Shown: in pieces, positions 1 through 64,000 of the stretch
How the letters are laid out: the number at the start of each line of letters is the position of its first letter
How positions within the stretch are numbered: position 1 is the first letter of the stretch
From: Synechococcus sp.
GTDB lineage: Bacteria > Cyanobacteriota > Cyanobacteriia > Thermostichales > PCC-7336
Assembly: GCA_051439605.1 (NCBI GenBank)
Contig: JBFRWN010000070.1
Coordinates: forward strand, 1-64,000
DNA length: 64,000 bases
Direction: 5' to 3'
The notes under the pieces: generated by a model
Databases searched by the model: none
What the model saw: the letters and a program-made list of their open reading frames with translations, nothing else
Told to the model about the DNA's origin: nothing
Made by a program: the position numbers and the translations under genes

Positions 1-126
1 TATTTCAATTGGATTTGGCGTCATAGTCGAACGAAGGATACGGCAGCTCAACGAGCTGGAATAGCCTCTTGCTCTTGGTCTTGGCAGGATATGGTTGCCT
101 ATCCCACGTTTCTCTGAAGCACAACC
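1..126 (+). mobile_element. Right end of an IS1-family insertion sequence (transposase C-terminus plus terminal inverted repeat); runs off the left edge
   Basis: Frame +1 reads YFNWIWRHSRTKDTAAQRAGIASCSWSWQDMVAYPTFL* (stop 115-117), which resembles the C-terminus of cyanobacterial IS1-family transposases. It ends in TGAAGCACAACC (115-126; reverse complement GGTTGTGCTTCA, a GGT-starting IS1-like TIR), and unrelated FGE-domain coding sequence begins abruptly at 127. Confidence 0.75.
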
Positions 127-642
127 GAATTTTGCAAGCGTCTATCTAGGAAAGCTGATTGCGACTACCGCCTGCCGAGCGAAGCGGAATGGGAGTATGC
201 CTGTCGGGCGAAAACTCATTCACTATTTCATTTTGGGGAAACGATCGCGACGGAGCTGGTCAACTATCGCGGCACCGATCTTAAACAAGCGGATGTCGTT
301 TATCCGGGAAATTACGGTTTCGGTCCACGTGGAAAGTATCGAGAGGTGACGACGAAAGCAGGAAGCTTTTCTACGAATGGGTTTGGGTTGTTCGACATGC
401 ACGGGAATGTTTTGGAATGGTGCGCGGATTGGTGGCACGAATCATACGCAGGTGCGCCGCAAGGTGGAACTGCCTGGCAAGAAGGAGAACGAGAGGATTT
501 GCGGGTGCTGCGCGGAGGAACTTGGGGCACCCCCCCACAGGACTGCCGCTCGGCACTCCGATACCGGGACCCTCCAGACCTCAGGAGCGACTACGTCGGT
601 TTTCGGGTGGTGTGTTCCTCAGCGCAACCTCTTCTTCCCTGA
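127..642 (+). pseudogene. 3' part of an FGE-sulfatase (SUMF1/CLec-fold) domain gene, cut by the IS; probable DGR target
   Basis: The open frame from 127 reads EFCKRLSRK..YRLPSEAEWEYACRA..NGFGLFDMHGNVLEWCADWW..RVLRGGTW..CRSALR..GFRVVC. It has no proper start, and homology begins exactly at the IS end. Confidence 0.85.
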
Positions 643-914
643 ACCCTTTGAGACTCGGACTCTCTACATTCAGTATTAGTCATTAAAATATGAAGTAGGT
701 GTAGGGGCTCGCTGGAGTCAAACCTTGGAGATAGTGCTCATAGTGGCAGATGCCTCTATAGACTTTCAATGCACGACAATATAAGTGAGATGATTCAGCG
801 CTGCCTCACATCCACAACTGTGAGCGATGTCGATAGGAACGACATCGCTGAAAAAATTCCAACAGCATCCGATGGCCTCCTCCTTTCGCGCGTAAAATAT
901 TAGACAGGTTCAAG

Positions 915-1328
915 ATGGGGGAGAAATATTACATGAGGCACGATAAAGCGAGGCACATAGAAGTCATAGATGGAAGAAAGTCTTCGATCAAGAAGATTAA
1001 CCTTCTAATCGTTGTACGAATGGTATTCGGCTTATTAGTGGGAGGATATTTCCTCGTATCATTGAGGGCGGATGATTCAAAATATCAGTCCATGCAAAAA
1101 TGTACTATCAGATCCGAACAAGAATATAATTTGGGTGTCTGGAAGGCATCAAACGCAGTTAATCTTGGAGAAAAGGCAGCTTGGAGCGATGCACTGGATG
1201 CATGGAATAGAGCGATTCAACACATGCGTAAAGTGGAAAGGTGTAGCCGCTACTATTCACTAGCAGAAAGAAAAATATCCGAATATGAAGCGTCCCTCGA
1301 TGAAATCAACTCAAGAATTAACAATTGA
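915..1328 (+). CDS. Hypothetical membrane-anchored protein (one TM helix, helical/TPR-like C-terminus)
   Basis: 137-aa AT-rich ORF with a hydrophobic segment (LLIVVRMVFGLLVGGYFLV). Confidence 0.6.
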   Translation: MGEKYYMRHDKARHIEVIDGRKSSIKKINLLIVVRMVFGLLVGGYFLVSLRADDSKYQSMQKCTIRSEQEYNLGVWKASNAVNLGEKAAWSDALDAWNRAIQHMRKVERCSRYYSLAERKISEYEASLDEINSRINN

Positions 1329-1435
1329 GATATTTTCATGTTACTAAATCAATTTCTGATAGAAAACTACTTTAATTATAGATATACAAAATAATGGACA
1401 GTTATAGAAACTTGACTTAAGAATGAGATTAGGGA

Positions 1436-1863
1436 ATAGCATAAAGCTTGGACCTGCGAGAGCGGGTTGTGAAATACGTTTTCAGTGGTAACTCAGTCGA
1501 TGAAGCTGTAGAACGCTACGAAGTAAGCCGTGCCTCGATCTATCGATGGTTGGGGCGATAGGACTTGCGTGCGACAGTAGTGAAGCGTCGTCATCGTAAG
1601 CTGGAAGATAAGGCTCTGTCCCAGCAGATGCGAGAGTGCCCCAATGCTCGCCTGAAAGACCGTGCGGTCCACTTTGGGGGGCATCCCAGTGCGATTTCTC
1701 GGGCTCTTAAACTGCTCAAAATAACGCGCATAAAAAACAGTTTCGCTACCGGCAGGGCGACCCAGTCAAGCGACAACAATTTCTCAGTCGTCTGCGCCAA
1801 ATTATTAGAGAGCAAAGTAGTACAGATGTAGCCTATCTCGATGAGAGTGGCTTCGAACTAGAC
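1436..1863 (+). pseudogene. IS630-family (ISY100-like) transposase remnant
   Basis: Reads SLDLRERVVKYV..SRASIYRWLGR*DLRATVVKRRHRKL..LKITR, then shifts frame at an A-run (~1733-1738) to QFRYRQ..VAYLDESGFE. It has internal stops and is truncated just after the first catalytic Asp (DESG). Confidence 0.85.
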
Positions 1864-1899
1864 TATCCCTGCCTGTAAACCTCCCCAGAACAGGCCGAA

Positions 1900-2200
1900 T
1901 AAACGTTGCAATACTGTTTCGTTCCCTAAAACGATTAAATGGCCTAGGGAGTAACTTCAAGAGGTATCTGCAGGAAAACTCGCAGTAAATCCCGTTCTTC
2001 TGCAATCAGACGCTTGGCATACCAGTTCTATCCCCTAGGAATCTTTCCGGTCGTAACAAAGATATTGAGATCGGATGCCGAGATTGCCCTTTGCGAGGAG
2101 CCCAATCGGACACTGATGTTTTTTGCAGGCAGCACGAGCAATGCTGTTGCCAAGTTAATAATTGCACTGCAAGCAAATAATTTTGCAGCAGTACAGAAAA
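1900..2200 (-). pseudogene. DUF1400-like (cyanobacterial alpha/beta hydrolase N-domain) remnant
   Basis: The minus strand reads PAKNISVRLGSSQRAISASDLNIFVTTGKIPRG*NWYAKRLIAEERDLLRVFLQIPLEVTP* with several in-frame stops. Boundaries are approximate. Confidence 0.55.
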
Positions 2201-2225
2201 AATTGCCGAGCGGTTTTACGAATAC

Positions 2226-4292
2226 TTGCCTATCAGTCTCTGCTTGAATAGCAAGGAACACCATCCACGAAGCAGTATGCTTGCGAGACGTTTATTCGGC
2301 CACGATGCGGGAGAGAGTCTGTTGAGCGGGAACAACACATTGAAGCAATTGCAGCAATTCCAACTTAAGCAAGCAGTTAACTGGCTTTTCGTACTGCTTG
2401 TATCCATCGTCATATTCCTCAGTTCTTCGTTGTTCCAAGCTCTTCCAGGCTACGCACAATCATCTCCTAGCCTTCAGGTTATTTCTGGCCAGGTGGCAGA
2501 AGGTAGACCGTTAGCCTTCGAGCTCCCCAACCTGCAAACGGGAGAAATTCTGCAGGTGAACGCAAAAAGGCTCGATGGAAATTTGGACCCATTCATAGGC
2601 ATCCTGGCTGGGGATCTCGACATAGATAGCCTCGTGATTCAACTTGAAGCCGAGCTTGAACTTGCAATGGAGGAAGGTGGAGATCCGCTTGAAGCCATGT
2701 CCAGGCTTGCCGACAAGGAATTTCTCGCCTGGAATGACGATGGTGGGTCGGGTTATGGGTCAGATTTGACATTTGCCGTGCCGCAAAGCGGTAGCTATCA
2801 GCTATTCGCGATCGGTTCGCCTTTTACCAATTCATCTGGAACTGTTCAACTAACTTTAGGTTTGAACAATAGCGAGCCGCTCAGTGACTTACTTGAACGC
2901 GCGGAACGCGAAGGCAAAGATGTTGGGAGTCTGAGCTACGGCGATTCAATTCTTCTCAGCAGAGAGATATTAGCTGAACAAACTAGCAGAGTTGAAGAAA
3001 TATCTGGACGCTTATCAGAAGATAAAACAAGCACGTTCTTTCTGCTCAATCGGCTTCAGCAGGGACAAACCCTATACGCATACGTTGAATCTACAGACGG
3101 AAATCTCAAACCCATTTTATCTTTACGAGATTACGGGGACAAAATCTTGCGGAGTGCTAATCATTTTGGGAAGTCTACATCCGGGCAATTAAGCTATGAG
3201 GTCGACGATACCGACGGTCTAAATTTCCAACTAGAAGTTAACAGAGGAGAAATCGCTGATCTACAAACTGCCGGAGAGTTTCGTTTGCTGGTGGGAATCG
3301 ACGAACCCGATGTTTTAAGCGGAGCTGCTGAGGCCACGGGTGATTCAATTCTGTTAAAACCAACTCAGGTTGACATAGGCTTGAAAATTCACCAAATTAC
3401 AGAGATCGACCAACAAGCTGAAAATTTTGGAATAGTAGCCAGTCTTAAGCTGGAATGGAATGACCCAGCTCTTGCATTTAGCCCAGATACTTGTCAATGT
3501 CGTTTCAAGGAATATACGATCGAACAATTTTCTAATCTATTAGACCAGAACAATAGAATCTGGCCAAGTTTTACACTTTACAACCAACAAGGCAGAAGGT
3601 TTATTCAGAATCAAGCATTTATCCTTTACCCATCTGGAGATGTTCAATATTTCGAGCGATTTTCAGTCACATTGCAGGCTCCTGACTTTTACTTTCGTTC
3701 TTTTCCATTTGATACTCAAAAGTTTTTTGTCAAAATTACATCGCTATATCCAGACGAATTCTTTCAGTTTAGAGCGTTAGAGGGGTTTAGTGGGTTAGGC
3801 GATCGGCTTGGCGAAGAGGAGTGGGTACCTACATCTTTTTCAACATCTGTTTCGAGTGTGTTGTCGGGGACAACAGAGCTTGTATCGTCAGAGTTTTCTA
3901 GCACAATTGTTGCCCACCGCCATCTTAACTTCTATGTACTCAGAATATTTATTCCCATTGGTATCATCATTTTTGTATCTTGGCTGCCCGGATTCCTTGG
4001 TGACTTTAGCAAGCGAATCGATATTGCCAATGGTACGCTATTGCTCTTTATTGCTTTTAACTTTACGATCTCGAACGATTTACCAAGATTAGGTTATTTG
4101 ACATTTCTAGATATCCTATTGCTGTGCACGTTCATCCTGACTGCATTGACGTTAATCTATAACGTTATCCTCAAAAGACTAGAATCAGTAGGGAAGGGCA
4201 TGTTGGTCAATCAGATCGATAACATCACAATATGGTTGATCCCGATGATCTACTTCTTGTCTTACGCGACTATTGCAATTATATTTCTTTAA
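2226..4292 (+). CDS. Prokaryotic pentameric ligand-gated ion channel (Pro-loop/Cys-loop superfamily) with two extra N-terminal beta-sandwich domains, DeCLIC-like
   Basis: Ligand-binding domain motifs KPTQVDIGLKIHQITEIDQQAENF, EWNDPALAF, IWPSFTLYN and the Pro-loop FRSFPFDTQ are followed by four TM helices (RHLNFYVLRIFIP.., DLPRLGYLTFLD). It has an N-terminal signal/TM and two repeated PPC-like domains (DGNLDPFIGI / DGNLKPILSL). The true start may lie downstream of 2226. Confidence 0.9.
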   Translation: MPISLCLNSKEHHPRSSMLARRLFGHDAGESLLSGNNTLKQLQQFQLKQAVNWLFVLLVSIVIFLSSSLFQALPGYAQSSPSLQVISGQVAEGRPLAFELPNLQTGEILQVNAKRLDGNLDPFIGILAGDLDIDSLVIQLEAELELAMEEGGDPLEAMSRLADKEFLAWNDDGGSGYGSDLTFAVPQSGSYQLFAIGSPFTNSSGTVQLTLGLNNSEPLSDLLERAEREGKDVGSLSYGDSILLSREILAEQTSRVEEISGRLSEDKTSTFFLLNRLQQGQTLYAYVESTDGNLKPILSLRDYGDKILRSANHFGKSTSGQLSYEVDDTDGLNFQLEVNRGEIADLQTAGEFRLLVGIDEPDVLSGAAEATGDSILLKPTQVDIGLKIHQITEIDQQAENFGIVASLKLEWNDPALAFSPDTCQCRFKEYTIEQFSNLLDQNNRIWPSFTLYNQQGRRFIQNQAFILYPSGDVQYFERFSVTLQAPDFYFRSFPFDTQKFFVKITSLYPDEFFQFRALEGFSGLGDRLGEEEWVPTSFSTSVSSVLSGTTELVSSEFSSTIVAHRHLNFYVLRIFIPIGIIIFVSWLPGFLGDFSKRIDIANGTLLLFIAFNFTISNDLPRLGYLTFLDILLLCTFILTALTLIYNVILKRLESVGKGMLVNQIDNITIWLIPMIYFLSYATIAIIFL

Positions 4293-4506
4293 ACTGCAAA
4301 GTTAAAGTATCGATTGGACGTCCATCGCTACTTAATCAGATTGGTTGCTGATGGGAATAGCAAAGAATACAGATCGCTACATTATGTAAATGAATCCGGC
4401 CTGTTCGGTTATTTGTCCAATACTTGTAATGAAAGCCGAACCTAAAAACCTTGCTTAAGGAGTTCTAAGTTATCCAATATTAATTCGCTACTCTAGTGAA
4501 AAATAA

Positions 4507-4545
4507 TTGCGGTAATCCGAATCCAATTGGTTCGGAATACTGAAT
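4507..4545 (+). promoter_or_regulatory. Tandem K-box-like elements upstream of hsp20
   Basis: TTGCGG-TAAT-CCGAAT and GTTCGG-AATA-CTGAAT resemble the cyanobacterial heat-shock K-box GTTCGG-NNAN-CCNNAC. Confidence 0.4.
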
Positions 4546-4652
4546 ATCCATTCATCTTTCTGACAGCTATTGTTGTTGTTGTTCGAGGGTAAATACACTT
4601 GTATGAACCCACTACTCCCTCAATTATTGAATTGTTCCAGGAGATGACAGAC

Positions 4653-5099
4653 ATGACATTAGTACGCTGGAATCCCGCTCGAGAAATCGAATTGATTCGC
4701 CACGAACTCGATCGCGCCTTTGGACTGACTAGCGATAGTACTTATCAAACACAGGACTCTTCCTCTGCCCTGCAGGTTTGGGAAACCGCTGACGCCTATT
4801 TAGCCCGACTGGTCATTCCCGACGCTGAAGCGGATAGTTTCAATATTGAAGCGTTCCCCTACGGCTTGGCGATTAGCGGAAAGGTTAACTACAAGGCTCC
4901 CGAGGGCGCAAAGCTGGTATACGGCAATTCAAGCGAGGGGGAATTTAGCCGCAAGTTCCGCGTCGCTACCCAAATCGAGACAGATAACGTAGTGGCTGAT
5001 TACGATAGTGGCATCCTAAGCGTAACTTTACCAAAACTGAAAACCTCTCGTGTTGTAAAGGTCGCAGTCAATGGTGCAAAAGACTCAATAGAGAATTAA
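4653..5099 (+). CDS. hspA: Hsp20/alpha-crystallin small heat shock protein
   Basis: MTLVRWNPAREIE..., WETADAY, EFSRKF, VADYDSGILSVTLPK. The start is placed at ATG 4653 by family N-terminus (ORF track gives 4599). Confidence 0.9.
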   Translation: MTLVRWNPAREIELIRHELDRAFGLTSDSTYQTQDSSSALQVWETADAYLARLVIPDAEADSFNIEAFPYGLAISGKVNYKAPEGAKLVYGNSSEGEFSRKFRVATQIETDNVVADYDSGILSVTLPKLKTSRVVKVAVNGAKDSIEN

Positions 5100-5150
5100 C
5101 CCGCAATTCCATACTCCTACTTGCAGTCTTAACCCAGTAACTTAAACCAC

Positions 5151-5185
5151 AGCCCCAGCCCTGTTTTCAGGCTGGGGCTTTTTTC
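5151..5185 (+). terminator. Intrinsic terminator after hsp20
   Basis: AGCCCCAGCC..GGCTGGGGCT stem followed by a T-run. Confidence 0.85.
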
Positions 5186-5312
5186 TGGATGAGTTTCTGG
5201 GGCTGCGTCAAAATACGGCCCAAACGTCTGATAAGATACTTAAGCTGAAAGTAGCCAAGTGCTGCACCTGTACCGAGGTTCACTCGCATCGGTTCTGGAA
5301 AATAGCGCCTCT

Positions 5313-5400
5313 GGAGAGGTGGCCGAGTGGTCGAAGGCGCAGCACTGGAAATGCTGTGTAGCGTAACCCGTTACCGTGGGTTCGAATCCCACCCTCTCCG
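5313..5400 (+). tRNA. trnS: tRNA-Ser(GGA)
   Basis: GGAGAGG..CCTCTCC acceptor stem, D-loop GAGTGGTCGAAG, anticodon arm CAGCA-CTGGAAA-TGCTG, long variable arm, T-loop GGTTCGAATCC and discriminator G. No CCA is encoded. Confidence 0.97.
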
Positions 5401-5429
5401 TTTTAATCCTTGAAATTAAACTCTCGATT

Positions 5430-5458
5430 CCCCTCCAGATGAAACAGGAGGGGCTTCT
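5430..5458 (+). terminator. Hairpin downstream of tRNA-Ser
   Basis: CCCCTCC..GGAGGGG stem followed by CTTCT. Confidence 0.55.
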
Positions 5459-5489
5459 ATAGATTCCTTAGCCAGGGGTCATTAGATTC

Positions 5490-5819
5490 CTAATTACAGT
5501 TTGCAGTATCCCGATTTGCATGAGGATATTTGCCCGTCATGAACATGGCACGAAATGGACTACACAAGGGATAGTAGGAAACTGCATTTGGAAGAACCAA
5601 GCTTTCCTTTGCAAAACGGTCTAGATGTGGCGTGACGACGGGATCCTCGTTCAGAAAACCAAGTGCCTGCCCTCTCATCTGATCGGGAAACACAATGACC
5701 AGGTTGGGACGTTCTCGGCTTGTGTCTCCTCTTTTTGATGTTGAACAAGATCCAGCTATGGCCGCCGCGACAGATATGGTAGCTGTCTGTTTCAAAAAGT
5801 CTCGCCTGGATAGTTTCAC
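5490..5819 (-). pseudogene. Truncated Tat-exported sulfatase (N-terminal ~110 aa only)
   Basis: Tat motif SRRDFLK, RPNLVIVFPDQMR, TPHLDRFA and the active-site motif CSPFRAMFMTGKY are present. It stops at 109 aa (sulfatases are ~450-550 aa) and there is no room for the rest before the tRNA. Confidence 0.85.
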
Positions 5820-5983
5820 GATCTGTTCCTACCCTATCGATTCGTGTCCGAATCATTATTTATGTCCTACATCAGTCTATTTCCCATTTATTTACAAAAT
5901 GTAGCAAGTACCGAGATTCCAAAATACTTAAAATTCTTAAAAAAAACAGTGTGTATATATAATCTCTTAAAAAGCTAAACTGT

Positions 5984-6874
5984 TTATATTATTTTGCTGT
6001 CATTCTCTGGCTCCATATGATTTCTCAATTCTTCCTTGATTCGCTGATATTGCATCGTCGTATATTTATTCTGGTGACCCAACAAGGATTGTAGTTTTGC
6101 TATAGCTAACGTTCCAGCTCGCTCCATTGCAAAAGTATGTCTCAAATCCTGAATGTGAACTCCCTGCAAGGCTGGGCAGTCTTCTGTGATGGTGCGCCAC
6201 TGTTGATGAACTCTGCGATAACTGAGTCGGGTGACGGTACCGGTGATGGGGTGTTGGGATGTGAATAAAGCTTGGTGTTTCCGATGGCGGTAATACTGCA
6301 GGTATTTTTTCAACAGCTGCGTTAGGTCTTCGCTGTAGTAGCACCAACGAGACTGCTTTCCTTTCCCTATTACGGGGAATCGATGTTGCTGCAAATCCAG
6401 TTCTTCCACATCGACTGCCAGTAGCTCCGATAGTTTGACTCCAGTGTTGTAAAGCAGTCTGAGCAAGGTATGCATGCGACTGTCTTTGCTCGTGACTCGG
6501 AACAGCGTCTGCAACTGCTCTGGGCTGAGTTGGCGGATTGGTCGATTGCCTAAGCCCGATCGATGTCCAGCAGGAGAATATCGCTTGCCACGACGCTGGA
6601 CTTCAAGAGGGTTGGTTTGAATATAGTCGCGATCGACAGCGAAGTTGAGCAGGGCTAGAAGAATGGCACGATGTCGTTTCAGCGTCGTTTTAGAGAGTTC
6701 GCCCCGGCTAGACAAGTACTGTTCGATCACTACCCGATCTAGCTTTTCAATGCTGTGTCGTCCATATTCTTCTAATAGGGGTAATAACGCTACTTCGTAT
6801 GAATCAACCGTGCTTTTAGCTAGATTGGGTCGATCTAAAAACTCTGTAGCAACAGTGGCTAGTGGGATAGACAC
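5984..6874 (-). CDS. Tyrosine recombinase/integrase family protein with substituted catalytic residues
   Basis: N-terminal SAM-like domain, LLYNTGVKLSELL, VIGKGKQSR, IQDLRHTFA and LLGHQNKYTTMQY. Likely start is GTG 6874 (ORF track gives 6931). Confidence 0.88.
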   Translation of the reverse strand: MSIPLATVATEFLDRPNLAKSTVDSYEVALLPLLEEYGRHSIEKLDRVVIEQYLSSRGELSKTTLKRHRAILLALLNFAVDRDYIQTNPLEVQRRGKRYSPAGHRSGLGNRPIRQLSPEQLQTLFRVTSKDSRMHTLLRLLYNTGVKLSELLAVDVEELDLQQHRFPVIGKGKQSRWCYYSEDLTQLLKKYLQYYRHRKHQALFTSQHPITGTVTRLSYRRVHQQWRTITEDCPALQGVHIQDLRHTFAMERAGTLAIAKLQSLLGHQNKYTTMQYQRIKEELRNHMEPENDSKII

Positions 6875-6954
6875 ATTTATATTTAGATAAGTTGTCTGGA
6901 CATATTCTGTACTATAACTATACTTCCTCAATAGAAGCGATCGAGTAGCCTTTC

Positions 6955-7419
6955 ATGCTGTCTACAGATGCAGACAAACTTCCACAGCCAGGGGAATCTC
7001 TGGCTGCGTACTTGCGGCGATTGCGGATGGATTTGGGGTTCACCCAGAAGGAGGTGGCTGGCAAAGCAGGGATTCACCTGCAAAGCCTTGGAAAGTTGGA
7101 ACGTGGCATCACCTCGCGCTTGAACAGCAAATCCAAGACGGGTTTGGCGATCGCCCTCCAAATCCCCATCGACTATTTCGAAGCTGTGGTGCGAGGAGTC
7201 GATGTCGAGGAGTCAACAGAACTCAAGTTTTGTCCCACCTGTTGGCAGCCAGGAACCCAACCCGACCCGTTATGGAAGCATTCTAGAGCCAAGTTTTGTT
7301 TTGCCTGCGGGACACAATTACGGACTCAGTGCGTGAGCTGCAACGAGCCCATTACTTCTCTCAAGCACCGCTTTTGCCCCTTTTGCGGTACCCCTTACAA
7401 ACAAAAAACGCCCTCCTAA
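6955..7419 (+). CDS. XRE-family HTH regulator with C-terminal double zinc ribbon
   Basis: LRRLRMDLGFTQKEVAGKAGIHLQSLGKLERG plus four CxxC pairs (CPTC, CFAC, CVSC, CPFC). Divergent from the recombinase. Confidence 0.9.
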   Translation: MLSTDADKLPQPGESLAAYLRRLRMDLGFTQKEVAGKAGIHLQSLGKLERGITSRLNSKSKTGLAIALQIPIDYFEAVVRGVDVEESTELKFCPTCWQPGTQPDPLWKHSRAKFCFACGTQLRTQCVSCNEPITSLKHRFCPFCGTPYKQKTPS

Positions 7420-7518
7420 TGGGAGAGCGATGCTGAAAGTCGATACTAGCGCTCGTATCGACCTAATAGTGCTGCGATCGGCGATCGAATCAGTGCCCTT
7501 GGCAACGTTTTAAAAGCA

Positions 7519-8139
7519 CTAACAAGACAATCTATCAAACGGGTTAGTTTGAAGGACGTAAGGTTGGTTTGCCACTGTATATTCGTCACTATATTGTACT
7601 AAAAAAGATTTTATTGCTTCCGCTGGATACATTATTGCGTTTGTAGTGCTTCCAACCAAAGGTGGGGAATCTGAGAAGAAATTATAAGCAGGATAACTCT
7701 CCGGATCGACTGACCAGATGTAAAATTTATCGGCAGAAAGCCTGACAAGATAGAATTCGTGAGCACCGCTACCCCCTGTGCCGCTTAGATCCACATCTTG
7801 TTGTAAGGACGCGACGTAGAGGTTATTTTGCTGAGGAATTTTGGAGATCGATACTTGACCATTGGCAACGGTTGTTTGCTCGGCATCTTGATGGCTAGCC
7901 TTACAAAAATAGACAAATAATTCTCCCTCTTCTTCGGTCAGCTTCACGGTTCTTCCGTTCCGATCGCTGATGATATCTGTGAACGTATCGAGCTCTGAGC
8001 CTGAGACCGTAGTTTCAGTAAATACTACTGGCCGATCGCTTTTGACGATGCAGGACGCAAGGAGCAAAGAGCATATCGCTCCTGAGAAGATGATTTTCGA
8101 GCGATCGATTATCTTCCGAGAGAAAGTATGCATTTCCAA
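7519..8139 (-). CDS. Hypothetical lipoprotein
   Basis: 206-aa ORF with a lipobox-like LLLASC. Confidence 0.7.
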   Translation of the reverse strand: MEMHTFSRKIIDRSKIIFSGAICSLLLASCIVKSDRPVVFTETTVSGSELDTFTDIISDRNGRTVKLTEEEGELFVYFCKASHQDAEQTTVANGQVSISKIPQQNNLYVASLQQDVDLSGTGGSGAHEFYLVRLSADKFYIWSVDPESYPAYNFFSDSPPLVGSTTNAIMYPAEAIKSFLVQYSDEYTVANQPYVLQTNPFDRLSC

Positions 8140-8349
8140 CCCAGATTAACTGTATTCAGAATTGCTATTGAGCTGGCCGGCACTTAACGTAAGCAAGTAG
8201 AGCCACTTAGTTAGGATATCAATCGCAGGAGCTCCCCAAGCTAACCATTACTTTTTAAGCCAGATTAACAGCGCAAAAATTCCCAGCAACAGTGCTTCTG
8301 TCCCCAACAAGCCATTCAGGATTCGGGCATCTTCCGGATCGAGGATGAA

Positions 8350-8682
8350 CTACGATCGCAGGAGCGTGTAGGGTACAAACTGCAGCAGCAGGATACCGCC
8401 AAATAACAGCCATATCGACCCACTCATCCCTCTCCACAACGCGATCGCAGTAACGATGTCGAACCAAAGTAACGCGATATCCATCTCTCGCCACAGGAGT
8501 GGAGTGGATAGCCAGGGTGTGCCTAAAACCCCACCCATGTTGCCAATGTGGACGCTGGCTCCGTAGAGAAGCACGATCGCTAAAACTTTGGCGTACCGAG
8601 AGGTCCAAGGGTGTTGCAGGGCAGATGCGATCGTTTTGGTCAAAGGGTGATTCAGAACCATGATGTCAAATGCGATTCCCAT
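8350..8682 (-). CDS. Hypothetical small membrane protein (possibly 3'-truncated)
   Basis: Three hydrophobic helices; overlaps the stop of the upstream kinase-like gene. Confidence 0.6.
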   Translation of the reverse strand: MGIAFDIMVLNHPLTKTIASALQHPWTSRYAKVLAIVLLYGASVHIGNMGGVLGTPWLSTPLLWREMDIALLWFDIVTAIALWRGMSGSIWLLFGGILLLQFVPYTLLRS

Positions 8683-9220
8683 CAGCGTCTCGAGTCATCT
8701 TGGATTCAAGCAATTCAAAGAACTGTGCAATCTGCTGCGTTGACTCGATGTGGTAGACAGTTTTGGAATTCCGGACACGCGCGACATAGTCTCGATATTT
8801 CGGCGTTAAATAGGTATGACACAACCATAGAGTGCGATAACTGGTGAGGGAACTCTTCAAGAGCGGGCTACCGTCGGGCCAACCTTCTGGTGGTTTGAAA
8901 AATCCTTTAAACAGCCGTTTGGTGATCCACCAACAATGCACATATATCGGTAGATCGACATAAACGAGAGTGTCTGCCCGATCCAGCCTGGGCCAGAGGG
9001 TTTCTATCGAGCCAAACCCATCAATAATCCATTGGTCAGTCGCCAATATTTCCCCATGCACGCGTTTGTATTCTTCTTCAGGGACTTCAACTCCCCCCGC
9101 TTGATATTGGATTTTGTCCAAGACATGTAAAGGCAAATGGGAGATCGTTGATAATCTCTTACTCAAGGTTGATTTCCCCCCTCCTGCATTACCAAACACG
9201 GCTACTTTTTTCACACCCAC
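8666..9220 (-). CDS. Adenylate kinase-like / FlaR (topology modulation) P-loop protein
   Basis: VAVFGNAGGGKSTLS Walker A, WIIDGFG and RADTLVYVDLP. Confidence 0.85.
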   Translation of the reverse strand: MGVKKVAVFGNAGGGKSTLSKRLSTISHLPLHVLDKIQYQAGGVEVPEEEYKRVHGEILATDQWIIDGFGSIETLWPRLDRADTLVYVDLPIYVHCWWITKRLFKGFFKPPEGWPDGSPLLKSSLTSYRTLWLCHTYLTPKYRDYVARVRNSKTVYHIESTQQIAQFFELLESKMTRDADGNRI

Positions 9221-9551
9221 CTTCCTGATACATCAGCTCAAGCCTGTAAGTCTAACTTTTTTAGCAGAACTGACGGAATCTATCTTTGTAGAGCAATCGA
9301 ATCACGAATCGAGCTGCCGCCAGCTGATGAGGTAATACTTGACTTCCCCGCGCGCTTCGCAGCTTGTCTTCGTTCTACAACCCATTTTGTATGTTGTGCA
9401 GGGTGGAACACGCAATAGGGAATCCGACCTTCATCAGAATTTAAAGCTGCAGGTTACTCCTGACAACTGGGTCATGCGACAAAAGTGAATTAGAGTCTGC
9501 AAGAATTAGATTCAGCAAATCTTGCTTGCAAGCCAGGACAGCTAATATTGT

Positions 9552-11504
9552 TTATTCTTTTGCCTTGATAAACCAAAGATTCCATTCTCCTTCAGTATCA
9601 ATCAAACTACCTTCCAGATCGGGATGCCAGCTCTTACGGCTTAGGATGTAATCTGCACCATAATGATTTCCAATATCAACCAGTTCTGTACTCGAATGAT
9701 CTTGGTATGCACGATCTAGATCTGCTGGGACTGTACCCAAGATAGTTTGGTATCTATCCCGCCACTCCATCATTCCGCGATCAGTAAAAGGGAAGCTCTT
9801 GAAAGTAAAGACTAACGACCTCTGTGAGAAATAGCGAAATTCTTCATCTGAGGGAGGTACCAATACTAATGCATCGGGATGGCTGTTTGCATTGAACCTA
9901 CGAGCAATTCTAATTAATTCATTGTCATTGTCTCTTGGAAATTTAAAGGACATTTTAAAAGTGCTGAGTTCATGAGGTGGTAAAGCTTGAAAATATCCAA
10001 GAATAAGAAAGGATGATAGTGCAATAGATGCAGAAGCAAAGAATATATTTCGCAACAAATTACTGTGCAGTATTTTCTGGAACAGGAATGGAGAAATTAC
10101 GGCGGCAAAAATGAAGAATCTTTGGTGTTTAAATAGAACCATAAACACAATATAAACAATACAAGATACTATGAATATGGTTATTTCTTTTCTACTTGAG
10201 GAGCTACCTTTGTAACGATCGCTCAATATAAGCTGACAAAGGCTGAACTGCACGACCAATAAGACCGTCAAATAAATTGCATTTATATTTAAAATAGTGA
10301 AAGGCACAAAAAGTATGGTACTTATCAAAAACTCATAGTATTTGAGTTTTCTAGACTGCTTATAAGCATTCAACAACAGAAGAAATACAGGTAGAGTAAA
10401 AGAGCCGTAATTGACAGTAATTGACATCAGGCCTAATAAAAGTATTGGCCAGGATTTATGCTCTGAAGGTGCATCCTGAAATAACGATCCAAAAATAATT
10501 AATGCAAATACTTTTAGAAAGGGAGTAACTCTAGCTAGTTGCATCTTTGCAACTAAAGAGATTGGAATGAGCTCTACAAAAATGTATCCACTAGCTAATA
10601 TTAGAGAACCACACAGAAGTAAGATAAAGAAATCAAGCTTATTCTCTCTTGAGAAAGTGCTAGACATCTTCAAGGCAATTGCTGTACTTAGAAAAAAGCT
10701 AAAAAGACTCAACCACTTTTTCAATCCGAACCAAGAAAATATAATATGATGAGAATGTCTAACGTATCCGTAAAGGAAAATAAAATCTTGACTATCAATT
10801 AGCTCGCTACTTGTCCCGCCAAGAAATTTCATTGGCAGATAGACTGAAAGAACAAAGGCAAACAATATGGTGACTGGTGTAAATATCTTATAGATATCTT
10901 TTTTTAAAAAGGCATCCTTGCATAACAGAGGTACGAATAAAAGCCCTGGGATGAAACCCACAAGGATTTGCATAAAACATGAAATGCTAAACAATAAATA
11001 TCCTGTATTCCATTTCTTCTGAAAACAATAATATATCCCCCAGATTGAGATGCCCATTGCATAGATAGCTGGTATTGGCTCTATTCTATAAATATCCACA
11101 TAACCAATAGTTCCGTCACTGACGGATAGAAATAGGAAGAGGAGTATTGCAGATGAAAATTCAGATACATAGAAAAGCTTGCCTATAGCTCGAACGGCTA
11201 GCGAAAAAGAAAAAAATGAAGCGATAAAGTATGCAAAAAGTGTTCCAGTTAGGCTGGCACCGAGCTTGGCAGGCAAGTAAATTAAACTATAGTAGTAAAA
11301 TCTAGGAGTAAATCCACCCATTTCTTGGATGTAGAAATCTTGGTTGTATAGTGACCGATCCAACCAAGAGTCAATCACAGGCATTTGATTGTATAGATTA
11401 CTTGATGTCAGTTTGAATCCGTAAGCTAGTAAAGTTATTAATAACCAGTAAATGATAGCTGGCGAGACTACGATTTTCTTTATGTTCGTAGATAAATTGC
11501 TCAT
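9552..11504 (-). CDS. Polytopic membrane protein (DUF6798-like; possible GT-C/polysaccharide-related)
   Basis: 650 aa with many TM helices, TPRFYY, RHSHH and FRYFSQRSLVFTFKSFPF..EWRDR. Very AT-rich. Confidence 0.7.
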   Translation of the reverse strand: MSNLSTNIKKIVVSPAIIYWLLITLLAYGFKLTSSNLYNQMPVIDSWLDRSLYNQDFYIQEMGGFTPRFYYYSLIYLPAKLGASLTGTLFAYFIASFFSFSLAVRAIGKLFYVSEFSSAILLFLFLSVSDGTIGYVDIYRIEPIPAIYAMGISIWGIYYCFQKKWNTGYLLFSISCFMQILVGFIPGLLFVPLLCKDAFLKKDIYKIFTPVTILFAFVLSVYLPMKFLGGTSSELIDSQDFIFLYGYVRHSHHIIFSWFGLKKWLSLFSFFLSTAIALKMSSTFSRENKLDFFILLLCGSLILASGYIFVELIPISLVAKMQLARVTPFLKVFALIIFGSLFQDAPSEHKSWPILLLGLMSITVNYGSFTLPVFLLLLNAYKQSRKLKYYEFLISTILFVPFTILNINAIYLTVLLVVQFSLCQLILSDRYKGSSSSRKEITIFIVSCIVYIVFMVLFKHQRFFIFAAVISPFLFQKILHSNLLRNIFFASASIALSSFLILGYFQALPPHELSTFKMSFKFPRDNDNELIRIARRFNANSHPDALVLVPPSDEEFRYFSQRSLVFTFKSFPFTDRGMMEWRDRYQTILGTVPADLDRAYQDHSSTELVDIGNHYGADYILSRKSWHPDLEGSLIDTEGEWNLWFIKAKE

Positions 11505-11821
11505 ACTTTCTTCTGATGAGAGATGTTATTGTTGGTCTTCCTACTGTTCTTCTTTTCGAATCGCAGCGACGTTTGCCATTGTAGTCTTAGGGATTGCCAT
11601 CGCTAGGATGTTATTTAGAAGACAGTTCAGACCTCGATCGCTCAACAGATATGTTCTATGCTTCTGTTTATAATGTGCTGAATCCATTTGCAATTCCATC
11701 GCTTTTGTTGGAGCAACTTTATCCTGACGATAGGCCTTTAGACCACAAGCGCAGTTTTTTCTGGATGGAGGATTTTGAAAGAGAAGTTACGAGGATGAGT
11801 GGTTGAGTCACGGTCTGTCTC

Positions 11822-12910
11822 CTATCCTCGATTGGAGGAGATGAGGGCCAGTTGTCTCTGTTCGGCGACTTCAAGCCAGTCACCACTTTGGTGAGCCAGT
11901 AACGGTTGGTGCAGCAGCGGATAGCCGCGATCGCGTTCCCATCGGTCAAGGTCCGGCACTGGTGTCAGCATCGTCTTCGCCATTAGGTACACCGCATACC
12001 CTTTACTGCCGATCTTGAGGCCTGGAAAGACTAGTTTTGGATTGTGGATATAGCGGCGAGCTGTTATCTCAAAATCCTCTGCAGGGCGATCGCATACTTG
12101 CTCAACGCAATCGGTTGGAGCTCCAACGGCATAGGCTCCCGCTCTCAGCTCCTCGACGTAATGGCGAATTTGGGCAACTTCGAAGTTCGAGAATCCCAAG
12201 GCCAAGGCCGCCTTTGCGAACATCCGCGTAGAGACTTTTTGGTAGCGCACCTGGCGTTCTAGAATCTGTCCGAAAATTGCCGCAACATCGTGCCCGGAGA
12301 TGAGTTGCGGTCCAGTGGGCCGATAGACTTTGCCGATATGGTTCTCAGGATGGGCAAGCACCCCTGCGGCGATGGACGCAATATCCTCGTTGGAGGGGGG
12401 CGCATTTAAGCCCTCTCCAAACGGAAGCATGAGCCGCCCGAAGTGAGCTGCTGCCGATAGCCCAAAGAAATAGGTGAAGGCGAACACCCCCGGATTGATA
12501 TGAATGACATCTACTGTTGGCATCCACTTGTGGATGTTGTTGGCGATCCAGTGTTCCCGCTGGTGGATAGACGGGTGGGTTGGGTGTGGATTCCATGCCG
12601 TTAAGATGGCCGCAACCTCTAAGCTGGCTTCCTCAGCTGCAAGAGCAAACAGCATGGAGCCGTGCAAGAGGTTGGGGGCAAATGGCAAACAGTAGTAAGC
12701 CCGCTGAACTCCTACCAGAGCCCGACGCAGATCGCGGATATCGAACAGATCGCCGACAAACACGTCAGCTCCAGCCTGTTTAAGACGCTCTGAACGAGCA
12801 TCGCGACGGCGTACGAAGGCTCGGACGGGAAAACCCTGTTCTAGAAGTTGGATTGCTAGGACCATTCCGGTGTGCCCAGCAGCGCAGGTGACGAGGATTT
12901 TAGACTTCAC
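11822..12910 (-). CDS. NmrA-family NAD(P)-binding oxidoreductase
   Basis: KILVTCAAGHTG..VRAFVRR..GADVFVGDL. GTG start at 12910 is preceded by the SD AAGGAGGAG. Confidence 0.88.
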   Translation of the reverse strand: MKSKILVTCAAGHTGMVLAIQLLEQGFPVRAFVRRRDARSERLKQAGADVFVGDLFDIRDLRRALVGVQRAYYCLPFAPNLLHGSMLFALAAEEASLEVAAILTAWNPHPTHPSIHQREHWIANNIHKWMPTVDVIHINPGVFAFTYFFGLSAAAHFGRLMLPFGEGLNAPPSNEDIASIAAGVLAHPENHIGKVYRPTGPQLISGHDVAAIFGQILERQVRYQKVSTRMFAKAALALGFSNFEVAQIRHYVEELRAGAYAVGAPTDCVEQVCDRPAEDFEITARRYIHNPKLVFPGLKIGSKGYAVYLMAKTMLTPVPDLDRWERDRGYPLLHQPLLAHQSGDWLEVAEQRQLALISSNRG

Positions 12911-12929
12911 AGGCTCCTCCTTGGAAATT

Positions 12930-12943
12930 GTTGTACATACAAC
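12930..12943. promoter_or_regulatory. Putative MarR operator upstream of the nmrA-like gene
   Basis: Palindrome GTTGTA-CA-TACAAC; a near-identical copy lies upstream of marR. Confidence 0.65.
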
Positions 12944-12966
12944 TATGCGACCAAAAAAACACCCGA

Positions 12967-13431
12967 TTAGCTGGCGGCTTCTGCCCAAACGCGATCGGCA
13001 GCTTGCAGGAGTTCTGCAGTAGCGTGATCGCCCAGCGTCTCAGTTACCCGATTCTGAGCTTTGCGCCAGTCAGGGGCTGCATCCTGCAGCAGTTGCCGTC
13101 CCTGCGGAGTCAATTGCAGCAGTCGAGTATTGCCCTCTTCCCCCGGTTGGCTGCTCAACCAGCCATTCTTCTCCATGACAGCCACATTGCGGCTCAGGGT
13201 GGATTTCTCCAGGGAAAGTCTTCGCCCCACGTCTACAGGCTGTACAGGGCCGTAAAGGGCCACCACGGTCAGGATGTTCATTTGAGAGAACTTGAGCCCG
13301 TGGGGACGGATGGCATCGTCGTAAATGCGAGAGATGGTGCGGTTCAACATACGAACGCGGGCACCGACGCATTCTGAGGCGATCGTCTGGGCAATCTGAG
13401 TGACGTCTTGGGACTGGCATTCTTGGCTCAT
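12967..13431 (-). CDS. MarR-family transcriptional regulator
   Basis: CVGARVRMLNRTISRIYDDAIRPHGLKFSQMNIL..LEKSTLSRNV..LTPQG. Likely start is ATG 13431. Confidence 0.9.
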   Translation of the reverse strand: MSQECQSQDVTQIAQTIASECVGARVRMLNRTISRIYDDAIRPHGLKFSQMNILTVVALYGPVQPVDVGRRLSLEKSTLSRNVAVMEKNGWLSSQPGEEGNTRLLQLTPQGRQLLQDAAPDWRKAQNRVTETLGDHATAELLQAADRVWAEAAS

Positions 13432-13438
13432 AGCTAAA

Positions 13439-13450
13439 TTGTATATACAA
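13439..13450. promoter_or_regulatory. Putative MarR operator (autoregulatory)
   Basis: Perfect palindrome TTGTATATACAA 7 nt upstream of the marR ATG. Confidence 0.65.
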
Positions 13451-13537
13451 CTCATATTGAATATCAAGTGAGGAATCTGGGTAGAGGTTAAGAAGTGTGT
13501 GAGATATTGCTCCTGGCTTTGCCAATTGCCCTCCAAT

Positions 13538-13791
13538 ATTGATATTGTCCCCCCTCCCAAAGCTTCGGTGAATTGGCCGAGAAAGCCAGCGATTACATCG
13601 CCGCTGGAGTTGAGCGAGTTTGGCTCGTCGATCCCAGAGCCCAATCCATCACCGTTTTTGCCCCAAAGTCTGTCCCTGTGACCTATCGCAGCGATCGCCC
13701 CATTTCTGACCCTATCCTTCCGGAGCTGGAACTTTCAGCTCAGCAGATATTCACCAGAGCAGGCTTGCCCCAACAAAGACATAGCTATTGA
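13538..13791 (+). pseudogene. Uma2-family (PDDEXK) endonuclease C-terminal remnant
   Basis: IDIVP / frameshift / SQSFGELAEKASDYIAAGVERVWLVDP..ILPELELSAQQIF; the N-terminal half is missing. Confidence 0.8.
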
Positions 13792-13886
13792 GTAGCTTGG
13801 AAAATGAGAAAAATGACTGAGTGATAGAACTGATTCCACAAGCAACAACCTCACTCTGTAACGTTGTCCAGGTAGGCGACTTTGTT

Positions 13887-14630
13887 CTAGCTCTGCTGTT
13901 TGGCAAATTCGCGATAAACAGCCGACACTCCGACTCGGGAGAAATAGCTTAACCAGCTGACAATACCGATTAGCTTAGCCCCATCCTCAAACAGCAGACT
14001 CATGTCACTTGGAACAAGCAAGACATCTAATACAAGCGACCCGCAAAAAAATACTAGTGACATGCCAAGCAAAATGTAGTCGGTCTTGAGGATGGTTGAG
14101 AAAAACTTAGTCACGTATCCAAGAATTAGTCCAACATAAGTAATCAAGACAATTTTCTGAGGTATTCCTATGTGAGGGAAAAACCATTCGTGAAGCTGAA
14201 AAAGATCGTCAAGGCCGAGCAGTAACGTCAGTAGACCAGAAACAAAGAAAAATGGTTTAAGTCGAAGGCTATCTGGAAACCTTGATATGAGTTTGGCCGA
14301 AAACATACAAACGCCAGCTGCTGCAGCCCAAATGAAAATGCCAATCTGAGACAGAAAACCGCTGTAAGCAGGAACTCTACCAATGGCTGTGACATCGCGA
14401 GTTAACCCGCCAAACGAAGTACCTGTCTCAGCGTGCAACAACAACACGATGCCAATTAGGATGGCTGAGATCAATAAGTTCAGACAGATAGAAAATCTAA
14501 TCGATTTGATTTGAACGCGCAAAGGAAATATCGCTGTTTTGCCTGCAACCATATGCCACGAATCCTCTTGTGAAATGACTAGCCTGGCCTGACCTCCCTG
14601 TAGCGAGAAAGCATTGCTAGGCGGTAGCAA
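13887..14630 (-). CDS. Hypothetical multi-pass membrane protein
   Basis: About 7 hydrophobic helices, LDDLFQLHE and FEDGAKLIG motifs. Start is uncertain. Confidence 0.7.
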   Translation of the reverse strand: MLPPSNAFSLQGGQARLVISQEDSWHMVAGKTAIFPLRVQIKSIRFSICLNLLISAILIGIVLLLHAETGTSFGGLTRDVTAIGRVPAYSGFLSQIGIFIWAAAAGVCMFSAKLISRFPDSLRLKPFFFVSGLLTLLLGLDDLFQLHEWFFPHIGIPQKIVLITYVGLILGYVTKFFSTILKTDYILLGMSLVFFCGSLVLDVLLVPSDMSLLFEDGAKLIGIVSWLSYFSRVGVSAVYREFAKQQS

Positions 14631-14742
14631 CGCGGCGGCATGTCAGTAAAAACACTTAGTAGATTGCACTCATCTTAATCTTATCTTGTATAAATGCATA
14701 ACCTATCCTTAAACTTTTACGCCTGCTAAAGATTTTCATTGC

Positions 14743-14773
14743 AAAAAAATGGGAACCGCTGCAGGAGGTTCCC
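14743..14773 (-). terminator. Intrinsic terminator after the transketolase-like gene
   Basis: GGGAACC..GGTTCCC stem preceded by an A-run on + (a U-run on -). Confidence 0.8.
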
Positions 14774-14807
14774 AAAAAATCAATTAATTTCGGTATTCGT
14801 TCGCACG

Positions 14808-16709
14808 TTAGCCGACCAGCTCCTTTACCTTAGCCATAATGCCAACGGGGTCGATGCCTTGGTGGGGGAACTGCTCCCACAGGCCACCGCAGCCCTCTTC
14901 GTGGGTGCCCAAGTAAGCGAACTTAGGAGTCAAACCACGCTCCAACAACCAAGAGCCGTAGCGGCTACCCAGACCGGTGCGACGGTTGAAGGCTTCCACC
15001 ACGATGACGAACGGAGAATTGCCTACTTTGGCGATCGCCTCTTCATCCACCACATTCAACGTGGACTTGTTAATCAAACCGACATCAATACCTTCTTGCT
15101 TGAGACGCTCCACTGCATCCAAAGCGCGATAGACAGCATCGCCAAAGGCGACAATGTAACCAGCGGTTCCTTCGCGAATGACCTCGTCCTTGCCTGGGGT
15201 AAAGGTGTAATCTCCCCCAAACATCTCGTTGCCGCTCTCGTCCAGCAGCATCGGCACCTTAGAGCGAGTGGAGAAGATGAAGCGCATGCCAGGGTTGTGG
15301 AAGACCGATTTGACACAAGCCTTCATTTGGTTGGCATCGGCGGGGAAGTAGAGGCGAGTTTCGTAGCCGTCATCCAAGCCATTGTCAGCAAACATGTTGT
15401 TGATACCGAAGTGGCAGGTGTTATCAGCCATGTCGTCGATACCGGCGTGGGAGAAGTGGCACAGCAGATTCGAGTTGTTCAGCCGAGCCATGGTGATTTC
15501 GGAAATGCACATTTCCAAAAAGGCACTGAAAGTGGCGAAGATACCTTGCTTGCCCTCTGTCATCCCAAAACCAGCTGCTGCAGATAGGTTGCCTCGCTCT
15601 TGAATACCGCCGCTGACAAATACCTCGGGGTGGGCCTGACGGATGTGCTGCAGGCCGCAGGAGCCTTCTAGGTCGCTGTCTACTACGAGAACGCTATCCT
15701 TACGTTCTTGCTCGGACATGCCGCCAAGAACCTCGACAACTGCCTGACCGAAGACGTTGCGGTTAGAGCCGACCTTGTCAGAGGCCCCCATAAAGGTGTA
15801 GGTGTTCTTGGGTTTTTCGATGCCCTTGAGGTGATCTACGGCTGCATCGTGACCTTTGGCGGAGAGGTACTCGATCGCCGCCCCCACAGAAATTACATCG
15901 TGGCCGTGGTTAGAGCCTTCCAATCCCTCGATACCGGGACACATGGGGCGCTTGTTGATCACGGCGATCGGGCCGGGAGTGTTAACAGCTTCGCAAATGC
16001 GGGAATAGAGGCCGCTGACATCTTCACCGTCTCCTTCCAGCACTGTCAGGCCGTGGCCTTCTAGAGTGCGCTTGACGCTGAAACCGGGTAGGTATTTTGA
16101 AGGGTTACCAGCTATGGTGACGTCGTTATCATCAATCAGCAGCTTGACATTTAGGTGCTGGGCCACCGCTAGTCGAGCGGCTTCGGCGTCATTCCCTTCC
16201 TGTTGGGAACCGTCAGACCCCAGGCAGAACACAGTTTTTCCGGGGTTTGCAAAGGCTACGCCGTTGACGTAGGGCCACATGTGGCCAAGACGACCGGAGC
16301 TGAACTTAACGCCGGGGGTCAGGCCCAATTCGGGGTGTCCGGGCAGTTTGGAGTCCGCTAACCGATAACTCATTAACTGCTCGGCGGGCATAGACCCTTC
16401 CAGTACGGACATCAGGTACTGGGTGCCGACGCGGTGTCCGGCTTCGTCGAAGTAAATGGGGACAAACGTTTCGGGATTGCCACGGAATAGGGCATCCAAA
16501 ATCATCACTTCGGGCACGGTATCGAAGGGGCCGCCCGTATGACCGCCAACGCCGTGGGCTGCACCAGTCGCGGTAAAAAAGACGATTGCATCGCGGCACA
16601 GCTGAATATTAAATTCCAAAGCCTCTTTCTGATCGGGGGTCAGAGCGTGATTGGCGGGATCGAGGCTGATGGACTTGTATGCACCGAGGTCAATCGGAAA
16701 GGCTGTCAT
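14808..16709 (-). CDS. Transketolase-like ThDP-dependent enzyme (divergent subfamily)
   Basis: GGHTGG, LPGHPE, SGRLG, the ThDP motif SDGSQQEG..DDN, and a C-terminal transketolase domain. Confidence 0.88.
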   Translation of the reverse strand: MTAFPIDLGAYKSISLDPANHALTPDQKEALEFNIQLCRDAIVFFTATGAAHGVGGHTGGPFDTVPEVMILDALFRGNPETFVPIYFDEAGHRVGTQYLMSVLEGSMPAEQLMSYRLADSKLPGHPELGLTPGVKFSSGRLGHMWPYVNGVAFANPGKTVFCLGSDGSQQEGNDAEAARLAVAQHLNVKLLIDDNDVTIAGNPSKYLPGFSVKRTLEGHGLTVLEGDGEDVSGLYSRICEAVNTPGPIAVINKRPMCPGIEGLEGSNHGHDVISVGAAIEYLSAKGHDAAVDHLKGIEKPKNTYTFMGASDKVGSNRNVFGQAVVEVLGGMSEQERKDSVLVVDSDLEGSCGLQHIRQAHPEVFVSGGIQERGNLSAAAGFGMTEGKQGIFATFSAFLEMCISEITMARLNNSNLLCHFSHAGIDDMADNTCHFGINNMFADNGLDDGYETRLYFPADANQMKACVKSVFHNPGMRFIFSTRSKVPMLLDESGNEMFGGDYTFTPGKDEVIREGTAGYIVAFGDAVYRALDAVERLKQEGIDVGLINKSTLNVVDEEAIAKVGNSPFVIVVEAFNRRTGLGSRYGSWLLERGLTPKFAYLGTHEEGCGGLWEQFPHQGIDPVGIMAKVKELVG

Positions 16710-16932
16710 TGAAGAGGTTCCTTGCTTAAAACGGGCAACTTTTCTGTATTCGAGTGTAGGCGTTTGCGATCGCTTATTGGTGTTGCATGGCTAACTCAGG
16801 TGGACACCATAAAACTGGAGGCAGATCCCCTCAAGGAACTTAGAGTTTTAAAAATACTACTTTAGTATTCAGAATCGTCCAAAAGCGATCGGACAAGTCG
16901 CACTTCAACTCTTTATCACGAACCTGCAGAAT

Positions 16933-17715
16933 ATGAAAAATCAAAACTTAGCTCGCCGGTTAAAGACCTTAGACAATGTCTCTCCAAAAAATAAACGCTT
17001 ACTGCTTCTGGCCGGACTGATTGGAGGTGTTCTTGTGGTGGCTGGGAGTTTAGTGGGCGATCGCCCTGAAGTACTTGCAGTCGATAAGCTGATTCATTTT
17101 TCAGCCTACGGTACCCTTGCCGCAGTATTTGTCCTGGCGCTAAACCTGCGCTGGTGCATGTATCCTTTGATTTGGCTGACCCTATTGAGCTGTCTGATTG
17201 AACTCATACAACCGCTCAACACACGTTCGTTTGAGTTGGGAGATGCCATTGCAAATATTGTAGGGGTGATTGCTGGTGCGTCTATTGGATTGGTCATTCG
17301 GTATTGGTACAAGTATTTGAAAACGGAAATGGATGCTGTCCGCATTGAGAAAAATGTCATGACTTTCCCAGCTGGAACCACTTTGGTAGAGGAAGGGCAA
17401 AGGCTAGAATTGTTTTTCACTATCCAGAAGGGGTCGGTAATTCTCTACAAGCAACAAAACGGCAAGCAGGTTGAAGTGACGCGATTAGGGGAAGGCGAGA
17501 TGTTTGGGTTATTGCCTGAAATTTTGAAGGTGCCTCAATATACAACCGTTGTGGCAGAAACTTCCGTGCAAGTCTATCCCATTGATTACGATGTTCTGAT
17601 TCGAGACATAGGAGGTCCTAAACAACCCCTCGGTATTCTCATTATTTCCATGGCGGAAGAAATACGAAAACTCAGTCAAACCGTATCGGAACTGAGAGTG
17701 TCACAAGACCTGTAA
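16933..17715 (+). CDS. VanZ-like membrane domain fused to a cyclic-nucleotide-binding domain
   Basis: VDKLIHFSAYGTL..IELIQPL.TRSFELGDAIANIVG (VanZ) followed by FPAGTTLVEEG..IQKGSV..LGEGEMFG..TTVVAET (cNMP). Confidence 0.85.
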   Translation: MKNQNLARRLKTLDNVSPKNKRLLLLAGLIGGVLVVAGSLVGDRPEVLAVDKLIHFSAYGTLAAVFVLALNLRWCMYPLIWLTLLSCLIELIQPLNTRSFELGDAIANIVGVIAGASIGLVIRYWYKYLKTEMDAVRIEKNVMTFPAGTTLVEEGQRLELFFTIQKGSVILYKQQNGKQVEVTRLGEGEMFGLLPEILKVPQYTTVVAETSVQVYPIDYDVLIRDIGGPKQPLGILIISMAEEIRKLSQTVSELRVSQDL

Positions 17716-17761
17716 TTGACTTGGGTACGCCTATCGAGAGGTTTTGCGATGAGGCGATCGT

Positions 17762-18760
17762 TCATAACCCTCTCTCTTCGATCGACAACACTGCTGCCCC
17801 CCGAATCTGCCCCGATCGCAGTGCTGCCAACGCTTCATTGCCTCGCTCTAACGGAAATACCTGAACATCAGTCTTCACCGGTACTTGAGGCGCAATCTCC
17901 AAGAACTCTTCTCCATCCTTTCGGGTCAGATTTGCCACTGATTTCACCACCCGCTCTCCCCACAGATAGCGGTAGGGAAATGAGGGAATATCGCTCATGT
18001 GAATGCCCGCGCACACCACCGTTCCTCCCTTTGACACTGCCTGTAATGCAGTCGGAACCAACGAGCCTACCGGGGCAAAAATGATTGCTGCATCCAACTT
18101 TGTTGGAGGCGCTTCCTCCGATCCACCTGCCCATGTTGCACCCAGTCGGCGGGCAAAATCCTGCCCCTGGCGATCGCCCGGTCGCGTAAAGGCAAACACC
18201 TCTTTCTTCTGAAAGCGTGCAACTTGAATCAGGATGTGGGCGGCAGCACCAAAGCCGTAGAATCCCAGCCGCTCTGCATCTCCAGTCATCCGTAGGGAAC
18301 GAAAGCCAATCAACCCCGCACAGAGCAGAGGAGCGGCCTGTAGGTCGGGATATCCAGCGGGAATAGGGAAACAGAAATCTGCGTCGGCCACCGCGTATTC
18401 GGCATAACCCCCATCGATTTGATAGCCCGTGAACAGGGCGCGATCGCAGAGATTTTCCCGTTGAGTGCGGCAGTAGGCACAGGTGTGGCAGGTTTGTCCC
18501 AGCCAAGGTACTCCGACGCGATCGCCAACGTTTAGTCCTTTAACGGTGCTGCCCAGGGATTCCACAATGCCGACAATTTGGTGGCCGGGAATCAGAGGAA
18601 GCTTGGGATGCTCTAATTCCCCATCTACGATGTGCAGGTCGGTACGGCAAACACCACAGGCGAGGACCCGTAATAATACTTGCTCGGAGCTCGGAGTAGG
18701 AATGGGGCGCTCGACCAATTGTAGAGGAGCATGAGGGCGATCGAAGATTAGAGCACGCAT
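17762..18760 (-). CDS. Zinc-dependent alcohol dehydrogenase (AdhP/CAD-like)
   Basis: ACGVCRTDLH, PGHQIVG, the structural Zn site CHTCAYC..C, and GFYGFGAAAH. Confidence 0.93.
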   Translation of the reverse strand: MRALIFDRPHAPLQLVERPIPTPSSEQVLLRVLACGVCRTDLHIVDGELEHPKLPLIPGHQIVGIVESLGSTVKGLNVGDRVGVPWLGQTCHTCAYCRTQRENLCDRALFTGYQIDGGYAEYAVADADFCFPIPAGYPDLQAAPLLCAGLIGFRSLRMTGDAERLGFYGFGAAAHILIQVARFQKKEVFAFTRPGDRQGQDFARRLGATWAGGSEEAPPTKLDAAIIFAPVGSLVPTALQAVSKGGTVVCAGIHMSDIPSFPYRYLWGERVVKSVANLTRKDGEEFLEIAPQVPVKTDVQVFPLERGNEALAALRSGQIRGAAVLSIEERGL

Positions 18761-19147
18761 GATGCAAGTCGGTGTAATGCGACGCTACACCTTCATACTG
18801 GCCTTAAAGGTGTTGTCTCAGTTCTGAAGAAGTGCTTGACTTCACAAACAGACACCGTACATGAGATTTATTGACCGATGTATGGGTTTCAGCCCTGTTG
18901 AAAAGCGATCGCCCACAGTTCCTATGGTTATGCAGTATTGCTTGGTAGTACCGGGTATCTTGAAAAAATGTGCAATCTAAATCTTGTAACAGCAGATCTA
19001 ATCATCTGTTGGTGCGATCGACGGGTTGACTTTAGATGTGAAGCTACTCTTGTTATCGAGCGTTGAGATCTGGACTCTTCATGGAGTGAATTCTCAACTT
19101 TCCTGAATTGGCTTTCGAGTTGCAGTATTTCTGCCAGAAGTGAGCAT

Positions 19148-22100
19148 ATGCGGAACACATCCCCATTTAAATCCTGGGCTCATCAATACCAAAAGTGGTT
19201 CAACTCGTTAATTGGCGATCGCCTAGCTCTAGACCAGTTACGTTGGTTGCCCTTTGCGATCGGTGGCGGAGTGGCTGTGACGGGTATAACGGTAGCCCTA
19301 CAGCTGAGACAGCTGGAACAAGAGCGTCTCCACAGCACAATACAAATCCAAGTCGAGCAGTTTGCCGATAAACTAACCAATCTTTGGCAAAATCGCCTTC
19401 TCACTGTTCAACATATAGGGAGTATGTCTGCCCGCCAGCATAACGCTCTATCGGAAGCACAATATCACCATGATTCCGAGATCCTATTTGGACCTTTTCC
19501 AGACACAATCGCGTTGGCAAAGCTCGATCGAGAAGGTAACTTGCAACATGTCATTGCCCATTCTGAGGGAGATCGAGACTCTGTTGAGTCTACGATTCAA
19601 TCTCCCGATATCGCCAAGCTGGTGCGCGATCGAGAACCTCAAGACGCCATCCTTACACGCCACGAAGAGTGGATGTTGGCTTATAGTCCTATTGTGAGGG
19701 AGGGAACCTACTCTGGTGCATTAATAGCAGTATTTGACTACCGCAGCCTACTTGAAAAGACGTTCTCCCTTACTTCGCTAGAGTCTCTTGCAGTTGTCAC
19801 CATCACCTGCAATGGCAAACCCTTTTGGAGTAACGGACAAACTACGACTACAGACGAACTTCCCATTGAAGAAAAGTTCGGTTATGCCAAACACACCTTT
19901 GGGATAACAGCACTTCCGCAGCAAAGTACCTTACTAAGTTGGCACTATGGCTCCTTCATTGTGGGAGGAGGCAGTCTAGCATTTGGTGCAATACTTGCTG
20001 GCATGCTGGCTCTGTGGCAAACCTCTTACCGTCGATACCGTAGAGCTACAGACATTAACCAGCAGCTCGATATCGAGATAGAGGCTCACAAACAAGCCAG
20101 AGTTGAGCTGACCAAAAGAAAGAAACAACTTCGAATGGTGCTGGACAATTCCCTGGCATCCATCTTTCAAAAAGATAGCGATCTCAGGTACGTATTGGTT
20201 AACCGGCAGTTTGCCAACCTTTGCGGTCTTGAAATCCATCAGCTACTGGGGAAGCGCGATACCGATCTATTCCCTGCAGAAATCGCCGAGCCTTTAGAAA
20301 ACAACGATCGTCAAGTATTGAACTCGAAACAAGCCCACTGTTTTGAAGAAGAATTGATGTTCGCAGGAAATCAGCGGACTCACTTGACTTCCATCAGTCC
20401 GTTAACGGGAGAAACAGGAGAGGTATACGGCATTTGTGGAGTATCGATCGATGTTAGCGAACGCAAGCTGGTGGAGAATCGGCTGCAGGCTGCGTACAAA
20501 CAATTAGATTTACAGTTCGATTGCGCCCCAATTGCCATCATTGAATGGGATGCTCAGTGCCGAATCACGCGATGGTCCCGCCAGGCAGAACATCTCTTTG
20601 GATGGACCTCCGAAGAACAAATGGGAAGACACTGGGGCGATAGCCACCTGCATCTTTCGGAGGAGGCGGTGCAGGTTAACAGAATATTGCAACGCCTCCT
20701 GTCTGGAGCAGAGGACACTGTTGTTAAAACACAATCCAACATCACAAAATCGGGGACAGTATTGCTGTGTGAATGGCATCACTCTGTGCTGCGGGATGAT
20801 AGCGGTCAAGTGGTTTCTCTGCTGTCTATGGGACTTGATATTACCGCCCGTCACCAAGCCACTCTAGCTTTGCAAGCCAGTGAAAAGGGATTGCGGCAGC
20901 TTACCGAGAACATTCACGAGGTGTTCTGGATTTCGGATCCGCAATCTCACAAAACGTTGTACGTCAGCCCCGCCTACGAGGAAATCTGGGGACGGCAGAG
21001 GGAGGAACTTCTTAACAATCCTGACATCTTGATTCAGTCCATTCATCCTGACGATCGCCAAGCCATTCTAGACAGTTATTTTTTGCAAAAACAGGCGGGC
21101 CAGGAAACAGAGGCTGAATACCGCATTGTGAAACCCAATGGCAAGATACGCTGGATTCGCGATCGCGCTTTTCCAGTGTATGGAGGTAGTGGAAAATTAC
21201 TGCGCGTTGTGGGCTTGGCAGAAGATGTCACCGAAACTAAACAGGCCAAGATTGCATTGCAGCGCAAAAAACGACAACAGAAACTTATTGCCATTATTGG
21301 TCAGCACATTCGTCGCTCCCTGGATGTGAACACAATACTTCAATCTACGGTGGAGGAAGTTAGGCACATTCTAAAGTGCGATCGGGCCATCATTTATGAA
21401 TTTGACTCCGATTGGAACGGCACGATCGCGATGGAGTCGGTCGATGTCGGCGTTACATCTCTGCTTGGGAAGACCTTTGAGGATACCTGTCTAGCGCAAA
21501 CCTCTTGTCTCTATGCCTATGCCAATGGGCAACGCATCCAAGCGATCGCAGATATCTTCGAAGCGGGTCTAGACGACTGTTATCTAAAGCTCTTGGCCAG
21601 TTGCGAAGTCAGAGCAAACCTCGTGGTACCCATCGTTTTTGAACGAGAACTCTGGGGACTTTTGATTGCCCAACATTGTCGCGCTCCTAGACATTGGGAA
21701 GACTCCGAGGTGGATCTACTGAAGCAAATTGCCAACCAAGCGGGAATTGCCATCCAACACAGCCAGTTGCTGACCCAAGCTCAACAGCAAGCCCAACAGC
21801 AACTGTTGCTCAATCAATTGATTCGCAACATTCGTGACAGTCTCGATCGATCGACCGTTCTACAACAGGCTGCGGATTCTCTGCGCATTGCACTCAACGC
21901 TAGTCGGTGCTGCATTAGTTTATGCAACCCTGAAGATGACTTTTTCACAGTTGAATATTCTTCCAACGCTTTAGGAATACTCGATATTCGAGGTCGGTCC
22001 GTCCCCATAGCTGGCAATCCTCACACCCAGAAAGTAATTAACAGCGATGCTGTCGTAGCTGTTGATGATGTGAACCAAAGTGACCTGATGCAGGGAAAAG

Positions 22101-23626
22101 GCAGAGAAGCCGCACATCAGCTTGAAATCGGGGCAATTATCGCTACTGCAGTCCGTACAGAGCAACAGTTCATTGGGGTAATCTCGGTACACCGCACCAA
22201 TCCCCATCGCTGGGCCGATCGCGAGCTTTCGCTCCTGAAGCAAGTTGCCGATCAACTAGCCGTAGCTATCAATCAGGCAACCCTATACGATCGCGTTCAA
22301 ACCTTGAACGAACAGCTGGAACAGAAGGTCGAACAAAGAACGGCTCAGGTGAGTCAAGCGCTGAAGTACGAAGCAACACTCAATCGGATTACCGATAAGG
22401 TGCGAGAGAGTCTGGATGAAGAACAGATCTTGCAAGTCGCTCTGCAGGAACTGACGTCTGTTTTAGACTTGCTTTATTGCAATACTGCTGCTTACGATAA
22501 CGAGGCAAAAGTCGCACAGTTAAACCACGAATATTCCTCCCTCGATGCCTCCTTTTCCCAGGCAGTTGGACAAACTGTTTTGATGGAGGATTTTCCAGAT
22601 CGGTTTAAACAGATTTATAACCGCGAGCCCTTTCAATTTTGCGAACTAAAGCCATCTTTCAATCGTCCACATGCGAGCATACTATGCCTCCCGATCGCCG
22701 ACAATCAAGAGGTTTTGGGAGATATTTGGGCGTTCCGTACATCAGATAGATCGTTTACCGACCAGGAAGTTCGCATCGCCCAACAGGTGGCAAATCAATG
22801 CGCGATCGCTATTCGCCAAGCTCGACTCTATAAAGCTGCCCAGGCCAGGGTGGAAGAACTCGATCGCCTACATCTGATGAAAGATGATTTCCTCAGCACG
22901 GTCTCTCATGAACTGCGCTCTCCTGTGGCAAACATCAAGCTTTCCCTCGACATTCTTCAGGTCGCGCTAGATAAGATGAAGCAGGCCAGTGACGCAAAAG
23001 AGCACGATCGAATGGAGAAAAAAGTTCAGAAATATCTTGAAGTGTTGAATATTGAATGCGATCGCGAAATTTCTTTGATTAAAGACTTATTGGATCTGCA
23101 AAGGCTAGAAGCAGGAACAGAGACGCTTGAGTGGGAATTCGTTAATCTCAAGAGTTGGTTACCTCATATTATTTTGCCATTTGTTGAACGAGCAAAACAG
23201 AACAATCAAACCTTAGCCTACGATTTTCCCTCAAATATGGATGGATTAGTCACCGATATGCCAAGCCTTCAGAGGATTCTGACGGAGCTGCTGACCAATG
23301 CTTGTAAGTACACACCTCCCAAAGAATCTATTATTGTGAAGGCATATAGTCACGACGAGCGGTTTACGTTTCAAATCACCAACACTGGGGTGGAAATTCC
23401 AGAGCGTGAACTTCCCTTAGTCTTTGACAAGTTTTATCGCATTGTTGAAGTCGATCGCTGGAAACAGGGGGGAACAGGGCTAGGACTCGCCTTAATTAAG
23501 CGGCTGACCGAAGAAATTGGTGGAGCAATTAGAGCGTGTAGTAGTGACAACCAGACTACCTTCATAATTGAACTACCAAATCGCATAGATATGTTGGTAT
23601 CTCAGCCAGCTGTCTTAGCAGGTTAA
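19148..23626 (+). CDS. Membrane-bound multi-sensor histidine kinase: 2TM-3xPAS-GAF(cyanobacteriochrome)-GAF-GAF-HisKA-HATPase
   Basis: Three PAS/PAC repeats; first GAF with EDTCL, DDCYLKLL and LWGLLIAQHC; FLSTVSHELRSP H-box, ELLTNACKY N-box and GGTGLGL G2. Confidence 0.93.
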   Translation: MRNTSPFKSWAHQYQKWFNSLIGDRLALDQLRWLPFAIGGGVAVTGITVALQLRQLEQERLHSTIQIQVEQFADKLTNLWQNRLLTVQHIGSMSARQHNALSEAQYHHDSEILFGPFPDTIALAKLDREGNLQHVIAHSEGDRDSVESTIQSPDIAKLVRDREPQDAILTRHEEWMLAYSPIVREGTYSGALIAVFDYRSLLEKTFSLTSLESLAVVTITCNGKPFWSNGQTTTTDELPIEEKFGYAKHTFGITALPQQSTLLSWHYGSFIVGGGSLAFGAILAGMLALWQTSYRRYRRATDINQQLDIEIEAHKQARVELTKRKKQLRMVLDNSLASIFQKDSDLRYVLVNRQFANLCGLEIHQLLGKRDTDLFPAEIAEPLENNDRQVLNSKQAHCFEEELMFAGNQRTHLTSISPLTGETGEVYGICGVSIDVSERKLVENRLQAAYKQLDLQFDCAPIAIIEWDAQCRITRWSRQAEHLFGWTSEEQMGRHWGDSHLHLSEEAVQVNRILQRLLSGAEDTVVKTQSNITKSGTVLLCEWHHSVLRDDSGQVVSLLSMGLDITARHQATLALQASEKGLRQLTENIHEVFWISDPQSHKTLYVSPAYEEIWGRQREELLNNPDILIQSIHPDDRQAILDSYFLQKQAGQETEAEYRIVKPNGKIRWIRDRAFPVYGGSGKLLRVVGLAEDVTETKQAKIALQRKKRQQKLIAIIGQHIRRSLDVNTILQSTVEEVRHILKCDRAIIYEFDSDWNGTIAMESVDVGVTSLLGKTFEDTCLAQTSCLYAYANGQRIQAIADIFEAGLDDCYLKLLASCEVRANLVVPIVFERELWGLLIAQHCRAPRHWEDSEVDLLKQIANQAGIAIQHSQLLTQAQQQAQQQLLLNQLIRNIRDSLDRSTVLQQAADSLRIALNASRCCISLCNPEDDFFTVEYSSNALGILDIRGRSVPIAGNPHTQKVINSDAVVAVDDVNQSDLMQGKGREAAHQLEIGAIIATAVRTEQQFIGVISVHRTNPHRWADRELSLLKQVADQLAVAINQATLYDRVQTLNEQLEQKVEQRTAQVSQALKYEATLNRITDKVRESLDEEQILQVALQELTSVLDLLYCNTAAYDNEAKVAQLNHEYSSLDASFSQAVGQTVLMEDFPDRFKQIYNREPFQFCELKPSFNRPHASILCLPIADNQEVLGDIWAFRTSDRSFTDQEVRIAQQVANQCAIAIRQARLYKAAQARVEELDRLHLMKDDFLSTVSHELRSPVANIKLSLDILQVALDKMKQASDAKEHDRMEKKVQKYLEVLNIECDREISLIKDLLDLQRLEAGTETLEWEFVNLKSWLPHIILPFVERAKQNNQTLAYDFPSNMDGLVTDMPSLQRILTELLTNACKYTPPKESIIVKAYSHDERFTFQITNTGVEIPERELPLVFDKFYRIVEVDRWKQGGTGLGLALIKRLTEEIGGAIRACSSDNQTTFIIELPNRIDMLVSQPAVLAG

Positions 23627-23720
23627 TCCAGAGAAGCCAGCATGATTGAGAACTAGTCTGAATCCATCAATATCCACTTGAATATCCCTATAGTCCAGAT
23701 AATTATTCGAGTAGAAGAGA

Positions 23721-24455
23721 ATGACTACCTCCAGATTAGGACTTGATGGATGTCGTGCGGGGTGGATTGCTTTTTCTGTTTCGCCACACCAACTGCACCA
23801 TCATTTACTGGAAACGCGACAGCAGCTCTTAGCTCTGTTGAACGATGCCTCGTTAACCTTCATCGATATGCCGATTGGGCTTTCGGATAGTGAAGCAAGC
23901 CGCAGGTGCGATCGACTGTTACGTCAGGCTCTTGGGCCCAACTTTCGGTCCAGCGTTTTCAATCCGCCGGTCAGAGCAGCTGTATATTCCGATAGTTATT
24001 TCGAAGCCTGCGATCGCAACGCAGCAGTCACGGGCAAAAAAATCTCTAAACAGTCTTGGAACATTACTGCAAAGATCCGTCTGCTGGATGGACTTCTGCA
24101 GCAGCATCCTCCACTAAGGGAGACGGTACTCGAAAGCCACCCAGAGTTCCTGTTCTTCCAGCTCAATGGTGGCAGGTCTTTATTGAACAAGAAGAAGACA
24201 CCGGCAGGCAAGGAGGAAAGGCTCGCGATACTTGAAAGATGCTGGCCAGGGGTGTCATCTGCCTTTGGACTAGCGCGATCGCAGCATCTCAAAAAGCAGG
24301 TGGCCGATGACGACATTGTGGATGCATTGGGACTAGCCATTGGTGCACATCTGGCCCATCAGGGGGGAGTGCTCAGCCTACCCTCACCCATTGATGTAGA
24401 TTCTGCAGGTATTCCGATGGGGATTCATTACTGTAACCGAGTGACGGCCCAATAG
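23721..24455 (+). CDS. DUF429 domain protein (predicted RNase H-like nuclease fold)
   Basis: LGLDGCRAGW, FIDMPIGL, RRCDRLLR, SSVFNPP, ESHPE and DDIVDA. Confidence 0.88.
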   Translation: MTTSRLGLDGCRAGWIAFSVSPHQLHHHLLETRQQLLALLNDASLTFIDMPIGLSDSEASRRCDRLLRQALGPNFRSSVFNPPVRAAVYSDSYFEACDRNAAVTGKKISKQSWNITAKIRLLDGLLQQHPPLRETVLESHPEFLFFQLNGGRSLLNKKKTPAGKEERLAILERCWPGVSSAFGLARSQHLKKQVADDDIVDALGLAIGAHLAHQGGVLSLPSPIDVDSAGIPMGIHYCNRVTAQ

Positions 24456-25388
24456 ATGGGGATAGCCGAACTTGAAACTCGTATAGTCCAGATAATTATT
24501 TGAGATAACTCCCTACTTTCTTGCCATCCACTAGTGAATGCGCCTAGGCGAATGTATAACTCAGTGTTTTTTAGTTTCGACCCCCGATGCATGACTGTAT
24601 TGCTTCCTCGGGCATCGCTTTACGTCGCATCACACTCTACTCACTCCATATGTACTGCCTACCCTTGGATATGTTCCGACCTCGGACTCTACCCAAATAG
24701 TCCAGATAAGTGAGAGTTATCTGGACTATCAATATGGCCGCAGGCTGAAATGCTTGCTGTATATGGCTTTTTAGGAAACTCTTTCCGCTAAAAAATGACC
24801 GGATTGAGGTGCAAGCAGAGGCGATCGCTCCCATAGGGCTTTCTCTTGCACAAAGCTCAAGTCACTTGATGGTTCGCCTTTATACGTTTATCGTCAGTCC
24901 AACGACCTTGGGCGAGCTATTGCTTTCATCATCTTGTCCAGATCCTTTCGTTCAGTCTTCTCCCTAGTTGCTCGTACCCAGCAGTGGACTTAGGAAAACC
25001 GAATAATTATCTGGACTATCGGTAGCCACATCGTAAGAAATCTAAGTCCGCCGTCCCCCACGATTTTTTTCCTCAGTTGTATGGAAAGGCTTCGTTGAGC
25101 TAAATATCAGCCGATTAAATAGCCAAGCAACTGCTTGCCCCTTAAGCTCTTATGAAACAGCTTCGATCCTCTGCATTGGCCGGAAAAATTATCTGGACTA
25201 TCTATGTTAAATTGCACAGCTAGTACCAGCGGGAGCATTTGAGTTGAACTATGGGCCTCTCTAGCAATTGACAAGCGCGATGGGTACTCAGCCCCTCCCC
25301 TTATTAGGAATAGAGCTTGTAGCCCTGACTGAGATGCAACAAGTATCAGTAGAAATTTGATGTTCGGACTGGAATTCAAATGCAAATC

Positions 25389-25910
25389 TTAGACGGTTGC
25401 CGCTGTTTCTTCTGTGGTTAACTCCTGAGTGGAACTTGCACTGTTCTGAATAACCAACACCGAGCAAGAGGCATGATGGAGCACGTAATTACTGACGCTG
25501 CCCATCAACAATTCACCGATCGCCCCCAATCCTCGGCGTCCTATCACGATCGTGTCGGCCCCCCACTCTTCAGCAATTTCGCAAATGGTTTTCCCCGGCT
25601 CTCCAAACCGGTGACTGTACTCCACATCCACTTGGGCATCCGGAGCGCGTTCTGCATATTCCTGTACGGCCTTAGATGTCCGATCCGCAAATGATTTCAG
25701 TAATTCCAATCCCAACCGATGCATTTCTGCAGTTTCCCGTAAAAATAGCGAGAGATCTTGCATATCTGTCCCCAACGCCATTCCTTCAAACAAAGACGTG
25801 ACGTTCAATAGCAGCGTTTGTGCCCCCATTGCCTCTGCGAGCGCCACCCCCTGTTCAAATACCACTTCGCTGAATTCGGACTTATCTAGAGCTATCAAAA
25901 TTCGTTTCAT
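25389..25910 (-). CDS. Universal stress protein (UspA family)
   Basis: MKRILIALDKSEFS..GEPGKTICEIAEEWGADTIVIGRRGLG..LMGSVSNYVLHHASCSVLVI. Likely start is ATG 25910. Confidence 0.93.
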   Translation of the reverse strand: MKRILIALDKSEFSEVVFEQGVALAEAMGAQTLLLNVTSLFEGMALGTDMQDLSLFLRETAEMHRLGLELLKSFADRTSKAVQEYAERAPDAQVDVEYSHRFGEPGKTICEIAEEWGADTIVIGRRGLGAIGELLMGSVSNYVLHHASCSVLVIQNSASSTQELTTEETAATV

Positions 25911-26208
25911 CTCCGCGCCCTCAGAATTCCACTGGCGTCCCCTAGTTTTAAGTCTAGAGATAGATTGTGGGGAAAGCGTGAGTCTGACAAGCCAGGGATG
26001 TCTTCGATTCCGGAAAACGAAAGAATCGTCGTCACAATAATTATCTGGACTATGGACTCCAGCAACTGCAAGAGCCCTCACTCCCTAAGGTTCTGCTAAA
26101 CCGCAGGAAAGCTACAATCGCGGGCCCCTTTCCAGCGTGGCATTTCCCAACATTGAGGTATCGGTTGTTAAGCTGTTCGGGCAATTGAAAAGCTGCTCTA
26201 AGTGGATG

Positions 26209-29031
26209 TTAAGCCGGCGTCTTCCGATTGTTGCGCCAACGCCTCCACCCCAGCAAAGCCATCCCCATTACCACTAATCCCAAAAGCATCCATTCTTCAG
26301 GCTCTGGCACCCCAGAAACCGTCAGCGGGTCAAATGGTTCTCCTAACTCCTCAATCCCCGATTCCACCTCGCGGTCAAATCGATCCTCGGCATTCTCTGC
26401 CTCGTCCAAATCCTCTAGCTGCCGCTCGTTCACCAACACAATCATGGAGGAATAAGGGCTGACCACCTTGTAACTTGTGGCGATCGCGTGTAGCCGATCC
26501 AGCTGCTCTAATTCACTGCTGCCCCCTCGACTCAAGTCAGCAATCAGCTGACGAGCGGCGATCGCTGCAAAGCCGCTGCCTCCATCCGATACCTCATCCG
26601 ACAGTGCCAAATCGCTGCCCACATCTGTACCGGCTCTCTCCCACAAATATCCATCTATCACGCCGATTGCCGTAGGTTGCTGCGAGCGTACTGTCAAGGT
26701 GTCTATGATTTGCGCCATATCGGTAGACACCCCACCGTGGCTTTGCTGAATAGCATCGAGCATAACGTCATCGTAAGAAGCCGGTAGCTGCCCCCCCACG
26801 TGCATTAGCCAAAGGGGAACCGAAACCTCGCTATCTAGGGAGAGATCGGTGGCCAGTTCGTAACTGCCTGCATCGGTGACCAGCACGACAGCGTCGTAGG
26901 TTCTCCCCTCCTGCTGCTGAAGAAAAGCGTTCAGCATTTCTTGGGGCTGAATTGAGCCGTAGTTAACGATCGATGCAGCATCAAATTGCTGTAAGTCATC
27001 AATTCTTTTCGCTTCAAATCCTTGTCTGCTGAGATAGAGATCGGCGTCATTCTTGCTTAGTTCGCGATCGCTAAATCCGCGCTCTTTCAGCCAATTAAAC
27101 AGCTCGATAACTTCAGCTTTATTGGCTTCCATACTGAACGAGCGATCGAGCAGGATTGCTAGATGCAACTTTGGTTCGATTGCTTCATCCGGTTGCAGAT
27201 CGCCCTGGAAGGGAGTAGCTTGCAGCTCGTAATCATCTAGCAACTTGACTCTGTGCTCTTTCGGCTGATAATCCGCTGTGGCAGGTAATATCTGCTCCAA
27301 CCAGCTGTCTTGGGAGGGGATTTTCTCACCATTGCGCAATCGTTCTGTTTTGCCGTTCCAATAGACATTGCGATACTCGATTGCCTGCGGTAGCGGCCAT
27401 CCCTGGGGCTGTTGTAGCACGCTATAGGCCATCCACAAATGCAGCTCTGACTGGCGATCGTCATTCAATTGCTTGGAGGGAATGGGGAAGGCTCGCAGTC
27501 GGTATTGTCTTGGCCCCACCTGTTCTAACAGGGCAGGGTCAACCTGCCGCCTCACCTCGTTGTTATACACCTGTTGAGCAGCCCCTCTCGGAGACACCCG
27601 GAACTGATAGCGATCTGCCCTCGAAGGACTATTTCCCAGCCACAATCCAGTCAGGGTGGCACTTTCTAGCAATGAAAACGTATAGAAAATTTCTTGGTCT
27701 TGAAAGGTTTGATTTTGGTAGGTTTCGTGAATCTCTATGTCTGCCCAATCCTGATGTTCGTTGATAGAGATTTCCTGTTGTTTGAGCCAAACTAATGTTT
27801 GGTCGATATTAATCAACCCTGCTTGGGCTTCTTGGCGATTAAAAGTAGAGTCCAAAGCAAATTGGATTGCTCCCCGCTCCCCCTTTTGAATGGAGGTATC
27901 GAAAAACTCTGAATAGAGGGATTCTGCTTTGCGGACGTCGCTGCGGGAGCCATCGTACAAGAAAGGGGCCATCAATTGGTTGTAGAACCGCTGTAGCCCT
28001 AAACAGACCCCGTCAGGCAGTCGGAAGACCTGGCGGTACATGGCATAGATGTGGTTGTTATCTTCCCGGCTGCTGAGATAGCGATAGGGAGAAAGATAGG
28101 CATTGCGCAGTCCAACCTGAATGGTATCCGCTTCGGCCAAGAGCTCCTGTCTAGCTTGGTTGGTTTGTGGGGACGTGGCTAGTAGTTCAAAGGCTTTTGC
28201 GGAGGGCTGTTGCTGCAAGAGTAGGCAAGCGAGCGCTCCTATAGCGGTTGTGGCTGTCACTGCGGCGATCGCAATTCCCTGTCCGTATTGCTTGGAAAAC
28301 CATTGCAGCGATCGACGTCCATCCCGCACGTACAGCCAGCAAAGTGCCAGGGGCATGCCAAAGAACAAGGTTGCCGACATGCCAAACAGGATTAACGACA
28401 GAAGTATCCAGATGCCACTGCTCAGTAAATAGGTAAACCCCTCCGAGACCAGCTCTAGCAGGGGTTCGAACCAGCCAAACGAGAAAAATCCGATCGCCGT
28501 CACCCATACAGCGGGCAGTACATAAAAGGCAAGCACAACGGTTCCGTAGATCCCCACCCAGAACACCGCTGTCTGACCGCTTAAGTTCAACCAATCCTTT
28601 AGAGGAGAGTCTAAATGGATCTTTTTTTCACCCTTTTGAGACACCTTCCCCTGAATCAGATTAAGGAGATACACCACGATCGCCACCACAATCGTGCCAA
28701 GGGCAAAAGCAGCCCCTGCAGGAAGTTCGCGCACAAGGAACAGACGCAGAAGACACAGCAAAAAGAACGGAGCTTCCACACCGTAGAACAAGCGTCCTAA
28801 CCGATCGGGTTGGGTTCTGAATTTCGCAAACCCAATCCCCGTGCAGATCAAAGGGACAGCAACGATCCCTAAAAAGGACAGCAATAGGCTGTAGGGGATA
28901 GCTCCTGCGGCGATCACACGGGGAATAACGGCCCCTCCCGCTGGCAAAATGCCCGCCAAGACGATGAGGAGGAAAATACCGTTCCAACCCCAGAAAATGC
29001 AGTGGATTGCGATCGCTCTCAGTCTTTTCAT
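26209..29031 (-). CDS. TIGR02921-type integral membrane PEP-CTERM protein (VIT- and vWA-like domains)
   Basis: N-terminal TM bundle, VIT-like DPALLEQVGPRQYRLRAFP, LDRSFSM, and a C-terminal VPEPEEW + TM + basic tail (WRRWRNNRK). Confidence 0.88.
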   Translation of the reverse strand: MKRLRAIAIHCIFWGWNGIFLLIVLAGILPAGGAVIPRVIAAGAIPYSLLLSFLGIVAVPLICTGIGFAKFRTQPDRLGRLFYGVEAPFFLLCLLRLFLVRELPAGAAFALGTIVVAIVVYLLNLIQGKVSQKGEKKIHLDSPLKDWLNLSGQTAVFWVGIYGTVVLAFYVLPAVWVTAIGFFSFGWFEPLLELVSEGFTYLLSSGIWILLSLILFGMSATLFFGMPLALCWLYVRDGRRSLQWFSKQYGQGIAIAAVTATTAIGALACLLLQQQPSAKAFELLATSPQTNQARQELLAEADTIQVGLRNAYLSPYRYLSSREDNNHIYAMYRQVFRLPDGVCLGLQRFYNQLMAPFLYDGSRSDVRKAESLYSEFFDTSIQKGERGAIQFALDSTFNRQEAQAGLINIDQTLVWLKQQEISINEHQDWADIEIHETYQNQTFQDQEIFYTFSLLESATLTGLWLGNSPSRADRYQFRVSPRGAAQQVYNNEVRRQVDPALLEQVGPRQYRLRAFPIPSKQLNDDRQSELHLWMAYSVLQQPQGWPLPQAIEYRNVYWNGKTERLRNGEKIPSQDSWLEQILPATADYQPKEHRVKLLDDYELQATPFQGDLQPDEAIEPKLHLAILLDRSFSMEANKAEVIELFNWLKERGFSDRELSKNDADLYLSRQGFEAKRIDDLQQFDAASIVNYGSIQPQEMLNAFLQQQEGRTYDAVVLVTDAGSYELATDLSLDSEVSVPLWLMHVGGQLPASYDDVMLDAIQQSHGGVSTDMAQIIDTLTVRSQQPTAIGVIDGYLWERAGTDVGSDLALSDEVSDGGSGFAAIAARQLIADLSRGGSSELEQLDRLHAIATSYKVVSPYSSMIVLVNERQLEDLDEAENAEDRFDREVESGIEELGEPFDPLTVSGVPEPEEWMLLGLVVMGMALLGWRRWRNNRKTPA

Positions 29032-29067
29032 CAGTCCCTTTCCCAGAAATTTTTGACTGTTGGCTAA

Positions 29068-30660
29068 TTAGATAAGCGAAGAGTTCGTATTGGCACTCGA
29101 GACCGCAAAGCTATGGGAAATTGCGTCCTGTAACGCAGTTGCCATTGACTCGATCTGTTCGTTACCAGGCAGCAATGGGCGATCGAACAAAATCGACACC
29201 ATCACCCAGGGCGTATCGGGATGGGTGATGGACTGCCAAAACCGGGCTATATATTCATCAGTTGTCCCCTGTGGGGATTGAAACCAGTAGGTGGCGGACA
29301 GCTTACCGTGTTCCAGCGATAGCCACCTAGCATCCAGCCCTTTTGCCAGCTGTGTTTCCTGCATAGCATCCACTTGAAAGCCGTTGCCCGCAAAGCACAA
29401 TTCTGGAGGATGGTGAGACTTCCAATCTTGGGCCACAACCACCAGCATCGACCCGCTGACCCCGTCCCAATCAAACTGCCATTTTTCAGCAATGGGAATG
29501 GTGGGTTGGTTGAAAAAATGGGCTTCAACCTGACTTAACGGCAGCGGAGTTGCATTGAATTGCTGTGGCAGCTGTATCGCTGAGATCGCCCCTTGAGAGA
29601 CGAGTGGAGCAATTCCATTGCTGGCGATCGCAAAAGCCGCCAGAATAGTTACGAGACCCACTTGCCAGCGTCGATTCAGTCTATCGATGTCTTTTGTGAC
29701 ATAGGCTGTCAGTTGCTCTGGGTTACCGCATGCTGGACGATCGCGGGCAGCAGTGTCAGCCTTTGGCACCCACTGCAGTAACAGCCATCCCACCCCGCAA
29801 GAAAGACAAAAGCCAATTAACCCCAGCGGTAGGTGCAGCACCTCGGCAAAGGAACGAGCACCCAGTCCGTAGGCGATCGCCACTAAGAGAAACACCCGGA
29901 CAGCATTGGCCCAGAACAGACAAAATAGGGTTCCACAGGCAGCTAACAACCAGCGCAGTCCCAATTGTCGTTGTTCTAGCAAGGTAACTAGCAAAACAAA
30001 CACACCGCCCGTCCACAGGCTTTTGAGGCCGCTGCAGGGCAAATCTACATGGGCAATTCCGTTCTCCAACAGAATGATGTCGTTGGCTGAAATCGCTGCT
30101 ACATGCCACAGGTGCATGGCCCGCTCGACCAAATGGGCCGTCATCACTCTGGCAGGGACCCCTAATCCCGTTTGGAACTGCGTACTGAAGGGCAGAATGC
30201 AGGTAACTAGGGCTGTCACGGGCCATCCCTGCTTCCAGGCTCTGGGGGTTAAGTGCAGCCCCAGTAAACCGTAAGTACCGAGGGACAGCAGCATTACGTT
30301 CAGCTGGGGAATATCTACAAGAGGTTTGAGCAGCAGAGAACCGAACCCTCCCCCCACCGCCACCGCTAACGGCCACCAATGGCCATAGCACCTCATCCGA
30401 AAACTCCACGCAGAGGAAGAGCCCTTTGCCTTTGTTATCCTGCCTAGCAGCTTCCAAGCCACAATTGCGCCTACCCCCAAAGCAAGCCCTAGGTTTGTGT
30501 TGGAGGCTGCATCCAATGTAGAGAACAACCACCGTAAGGATCCCCAATGGGTGTATCCCCATAGCCCCCAGACGCATGCCGTCATGGCCACGGACAATAT
30601 TGCCGGTGGCATTGGGCGATCGCCCAAAACTATAGTTGGGCCGGTGCTTGACTCCTGCAT
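29068..30660 (-). CDS. xrtO: Exosortase O
   Basis: Multi-TM protein with HVDLPCSGLKS (catalytic Cys), ANAVR and LHLPLG, and an EpsI-like C-domain HHPPELCFAGNG. It lies directly upstream of its PEP-CTERM substrate. Confidence 0.85.
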   Translation of the reverse strand: MQESSTGPTIVLGDRPMPPAILSVAMTACVWGLWGYTHWGSLRWLFSTLDAASNTNLGLALGVGAIVAWKLLGRITKAKGSSSAWSFRMRCYGHWWPLAVAVGGGFGSLLLKPLVDIPQLNVMLLSLGTYGLLGLHLTPRAWKQGWPVTALVTCILPFSTQFQTGLGVPARVMTAHLVERAMHLWHVAAISANDIILLENGIAHVDLPCSGLKSLWTGGVFVLLVTLLEQRQLGLRWLLAACGTLFCLFWANAVRVFLLVAIAYGLGARSFAEVLHLPLGLIGFCLSCGVGWLLLQWVPKADTAARDRPACGNPEQLTAYVTKDIDRLNRRWQVGLVTILAAFAIASNGIAPLVSQGAISAIQLPQQFNATPLPLSQVEAHFFNQPTIPIAEKWQFDWDGVSGSMLVVVAQDWKSHHPPELCFAGNGFQVDAMQETQLAKGLDARWLSLEHGKLSATYWFQSPQGTTDEYIARFWQSITHPDTPWVMVSILFDRPLLPGNEQIESMATALQDAISHSFAVSSANTNSSLI

Positions 30661-30678
30661 GGTTTCATCCGGTTTTAC

Positions 30679-30915
30679 CTACAGCGTTCCCGAGGACATG
30701 ACCGAATCCTCAATTCTCACTCCTCGTACAGTAGCGAATACGGTTCTCCGTAAGCGGACAAGCCGCTGCTCAAAACCACAATCCAGCAAGCTCGCCTGCG
30801 CATAAGTTTGGCAATAGCGCCTGTAAAGTCTATAGAGAATAGGCTGCAACAATCTAGACGACGCTTGACACACACTTTCAGTGGGCAAAAAAGGCACAGA
30901 AGGAACCGAAGACAA
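30679..30915 (-). CDS. Hypothetical small protein upstream of xrtO
   Basis: 78-aa ORF, co-oriented and 18 nt from the xrtO start. Confidence 0.4.
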   Translation of the reverse strand: MSSVPSVPFLPTESVCQASSRLLQPILYRLYRRYCQTYAQASLLDCGFEQRLVRLRRTVFATVRGVRIEDSVMSSGTL

Positions 30916-31081
30916 TCGCCAAACAGAGACATATTGTGTCGCAATTACAACTATGGACTCGATATACCTGTGCTAATATTGACACATTAGACAATAACGC
31001 AATCCGTAGTATTACTGAAATCATGGTATTGCGGATTGAATTTTTTGAAATATGTCTATGTTGATGTTGTAGGTAGATCAG

Positions 31082-31774
31082 ATGGTCAGTCTCTCCGTGC
31101 CTCTCTTCTCCAATTCACAATCCTTCGCTGATAGTGATCGAGAATTTGCACTCAACGTGCTGCGTTCTCCGCTGGTGCAGCGACTGAAGGCTGCAGGTTT
31201 AATCGATAGTATCAACGCTGATATTGTCGAATGGATAAAGGAATGGCGCCAGGTCGGTGGTAGTTTTGCCAGCGTTTTCTCTAAGCGTTCCGGCTTGTCG
31301 ATGCAAACGCTGAGGTTTTTCTCGCAAAAAGACCCCCTTCCCTCCGCCGGTGGCCGTCTCGGTGATTACTTGGTTGCCGCAGGCTTGGTACCTCGGGTAA
31401 CAGTTCTTGAGACCCTCGCTGAAATTAACAATAGCAATCGCAAGCAGCTACTAGGGCACGCACTCGTTAAGCGCAAGTACATTTCTAAGCAAACAGCTAA
31501 CTACTTTGCAGAAACCTACACAAATCCTTCTCCAGAATCCTTGGATCCGGAACACGCTCTCCTGAGCAAAGGATTGGCGCGCCCGCAGCAGCGCAAAGCC
31601 CCTTACTCATTAGACGAATTCTTTCTCTTGGCAGCAGATGCTGCCATCCATGCCCGGTCGATTGCCCCCAAACTGCGTGAAGACGCAGCAGACATGCTAG
31701 CGGCCTATCCCAAACACCGCATTGTCAAATACTGGTGTGCCCGTTTGGGAGTAACCACAAGCAAGGTGTTCTAG
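31082..31774 (+). CDS. Hypothetical protein with an MshEN-like (c-di-GMP-binding) motif
   Basis: RLGDYLVAAGLV..VLETL..QLLGHALVKRKYIS matches the tandem RLGxxLxxxGL motif. Confidence 0.65.
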   Translation: MVSLSVPLFSNSQSFADSDREFALNVLRSPLVQRLKAAGLIDSINADIVEWIKEWRQVGGSFASVFSKRSGLSMQTLRFFSQKDPLPSAGGRLGDYLVAAGLVPRVTVLETLAEINNSNRKQLLGHALVKRKYISKQTANYFAETYTNPSPESLDPEHALLSKGLARPQQRKAPYSLDEFFLLAADAAIHARSIAPKLREDAADMLAAYPKHRIVKYWCARLGVTTSKVF

Positions 31775-32072
31775 GTAATTCTCGGGCTAATGCGCAATGT
31801 TTGCCGGAGAGCGTGGCGGATTTGCACAATTGTTTTTAGGAAACTTGGCTGCGATTCGATCGTTCGGCAGGGGTTACCGGCAGAGGCGATTCCGGCGATC
31901 GCGAAACAGCTTGTAATCAATTTTGTTTACTTTAACAACTAGTTTGTCTCGGAGTAAGTTGCTTTTAAAGCAGCGTTAGAGACAGCGTTTTTTATCTAGG
32001 GATGCCTAGCAGAATATTTTGGGAGTCCACCCTTTATTTGATTATTATTGTCAATCTTCTGTCAAAGCCTGG

Positions 32073-32108
32073 AGGTAGCGAAGGGGCGGTCGCGCCCCCT
32101 CGCTACCT
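32073..32108. repeat. GC-rich 16-bp hairpin (REP-like)
   Basis: AGGTAGCGAAGGGGCG-GTCG-CGCCCCCTCGCTACCT, one mismatch. Confidence 0.8.
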
Positions 32109-32206
32109 ACCGGTTCCAAGCAGAAATACGAAAGCTCGCCAAAAAGATACCTGGATACAAGCAAAAGACCGGGGAAGAATAAAAATCAGCCATCCGAAAC
32201 ACCAAC

Positions 32207-33133
32207 ATGCCTGCCCCCAAGGACCCCAACCAGCCAGAACCTAAACGGGTCAACAACGCAGCAAAACCGAACCCCTTCCCTCCAGTTACAACCACCTTCC
32301 TAGCCATCTGCACCTTCATCTACGCCGGACTTGCCCTCCAAAACAACTACACCTCCGTCGAAGCCGTCGCCCGATTCGGCTACCTTCCAGCCCCTTTGGT
32401 ATACGAAGGAGGCTACTGGAGCCTCATCACCTCCGCATTTGTCCATTTCGACCTGATTCACCTAGTCTTCAACGCTGCCTGGATAGTGAAATTCGGCAGC
32501 AGCAGCGAACGAGTCATGGGGTCAATTCCCTACCTACTCTTCTACGCGATCGCAGCCTTCATCAGCTCATCAATGCAACTAGCCATCTCCGGTAACACCG
32601 GCATCGGAGCCTCAGGAGTGGTCTACGCCCTATTCGGATTTATGTGGGTCACCCGCAAGCGCATCCCCACTTTCTCCCAAGTCATCGACAAACAAATCAT
32701 CAAACTCTTCATTGGCTGGCTGTTCTTCTGCATAGGGCTGAGCTACTTCAACATTCTGAACATCGGCAACGCCGCCCACTTTTCGGGCATGGTGTTTGGA
32801 ATGCTGGTGGGAGCCATCGTCATTCGTTACAAATTTTTCGCCGCACTAGCAGGCTTAACTACCGCAATCGCCTTCTCCTTCATCTCTCTTTTCTGGAGTC
32901 CTTGGTCAATCCAGTGGCTAACCTACAAGGCCTATCAAGCCCACGACGCGAAAGCCTACGGCCTGGCACTCAATTACTACAATCGCCTCCTGCAAAAAGA
33001 TGACGGTAACGCCTGGGCCTACTACAACCGCGCCTTAGTACACGACTCCATCGGCAACAGCCAACTCGCCCAATCCGACTGGGAAAAAGCCCGCCAGCTA
33101 GACCCCAGCTTGACTGAAAGAGAACCAGAATAA
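32207..33133 (+). CDS. Rhomboid-family intramembrane serine protease with C-terminal TPR
   Basis: ITSAFVHFDLIHLVFN, GASG (catalytic Ser), AAHFSG (catalytic His), and the TPR AWAYYNRALVH..DWEKARQLDP. Confidence 0.92.
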   Translation: MPAPKDPNQPEPKRVNNAAKPNPFPPVTTTFLAICTFIYAGLALQNNYTSVEAVARFGYLPAPLVYEGGYWSLITSAFVHFDLIHLVFNAAWIVKFGSSSERVMGSIPYLLFYAIAAFISSSMQLAISGNTGIGASGVVYALFGFMWVTRKRIPTFSQVIDKQIIKLFIGWLFFCIGLSYFNILNIGNAAHFSGMVFGMLVGAIVIRYKFFAALAGLTTAIAFSFISLFWSPWSIQWLTYKAYQAHDAKAYGLALNYYNRLLQKDDGNAWAYYNRALVHDSIGNSQLAQSDWEKARQLDPSLTEREPE

Positions 33134-33536
33134 GCAATTTGGCTTCAGCAGACAACACAACTGCATAGAAAAAATTTTCTTTATAGCATGCATAAATAGT
33201 GCGAGAAGAAAGAAGCGTTTTTAATGCATCTATATGCTATCTATAACAGCCTAAATAAGCTGTTATTGTGCTAGCTAGACACACCATAAATAAAAGCACT
33301 TTGGAAGTGCCATAATGCTGTATAAGAGTTTATATTTTTTAATTACAGTGTTAGGCATTTAATTAGGTATTTTGTAAAATATGTAGTTAGAGGCCTGAGG
33401 CTATGTTGGCGTTACAAGGTGGATCGCCCCAGAATCTTCATCTGGCAAGCTATTCGACTTGTCCAGAAATGTGCATTTCAAGCCAGCAGAAAAAAATGGG
33501 AGGGACTATAAAGGGGCTTAGTAAACGAGTTCACCC

Positions 33537-34634
33537 ATGGCAGCTTTGAAGCAGTTTTGGCGATCGCTAAGGTCATCCCCCTACCTGAAACTCATTCCAG
33601 CAGTCGTAGGAGTCTTGCTGGTGTTTGCTGTCATGACATCAGGGGCATCGACAAGGGAATCTACAGAGACGCAAGACAATAACTGCGCCTATCATCCCGA
33701 AGCTTACGAAGGATTGAACCCAGCCGCGCTCGAAGGGGAATTAACCAGTACCGGATTGATTGGACGCATTCACGGTGCCGCCTCCGAAGCGCAGTTGTAC
33801 GTGCTTTCCGTGCGAGAACCCAACAACTTCTTTGCCCACACCGAATATTCGTTAGTACCCCGCGATGAAGATATTCCGAGCTTTCAACAGCTCTCTCGCC
33901 ACGATTTAGTTTGCGTACAGGGAAAAGTACAGCAAAATCCCAGTCCCCAAACACACATTGCAGTAGAAGGGATTCAAACCCTAGACATCTGGTCTGGACT
34001 CGACAACTATCCCCCCTACCAGCACGAGCAAGGTATCCCAGATGAGTTGAAAGCGGGCGATCGCTTTGTGGGGAAAGTTCATGCCATTGGGGACGAGGGC
34101 AAAGTCTTAGTGGTCGAATACAAAGATGCCGTGTTGCCCGTGTTCGTGCGCTCCGGTGACGTTACCAAAGACCTCTATCGCGGAGATATTGTCCGCCTCG
34201 CCTATCGCATCCAGTCCTGGCCCGATCGCCCCCCTCACCTGCAGCTCGATCCCACTGCAGACACCCCCATCGAAGTCATTAGCTCCATAGCATCCTGGGA
34301 TGGTCAAACGAAGACTCTTTCCGGCCAGCTAGTGAAGTTCCCCCGTAGCCCGCAAATTAAGTTGGATGTTTACGCGATCGCAGTGCAAACCAAAGGGGTC
34401 AAACGCTATTTCACGCTAGTAAATTTCCAAGATATGGACCAGTTCCAAGCCATCCTGGATAAGCTTGCTGCAATTTGGGAAGACAACCAAGATGCTGCCG
34501 TCAACGGACGAAATTTATTGATTGAACCGAATGTCACGATTGAAGCGACTGGGAAAATCAACATGATATCTGCAGAGCAAGCCAACCCTCAGATTTTATT
34601 ATCTAGCTTGAACGAGTTAAGGCAACTGCAATAG
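33537..34634 (+). CDS. Hypothetical exported protein (repeated OB-like beta domains)
   Basis: N-terminal TM/signal and an internal repeat GRIHGA / GKVHAI. Confidence 0.7.
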   Translation: MAALKQFWRSLRSSPYLKLIPAVVGVLLVFAVMTSGASTRESTETQDNNCAYHPEAYEGLNPAALEGELTSTGLIGRIHGAASEAQLYVLSVREPNNFFAHTEYSLVPRDEDIPSFQQLSRHDLVCVQGKVQQNPSPQTHIAVEGIQTLDIWSGLDNYPPYQHEQGIPDELKAGDRFVGKVHAIGDEGKVLVVEYKDAVLPVFVRSGDVTKDLYRGDIVRLAYRIQSWPDRPPHLQLDPTADTPIEVISSIASWDGQTKTLSGQLVKFPRSPQIKLDVYAIAVQTKGVKRYFTLVNFQDMDQFQAILDKLAAIWEDNQDAAVNGRNLLIEPNVTIEATGKINMISAEQANPQILLSSLNELRQLQ

Positions 34635-34734
34635 TTCATAGAGCTGGACTCACCGTTCAATAGTTGGACGCTACTTCATTCTCACCATCCACAACAGTGC
34701 GGTAAAATTTTGGAGCTTTTGACTGCCATTTGCC

Positions 34735-35553
34735 ATGAGTGCCCTCTCTCCTGTTGCCCAAACTCCGATTGTTCAACGGTTTCAAGAGTTGAAGGCACGC
34801 GGAGAGAAAGCCCTCATCCCCTACGTAACTGCTGGGGATCCAGATTTAGCCACAACCTTTGAAGCCCTCAAAGTTCTAGACCAAAATGGTGCTGACATCA
34901 TTGAACTCGGCGTCCCATACTCTGACCCCTTGGCAGATGGTCCTGTCATTCAAGCGGCAGCCACGCGATCGCTGGCTCAGGGAACCCGCCTTGATAGCAT
35001 TTTGTCTGGCTTACAGGCTCTAGAGCTGAATGCCCCTATCGTGCTTTTCACCTACTTCAATCCAATCTTGCGCATGGGCATCCTCCAATTCATGCAGCAC
35101 ATTCGGGAAAGTGGCTGCAGCGGGTTAGTGGTCCCCGATTTGCCCTTGGAAGAAGCTCAGCCCCTCTTGAATGCAGCCGCAGAGGTTGGAGTGAACATCA
35201 TTATGTTGGTGGCCCCCACCAGCCCGGTGGAGCGCATGCAAGAAATCGCCGATAAATCTTCAGGGTTCATCTACTTAGTCAGTACTACAGGGGTCACCGG
35301 CATGCGTGCCCAAATGGCCACCCGCGTCAAAGATTTGATCGGAGATTTACGTTCCCGCACAGAATTACCGATCGCGGTGGGCTTCGGGATTTCTGGACCC
35401 GAACAAGCCAAACAAGTAATTGATTGGGGGGCAGATGCGGCTGTTGTGGGGAGTGCCTTCGTCAAGAAACTGGCGGACGCGTCAAATTCCGCAGAGGGAC
35501 TAGAGGCAATAGGACAGTTCTGCCGCGAGTTGAAAGCTGCCCTGCGAGTTTGA
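34735..35553 (+). CDS. trpA: Tryptophan synthase alpha subunit
   Basis: [31 protein letters not shown] and AVGFGIS. Confidence 0.97.
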
Positions 35554-35563
35554 GCTCAGAGGA

Positions 35564-35874
35564 CTAGTAGAACGGACTTTGAATGCGATCGGTGGCCGCT
35601 GAAAAGTATTAATTTTCGAGAAATGCTGCGCGAAACCTGCAGATTCAACCCATTGCATCGCGCCATCTCGGGTATCACGCAAAAAATGCTGACTCAGCAG
35701 CTGCGAGAGCTGGAAGCAGATGGCATCGTGCACCGAGAGGTGTACAAGCAAGTGCCCCCCAAAGTGGAATATTCTCTGACAGCAACCGGTAGAAGCCTAG
35801 AATCCGTTCTGGATTCCATGCACCAATGGGGACTGGACTATAACGCCAACAATGACAGAGGGAGAGACACCTAG
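35564..35874 (+). pseudogene. HxlR-family wHTH regulator, disrupted
   Basis: [15 protein letters not shown] (TGA at the conserved Trp), a frameshift, then [46 protein letters not shown]. Confidence 0.85.
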
Positions 35875-35991
35875 ACTTATGGGAGTTTTCTTGCCTACAG
35901 AGGGGCCGCTTGGTGATTTAATAAAGCAGCATGCTGCTGATACAAAGCGTGACAGGATATTGCATTTAACAAGTTGATTTAGGAGGGGCCG

Positions 35992-36399
35992 ATGCCCGCA
36001 GTTAGTACCGTAGAAGAATTGCTTGAGAAATACTCTGCCGGAGAACGCGATTTTCGTAACTCTAATTTGCGCGGAGCAAGTTTGTACAAAGTCAGGCTGT
36101 GGTACATCAACCTGCGCGGTGCCGACTTGACCGAAGCCGATTTGCGCGGTGCCGATCTTCGTCGTGCCAACATGATGGAGACCACCTTGACCAACGCTGA
36201 TTTACGTGGTGCTAGCCTACGTCGCACTAACTTTGATGGTGCCGATTTAAGGGGGGCCAACCTGGAGCGAGCCGACCTCAGTGCTGGCGCGAAGTTGAAT
36301 CAAGCTAACCTAGACGGCGCGAGTTTGGTGGGAGCCACCTACAATGCCTACACCAAGTTCCCCTACGGCTACGATCCCGTGGGCCAAGGCTTGCGTTAA
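35992..36399 (+). CDS. Pentapeptide repeat protein
   Basis: ELLEKYSAGERDF start followed by A(D/N)LxG repeats. Confidence 0.92.
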   Translation: MPAVSTVEELLEKYSAGERDFRNSNLRGASLYKVRLWYINLRGADLTEADLRGADLRRANMMETTLTNADLRGASLRRTNFDGADLRGANLERADLSAGAKLNQANLDGASLVGATYNAYTKFPYGYDPVGQGLR

Positions 36400-36416
36400 C
36401 CCACACCATATCGGGC

Positions 36417-37433
36417 TTAACTATTCGGGTTCTGCTCTGCCAATTCGCAGGTTTCTGGCTTCAGCTCCCGTTCCATCAAGGCTTCAACTGCTGCTTGGGG
36501 AGTATCTTTCCCGAGCAGCAATTTGTTTACTTGGCGGGTGATGGGCACCGAAATACCCTCTTGGCTAGCCAACTCCACCATGACAGCAGCAGTATTTACC
36601 CCCTCTGCAGTGCCCTCTAAGCTATCCAGAATTTGTGCCAAGGATTGACCGGTAGCTAGGTAATACCCCACCTGATAATTGCGACTCAGCATGCTACTGC
36701 AGGTGGCAAGTAGGTCTCCTAGCCCCGATAGCCCGCTAAAGGTTTCTGCTTGGGCACCAAAATGCACCCCAATGCGCAACATCTCGGCAAGACCCCGGGT
36801 AATCAAGGCTGATTTGGCGTTGGTGCCCAACTGGAGCCCGTCACAGACGCCAACGGCGATCGCCATGACATTTTTGAGGGTCCCCCCCAATTCAGTACCG
36901 ATGGGATCGGAGTTGGTGTAAACCCGAAAGCGATCGGAGGAAAACACCTTCTGTACAGCTGTTGCAGCTGAGGGGTGGCGACTGGCCGCTACAGTAGCAG
37001 CGGGCAATCCTCGATCGATCTCTTTAGACAAATTCGGGCCAGAGAGGACCACCACCGGATGATGGGGAAACGCCTGCTGCCATAACTGAGATGGGGTTTG
37101 TAGGGTGGCGGCATCGAGTCCTTTGGTAGCGGTAACAATCGTACAGCCAGCGGGCAAACCCACCCCCTGCAGCTGTGAAATTGTTGCCGAAACCCCTTTC
37201 ATTGAAATAGCCGATACCACCATGTCGGTATCAGCGACGGCATCAGCGATTGCCAGCTGCCCCTTCCGTGACCATACCCGGAGCTGGGTGACATTCTTGC
37301 GGGCTAATTGAGCTAAGGTGCTGCCCCAAGCACCTGCCCCTAAGACAGTCACAGTGGATGGAACGCGGATGAATGTAGTGTTCAAGCTAACCTCAAATGG
37401 CACGAACCAGAACTGGTAGTCAGCGACCCTCAA
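36417..37433 (-). CDS. gpsA: NAD(P)H-dependent glycerol-3-phosphate dehydrogenase
   Basis: VLGAGAWG, LSGPNLS, GTLKNVMAI and GDLLATCSSMLSRN. The start probably lies downstream of 37433. Confidence 0.95.
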   Translation of the reverse strand: MRVADYQFWFVPFEVSLNTTFIRVPSTVTVLGAGAWGSTLAQLARKNVTQLRVWSRKGQLAIADAVADTDMVVSAISMKGVSATISQLQGVGLPAGCTIVTATKGLDAATLQTPSQLWQQAFPHHPVVVLSGPNLSKEIDRGLPAATVAASRHPSAATAVQKVFSSDRFRVYTNSDPIGTELGGTLKNVMAIAVGVCDGLQLGTNAKSALITRGLAEMLRIGVHFGAQAETFSGLSGLGDLLATCSSMLSRNYQVGYYLATGQSLAQILDSLEGTAEGVNTAAVMVELASQEGISVPITRQVNKLLLGKDTPQAAVEALMERELKPETCELAEQNPNS

Positions 37434-37553
37434 GTTGCTTGGGACATCTCAGCTCCAGAAACCGAACTAGGCAAAGAAAGTATGTGTACTCCCAAATGAG
37501 AAGGTGACACCTGTCAATGTTTCTCCCCTTATTTATCATTTCAACCCTAACGG

Positions 37554-39149
37554 TTGAAGGGGTCCGTTCACAGCGATGAGGCGAGTATCATTGCTGGCAG
37601 GAAAAAAGCAACATTCGCTTTTTTGGCAGCGGGAATCGTGAGGCTCCAAAGAATGCTTGTTAAGTCTTGGCAGCGGCAGCTGGCGTTTTACGGAATCGGT
37701 CTCTGTTTGGGTGGATTTCTGATTGCGGTGCTAATTCAACCCAGCATTGCAATTTCCCGTTCAGCCTTTACTCACCCACCTGCAGCTCCAGCCGATCTGA
37801 CCGCTCAAGTGGAGGGTCTGACTCCAGCTCCCCCTGCGGAGGCTGAGAACCCTCCTTCTGAAGACAACCCTTCCCCCATTGACTCAGTCCCCGCCATTAT
37901 CGAAGCAGGGCCTGAATTTTCTGAGGTAGAGGCTGAAGAAGCACTCACACTCTGGCAAACCGTTCGCGATCGCGTACAAAATTTTGTGCGCACGAGCTGG
38001 AAACGCTGGTTGGTGGCACTGCTAGCGACTGGAGTGTTGGCACTCCTAATTTGGTTGCTTGGGCTGGTCTTTCCACAAATCAACAAGCACGTCCAACGCA
38101 TTGGCGGTCGCTATATCCGGCCTTTGAAATTACAAAATCTGGAAATTCTGTCGACCCAACAGATTTCGGGGTTTCTACAGGCATTTGTTTCATTCCTACA
38201 GGGGCCGATTGTCATTGGCCTGATCGCAATCTACGGCCTGACAATCCTGCGCATTTTTCCCATCACAAAAAAAATCTCGATTGTTCTATCTGGATATATC
38301 CTACAAATCGTCTTTTTGGCCTGGGGTAGCTTTTTGAATTATCTGCCTAATATTGTTTACATCGCGATCGTTATCCTCTTACTCAGATTCTTCAACCGTT
38401 GCTCGCGATTTATCTTTAAAAATATAGAGCAAGACAATGTTTCTTTTCCAGGGTTTTACCGCGAATGGGCCAGGCCTACCCAACAAATTATCCGCTTCAT
38501 TGCCTTTATTTTCGCTCTAGCGGTAATTTTTCCTTTGTTGCCCGGATCGAGCTCTCCCGCCTTTCAGGGCATTTCCATCGTTGTAGGTTTGCTGGTTTCG
38601 TTGGGATCGACTGCTGCTGTAGCCAATATCATGGCTGGATTGGCTTTAACCTACACGCGAGCATTTAGAGTGGGCGATCGCGTCAGCATTGGTGACATCA
38701 CGGGAGATGTGCTGGAAAAATCTATTATGGTAACCCGGTTAAAAACGGCCAAGAAAGAGAATATCACCATCCCAAACTCCACCGTTTTAGATAGCAAAAT
38801 CACCAATTTCAGTGCGTCGGTAGCCAAGGGTGGCTTGATTCTCCACGTATCTATCAGCATTGGCTACGAAGTCCCTTGGGAAAAAATTCACGAGCTGATG
38901 TTAGCGGCGGCAGCAATGACCGAGAACGTACTGACCGATCCCGCACCCTTTGTATTGCAAACGAAATTAGATGACTTTTATGTAGTCTACGAATTGAATG
39001 CCCACACCAATATCCCTAAGCTAATTCCGATCACCTACTCAAAGCTATACCAAAATTTGTTAGTGACGTTTCGTGAGGGAGGAGTTGATATCACCTCCCC
39101 CCATTATTCGTTTTTGGTGGGGGGAGCGATGTCTCCTTCAGAAAACTAG
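37554..39149 (+). CDS. MscS-family mechanosensitive ion channel
   Basis: ANIMAGL..RAFRVGDRVSIGDITGDV..ITIPNS and a C-terminal MscS domain. Start is uncertain. Confidence 0.9.
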   Translation: MKGSVHSDEASIIAGRKKATFAFLAAGIVRLQRMLVKSWQRQLAFYGIGLCLGGFLIAVLIQPSIAISRSAFTHPPAAPADLTAQVEGLTPAPPAEAENPPSEDNPSPIDSVPAIIEAGPEFSEVEAEEALTLWQTVRDRVQNFVRTSWKRWLVALLATGVLALLIWLLGLVFPQINKHVQRIGGRYIRPLKLQNLEILSTQQISGFLQAFVSFLQGPIVIGLIAIYGLTILRIFPITKKISIVLSGYILQIVFLAWGSFLNYLPNIVYIAIVILLLRFFNRCSRFIFKNIEQDNVSFPGFYREWARPTQQIIRFIAFIFALAVIFPLLPGSSSPAFQGISIVVGLLVSLGSTAAVANIMAGLALTYTRAFRVGDRVSIGDITGDVLEKSIMVTRLKTAKKENITIPNSTVLDSKITNFSASVAKGGLILHVSISIGYEVPWEKIHELMLAAAAMTENVLTDPAPFVLQTKLDDFYVVYELNAHTNIPKLIPITYSKLYQNLLVTFREGGVDITSPHYSFLVGGAMSPSEN

Positions 39150-39301
39150 CAGTACGAACTGAAATGGCCACAGCTGTCAATTGGCAGTTTGTATTGGTGA
39201 GTAAAACAATATTTGCGTAAACTGGCCTGGGAAAATGTCAGGATAGAGGCTGGCTATTTTCAATCTAGTCTTCCCTGCACGTATCGGTTCAGGCTGCTCA
39301 A

Positions 39302-41308
39302 TTGCCCCGCAAACGCTCTTCCACCCCAAAGTCTCAACGACGCACATCTCTGTTGACCGACCTGCTAGCCGCTTGCCCGCAGGTCAGATCCCAGATGTAT
39401 TTCAAATCCTCCCTGGTGGCCCTCAGCCACGCACTGGAAGATTTGGTGCTGTTTGAGGCCCAACAGGCTATTGTGCTGGCCAATTTTCAACGGGAGCGAT
39501 TTTATCGTCAGGAGGCGGCCCGTTACTTACGCATTCACGATGTGGCCCGTCATGTGTACGTGTTGGCTGCCCCTGAAACCGGCTTTCACGCGGATGAAGT
39601 GCCCTACGAACGGGTGGCACTCGATTTGGACGACCCGCTAGCCAACGAATGGCACCTGATTGTGGTCAGTCGCCAATATGCCGCTTGTTTGGTGTGCGCA
39701 GAAAAGCCCACCCAGGTACAAATGGATGCCATGCGCCAGTTTGAGGGCTATTGGACGTTCGAACCGGACGTGACGATCGCCTCGGCAAAGCTACTACTGG
39801 GGAAAGTTGCCACCTATCGGCCGGAGCTATCGGATAAACTGGCAGCTCAAATAGCTGAGTTGGACGAAATTGGAGAGCAGCTCATCTCCAGTCCCCATCG
39901 CCGCGATCCCTTCTCAGAGCGGCTGATGACCTATTTGCAGGCGGGACAGTACAAGCTGCAACGGGCCTACCGCGCGATCGAGAAACAAGAGCAACGGGAG
40001 CGACTGCTCAACCGCATTGTCATGACGATACGACGCTCCCTCGATCCCGCCAAAATTTTTGAGATCGCCGTTCGCGAATTAGGAGAGGGATTAAAGGCTT
40101 GCCGCTGCATCTTATACCGCTGCAGCGATCTTCAATCTGATGGCGAGAGCTCGGCCGATCGAGCAGAGACTGGCAACGAACGCGACTTTGCTAAAACCAA
40201 CGACTCCGTTATTGAAATATCTACCGAGTTCCTCCAGGAGGGGGTAAGCAGTCTATTGGGACAAAAGCTATCCCTATCGGACAATCCCCTGTTGGCAAGC
40301 GCCCTGCGCAATGGCGAGGCAGTACAGCTCAACGAAGGTCTGATAGAGGGGCTACAGCCCCCAATACAAGCCCTGTGGCAAGAGTGGGGCATCACCACCT
40401 GGTTAGCGGTACCCATTGTGTACAAGGGGCGGTTGCTGGGGGGCATCGAACTGCACCGATGTGGGTCATCAGATGAACGGCGATCGCGCAACGATTGGGT
40501 TGAAGCGGATATCGAGCTGGTCAAAACCGTTGCGGTGCAAATTGGTGTGGCTCTCATTCAAGCAGAAACTTACGAAAATCTGACAAAACTGAACCAGCAA
40601 CTGGAGAACCTCGATCGCGCCAAAAGCGACTTGATTGCGGTAACTGGTCACGAATTGCGCACCCCCCTGTCCACCATCCAAGTGTGTTTGGAATCGCTGG
40701 CCAGCGAGCCAGATATGGAACCTGAAATTCGACAGGTTATGCTGGACACCGCCATCCAAGATGCGGAACGCTTGCGCAATCTCGTGCAGGATTTCTTAAC
40801 TCTGTCCCGGTTAGAGAGCGGACGGGTGGAATGGCATATGGAACCTCTTCCCCCTCGCGAATGCGTGGATTTGGCCCTGAGTAGTTTTGTCCAGCAAGAG
40901 GGTTCGCCGGATATAGCGGTTGAAGCGTCTGAAAAATTGCCCCTGGTATCCGCGGATGGGGAATGGTTGGTGGAAGTATTGCGCAAGCTGTTGGACAACG
41001 CCTGTAAGTTCAGCACCAAGGAAGGTCAGGTGCGAGTGGAGGTAGAACCTCGGGGGGAGAAAGAGGTGATGTTCACCGTCGCGGATACCGGTCGCGGGAT
41101 TGAATCCGATCGCCTGCAGCAAATTTTCGAACGATTTTATCAAGCAGAACGTTCCCTGCGGCGGACCGTAGGAGGAACGGGGTTGGGCTTAGCCATCAGT
41201 CGTCAAATCGTTGAAGCCATGGGGGGACAAATTTGGGCGGAATCCGGTGGCCCCAATCGGGGCAGTGCGTTTCATTTTACTGTCCCCATTGCTTCGGCTG
41301 CGGCCTAA
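39302..41308 (+). CDS. DICT-GAF histidine kinase (Hik2/CSK-like)
   Basis: YFKSSLVALSHALED and ANFQRERFY (DICT), a GAF domain, TGHELRTPLSTIQVCLESL, LLDNACKF and GGTGLGL. Confidence 0.9.
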   Translation: MPRKRSSTPKSQRRTSLLTDLLAACPQVRSQMYFKSSLVALSHALEDLVLFEAQQAIVLANFQRERFYRQEAARYLRIHDVARHVYVLAAPETGFHADEVPYERVALDLDDPLANEWHLIVVSRQYAACLVCAEKPTQVQMDAMRQFEGYWTFEPDVTIASAKLLLGKVATYRPELSDKLAAQIAELDEIGEQLISSPHRRDPFSERLMTYLQAGQYKLQRAYRAIEKQEQRERLLNRIVMTIRRSLDPAKIFEIAVRELGEGLKACRCILYRCSDLQSDGESSADRAETGNERDFAKTNDSVIEISTEFLQEGVSSLLGQKLSLSDNPLLASALRNGEAVQLNEGLIEGLQPPIQALWQEWGITTWLAVPIVYKGRLLGGIELHRCGSSDERRSRNDWVEADIELVKTVAVQIGVALIQAETYENLTKLNQQLENLDRAKSDLIAVTGHELRTPLSTIQVCLESLASEPDMEPEIRQVMLDTAIQDAERLRNLVQDFLTLSRLESGRVEWHMEPLPPRECVDLALSSFVQQEGSPDIAVEASEKLPLVSADGEWLVEVLRKLLDNACKFSTKEGQVRVEVEPRGEKEVMFTVADTGRGIESDRLQQIFERFYQAERSLRRTVGGTGLGLAISRQIVEAMGGQIWAESGGPNRGSAFHFTVPIASAAA

Positions 41309-41470
41309 ACAACTACAAAATAATGCGAACAGGACGGATCGAGCCCCAGCTTAGGGTTCGGAGCCGAAAAAAATATCCTTAGAGATTTGAGGGTCTTTGC
41401 TACCACAAACTGCTTGATGTCAGGAGCAAAGATTGTCATCATGGATACCTAAACTGACTACCCCTGCAAG

Positions 41471-42706
41471 ATGGTTCCACCATACTCTTCGGAACCGGCA
41501 GTTATTCCCGCCCCCGCTGCAGTCTGTCGCGGCTGGGGAATAACTGCCGACCGCGCCACCGATATTGCCCGATTGGCCCACCGCAACGGAGGTCCTGTCC
41601 GCATTTTTGGGATTGGCGGCAGCCACACTTTACCGTTGGTGCAATCCATTCTTGTCCCCGCCTTCGATCGGATCTCCAGCACGGTACAACCCGACGAATT
41701 AGAATTTAGCGAACTAGAGGTAGGTAAACAAGGGGAAAGTAAGGTTACCAGTCATTGGAGCACCTACGGTGTCGACTGTGCGGAACCCGAACTCGAACGA
41801 TTGCGCAGCGAAGCAAAAGCATTTTCTGCCACTGTCATTGTGGGGATTGGCGGAGGAAAGGCGATCGACACCGCTAAGCTGATTGCCCATCAGCTGAAAC
41901 TACCCATTGCCACTATCCCCACCTCTGCAGCCACCTGCGCCGCCTGGACGGCCCTTTCGAATGTCTACTCCGAAACAGGGGCGTTTCAGTACGATGTGCC
42001 ACTCGATCGCGCTCCAGATTTGCTGATTCTGGATTACGAGCTTGTGCGTGGCGCCCCACTGCACACCCTGAAGGCGGGGATTGGGGACGCGTTGGCCAAG
42101 TGGTACGAAGCCTCTGTCAGCAGCAGCGGTTCCGAGGACACCCTCACCATCGCTGCTGTACAGCAAGCCAGGGTACTGCGAGATTTACTGTTGCAGAGGT
42201 CGGAGGAAGCAATCGCCAACCCCTGCAGTACTGCTTGGGTACAGGTGGTGGATGCCTCTGTCTGCCTTGCCGGAGTCATGGGGGGACTGGGGGGGGCAAA
42301 ATGCCGTACCGTAGCCGCCCATGCCGTTCATAACGGCCTTACACATCTAATGGGCCATAAATCTCAACTGCACGGGGCTAAGGTGGCCTTTGGCATTTTG
42401 GTGCAATTGCGGCTAGAAGAAATCTTGCAGGATCGGCAACTAGCCGCCACCGCTCGCCAACAATTGCTGAAGTTTTACAACACCATCGGCTTGCCTACCT
42501 CCCTAGAGGAGTTAGCGATCTCCGCCTTAGGCAGTGATAGTCCTGTGAACCAGACCTTGGAGGTGGCGGCTCAAGTGGCCTGTGCCCCCACCTCCGACAT
42601 TCACAATCTGCCATTTGCCGTCACCCCCGAGGCGCTAATGGTGGCCATGACCACAACGCGGCTTTCGGCTGCCACAGCCGATCGCTCGGTAATGTCTGCC
42701 CCCTAG
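41471..42706 (+). CDS. Iron-containing alcohol dehydrogenase / glycerol dehydrogenase family
   Basis: GIGGGKAIDTAK, PTSAATCA, GIGDALAKWYE, AHAVHNGLT and HGAKVAFG. Confidence 0.9.
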   Translation: MVPPYSSEPAVIPAPAAVCRGWGITADRATDIARLAHRNGGPVRIFGIGGSHTLPLVQSILVPAFDRISSTVQPDELEFSELEVGKQGESKVTSHWSTYGVDCAEPELERLRSEAKAFSATVIVGIGGGKAIDTAKLIAHQLKLPIATIPTSAATCAAWTALSNVYSETGAFQYDVPLDRAPDLLILDYELVRGAPLHTLKAGIGDALAKWYEASVSSSGSEDTLTIAAVQQARVLRDLLLQRSEEAIANPCSTAWVQVVDASVCLAGVMGGLGGAKCRTVAAHAVHNGLTHLMGHKSQLHGAKVAFGILVQLRLEEILQDRQLAATARQQLLKFYNTIGLPTSLEELAISALGSDSPVNQTLEVAAQVACAPTSDIHNLPFAVTPEALMVAMTTTRLSAATADRSVMSAP

Positions 42707-42722
42707 TCCACCCGCGATCGCC

Positions 42723-43928
42723 ATGACCCACCTGTTTACCCCAGCCCAGCGCCTCGATAAATTGCCCCCCTACGTGTTTGCCCGTTTGGACGAACTGAAG
42801 GCCCGCACCCGCGAGCAGGGGCTTGACCTGATTGACTTGGGGATGGGGAACCCGGATGGTGCTACCCCCGCCGGAGTGGTGGAGGCAGCCCAAGAGGCGA
42901 TCGCCGATGCCAGCAACCACGGCTATCCTCCGTTCGAAGGCACCAGCAATTTTCGTGCTGCTATCTCTGACTGGTACTTCCGCCGCTATGGGGTGAAGTT
43001 GGACCCCAACGGCGAGGCACTGCCGTTATTGGGTTCAAAGGAAGGACTTACTCACCTGGCGCTGGCCTACGTCGATCCGGGAGACATTGTTCTCGTGCCC
43101 AGTCCAGCCTATCCCGCCCACTTTCGCGGCCCTTTGATTGCCGGTGGAACCGTATACCCGATGGTGATGCGCCCGGAGAACGATTGGCTGATTGACCTGA
43201 ACGAGATTCCCCCCGAGGTGGCCCGCAAGGCCAAAGTGCTGTATTTCAACTACCCCAACAATCCCACGTCGGCGGTAGCTCCTCGCTCTTTCTTTGAAGA
43301 GATTGTCGAGTTTGCCCACGAATACAACATTTTGTTGGTTCACGATCTTTGCTATGCCGAATTGGCCTTTGATGGTTTTCAGCCCACTAGCCTGTTAGAA
43401 ATTCCTGGGGCTAGAGATCTGGGTGTGGAGTTCCATACCTTGTCAAAGACCTACAACATGGCCGGATGGAGGGTGGGCTTTGTGGTAGGCAACCGCGACA
43501 TTATCCAGAGCCTGCGTACCCTCAAAACGAATTTAGACTACGGTATTTTTGCTGCCATCCAAACTGCGGCTGAAACCGCCCTCAAATTGCCGGACTCCCA
43601 CTTGGCGGAAGTTCAGGCCCGTTATAGCCAGCGGCGAGACTTCCTGATTTGCGAGTTGGGCAAGCTGGGCTGGGATATCCCTCCTTCTCGCGCCACGATG
43701 TATTTGTGGATTCCCACCCCTCGCACCGCCAGCGGTGAAGCAGAGAACTCTACGGAGTTTGCCCTACGGGTGTTGGAAACAACTGGGGTGGTATTCACTC
43801 CCGGAAGTGCCTTTGGGAATGGCGGGGAAGGATTTGTTCGCATTAGTTTGATTGCCGATTGCGATCGCTTGGGGGAAGCTGTACAGCGGCTGGCGGAAGC
43901 GGGGATCCGTTTCAATCCTGTTGAATGA
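42723..43928 (+). CDS. PLP-dependent class I aminotransferase (LL-DAP/aspartate aminotransferase-like)
   Basis: IDLGMGNPD, NYPNNPT, HDLCYAE and TLSKTYNMAGWRVG. Confidence 0.92.
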   Translation: MTHLFTPAQRLDKLPPYVFARLDELKARTREQGLDLIDLGMGNPDGATPAGVVEAAQEAIADASNHGYPPFEGTSNFRAAISDWYFRRYGVKLDPNGEALPLLGSKEGLTHLALAYVDPGDIVLVPSPAYPAHFRGPLIAGGTVYPMVMRPENDWLIDLNEIPPEVARKAKVLYFNYPNNPTSAVAPRSFFEEIVEFAHEYNILLVHDLCYAELAFDGFQPTSLLEIPGARDLGVEFHTLSKTYNMAGWRVGFVVGNRDIIQSLRTLKTNLDYGIFAAIQTAAETALKLPDSHLAEVQARYSQRRDFLICELGKLGWDIPPSRATMYLWIPTPRTASGEAENSTEFALRVLETTGVVFTPGSAFGNGGEGFVRISLIADCDRLGEAVQRLAEAGIRFNPVE

Positions 43929-43978
43929 GAGATGAATTGTCATGGATGTTTCGACCGATAAAATTCATCTCCTTTCTG

Positions 43979-45670
43979 CTAACGCAAGTGCAAGCGGAGT
44001 GAACCTTCGCGAGCGGGAGATTCACGATACTTTTCGGTTTGAGCGAGTTCGAATGTTAGCTCCAGACGCTCTGTCAGGGGAGCCGAAATCCCAAGTCCTA
44101 CGCGAAATGATTCGGGAATTTGACCGTCCTGCAGGCGGTAGGTTGTAAAAAGGTTTGTATCGATCTTGTTGTTAAACCACTGCTGAGCGTATGAAGCTGA
44201 TAGCGTCAGGCGGGAGTTATCGAGGGGATTGTTTTCATCAACTGCCAAGAATTTTGCCCCCCGGTAGGTAGCGCTCAGGTTCAAGGAACTGGCTGGAATC
44301 GGAAGGTTCGGACGGAACTGAAAATCGGCTGCAAATCCAGAATCTGCCACAGCAGCCTGGCTCGCTGCAATCCCCCAATCCAGTTCGCCCGCAAGAGTGG
44401 TCCAAGTGACCCCTGTTCCGAAAACTTGTTGCCGAGTTATGCCTTGCAAATATGTCTTTGCCGCAAGAGTATCGCTGGCATTCCAACTTTTTGAAAGGGA
44501 AAGAACCAATCGTTCTTCAAGCTTTTCAGAGTCTTCCCAGGCAGGACCCGGTGGCAATACTCCAATCGCATAGGCGTACTCTCCCGTAGGGGCGGTTGGC
44601 TTGCTCGATGGGGTCGACAAGCCTGAATTATCTAGGAGGTCCGACAACTCTGGGAGATCGAGTGAATCGGCAGGAACATCTTTCGCATTATGGATTTCCA
44701 TTGATTGGAGTGGAGTGCTTTCTGCCGAAATGTCGAGTTGGAAAGCTGGCGGCCTGCTGGAAGTGCCAGATTTAGCTTGCAAACCCAGCAGAGCAATCGG
44801 CTTTTGATAGCCAGTGTTGGATACGAAGAACTCGCCAAATGTATAAGTGGTAGAGTGCTCGAGGTCAGTACGGACGACCTGCAAGTGATTGCGCTGCCAG
44901 GGAACTCCGGTCCCCTCCTGCAACGATCCGCCTGCCTTTAGTTCCCACCCTTCCGCCAAACGGAGACGACCGTTCACTGAGAGCCAATTGGGATCGCGAT
45001 CTAATGTCCAGCCACTATCGTTTGCCGAGACTTGCAACGATCCAGAGGATTCCAGTCGGGCGGCAATCGTACCCTTGGCGATCGCGCTTGCCGATTCTGC
45101 GCGCGGTCGATCTCCTGCCTGAAGGTAAAGTTCCAAGAATTCCTGACTGAATGTAACCTTCACTCCTTGTTGCTGCAAGTCGTCTAGAGCCAAAAAGCCG
45201 CTGCGAGCCTGCGCGATTTGGGTGAGGCGGGCTGAGATATCCGATGGCAATCTACCGTTTAGTACATCCAGCAGCTGGGAAAGAAGGAACTCCACCTGCT
45301 GGGGTGAGCCTGCCAGCAGCAATACAGAGAGGGTGCCCTGCTGCGTTCCATTTACAAAAACTCGGACAGTTGCCGATTGGGGCACCGAACGATTGTAAGG
45401 ATCGACGGCAGGTGTTTCCAAACTAGGCGACGCAGATACACTCTCTGCATGGGACTTTGCCGACGTAGAGAAATACGGAGAACGTGTTTCAAAAGAGGAT
45501 AGCAGCGCACCATGCTCGGGTGACTGGGACTGGGTTTGAGCGAATGTAGGTAGCGCTACGATCGACACAGTATGGGCGATCGTCCATAAACCCGTTCGTA
45601 TCCCTTTCTGAATTAATCGTTGTGCCCGTTGTAGAGAAAGCGCAACCACGTTCTTTCCCCCGCATTTCAA
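43979..45670 (-). CDS. Outer-membrane fimbrial usher-like protein, shortened
   Basis: Signal peptide, an N-domain VRVFVNGTQQG..GVKVTFSQEFLELYL, and alternating beta-strand patterns to the C-terminus. Confidence 0.55.
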   Translation of the reverse strand: MKCGGKNVVALSLQRAQRLIQKGIRTGLWTIAHTVSIVALPTFAQTQSQSPEHGALLSSFETRSPYFSTSAKSHAESVSASPSLETPAVDPYNRSVPQSATVRVFVNGTQQGTLSVLLLAGSPQQVEFLLSQLLDVLNGRLPSDISARLTQIAQARSGFLALDDLQQQGVKVTFSQEFLELYLQAGDRPRAESASAIAKGTIAARLESSGSLQVSANDSGWTLDRDPNWLSVNGRLRLAEGWELKAGGSLQEGTGVPWQRNHLQVVRTDLEHSTTYTFGEFFVSNTGYQKPIALLGLQAKSGTSSRPPAFQLDISAESTPLQSMEIHNAKDVPADSLDLPELSDLLDNSGLSTPSSKPTAPTGEYAYAIGVLPPGPAWEDSEKLEERLVLSLSKSWNASDTLAAKTYLQGITRQQVFGTGVTWTTLAGELDWGIAASQAAVADSGFAADFQFRPNLPIPASSLNLSATYRGAKFLAVDENNPLDNSRLTLSASYAQQWFNNKIDTNLFTTYRLQDGQIPESFRVGLGISAPLTERLELTFELAQTEKYRESPAREGSLRLHLR

Positions 45671-45905
45671 TTACAACTTACCCACAGTCACTCCCACCTC
45701 TACATGCAAAGATATCGAGCTTTTAGGCTAAAGACGATGGGGTATGCAACATTTTGGAGAGAGACTGAAATTGTGCTCAAAGCAAAGTCAACGAGGTGGT
45801 CAGCCAAGCTTCAGTAGGATGTTTGCAACACAGTGTGCTATGTGTGCTTTTGAACCAGACCGACACAATTAGTTAAAGTAGAGGTCCAAACCTCTTGTCT
45901 ATCCC

Positions 45906-46874
45906 GTGTTTGCTTCCACTCTTACCCCCCCAGCTACTCCCCCAATTCCCCAAGACTTGTTTGCGGCGATCGCCGATCTCAAGCGGGAACTCAACGCGGT
46001 AATTCTGGCTCATTACTATCAGGAGTCAGACATCCAGGATATTGCGGACTATATCGGAGATTCTTTGGGGCTCTCGCGGCAGGCGGCTAGCACCGATGCG
46101 GAAGTCATCGTATTTGCTGGAGTTCATTTCATGGCGGAAACCGCCAAGATTTTGAATCCCGATAAGCTGGTTCTCCTACCCGATTTAGAGGCGGGATGTT
46201 CGCTAGCTGACAGCTGTCCCCCTACAGCCTTTGCAAAATTTAAGGCAGCCCACCCCGGTCACATTGTTATTTCGTACATCAACTGCACGGCAGAAATAAA
46301 GGCCCTGAGCGACATCATTTGCACCAGCTCTAATGCCGTCAAAATTGTCCAGCAAATACCGGAAGACCAGCCCATTATCTTTGCCCCCGATCGCAACTTA
46401 GGCCGCTACGTGTCCGAACAAACGGGGCGCGATTTAGTGTTGTGGGATGGCAGCTGCATCGTGCACGAAACGTTCTCAGAAAAGAAGATCGTGCGGCTGC
46501 AGGTGGAGCATCCGGAAGCAGAGACCCTGGCGCATCCTGAATGTGAAGCCCCTGTATTGCAACTGGCAGATTATATCGGTTCCACCACTGCCCTGCTGAA
46601 CTATTGCCAAGCCAGCAGTGCCCCAGAGTTTATCGTGGCCACTGAGCCCGGCATCATCCACCAAATGGAGAAGCGGGTGCCCCACAAGCGCTTTATCCCA
46701 GCTCCCCCTCAGAACGAGACCTGTGCCTGTAACGAATGTCCCTACATGCGTCTCAATACGTTGGAAAAATTGTACCTGTGCATGAAGAATCGCGCCCCAG
46801 AAGTGGATGTACCGGAACCCGTGCGATCGCGAGCGCTCAAACCCATACAGCGCATGCTGCAAATGAGCGTTTAA
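45906..46874 (+). CDS. nadA: Quinolinate synthase
   Basis: [38 protein letters not shown] and CPYMRLNT. Confidence 0.97.
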
Positions 46875-47060
46875 ACCCAGTGGGTCAATCCATGGGATGG
46901 CTGCAGTCCGATCCGCTGCCCGTAGCAACACCCTAAAGAATGGACAGCTACGAAGCCGCTGGTGTGCTTCTCCGCAATTCAATCTCCGCGATCGCTCCCC
47001 GCAGGATTCGCGACCAAACAGCTAGGGTGGAGACACAGCCCTGTTGGAGATTATCCGAGC

Positions 47061-47759
47061 ATGCGTCACTCCTACCTACTACCACTGGCGGCAATCGCCC
47101 TTGTGTTGGGGGCTTGTTCGTCAGATGTCAGTCAGTTGGAAAAAACAGGCAGCTGCCCCGGCTGTAGTCTCAATCGGTCGACTTTTCAGGGTCGCGATCT
47201 AAGCCGCGCCAACCTCATCGATGCCCAGCTCAATCGAGCTAAATTACAGGCAGCAGATCTGAGCGAATCGCGCCTGCGCAATGCCAGTCTGAGCCGCGCC
47301 AATCTCAACTACGCCATCCTTACCCGCGCCCAACTGCAGGGGGCGGACTTGAGCAATGCTACTTTCAAGGGCGCTGACCTACGGTTTGCGGATCTCTCTA
47401 GAGCTAATTTGACTGGAGCGGATCTGCGGGAGGTGGACTGGGGACAAAACGACTTGCAGGAAACGATTGCAGACAACTTACCTCTGTGGAAGGAACTACT
47501 GCAGGAGGCCGTGACAGAAGAAGCGAATATAGAAGAATTTGAGGAAATGAGCCCACAGGAGATGCTAGAGCTTGAGGGGGAGGAGTTGGCCAAAGTCCTA
47601 GCCATCACAGCATTGGTGCAAGGGACAGATATGGCCAGCGAACACCTGCAGGATGCCCTCTCTAGTACCCCAAACCTTCGCAATGCTATCTACGACAGTT
47701 CCACCCGCTTTCCTGAGGGATTTGACCCCGAATCAGCTCAAATGCGGTTGGTTGAATAA
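47061..47759 (+). CDS. Pentapeptide repeat lipoprotein
   Basis: Lipobox LGAC, CPGC, pentapeptide repeats and an acidic helical insert. Confidence 0.85.
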   Translation: MRHSYLLPLAAIALVLGACSSDVSQLEKTGSCPGCSLNRSTFQGRDLSRANLIDAQLNRAKLQAADLSESRLRNASLSRANLNYAILTRAQLQGADLSNATFKGADLRFADLSRANLTGADLREVDWGQNDLQETIADNLPLWKELLQEAVTEEANIEEFEEMSPQEMLELEGEELAKVLAITALVQGTDMASEHLQDALSSTPNLRNAIYDSSTRFPEGFDPESAQMRLVE

Positions 47760-47774
47760 TGGCGCCCCCTCGAC

Positions 47775-49571
47775 TTATCCACCCACCCACAACACATCTG
47801 TTTTGAGAAACTCCTCTGCCTCTGCTGCATTTAACGGCATCGAAAAAAAGTACCCCTGACCGTATTCGCAACCCATCTGTCTTAACTGCTCCACCAATTC
47901 AAGGCTTTCCACCCCCTCGGCGATCGCCGTCATACCTAAGCTGTGGGCCAATGTTACGATGGCTTGAACAATGGCAGGGTTACCTTCGTCTTGGCCCATT
48001 TCCCGAACGAAAGACTGGTCAATTTTAAGGGTGTTGAGGGGCAGCTTGAGCAAGTAACTCATGGAGGAATAGCCCGTACCAAAATCATCCAGACATAGTT
48101 GAATATGACGATCGCGCAGTTTCTGCAGAAGGCGGCGAGCTGATTCGGGGTTCACCATTAGGGCACTTTCGGTGAGCTCTAATTTGAGCTGACCTCCACG
48201 GAGTGGAATCTCCCCCAGCGTACGATCGATTTCGCTCAGTAAGTCAGAACGGATAAGTTGACGAGGGGATATATTGACGCTCATCCACAGCGGGCGATCG
48301 CGTCCTTTCTGCCATATTTGTAGCTGTTGACAAGCCTGCTGCAGGCTCCAGAGACCGATCCGATCGATCTCTCCGGTTTCTTCGGCGACGGGTATAAACT
48401 CTGCGGGGGACATGTCGCGATCGGGATGATTCCAGCGCACGAGGGCTTCAAATCCAGAAATTTCGCCCGTTTTGAGGGCAATGATGGGCTGGTAATACAG
48501 CTCCATTTCATCTTTGGCGATCGCCTGACGCAGGTCGTTTTCTACATAAAGGCGATCGCTGACTCGTTCGTGCATCACCGCTTCAAACAGCTTGACGCTC
48601 CCCGGCCCTTCATTTTTAGCTTCGTACATGGCGGCATCCGCCTCTCGCATCAGGGTTTCGGGATTGGTGTTATGGGCCCGACCAAACGCGATCCCCGCAC
48701 AAAAATCAATATAGACTTCCCGCCGCTGCAATTCAAACGGTTTTTCCAGCAGGGCTCGGACGGTTAACAGCACGTTGAAGGCCTCTCGGTCCGTGGAGGC
48801 CCGAGAGGCAATCAAGCCAAACTCATCCTCCCCCAACCGCGCCAAGAAGATACTTTCGGGCAGGTTAATTCTTAGACGATTGCCAAGCGCCTTTAGGGCT
48901 TTATCGCCCTCGCTATGTCCTAACGAGTCATTAATGACTTTGAAGCGATCGCAATCAATCAATATCAGTGCAAATCCTTTTTCTTGCCCTTGTTTAAGAC
49001 GGTGAAATTGCTCTCTTAAGTGCTGTAGTAAATTCAGGCGGTTGGGCAGGCCCGTCAAGCTGTCGTAGAGGGCCATTCGCTCTAAAGTACGGGTGCGTTC
49101 CTTAACTTGAATTTCTAGCCGCTCGCTCCATTGCTGTAGTTCGCGATGTTGTCGCTGTAGAGCAAGATGACTGGCCACCCTCACCAAAACCTCTTGGGGT
49201 TGAAAAGGTCTCATGATGTAGTCGCTACCCCCTACCTCGAAGGCGCGGACTTTATCTTTAATGTCTTCGAGAGTGCTAATAAAAACAACAGGAATATTCT
49301 GCGTGAGCTTGTCTGCCTTGAGGCGAGTACAAACTTCAAAGCCATTCAACTCTGGCATGTTGATATCCATCAGGATGATATCTGGCTGATGGGTTTGGGC
49401 TAATTTTAGGGCTGAGTATCCGTTGTCGGCCTCGTAAACTCGGTATCCCTCTCGGGTGAGGATTTTAGACAGGGCCAACCGGTTGACGGAGGTGTCGTCA
49501 ACAATCAAAATTTCGTCTGAATCAGTGTCAAGATGTGCGGTCGGCATAACGCCTTTGCGAGAGTGGGCCAA
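47775..49571 (-). CDS. REC-GGDEF-EAL response regulator (c-di-GMP turnover)
   Basis: ILIVDD..PDIILMDINMP, DSLTGLPNR, degenerate GEDEF, intact EAL (FEALVRW) and DDFGTGYSS. Confidence 0.93.
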   Translation of the reverse strand: MAHSRKGVMPTAHLDTDSDEILIVDDTSVNRLALSKILTREGYRVYEADNGYSALKLAQTHQPDIILMDINMPELNGFEVCTRLKADKLTQNIPVVFISTLEDIKDKVRAFEVGGSDYIMRPFQPQEVLVRVASHLALQRQHRELQQWSERLEIQVKERTRTLERMALYDSLTGLPNRLNLLQHLREQFHRLKQGQEKGFALILIDCDRFKVINDSLGHSEGDKALKALGNRLRINLPESIFLARLGEDEFGLIASRASTDREAFNVLLTVRALLEKPFELQRREVYIDFCAGIAFGRAHNTNPETLMREADAAMYEAKNEGPGSVKLFEAVMHERVSDRLYVENDLRQAIAKDEMELYYQPIIALKTGEISGFEALVRWNHPDRDMSPAEFIPVAEETGEIDRIGLWSLQQACQQLQIWQKGRDRPLWMSVNISPRQLIRSDLLSEIDRTLGEIPLRGGQLKLELTESALMVNPESARRLLQKLRDRHIQLCLDDFGTGYSSMSYLLKLPLNTLKIDQSFVREMGQDEGNPAIVQAIVTLAHSLGMTAIAEGVESLELVEQLRQMGCEYGQGYFFSMPLNAAEAEEFLKTDVLWVGG

Positions 49572-50776
49572 GTATCGAGTGGGCTAGTCGGACTCTGTGA
49601 GCAGAGCGGTGAGGATGGGCTGAATTGTATACGACCCCCATTGTTGGCGCAGTCTTTTGGGCCTTAGAACACCCGCACAAGAGCAGTCGGGGGAGAAAGT
49701 TGTTGGGGAGGGGTTTGTTATTCCGGAATTAACCATCGGCTACTGAAATAACTCATAGATGCCCATCCTCAACAATATCGAGTATACATTGTTTATTTTA
49801 TTGCTCTACATGGGTTGATTTGTTAACAGAAATATTCTCCAGAAACACTTAATTAGGCTGGCATCAATCGGGAATGGTGTCGAGGGCGAGCAAGCTGAAG
49901 CGCTGTAGGGAGAGATGGACGATTGCTAACAACGGAACTTATGGGGCTGGTAACTCATTGGCACTCGTTGTGAAATAGATATGTGCCGATGCCAAAAAGT
50001 TCCTGCGTCTAAGTCGTTTTTACTCTTCTCGATCGTGGCTTTAACAAGCCAAGGATCTTTCGACCGAACATTGCTCGAAGATTTTTCAGCAGTCCCCATT
50101 TAGGCAGTTTCAACCCCTTGCCTTTGAGCTGTTGAATGATGCCGTTGTTCTCAAAATATAGCTTATGGTGTCCGCGTCTATGTTTTCGCCACTGAGGATG
50201 ATGCCGACACGACCTTTTGCTTGAACAGTTCCGCTGAGGATGGTGGTCGCCGGGCCGAGGTCGTGGCCCACCCTGGCGATCGCTTGGGCATGGTTACCGG
50301 AGGAAAAGGTGATGAGGCCTCGGTTCCGCTCTGTTGGGGTGAGTTGGGAGATAGCGTTGTAAGCTCCCCGGTATTTAAATGCGCCAATTTTCTGTAAGTT
50401 TCTCGCATTTGAAGAAGAGTTCTGCCCCCATCATCTTGTTTAAGACGCTTGAGCTGGCGATTGGGGTGATGTGGGCTTTGTCTGATAGACGTTTGCAGCA
50501 TCGAGTACGCAATCGCTCGTGCAAGGTTCCATACAGTTGAGTCAGCCACTGAAACGACTCATATCATTGTGGCAAGGAACTACGAACCCAATACTCTACT
50601 TGTTGGCAGATCGGGTGAGATCTCGTTCACTCACTTTTTCGTTTTTCTCATGCAGGCAAAGTGACAAAAAGTTTATAGCGGACGATCGGTCGGCTGTCCT
50701 CTTTACAATGGAATTGTAGGAGATAGAGCAGATTGCATTTGACAAACAACTCTCCATCGAGTTGAAAACAGTAGAC

Positions 50777-51205
50777 ATGACTTCAACATCAGCAGCTATT
50801 CACAAACCCCGTAGAAAGAGCGTTCCACGCTCTGAAAACCTGATTCGCCCGCGATCGCACAGCGCGATCGCCGAGACGCCTTTAGAACGAGCCTGCATGC
50901 AAGTTGCCGAGCGGCTAGCAGCGGTTGAGGCCGAGGAGGAGTTCAATGTTGTTGCTAAGGTTTTTGAGGTTTTAGACAGAGCTCAACAGGAGCTGCACCA
51001 GCAGCGCGTCAAAGAAACTGTTGAATCTGGAAAACGTTTGCGAAGCACAATCGAGACATATCTAAAGTATGCCTTTAGTTTTGCAATTGTTGGTTTGGGT
51101 GCCCTTCTGCTGCAGGGTGGCGAACCCCAGATCGGATATCTATTGCTGGGACTAGGCATTGGCACGATCTGTGGCTCTACAATCGAGCTTTCCGAATATA
51201 GCTAG
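50777..51205 (+). CDS. Hypothetical protein (coiled coil plus two C-terminal TMs)
   Basis: Long ORF with a hydrophobic hairpin at the C-terminus. Confidence 0.6.
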   Translation: MTSTSAAIHKPRRKSVPRSENLIRPRSHSAIAETPLERACMQVAERLAAVEAEEEFNVVAKVFEVLDRAQQELHQQRVKETVESGKRLRSTIETYLKYAFSFAIVGLGALLLQGGEPQIGYLLLGLGIGTICGSTIELSEYS

Positions 51206-51221
51206 TTGCGGGGGCAATACA

Positions 51222-51449
51222 ATGACCGAATCTTTGGTTTCTGTAGAACAACAATTTGAGTCTTCCGAGGGGGTATCTAAACCGAATATTGTAGTTATTT
51301 TGTCCATTGTTCTGATTGTCTGGGGTCTTATCTCGCTGAGTCTTGCGGCTCTAAATATCTCTGGCATCCAAAGCGCGATTAATATTTGGCTGTTTGTGGG
51401 TGGATTCAATTTGGCAGTGGGCTTTGCAATGCTCAGTAATCACAGATGA
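51222..51449 (+). CDS. Small hypothetical membrane protein
   Basis: Two TM helices; lies 16 nt downstream of the previous gene. Confidence 0.55.
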   Translation: MTESLVSVEQQFESSEGVSKPNIVVILSIVLIVWGLISLSLAALNISGIQSAINIWLFVGGFNLAVGFAMLSNHR

Positions 51450-51649
51450 CCGCTACGGTGCTAGAGGATGTTTCGGAATATTTCTGAAGGAGTCTCGATC
51501 CCTCAGGTGGATAGTATTTGCTCTGAGGGCAACATTCTTCAGGACAGCCAACAGCGATCGCTGAATGTTGCCCCCCCGCAGAGGGGAATACAGGACAAAA
51601 AAAATGCCCCCATTTCTGGGGATAAGTCATCTAGAGGAAGCAAATCTGA

Positions 51650-52441
51650 CTAAAACTGGCGGCGGGCAAAAATCATCACCGCGATCGCTAGCAATCCTGT
51701 GGCGTAACATAAACTGTACAACGCAGAAAAACCCATGTCTGCGGGGGTAGGTAGTTGGGCGTAAATGGCGTCATTCTTTAAGTTAAGGCGGGTGAAGTCC
51801 GGCAGAATCAAGAACAACCCCTGCATCATAGACTTAGCGACACTGGCCTCCATATTTTGGGCAAATTGCAGCAGCGTCTGGCTGAGGTGACCCATGACGT
51901 ACAGGGCCAGCGTCAGCAAGGTGGCTATCAGGGAAGAAGTAATGACTCCGAACAGAAGGGCAGCCCCCAGGATGACTACCTGCTCAAAAAAGATAAACAG
52001 GATGGCAAGTAACAGAGAGGTATAGGGCAGATCCGTTTGCAATATCGCCACTCCCCCCAAATAAATGGGGGTCATGATGGCAAGTAACACCGAAATCAAC
52101 ACGGCCATGCCAAAGTGCTTACCGACAATCAGTTCCGCTCGGCTCAACGGCTTGGCCACCAGCATATACATGGTGCGCTTTTCAATTTCCTTGTTGATCA
52201 GGTTGGGGCCTATGAATGCGGCCACCAGCAACGCCAAAATGTTAATCCCAGCCAATCCTAAGTTAAGGACAACGGTGACCTCTGCTCCATTAGAAATATC
52301 GGGAAGTAGCAGTACAGCCCCCGCCATCACCACTACAAAAAGTAGAACCAAATAGAGAATTTTGTCCCGTACAGTTTCGCGGAAAACATTATGGGCGATT
52401 GCCCAGATACGTTTACCGTTTAACAATCCCAGACCATCCAT
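51650..52441 (-). CDS. ABC-2-type transporter permease
   Basis: RIWAIAHNVFRETVRDKILY and KEIEKRTMYMLVAKPLSRAELIVGKHFG; six TMs. Confidence 0.88.
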   Translation of the reverse strand: MDGLGLLNGKRIWAIAHNVFRETVRDKILYLVLLFVVVMAGAVLLLPDISNGAEVTVVLNLGLAGINILALLVAAFIGPNLINKEIEKRTMYMLVAKPLSRAELIVGKHFGMAVLISVLLAIMTPIYLGGVAILQTDLPYTSLLLAILFIFFEQVVILGAALLFGVITSSLIATLLTLALYVMGHLSQTLLQFAQNMEASVAKSMMQGLFLILPDFTRLNLKNDAIYAQLPTPADMGFSALYSLCYATGLLAIAVMIFARRQF

Positions 52442-52541
52442 ATTGTATTGGCTTCTCCTTACAGCTTTTTGATGAGCTGACAGCGCTTTGAGGACCGTCA
52501 GCGGTAATGTTGAAGGTGATAGTGTTAGTTTTCCCAATTCC

Positions 52542-52808
52542 ATGGAATTTTCAGCTCGGATCGTTGTCAGTCTCCGCCCCTCTGTCCTTGACCCTGCCGG
52601 GACTGCCGTGCAGCACAGCCTGCACCATTTGGGTTACGAATCTGTGGAAGGGGTGCGTATTGGTAAAAACATCACGTTGACCTTGACTGCTGCCGATACA
52701 GATACCGCCCGCCAAGATGTGGAAGCGATGTGCGAGAAGCTATTGACCAACCCCGTGATTGAGAATTACACCATCGAGATTGAGTCTGTGGCAGCGGCTG
52801 TGAGCTAG
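52542..52808 (+). CDS. purS: Phosphoribosylformylglycinamidine synthase subunit PurS
   Basis: LRPSVLDPAG, VRIGK and CEKLLTNPVIENY. Confidence 0.96.
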   Translation: MEFSARIVVSLRPSVLDPAGTAVQHSLHHLGYESVEGVRIGKNITLTLTAADTDTARQDVEAMCEKLLTNPVIENYTIEIESVAAAVS

Positions 52809-52919
52809 GGGCAATCCGATAGGTTTCCCTGCATCGTTCAGAATTCTTGCCAGCAGACTTGAAAGATCCAGGCAACCGTTATGTCTTTTTAGGTGAACCA
52901 TCTATTAGGGTTTAGAGAT

Positions 52920-53648
52920 ATGGGCAAGTGCAAATTTGGGGTAGTGGTATTTCCCGGTTCCAACTGCGATCGCGATGTGGTGAACGTTACACTCGGTTTA
53001 CTCGACTGCCCCACCCGCTTAATTTGGCATCAGGATACCGACCTTAGCGATGTGGATGTCGTGGTGCTACCTGGTGGGTTTAGCTACGGTGACTATTTGC
53101 GGTGTGGGGCGATCGCTCATTTCTCCCCGGCGATGCAGGCGGTGAAGGAATTTGCCGATAAAGGGGGCTACGTGCTGGGCATCTGCAACGGTTGGCAGAT
53201 TTTGCTGGAGTCCGGCCTCCTACCCGGAGCACTGGTGCGCAACCAGCAGTTGAAGTTTATCTGCGATCGCGTAGGCCTCAAGCTAGAGCGTGATGGTTTG
53301 CCTTGGACGCAGGGTTATTCGTTAGGCCAGACAATCTCGATGCCCATTGCTCATGGCGAGGGCCGCTACTATTGCGATGACGATACACTGAAGCGCTTGG
53401 AAGACAACAATCAGGTGGTGTGGCGCTATTGCGATAACGGCAATGGCCTAGCCAATCCCAACGGTTCCGTCAGTTCCATCGCCGGTATTTGTAACCCAGC
53501 TGGCAATGTTTTGGGAATGATGCCCCACCCCGAGAGGGCGGTGGAGGCCATCTTGAATTTGGGCGAACCCGGCCAATGTGATGGACTGCCCCTGTGGCAG
53601 GGGATTGCTTCTGCTATTGAAGCAAGTGCAGGGTTGGTGTCTGTTTAA
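52920..53648 (+). CDS. purQ: FGAM synthase glutaminase subunit PurQ
   Basis: [28 protein letters not shown] and GMMPHPER. Confidence 0.97.
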
Positions 53649-53751
53649 TTCATCCAGACTAAGATCCAGAACACCTCCTTACACACTGCCCCTAGCAGAT
53701 ATATCTGCCGCCTTCTTAGGTAGAGTGGGTTCTGGAATTGTGGAGCTTCCC

Positions 53752-54648
53752 ATGCAGTCATGCGTGCTCAACGCCCCTGGCAAAATCAATCTGTATTTGG
53801 AAATTACCGGAGATCGCCCCGATGGGTTTCACAGCGTGGTCATGGTGCTGCAGTCAGTTGAGCTGAGCGATCGCGTGGCATTAACCCTGCAGCGGGAAGG
53901 GATTACTCTCAGTTGCGATCGTCCAGAAGTGCCCAATGACAGTAGTAATTTGGCTTATAAAGCCGCAGCGTTGCTGAAAAAACACTGCAAATGCGAAGGG
54001 GGGGTGGATATCGCGATCGAAAAGCGCATTCCTGTCGGGGCTGGTATGGCAGGGGGATCCACCGATGCTGCGGCCGTGCTGGTGGGTCTGAATCAACTGT
54101 GGAATTTGGGGCTAACGGAACTGGACCTGCAAGATCTGGCCGCAGAATTAGGGTCGGACATCCCCTTCTGCGTGCGCGGAGGGACCATGTTAGCCATTGG
54201 GCGGGGAGAGCAGCTATCCCCCCTGCCCGATTTACAGCCAGTCTCCCTGTTGCTAGGCAAGCATCGCGATCTTTCGGTGTCCACCGCTTGGGCGTACAAA
54301 AACTATTGCGAGCAGCATGCTGGCCAGAGGGGTCCGATTAGCCCGCTCCTTTCGGCGATCGCCCACCAAGATCTACCCGCCATAGGCCAGAGTCTATATA
54401 ACGACCTTGAATCCGTTGTCCTGCCCCTCTATACGCAGGTGGAGGCTCTGAAGACCTCAATAAGCTCTGCCACAGGCAGCCTGGGGGGTATGATGTCGGG
54501 CTCGGGACCGACGGTATTTGGCCTATTTAAAACATTAGATGGGGCGAATGCAGCACGCGATTCTTTAGCCGGATCCTGCCCCGATATCGAGTTTTGGGTC
54601 ACATTTACCAGCCCAGCTGGAATTTCCATGGTGGAAACTCGGCCTTAG
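53752..54648 (+). CDS. ispE: 4-diphosphocytidyl-2-C-methyl-D-erythritol kinase
   Basis: APGKINLYLEI, KRIPVGAGMAGGSTDAA, GSDIPF and MSGSGPT. Confidence 0.96.
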   Translation: MQSCVLNAPGKINLYLEITGDRPDGFHSVVMVLQSVELSDRVALTLQREGITLSCDRPEVPNDSSNLAYKAAALLKKHCKCEGGVDIAIEKRIPVGAGMAGGSTDAAAVLVGLNQLWNLGLTELDLQDLAAELGSDIPFCVRGGTMLAIGRGEQLSPLPDLQPVSLLLGKHRDLSVSTAWAYKNYCEQHAGQRGPISPLLSAIAHQDLPAIGQSLYNDLESVVLPLYTQVEALKTSISSATGSLGGMMSGSGPTVFGLFKTLDGANAARDSLAGSCPDIEFWVTFTSPAGISMVETRP

Positions 54649-54785
54649 CGGTGAGCTCTCTCTATTAGCTCCCGTCTCGGTCTGATAATGGTCAGCCACA
54701 AACTTCCCAATTCAGCCAAGCAACCTAGAGCTCCTCCTCCGACCGGAAGCTAAAATTCACCGATTATTGATGTGAAACTTATAAA

Positions 54786-56636
54786 TTGGATGACTATCGT
54801 TACAATAGTAGCCATCTTTTCATTTGGGGACTGGTTCTCTTGGCCGATTTCTCCTCCTCCACCATTGCCATCTCCCCCACATTTGAGGGCACTTGGGATG
54901 TTGTAATTGTCGGAAGTGGAGCCGCAGGTCTTTATGCTGCCCTAAGTTTCCCGTCCGACTGGCGTATTCTCCTTGTCACGAAAGAAACCCTGCCCACATC
55001 CTCCAGCAGTTGGGCGCAAGGGGGAATTGCCGCCGCTACTGAGCCAGATGATTCCCCAAGATTACATGCGGCTGACACCCTGCGAGCAGGGGTAGGTCTT
55101 TGCGAGCCCGAAGCCGTTAATGTACTGGTTCAAGAGGCTAGCGATCGCATCGAAGAATTACTGCGTTGGGGAGTGGAGTTCGATCGCGCGAAACAAAACG
55201 GCGACCCATCCCCAGAATTAGGTACGCTTCCTTATCGCTTGGCTGTCACACTAGAGGCCGCCCATTCTCGCCGGCGCGTTTTGCACGTAGCCGATGCCAC
55301 CGGCAAAGCGTTGGTGCAACGGCTGCTGGCCCGAGTCATTGAAGCCCCTAATATCACGATTTGGGAACGGGCTCATGTGGTGGATTTATGGATGGACCAG
55401 GGCCGCTGCTGCGGCGCGTACGGAGTTCGCTGGAACGAAGCCTCTTCTTCCACTCCTCCACAAGGATTTAGCCTCCGGGCAGGAGCGACAGTTTTGGCCA
55501 CTGGCGGAGCCGGGCAACTGTATACCCACACCACCAATCCCTCCTCCAGCACTGGTGACGGTCAGGCGATCGCCTGGCGAGCGGGGGCGGCATTGCGGGA
55601 CTTGGAGTTTATGCAGTTCCATCCCACAGCGTTAATGGTACCGAATGCTCCTAGATTTTTGATTAGCGAAGCTGTGCGTGGGGAAGGGGCCCATTTGGTG
55701 GATGCCTCCGGCAGAAGATTTGCCTTCGATTACCATCCAGATGGCGAGTTGGCCCCCCGAGATGTGGTCAGCCGGGCCATTTTCCTTCATCTGCAACAGC
55801 GTTCTCCAGAGGAGCCGAACCACGTTTGGCTGGATATGCGCCATCTTGCCCCCAGTACTATTCAGCATCGTTTTCCCACCATTGCCAAGGTATGCAAGCG
55901 TCACGGAGTGGATGTTTTCTCCCAACTCGTTCCCGTTGCTCCTGCGGCCCATTATTGGATGGGGGGAATAGAAACCGATCTGTGGGGAAGAACGTCCCTA
56001 CCTCAGCTCTATGCCGTGGGTGAAGTGGCTAGTACTGGGGTTCACGGTGCCAACCGCTTAGCGAGTAATTCATTACTAGAGTGCTTGGTGTTCGCCCACC
56101 GTTTAGCGGCGGCGATCGGCAAAGAAAATAGTCGGTCTGCCTCCTCAGCTATTTCATATGACATCTCTGCCAGACCTGTGGAGGAGAAAGAATTACCCAA
56201 TATGGTTTTACCTGTGGGAGGTAAGGACGTGCAGCATCAGACACGGTCATTAGCCAAAATCATGTGGGATGCCGCCGGTATCTTGCGCAACGCCGATCGC
56301 CTGACAGCAGCCTTACAAGAGCTTGAGACTTTACAACCCCCTTCACAATTTCTGAGAAGTGATGGGGAGTCAAGTCGCCAGTCCCAAGAGACTTTACCAG
56401 CAATGGTAGTGCCGCTGCTGCCATACATGCAACGCAGTTTGGAGCTGCGCAATTTACTGACAATTGCCCCTTTAGTTTTACATAGCACCCTTTTCCGAAC
56501 CGAAAGTCGTGGAGGCCACTATCGCGACGATTATCCTGCGTCAGACGATCGCTGGTTGGGGCACACTCGTTGTGTGGCGACGGAAATATTGTTTGCTCCT
56601 TTAGGGGCTACTCAACTTCCCGTGACGTCTAGCTAG
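54786..56636 (+). CDS. nadB: L-aspartate oxidase
   Basis: VGSGAAGL, WAQGGIAA, EAAHSRRRVLH, QFHPT, LISEAVRGEG and HGANRLASNSLLE. The start may be slightly downstream. Confidence 0.96.
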   Translation: MDDYRYNSSHLFIWGLVLLADFSSSTIAISPTFEGTWDVVIVGSGAAGLYAALSFPSDWRILLVTKETLPTSSSSWAQGGIAAATEPDDSPRLHAADTLRAGVGLCEPEAVNVLVQEASDRIEELLRWGVEFDRAKQNGDPSPELGTLPYRLAVTLEAAHSRRRVLHVADATGKALVQRLLARVIEAPNITIWERAHVVDLWMDQGRCCGAYGVRWNEASSSTPPQGFSLRAGATVLATGGAGQLYTHTTNPSSSTGDGQAIAWRAGAALRDLEFMQFHPTALMVPNAPRFLISEAVRGEGAHLVDASGRRFAFDYHPDGELAPRDVVSRAIFLHLQQRSPEEPNHVWLDMRHLAPSTIQHRFPTIAKVCKRHGVDVFSQLVPVAPAAHYWMGGIETDLWGRTSLPQLYAVGEVASTGVHGANRLASNSLLECLVFAHRLAAAIGKENSRSASSAISYDISARPVEEKELPNMVLPVGGKDVQHQTRSLAKIMWDAAGILRNADRLTAALQELETLQPPSQFLRSDGESSRQSQETLPAMVVPLLPYMQRSLELRNLLTIAPLVLHSTLFRTESRGGHYRDDYPASDDRWLGHTRCVATEILFAPLGATQLPVTSS

Positions 56637-56702
56637 TCTTTAGCCAATTGGGGTTTTCTAGCAATTCTTGTCCGAATAATGGCCACAGCGAATTAAAATC
56701 AC

Positions 56703-56737
56703 AAAAAAAGTAAGGGGCCGCACAGTATCAGCCCCCA
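56703..56737 (-). terminator. Probable intrinsic terminator (minus strand)
   Basis: GGGGC..GCCCC stem preceded by an A-run on +. Confidence 0.5.
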
Positions 56738-56825
56738 GGAACGTGAGTGGGTATTGGATTCGGGCGCACTGACAAGGCAGCTAAATTAGCAGTACTTGCA
56801 CCACTTAACATGAATCAACTTGAAA

Positions 56826-57002
56826 TTATGAAGCTCGAGCAGCAGAATTGGCAGATAGCCCCAGGAGCTCCACCAAAAAGCTCGCGCGGTCTTTATTTTT
56901 ATCTGAAAGCACCGCAGTTAGCACCACTTCTTGGTCAGTGGAGGTCAGATCGTCTGCAGATAAAGCATGCTGAACCAACGGTTTGATTAGTTGGAAATCC
57001 AT
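56826..57002 (-). CDS. Small hypothetical protein (58 aa), below the ORF-track cutoff
   Basis: MDFQLIKPLVQHALSADDLTSTDQEVVLTAVLSDKNKDRASFLVELLGLSANSAARAS*; protein-like composition, followed by the terminator above. Confidence 0.55.
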   Translation of the reverse strand: MDFQLIKPLVQHALSADDLTSTDQEVVLTAVLSDKNKDRASFLVELLGLSANSAARAS

Positions 57003-57239
57003 CGGAGAGCGTCTGATTCACGACCCCATTAGTATGCACTACGGAAACAGAATGGGTCGTATCCTACGATACCTGCAATCTTACGTATATACTTCTAGAA
57101 AGTATTGTGCTTATAAGCCAAGTATTTTCACCAGAAAAGAGTTTCTTTTCTGTGTAGAGGGCAACAGCCAGTACTCTACACTGTGACACTCTCTCAGATT
57201 TGCCGCAAGCTAAAAGTATGAATAGTTAAATGTCCAGTT

Positions 57240-57548
57240 TTAAATACTAGGTAGCCAGCCTTTAAATTCATCTTTGCGGAAAACGCGTGGGCGAGAACGG
57301 GGACCAAACCGAATCAGGCTGGGTAGGCCGTGTTCTAGAATGTTGCGCTTGAGCCAGGTGCCAATCGGTGTGCGACCGTCAGCGGGCATTTCAGACTGGA
57401 AGTGGCTGTACATCAGCAACAATTGATTGCTGGATTGCAGTGGGGCGTTGTCTTCAATCAGCTTTGGCAAGATAGTGCTTGGTGTGCGGGAAGCTGTATT
57501 GCGGTTGTCTAGCGATCGTCGGTAATAGTTTTTCCGAGTGCGGGGCAT
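57240..57548 (-). CDS. Hypothetical basic protein (102 aa)
   Basis: ATG with an upstream AGGA; co-oriented with pgi. Confidence 0.6.
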   Translation of the reverse strand: MPRTRKNYYRRSLDNRNTASRTPSTILPKLIEDNAPLQSSNQLLLMYSHFQSEMPADGRTPIGTWLKRNILEHGLPSLIRFGPRSRPRVFRKDEFKGWLPSI

Positions 57549-57984
57549 ATAAATTGAATCCTACGTGGAGGTTACGCCAATTGAGGAGTCACAGGAGTTC
57601 ACTTGTTCGGCCGTTCCAACAGGTCTACACATTCATTGGAGTGGCGGAATAATAGTGCGTTGAGCTGTTCCGCGAGCGCAGGCAAGTTTGCACCCAGCAT
57701 CGTTACAGATGTGTTTGGCAAATGTAGGAGGTCAGCGACTTAAAGTGGCTGATGGGGTAAGACGTCGAGGCTTTTTACTAAGGAATCGTATCGTTACCCA
57801 AAAACCTGCTAGGACATGCAGCTCAATCGATAGAAAAAGTGACCTAGGCTAATACCTATTATGCAGTGTTTGCGACAAAATCGCCAGGACGCTAGTTCAA
57901 GCTGCTGTCAGGCTCTCTATCTGATGTGCAATTCTCCTGTTCCAATCGGCCAGCTCACCAACACTAACTTCGGCCTCAGGTCAT

Positions 57985-59568
57985 CTAAGAATCGATCGCC
58001 AGTTTGAGGCTGCGGGGGTCTCCCCAATCCCCTTCTAGGGCCTGAATGCGATTGTTGGCCGCAAGATGTCGGACAATTTGGTAAATGCTTTCGATACGCT
58101 CCTCAGCCGAGATGCTACTTGCCAGTTGCGATAACGTAGAGGGCTGTTTCTGCAACTCTTCCAGTACCTGGGTTTGAAGGTCTAGGATGCTAGCCGCTGC
58201 TTTTTTCCCCGCTTCAACCCCAGGCTGGTGATAGGCGTTGATATTGATCAGCGAGGCATATAGACCCACTGCCCGCTCGTATAGGGCAATTAATGCCCCC
58301 ACCGAGCGTTCGTCAACGCTTGGTAAGGTAACCGTGATTGAATCGCGATCGCTATGGAATAATGCTTGACGCGTACCCAGCAGAAAGCCGGTCAAATAAT
58401 CTCCAGATGTCACCCCTGGTTCTAGTTCGATGGAGGGATGGTTGCGATCGTGAAGAACTTCAATAAATGTGGCAAAGAAGTTCTTGACCCCGTCACGGAG
58501 TTGCTGAACGTAGGCATGTTGATCGGTGGAACCTTTGTTGCCGTAAACCGCTAATCCTTGGTTGACTGTCATGCCTGACAAGTCTTGAGCTTTCCCAAGA
58601 GACTCCATCACCAACTGCTGCAAATAGCGGCTAAACAGCATGAGGCGGTCTTTGTAGGGTAATACCACCATGTCTTTGCTGCCTCGACCATCCCCCAGCC
58701 AGTACCAGCAAGCGGCCAACAACGCGGCAGGGTTGCCCCGCAAGCTGGGCAGGCGGGTGGCTTCATCCATGGTTTTTGCCCCCGCCAAGAGCGCGCGAAT
58801 ATCGATGCCCTGTAGCGCGGCTGGCACCAAACCCACAGCTGAGAACTCGGAAGTTCTGCCCCCCACCCAATCGTCCATAGGGAACGTGGCTAGCCAGCCC
58901 TCAAAACTGGCCCGATCGTCTAACTTGCTACCGACCCCAGTAATGGCTACCGCGTGGGCCGAAAATTCCAGGCCTGCATCTGCAAACACCGCCTGGACTT
59001 CTGTCATACCGTTCCGAGGCTCTGGAGTTCCTCCCGATTTGGAGGTGACCGTCACTAGGGTGGTACTGAGCCGTTCCCCTAAGGTTGCTAGGACGCGATC
59101 GATGCCGTCGGGGTCGGTGTTGTCAATAAAGTGAATATTCAGGGGAGGGCGATCTGGGGCAAGGGCAGCCGCAACAAACTGAGGTCCGAGGGCGGAACCA
59201 CCGATACCGATTGCCAACAAATCTGTAAACTTGCCCCCTGTCGGAGGAAACAGCTTGCCGCTGTGAATGTCGGTGGCGAACGCTTCAATTTTGGTCAGGG
59301 TGGATTCAATGCTTTGGGTTAGCTCTGGCTTGGGGGCTAATTCTGGGGCGCGCAGCCAATAGTGACCTACCATGCGCTGTTCATCCGGATTAGCGATCGC
59401 TCCTGACTCCAGCGCCTTCATGTCCTCAAAGGCCCGATCGAACCGGGGCTCCATCTCGATGATAAAGCTATCTGTAAAACGGACGCGACTGATATCGACG
59501 TATATTCCCAACTCAGCGTTGAAATAGAGCCATTGTTGGTAGCGCTGCCAAAGCTCTGCTGGAGTCAT
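57985..59568 (-). CDS. pgi: Glucose-6-phosphate isomerase
   Basis: [35 protein letters not shown] and [10 protein letters not shown]. Confidence 0.97.
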
Positions 59569-59676
59569 GGGAACTTCTGCCTTCCTACTGACGTGTCCTC
59601 AAAAAGGCTAACGCAAAACCGACAGAGGAACGTTAAAACTAAATATGACGCTTGAAATTTAAGGATTTTTGCTGCT

Positions 59677-59958
59677 ATGGCCGATCCCATTACCCCAGCC
59701 GTCAGCGATCGCATCTGCCAGCACATGAATGACGATCATGCAGAGGCGGTGGCGCTCTACGCACAGGTTTACGGTGGGCTTGCCAACGTGAAATCAGCCC
59801 AAATGAAAGCGATTGACCCTCAGGGGATGGATTTAATGGCTGATGTGGATGGTGCTGAGACTGCCGTGCGAATTGCCTTCGAGCGCGATTTAGCAGATTC
59901 CGAAGATGCCCACCAAACCCTGATCGCCATGGTGCGTCAGGCCCGCTCGAAGGGTTAG
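59677..59958 (+). CDS. DUF2470 domain protein (heme-related, GluBP/HugZ-like domain)
   Basis: RICQHMNDDH..IDPQGMDL..VRIAF. Confidence 0.9.
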   Translation: MADPITPAVSDRICQHMNDDHAEAVALYAQVYGGLANVKSAQMKAIDPQGMDLMADVDGAETAVRIAFERDLADSEDAHQTLIAMVRQARSKG

Positions 59959-60503
59959 TTGAGTGAGTCTTTAAGAATTTAAGCCGCAGCCATAACGCAA
60001 ATCAGGGTCGAGCCAGCAGCAAAATTCTCTTCGATGTTAACCGCATCAATCGGAGCAAACTGACAAATCTTATGTTTACTAGCGTGCTCCCAGCACGTGC
60101 TTGCCAATCTTTGTCAGACCTTTGCCGCACCGACGTTTTCCGATCTAGCCCGCACCGAGCTCGTAATGTTGTTCGAGGGGCAAGCTTGCTTGGCTTGCAA
60201 CCCTGCGCTTTAGTCCTTTACTCCGCCTGCTCTTGTTGCTGGATCTAGAGCGATCGAATCAGTAGAATCACTACGCTGAGATGGTTTCAGCCTCCAACAG
60301 GCTGTCTGAGAGCTGGATTTCGAAACTTTAAGATTATTAACGAGCACTCTGTCGGGCTGGACTTATTCTATTGAAAGGTTAAAACTCAATCTTGCTTGCA
60401 ATCCCCCTTGACCGAGGTGGATGCAATCTTTGGCAACATAATTTGCCAGTCTTAATACCTTGATAATCATCCTTTTTTGGTGCATCAAAGCTTAGGAGGC
60501 CCC

Positions 60504-61232
60504 GTGAGTCATCAATTAGCGACCCTATTGAAAGAAGGGACGAAAGAGTCTCATACGATGGCGGAAAACGTCGGATTTATTAAAAACTTTTTGGGCGGTC
60601 TGGTTGAAAAAAGCTCCTACCGCAAGTTGGTGGGAAACTTCTACTTTATCTATGCGGCGATCGAGCAAGAGTTTGAACGCCACAAGGACCATCCCGTGCT
60701 GAGCAAATTGTATTTTCCTGAGCTGTGGAGAACCCACACCCTAGAGGAAGACTTGGCGTTTTATTACGGCAAGAACTGGCGTTCTGAAGTGAAAGCCTCC
60801 CCTGCTTGCGAAGAGTACGTCAAGCGCCTGAAGGTTGTGTCTAACGAACAGCCTGAGCTTCTGGTTGCCCACGCCTACACCCGATATATGGGAGACCTGT
60901 CTGGCGGTCAAATCCTCAAGAATATTGCCAAGAATGCCATGGGACTTGAGGATGGATCCGGCCTTAGCTTCTACGAGTTTGAATCCATCAACAATCCCGG
61001 TCGGTTTAAGAATATTTATCGTGCAGCAATGGATAGCTTGCCCGTGAGCGAGCAAATGGCTCAATCCATTGTGGATGAAGCTAACCTCAGCTTTAAGATG
61101 AACATGAACATGTTCCAGGAACTGGAAGGTAACTGGTTCATTGGCCTGCTGCGCTTCACCATGAATTCTCTGCGTGCCAAGCTGCAGTCCATGTTTGGTG
61201 CGTCCGAAAAGCCTGCTTCGCAGACTAGCTAA
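60504..61232 (+). CDS. ho1: Heme oxygenase (biliverdin-producing)
   Basis: LKEGTKESHTMAEN, LVAHAYTRYMGDLSGGQIL and EANLSFKMN. GTG start after AGGAGG. The ho1 vs ho2 assignment is tentative. Confidence 0.9.
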   Translation: MSHQLATLLKEGTKESHTMAENVGFIKNFLGGLVEKSSYRKLVGNFYFIYAAIEQEFERHKDHPVLSKLYFPELWRTHTLEEDLAFYYGKNWRSEVKASPACEEYVKRLKVVSNEQPELLVAHAYTRYMGDLSGGQILKNIAKNAMGLEDGSGLSFYEFESINNPGRFKNIYRAAMDSLPVSEQMAQSIVDEANLSFKMNMNMFQELEGNWFIGLLRFTMNSLRAKLQSMFGASEKPASQTS

Positions 61233-61288
61233 GCCGAGACATGCAGACCGCTTGTATTTGGCATGAAGCCCGAGCAAGCTAGGTGATA

Positions 61289-61318
61289 AGCTCCACCAAT
61301 TTTGGTGGGGCTTTATTT
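61289..61318 (+). terminator. Intrinsic terminator after heme oxygenase
   Basis: AGCTCCACC..GGTGGGGCT stem followed by TTATTT. Confidence 0.7.
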
Positions 61319-61385
61319 GGCCTATCAATCTCGCTTTGGTCTGAATTTACGGACGGGGTAGCGACCATCAACACGAATCCCTCAC

Positions 61386-63140
61386 TCAAGCCTCGGGAAT
61401 CCCCTTCACTGCTTGCAACTCAGAGCCCCACAACTGTTTCGCCACCTCCGCCTGGGCTACATCCCGCCGATCGCCGGAGTAAATGCAGGGGAATCCATAG
61501 GGTTCTGACAGCTCTAACATGCGATCGAACGCGCTGCGACTGCCGTAACACACCAGCGCCTTCACCTTCTGCCAATGCCGCACCAACAGGTGCTGTGTCG
61601 CTGGTGATAGTCCCCCATGACCGCGAAACGGGCCGGACTGTACGAATACCTGTACCACCAGTCCGCTGGCGCTATCCAGCGCCTGCTCGAGCAGAAAGGC
61701 AGGCGTATTCAAATCCGCCAGCAAAGTGGGGATCCCCTGCGCAGTAGCGGACTCGATCGCCGGACTGGTGGGGCTGACAAAACCAGCAGATAGCCAGCGA
61801 TCGGTCCACATCCAGTTCAACCAATTGGGCTCCGCCTGTAACGGTAATTCTTGCCGACGATAGGGATGGACGGCCGCGATGGCGATCGCCTCCGAAATTA
61901 GTCTGGAGGCTGATGTGCCCACCACCCGCGCGATCGCATCTGCCGGAGTAGCGGAGCTGACGGCGGTCTCTAGTAGGCGCTCCAGGCTAGAGGGTTTGTT
62001 GCGGGGGGCTGTACCCAATAGCTCAGTTAAGGCGGGGGGGGCGTTGGCAGGTTTTGCCGTAGGTCTCGACCCTGGCAACAGACGCTCAATTGGAAGTTGC
62101 TCCATGCGGGAGCTATCGCACACCCGGTGTTTTGCGTTCAATATCCGCTCCACCGATTGACGAATCCGCTGGCGGGAAAGGCGGCCCGATTCCACCGCTG
62201 CACAAATAGCCTCAATGGCATCCAGCGGTTGCGGCGGCATGACAATAACATCGGCTCCTGCCTCTAGCGCCCGTACCGCCAACTCACCGCCAGAGAGGGG
62301 GGCCTCTGATGAGGGAAACTGTGTCATCGCCCCCATCGTCATGGCATCCGTGACCACCAAGCCGTCAAAATTCCACTCTTGACGTAGAACGCCCTCTAGC
62401 ATCTTTTCTGAGAGGGTGGCAGGCCAATCGGGATCGAGCTTGGGCACCATTAGATGGGCGCTCATGATGGCATCAACACCAGCGGAGATGGCCTGCTGGA
62501 ACGGCTGCCATTCCAGGGATTCCAAACGAGCTCGGGGATGAGATAGCTCCGGCAGAATAAGGTGAGAGTCTACGCTGGTATCGCCATGGCCGGGGAAATG
62601 CTTGGCGGTGGTCAACACAGAAGCGGTTTTGGCCCCGCGAATAAATGCACTGGCCAGTTCCCCAACCCGTTCTGGGCTGGAGCCAAAGGCACGCACGTCA
62701 ATCACGGGGTTGTTAGGGTTGCTCTGCACGTCCACCACGGGGGCAAACAGCCAGTTAATCCCCAGCGCCGTTGCTTCGCGGGCGGTCACCTGCCCCATCT
62801 GTCTGGCCCAACTAATCCCCGCTTGACCCAGATCGGAGAAGGCGATCGCTGGAGGAAACTCCGTCGCCCCCCTAAACCTTTGCCCCACCCCCCATTCCAC
62901 ATCCGCACAGACAAATAAGGGGATGGAGGCCCAATCCTGCATCTGCTGCACCCGCAGCGTCACGTCAGCCACCGTTCCCCCAAACAGCAACACTCCCCCC
63001 ACCCCCACATCCTGAATCAGGGGCTGCAGCTTCTCTCGGGGCCATTCCCACTGGGGATAGCCTGCTTGTGAATCGAGCAGGTGACCGGAGGCCCGCACCA
63101 CGATCGTCTGCGCCACTTGTTGCTGCAGGGTCAGCTCCAT
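61386..63140 (-). CDS. GH3 glycoside hydrolase, beta-N-acetylglucosaminidase (NagZ-like)
   Basis: CADVEWG, FAPVVDV, RAFG, KHFPGHGDTSVDSH (NagZ motif) and VTDAMTM. Confidence 0.9.
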   Translation of the reverse strand: MELTLQQQVAQTIVVRASGHLLDSQAGYPQWEWPREKLQPLIQDVGVGGVLLFGGTVADVTLRVQQMQDWASIPLFVCADVEWGVGQRFRGATEFPPAIAFSDLGQAGISWARQMGQVTAREATALGINWLFAPVVDVQSNPNNPVIDVRAFGSSPERVGELASAFIRGAKTASVLTTAKHFPGHGDTSVDSHLILPELSHPRARLESLEWQPFQQAISAGVDAIMSAHLMVPKLDPDWPATLSEKMLEGVLRQEWNFDGLVVTDAMTMGAMTQFPSSEAPLSGGELAVRALEAGADVIVMPPQPLDAIEAICAAVESGRLSRQRIRQSVERILNAKHRVCDSSRMEQLPIERLLPGSRPTAKPANAPPALTELLGTAPRNKPSSLERLLETAVSSATPADAIARVVGTSASRLISEAIAIAAVHPYRRQELPLQAEPNWLNWMWTDRWLSAGFVSPTSPAIESATAQGIPTLLADLNTPAFLLEQALDSASGLVVQVFVQSGPFRGHGGLSPATQHLLVRHWQKVKALVCYGSRSAFDRMLELSEPYGFPCIYSGDRRDVAQAEVAKQLWGSELQAVKGIPEA

Positions 63141-63242
63141 ACCTCAAACCTAAAAATCACCTGACCATCACTCTATCCGCCATTATTCCGTCTGGTACTG
63201 TGGGAGCACCGCTCGGATAAGTTCCTAAAGTTCGCATTGACT

Positions 63243-64000
63243 ATGCTTAGCCGTACGATCGTTTGCACCCATACTCTCAAACACGATTGGACCCATTGCC
63301 GTCCCCTTAGAGTGGTGGGGGCGATGAGCGGGACATCGATGGATGGAATTGATGTGGCTTGTGTGGAGATTCAGCCTTCCCTCCAGTTGGCTACCCCCCT
63401 CTCTGTCAGGGTTCTTGCCACCGACAGCGTTCCCTACCCACCAGCATTGCGGCAGCGAATTCTCGACATTGCCAGCGGTTTACAGATTTCTTTGCCCGAA
63501 TTGAGTCAGCTGGATGACGCAATCGCCAACGCATTTTCCACCGCCACATTAGAAGTCACCTCAGCCGCTCGAGCTACTCCTAATGCTAGTGGTTGCGCAG
63601 CCATCGACCTAATCGGCTCCCACGGTCAAACAGTCTTTCACAAAGCCCCCGATTCTAATTGCACCATTGGTCACAGCATTCAGTTGGGGCGAGGGGAAAC
63701 GATCTCCATGCTTACCGGCATCCCCACCGTAAGCAATTTTCGAGCTGCCGATATTGCCATCAAGGGTCATGGAGCCCCGCTAGTCCCCCGAGTGGATGCC
63801 TTGCTACTGCGCGCTCGAGAAGAATCTCGCTGTATTCAAAACATTGGCGGCATTGGTAATGTGACTTACCTACCTGCGCTGCAGCCTGAAGGAAAGCGGT
63901 CCGAGGGGAAGCAGTCCAAGGGGGAGATTATCGGATGGGACACCGGCCCTGGCAACGTCCTGATTGACCTAGCGGTAGCTCGATTCAGTCAGGGGGAGCT
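63243..64000 (+). CDS. anmK: Anhydro-N-acetylmuramic acid kinase (partial; runs off the right edge)
   Basis: VVGAMSGTSMDGID, IGSHGQTVFH, FRAADIA..GHGAPLVP, QNIGGIGNVT and DTGPGNVLID. It is absent from the ORF track because it has no stop in the window. Confidence 0.95.
   Translation, partial: MLSRTIVCTHTLKHDWTHCRPLRVVGAMSGTSMDGIDVACVEIQPSLQLATPLSVRVLATDSVPYPPALRQRILDIASGLQISLPELSQLDDAIANAFSTATLEVTSAARATPNASGCAAIDLIGSHGQTVFHKAPDSNCTIGHSIQLGRGETISMLTGIPTVSNFRAADIAIKGHGAPLVPRVDALLLRAREESRCIQNIGGIGNVTYLPALQPEGKRSEGKQSKGEIIGWDTGPGNVLIDLAVARFSQGE

Follow-up and report, generated by a model that had tools for sequence, protein, structure and literature searches.

The 64,000-nt stretch of DNA analysed here, which we call the window, carries an array of seven identical 13-nt arms that converge on a palindromic core. 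This core, together with a conserved Xer-like tyrosine recombinase encoded elsewhere in the genome, is probably the chromosome-unlinking (dif-type) site of an early-branching cyanobacterial order, as judged from sequence comparisons. The arms outside the core are best read as scars of repeated insertions of DNA lacking an integrase, as made by IMEX elements. We put the probability of the full reading, in which the core is the dif-type site of one Xer-like recombinase and the outer copies are half-site scars of circle insertions, at about one half.

Results

The array in the window

A first-pass annotation had described seven exact copies of ATAGTCCAGATAA, and all seven are present, starting at 23690, 24483 and 24697 on the forward strand and at 24717, 25007, 25189 and 26041 on the reverse strand. 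The three forward and four reverse arms converge, as described, on a 13-7-13 palindrome, ATAGTCCAGATAA-GTGAGAG-TTATCTGGACTAT, which as a single strand folds into a hairpin with a 13-bp stem (z = -3.97). The window holds no further exact copy; its sole other match with up to two mismatches lies at 61313 on the reverse strand (two mismatches). Eight matches were reached in none of 100 dinucleotide-preserving shuffles of the window (mean 1.19). The whole-genome search that had been proposed returned eight exact copies from the 4.9-Mb assembly, namely the seven of the array, within 2.4 kb, and one at C58:5470. Since there is one single further copy in the genome, the 13-mer is not the end of an IS or MITE, and we rejected a terminal inverted repeat of such an element as its origin.

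The arm-to-arm distances of 793, 214, 290, 182 and 852 bp follow from the arm coordinates, and the 7-mers 3' of the outer arms are those reported earlier (Table 1); over 20 nt, the 23690 and 25007 copies do not differ. Both genes recognised in the array at first pass, a DUF429 gene whose ATG lies 18 nt past the arm and a universal stress protein (USP) gene, were recovered by domain matches, and both face the array centre. The flanking genes also agree with their earlier description: on the left there is a long sensor-kinase-like ORF (19148-23626) and on the right a VIT-domain protein with a C-terminus resembling a PEP-CTERM tail (a motif judged by eye), followed by an exosortase. In a source-like run, one contig spans 20636-26172 with the same arrangement as the window.

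Table 1. Coordinates of the core, half-sites and intervening units in the window.
Feature	Position	Strand	Remarks
Outer half-site 1, arm + TTATTCG, left array boundary, without second arm	23690..23709	+	
Cargo gene DUF429, faces core	23721..24455	+	PF04250, E 2.4e-51
Outer half-site 2, arm + TTATTTG	24483..24502	+	
Non-coding inner unit, part of 214-bp unit	24503..24696	+	without homologue in G001, G002, L206
Core site, arms 13 bp + 7-bp spacer GTGAGAG	24697..24729	.	candidate dif-type crossover site
Non-coding inner unit, part of 290-bp unit	24730..25006	-	unrelated to other genomes' units
Outer half-site 3, arm + TTATTCG	25000..25019	-	
Non-coding unit, part of 182-bp unit	25020..25188	-	
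Outer half-site 4, arm + TTTTTCC	25182..25201	-	
Cargo gene, universal stress protein family, faces core	25389..25910	-	PF00582, E 6.6e-32
Outer half-site 5, arm + TTATTGT, right array boundary	26034..26053	-	

The core palindrome across genomes

Of the 30 genomes of the order, 22 contain one and only one core palindrome each, with no match for the reversed control, and a further genome (G021) carries a variant core. Dif systems are recognised by two inverted arms around a 6-8 bp central region and by a single conserved site per chromosome, and the core shows both features. Its spacer measures 7 bp in 20 of the 22 sites and 8 bp in the other two. This anatomy fits the tyrosine-recombinase site proposed at first pass. 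All 12 genomes of one genus (g4) keep core and enzyme with no array and no half-site within 8 kb; the conserved flank of the core in this genus matched no Rfam family. Among the genomes compared, the core is not linked to any particular gene.

Outside the order, the core pattern matched in 6 of 371 genomes. A scan of genome contigs with a 16-base pattern gave at least 120 matches, dominated by chance and of no taxonomic value, and a scan of metagenome contigs with the full 26-base palindrome gave two short contigs only. Among viral contigs, a scan for one arm together with part of a second yielded one match, in a coding region of an AT-rich phage, which we judged to be chance.

Dif sites lie at the replication terminus, and three ways of placing the core relative to it gave no clear position. 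In three complete genomes the distance from the core is 15-34% of the genome to dnaA and 29-41% to dnaN. The orientation of rRNA operons gave an inconsistent picture, and the window contig shows neither a GC-skew switch nor a gene-strand switch. This lineage has very little GC skew; the Kono supplement (PMC3025954) gives a GCSI of 0.0125 for one hot-spring Synechococcus.

A conserved Xer-like recombinase follows the core

A conserved Xer-like tyrosine recombinase of 312 aa is encoded on a different contig from the array (G000:C28:14492-15430). It is single-copy in 28 of the 30 genomes of the order, with 73-91% identity, and thus a vertically inherited, cognate Xer-family enzyme co-occurs with the site, as in dif systems. 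The protein aligns with XerA and XerD across the catalytic motifs and scores 121 bits against the XerC model, 118 against XerA and 112 against XerD, far under the equivalog cut-offs for XerC, XerD, XerA and XerS.

Loss of the two also coincides. G010 and G022 have neither enzyme nor core site; in G022 the palindrome is cleanly deleted with both flanks intact. In G013 the recombinase gene has an internal TAG, and one arm alone remains. With three genomes this co-loss is a correlation, and in two of these, the smallest of their genus, many genes may be gone. Of the other tyrosine recombinases of the window's genome, which include those on contigs C34 and C65, the distribution was tested for two, the window's own and a C13-type integrase. 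We rejected both as the acting enzyme: the former is present in 3 of the 30 genomes and the latter in 11, and neither occurs in genus g4.

A related palindrome, ATATTCCRGATAA-N6-TTATCYGGAATAT, is present in further cyanobacterial families: in G170 and G354 it lies 110-190 nt upstream of a recombinase gene with 31-35% identity, and in G284 it is found 8 kb from the homologous gene.

Outer half-sites are one-armed and oriented

Across genomes we compared 42 outer half-sites. Their arms are exact or one base off in all 42, with unconserved flanks and no conservation upstream of the arm. The five outer copies of the window keep the first few spacer bases past the arm (T, T/G, A, T, T), and over the 42 sites the T directly after the arm is retained in 39. 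The sequence beyond the arm fits a second arm at 2-6 of 13 positions, no better than random positions do. The outer copies have one arm each and a brief conserved segment after it, much as the first-pass annotation had them. Their spacers differ from the core spacer of the window's genome. Other genomes show the mirror layout of the window too: 39 of the 42 half-sites face the core and so repeat the nearer core arm in direct orientation. The array has the boundaries of an IMEX insertion at dif, the intact core at one end and at the other a hybrid-type site that retains one good arm.

Up to nine half-sites occur per locus, and true half-sites all lie within about 4.5 kb of the core. Every genome differs in how many half-sites it has, where these lie and how far apart they are (14 nt to 4 kb). 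Tandem arms 14, 17 and 19 nt apart exist, and one 28-nt tandem is conserved, with unrelated flanks, in three genomes of two genera (G009, G029 and G024). In G001 and G002 the mismatched arm is the outermost one. Sites with a perfect arm and 9-10 of 13 positions of a second arm are found on the small contigs G000:C58, G006:C583 and G021:C115, one of which is plasmid-like. As a separate observation, Uma2 genes recur beside secondary sites, and Uma2 copy number is high.

Cargo and junctions vary between genomes

Each unit between half-sites is 60-1300 bp long and consists of a single gene or of non-coding DNA. Across genomes they encode DUF429 and USP proteins, a pentapeptide protein, a methyltransferase, hydrolases, a RES-Xre pair, GNAT and SUKH. 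The cassette-like character first claimed for the units is borne out in that the cargo between arms is unrelated among related genomes; the locus is not collinear across relatives. The arm-DUF429-arm unit is shared with G001 and with two metagenome contigs, L205 and L206. We dropped DUF429 as a functional partner of the site, the gene being arm-linked in genus g1 only and its G002 copy lacking an arm; a PDB sequence search with the DUF429 protein gave no match. A homologous arm-bounded USP unit lies on the other side of the core in G002.

Two comparisons place junctions at the arms. Between L206 and G001, homology stops 4 nt past the arm and restarts precisely at the core, leaving inner units that are unrelated. 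One natural variant has its junction exactly inside an arm, the kind of breakpoint asked about at first pass: in a contig of run X3, the sequence upstream of one G001 arm continues, within a shared 19 nt, into the sequence downstream of a different G001 arm, the match of this contig to the window being limited to 25001-25020. Other breakpoints fall elsewhere, about 60 nt off the arm between G018 and G025 and at 25304, 103 nt from the arm, in the strain of run X4. In genus g4, extra DNA next to the core has no arm at the far junction. Excised circles or their joints, a search for which had been proposed at first pass, were not seen among the run metagenome contigs of the source population.

Discussion

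These observations suggest a mechanism, and from them we infer binding, catalysis and dimer resolution by the conserved enzyme as well as insertion as the origin of the half-sites. One monomer of the Xer-like recombinase would occupy each 13-bp arm, with strand exchange across the 7-bp spacer, and the core would act as the dif-type site at which joined chromosome copies are resolved. The five outer copies would be half-sites of the same enzyme, hybrid sites with one good arm each, left when small circles without an integrase, which themselves brought one good arm, were integrated at the core by the host enzyme. Each insertion would regenerate an intact core and shift older insertions outward, and rare arm-to-arm recombination could delete units or flip them across the core. 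Some observations speak against this reading: for a dif role, the unclear placement relative to the terminus, the failure to find a canonical FtsK motor domain and the small number of co-losses; for insertion, the mismatch between outer and core spacers, the arm-free far junction in genus g4 and the lack of circles and joints among the contigs of the source population.

XerS/difSL, XerH/difH and archaeal XerA are single-recombinase Xer systems. The pair described here is like them in having one Xer-family enzyme and one lineage-conserved palindrome per chromosome, as does the single-recombinase system of Legionella XerL (described in passages of PMC9765430). At their inner ends the arms read ATAA...TTAT, as do those of the E. 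coli, B. subtilis and Frankia dif sites in the part of PMC3025954 that gives them. As in Xer/dif systems, where mobile DNA adjoins the site, candidate mobile DNA lies next to the core. The core differs from these systems in its 13-bp arms and 7-bp spacer (8 bp in two genomes) instead of an 11-6-11 layout, and in that the recombinase gene, in this order, is far from the site. A search for a canonical FtsK motor domain found none, and the low model scores of the protein likewise set it apart.

The Vibrio cholerae TLC/CTX family forms IMEX arrays at dif. Our arrays resemble these, and the IMEX-type element LME-1 at the dif site of Legionella (passages of PMC9765430), in the integrase-less DNA beside the core, the hybrid boundary, the regeneration of the core and the stacking of successive insertions that the proposed mechanism would entail. 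IMEX sites are described as having degenerate XerD arms and longer central regions (part of PMC3025954). Unlike IMEX elements, the units here are not phages, free circles were not seen, and the arrays, with their many half-sites, are mirrored on both sides.

Extra single-arm sites of the same enzyme, not used for crossover, are known near other crossover sites. The resolution site of Tn4430 has TnpI accessory repeats next to its core, and XerD-only sites reportedly lie near the B. subtilis terminus, in work of Karaboja from 2021. Our half-sites differ from both in that their number and spacing vary per genome, genes lie between them and a whole genus lacks them. Acinetobacter pdif modules are likewise small accessory-gene modules bounded by Xer-type sites, but as described in part of PMC6449649 they have full, alternating XerC/XerD sites on plasmids, whereas the one-armed sites here are on the chromosome and converge on one core.

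The most serious rival to insertion scars leaves the core as the crossover site and holds that the outer half-sites are functional accessory binding sites, aiding or controlling synapsis, among which genes turn over by ordinary processes. We consider it a real possibility, with appreciably less weight than insertion scars. The nearly perfect outer arms amid unconserved flanks speak for it, as scars need not be so well preserved; so do the confinement of true half-sites to the neighbourhood of the core, the conserved 28-nt tandem, and the closely spaced tandems, which cannot arise by circle insertion. Together with the breakpoints of some relatives that miss the arms, the tandems 14-19 nt apart provide some evidence for functional half-sites, and the mobility of the cassettes is a candidate property. 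Accessory sites fit poorly with the g4 genomes, where half-sites are dispensable because 12 genomes keep core and enzyme without any nearby. Nor would they be expected to change in number, spacing and position in every genome, to enclose entire genes, or to coincide with the breakpoints of the L206-G001 comparison and the X3 variant. A more far-reaching version of capture, for which we hold a somewhat lower expectation, would have the dif-type site double as a two-sided gene-capture platform (a 'dif-integron') in the larger genomes of the order: one-armed circles would be integrated on either side, with arm-to-arm shuffling, inversion and excision, and the GATAAT of the arm would supply a -10 box, so that captured genes would be transcribed toward the core.

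An improbable proposal is that the 13-mer is an operator or promoter element of a transcription factor, or of the recombinase as a repressor. The palindrome would be the strongest site of this element, which would govern a few stress genes (USP, DUF429 and others). Genes begin 13-290 nt downstream of the arms, 10 units being co-oriented with their arm and three not (a hand count), the GATAAT at the arm end resembles a -10 box, and TTGAAT and TTGAAA lie 5-6 nt upstream of the first two arms in the window. Against this, nothing upstream of the arm is conserved over the 42 sites, a sigma-70-like fit was found for one of the five outer arms, below the shuffles (mean 3.8), and the genes of three units run opposite to their arm. 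Different genomes have unrelated genes downstream, the sites keep to the neighbourhood of the core instead of spreading over a regulon, the core is tied to no single gene, and 13/13 identity across two families is atypical for operators.

The first-pass annotation had favoured a cassette-collecting platform of integron or shufflon type. Its one-armed sites, variable cargo and mirror layout stand, but a dedicated platform with its own integrase, apart from chromosome maintenance, now seems very improbable. Integron arrays and the R64 shufflon do share with this locus a run of short single-gene units separated by recombination sites, and R64 sfx sites conserve one arm plus the start of the spacer, as the half-sites here do. 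Integron-integrase-like genes occur on other contigs of the genome, and the window's own tyrosine recombinase, a second such enzyme, is encoded 17 kb from the array here and, in G001, about 2 kb from it. That neighbouring enzyme, however, scores 41.6 bits against an integron-integrase cut-off of 265 bits and has the patchy distribution given above. An integron has intI and attI beside the array and an attC per cassette; here no integrase, IntI or Rci, adjoins the array, the half-sites have no partner arm, and folded or paired attC-like sites are lacking. The R64 shufflon has interspersed inverted sites in 3' segments and an adjacent rci; here + arms lie on the left and - arms on the right, the units are whole genes or non-coding DNA, and no C-terminal gene segments are inverted. 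Core and conserved enzyme moreover persist cassette-free in genus g4. Because the core is an order-wide, single-copy site, follows a housekeeping Xer-like recombinase whose gene lies elsewhere and stands arrayless in that genus, the closest analogue is dif with IMEX-type insertions.

No dif prediction is known to us for any cyanobacterium. A 2011 effort failed in all five cyanobacterial genomes tried, which include a hot-spring Synechococcus apparently of the present lineage (part of PMC3025954), and a 2019 genome paper still describes cyanobacteria as lacking a predicted dif (PMC6416890); nothing more recent turned up in the literature that we searched. The outcome here is a concrete site-enzyme pair for an early-branching order, and a related site-gene module in further cyanobacterial families. 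It raises the question of how polyploid, FtsK-less cyanobacteria resolve chromosome multimers. A two-sided, mirrored layout is not described for IMEX elements, and if the arrays were made by insertion, they would preserve, in compact form, a natural history of Xer-mediated gene capture to either side of the palindrome.

The arm repeats and the core palindrome

Exact search of the window recovered the 13-nt arm seven times, as the first-pass annotation had reported, and none of 100 shuffles of the window matched that count. Our unit lengths (a unit being the DNA between successive arms), the start of the DUF429 gene 18 nt past the first arm and the USP gene also agreed with that account. The annotation had weighed against itself the idea that the arms are ends of a genome-wide IS or MITE family; this is excluded because the whole assembly (143 contigs, 4.9 Mb) adds only one exact copy, on contig C58.

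Coordinates of the sites and genes discussed (G, genome, G000 being that of the window; C, contig; L, extracted locus or metagenome contig)
Feature	Location	Strand	Detail
Arms	window 23690, 24483, 24697	+	ATAGTCCAGATAA, exact
Arms	window 24717, 25007, 25189, 26041	-	ATAGTCCAGATAA, exact
7-mers after the five outer arms			TTATTCG, TTATTTG, TTATTCG, TTTTTCC, TTATTGT
Core	window 24697-24729		two middle copies, ATAGTCCAGATAA-GTGAGAG-TTATCTGGACTAT
Core of L205	1333-1365		spacer GTAAGAG
C58 site (L193)	5470-5502	-	perfect arm, 9/13 second arm; 1.3-kb non-coding stretch upstream of parA
28-nt tandem	L043 5667-5694; L046 5121-5148; L042 7306-7332		arm + T, then second arm starting TTAG
Uma2-adjoining sites	L219 2724-2745 (G170); L220 about 2646-2667 (G354); L194 8591-8625 (G002); L197 358 and 1338 (G021)
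Conserved recombinase	G000:C28:14492-15430		312 aa
Second recombinase, Xer/XerA-like	window 5984-6931	-	315 aa; 17 kb off array
Integron-integrase-like genes	G000 C7:64-777; C88:4407-5285; C61:32926-33168		near-identical; one truncated by contig end, one with internal TAA
VIT-domain protein gene and following exosortase gene	window 26209-30660	-	VIT-domain protein 940 aa; C-terminal tail PEP-CTERM-like (by eye)
Contig ends near arm or core	G001:C114; G009:C64; G019:C37; G019:C89; G005:C130; L205; L206		within about 150 nt

The exact arm was found in 25 of 61 sampled relatives, mostly in the two families of the window's order (4/6 and 15/23); the reversed arm, used as a control, gave 6 matches in total. 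The palindrome pattern CCRGATAA-N6-8-TTATCYGG occurred exactly once per genome in 22 of the 30 genomes of the order, with no control matches. G021 has a variant core that escapes the pattern, three genomes are considered with the recombinase below, and in the others the assembly is incomplete or the contig stops: arms sit at the edges of contigs in G005 and G019, and G003 and G004 offer only doubtful core candidates. Beyond the order 6 of 371 genomes matched, five of them with a related site whose outer arms differ and four of these with a 6-nt spacer.

Within the order the spacer is semi-conserved, reading GTRNNAA in one direction, a form from which the window and G001 depart. The L205 strain, which is 97.6% identical to the window and has the same left array, differs from it by one spacer base; the spacer therefore drifts within a species. 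In the genus g4 (12 genomes, 2.2-3.7 Mb) the core arms are ATACTCCAGATAA, and in the nine genomes with a core the site is solitary, with no further arm inside about 8 kb. The many contigs that end close to an arm or core hint that strains of the sampled populations are heterogeneous at the array locus. Immediately to the right of the array is a sorting pair, the VIT-domain gene and then a gene for a 530-aa exosortase (EpsH).

A conserved Xer-like recombinase

G000 has eight tyrosine-recombinase matches, recombinases on C34 and C65 among them. We compared the distributions of the C28, window and C13-type enzymes, and these differ. The C28 enzyme is present in 28 of 30 genomes of the order at 73-91% identity, single-copy save for weak paralogue matches in two genomes, while the window's own recombinase is found in 3 of 30 and the C13-type integrase, multi-copy, patchy and absent from all g4, in 11 of 30. 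The C28 enzyme scored best against the XerC, XerA and XerD models, all far under cut-offs, and aligned to solved XerA and XerD across the Arg, Lys, His-x-x-Arg, His and Tyr motifs. In a large protein collection it returned 31 clusters at E ≤ 1e-30, every one at least 69% identical, with sources given as Synechococcus sp. PCC 7336, Synechococcus strains from hot springs and MAGs of Thermostichus; the order therefore belongs to the early-branching Synechococcus PCC 7336/Thermostichus lineage. The window's recombinase has relatives within the order in G001 and G005 only (that of G001, 44% identical, is on the contig of that genome's own array, about 2 kb from its first arm) and is probably a mobile-element integrase. 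G000 also carries three integron-integrase-like genes.

The two genomes without the conserved recombinase, G010 and G022 (both 99% complete), lack the palindrome too, and it is also missing from G013, in which the recombinase gene has an internal TAG. G022 is syntenic with G016 on both flanks and the palindrome is gone almost precisely; G013 keeps a single arm immediately past the conserved flank, and G010 has no site after it.

In other cyanobacterial families we found palindromes of the form ATATTCCRGATAA-N6-TTATCYGGAATAT. The best homologue of the conserved recombinase (31-35% identity) is on the same contig as the palindrome in three of five genomes examined; the distance between the two is 110-190 nt for G170 and G354 and 8 kb for G284. 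These distant homologues are fused to a PRiA4_ORF3 domain, and that of G170 adjoins a ParB-HTH gene in a plasmid-like setting. Single-recombinase Xer modules classically place the site beside the gene. The distant pairs lend independent support to the site-enzyme link. Uma2 (PF05685) genes directly adjoin recombinase-type sites at four loci in four genomes, which may be chance, since such genes are numerous in cyanobacteria.

The outer half-sites

Removal of the core arms and two special cases from the 74 distinct exact arms left 49, whose agreement with a second arm (2-6 of 13 positions) was like that of random sequence. A logo of 42 outer sites (at most one mismatch, 12 loci) showed an invariant arm followed by T (39/42), T (34) or G (8), A (21), T (29) and T (22). 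By hand count 39 of the 42 face their own core. Those that do not are L039:5562, L041:6676 and L044:4694; L044:4694 (4.5 kb from the core, within a long ORF) may be a chance match. One-sided arrays lie on the TT-starting side of the core spacer in five of six genomes (hand count; not significant). Unit genes are unrelated from genome to genome, and all-against-all BLAST of 35 units gave three related pairs only: USP in G000 and G002, DUF429 in G000 and G001, and a 106-nt stretch in G009 and G029. The USP unit has the same orientation to its own arm in both genomes and lies on opposite sides of the core, a placement that inversion between a left and a right arm would give.

The arms might be promoter elements of the unit genes, for they end in GATAAT and lie upstream of co-oriented genes in 10 units vs 3 (hand count). 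However, sequence upstream of the arm is unconserved among the 42 sites, and only one of five window arms fitted a sigma-70-like promoter, a lower number than shuffles gave. As the origin of the half-sites, scars of insertion have the best support, at or just under even odds. L206, a metagenome contig, and G001 have the flank and the arm-DUF429-arm unit in common, lose homology 4 nt past the arm and regain it exactly at the core, with unrelated inner units between (139+440 vs 131+173 nt). A contig from sequencing run X3 matches the window only at 25001-25020; of its two 30-nt flanks, one is identical to sequence upstream of G001 arm 4964 and the other to sequence downstream of G001 arm 5562. 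It therefore represents a G001-like variant in which the 598 bp separating two direct repeats of 19 nt are missing. Insertion is further favoured by perfect arms with a 9-10/13 second arm (G000:C58, G006:C583, G021:C115, G002:1342590), which resemble plasmid resolution or attP sites. Contig C58 (12.1 kb, GC 45% vs 51% for the genome) carries ParA, PIN toxin and UPF0236 genes, and its site may serve the host enzyme for plasmid resolution or as an attP-like site.

The main rival to insertion is that the half-sites are accessory binding sites. The outer arms are nearly perfect in sequence, and tandem arms spaced 14, 17 and 19 nt speak against insertion or for half-site function. Insertion does not explain the conserved 28-nt tandem, which is shared by three genomes from two genera amid unrelated flanking sequence. 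Breakpoints can also miss the arms, by about 60 nt between G018 and G025 and by 103 nt in the run X4 strain, which diverges from the window at 25304; in g4 no arm bounds the far side of the extra DNA (0.4-3.4 kb) between conserved flank and core. The contigs of four sequencing runs gave no joints.

A probable variant of the Xer/dif system

The core is very probably (about 0.8) the target of the conserved Xer-like enzyme, and we consider it a probable dif-type site. Few explanations other than multimer resolution would fit one palindromic site per chromosome together with a conserved housekeeping recombinase encoded elsewhere. A dif site is defined by its position at the replication terminus, which we sought by skew, gene strand, rRNA operons and distance from dnaA and dnaN. 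Along the window's contig there is no skew switch or gene-strand switch, and rRNA operon orientations are incoherent. As a fraction of the genome, the core lies 15% (G016), 25% (G007) and 34% (G002) from dnaA and 41%, 29% and 34%, respectively, from dnaN. A search for the FtsK motor domain found none, the top match (26.8 bits) covering 36 of 221 positions only. The lineage has very weak GC skew. In published work dif prediction has failed for cyanobacteria (PMC3025954, PMC6416890). A preprint (10.1101/542381) suggests that 'Cyan', a subgroup of recombinases in cyanobacteria, may take the place of Xer, with no site given. The integron- or shufflon-like cassette system proposed in the annotation is rejected, the core being tied instead to the conserved unlinked enzyme. 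Array and core together are probably a variant Xer/dif system, unusual in that its one-armed sites form a mirrored array.
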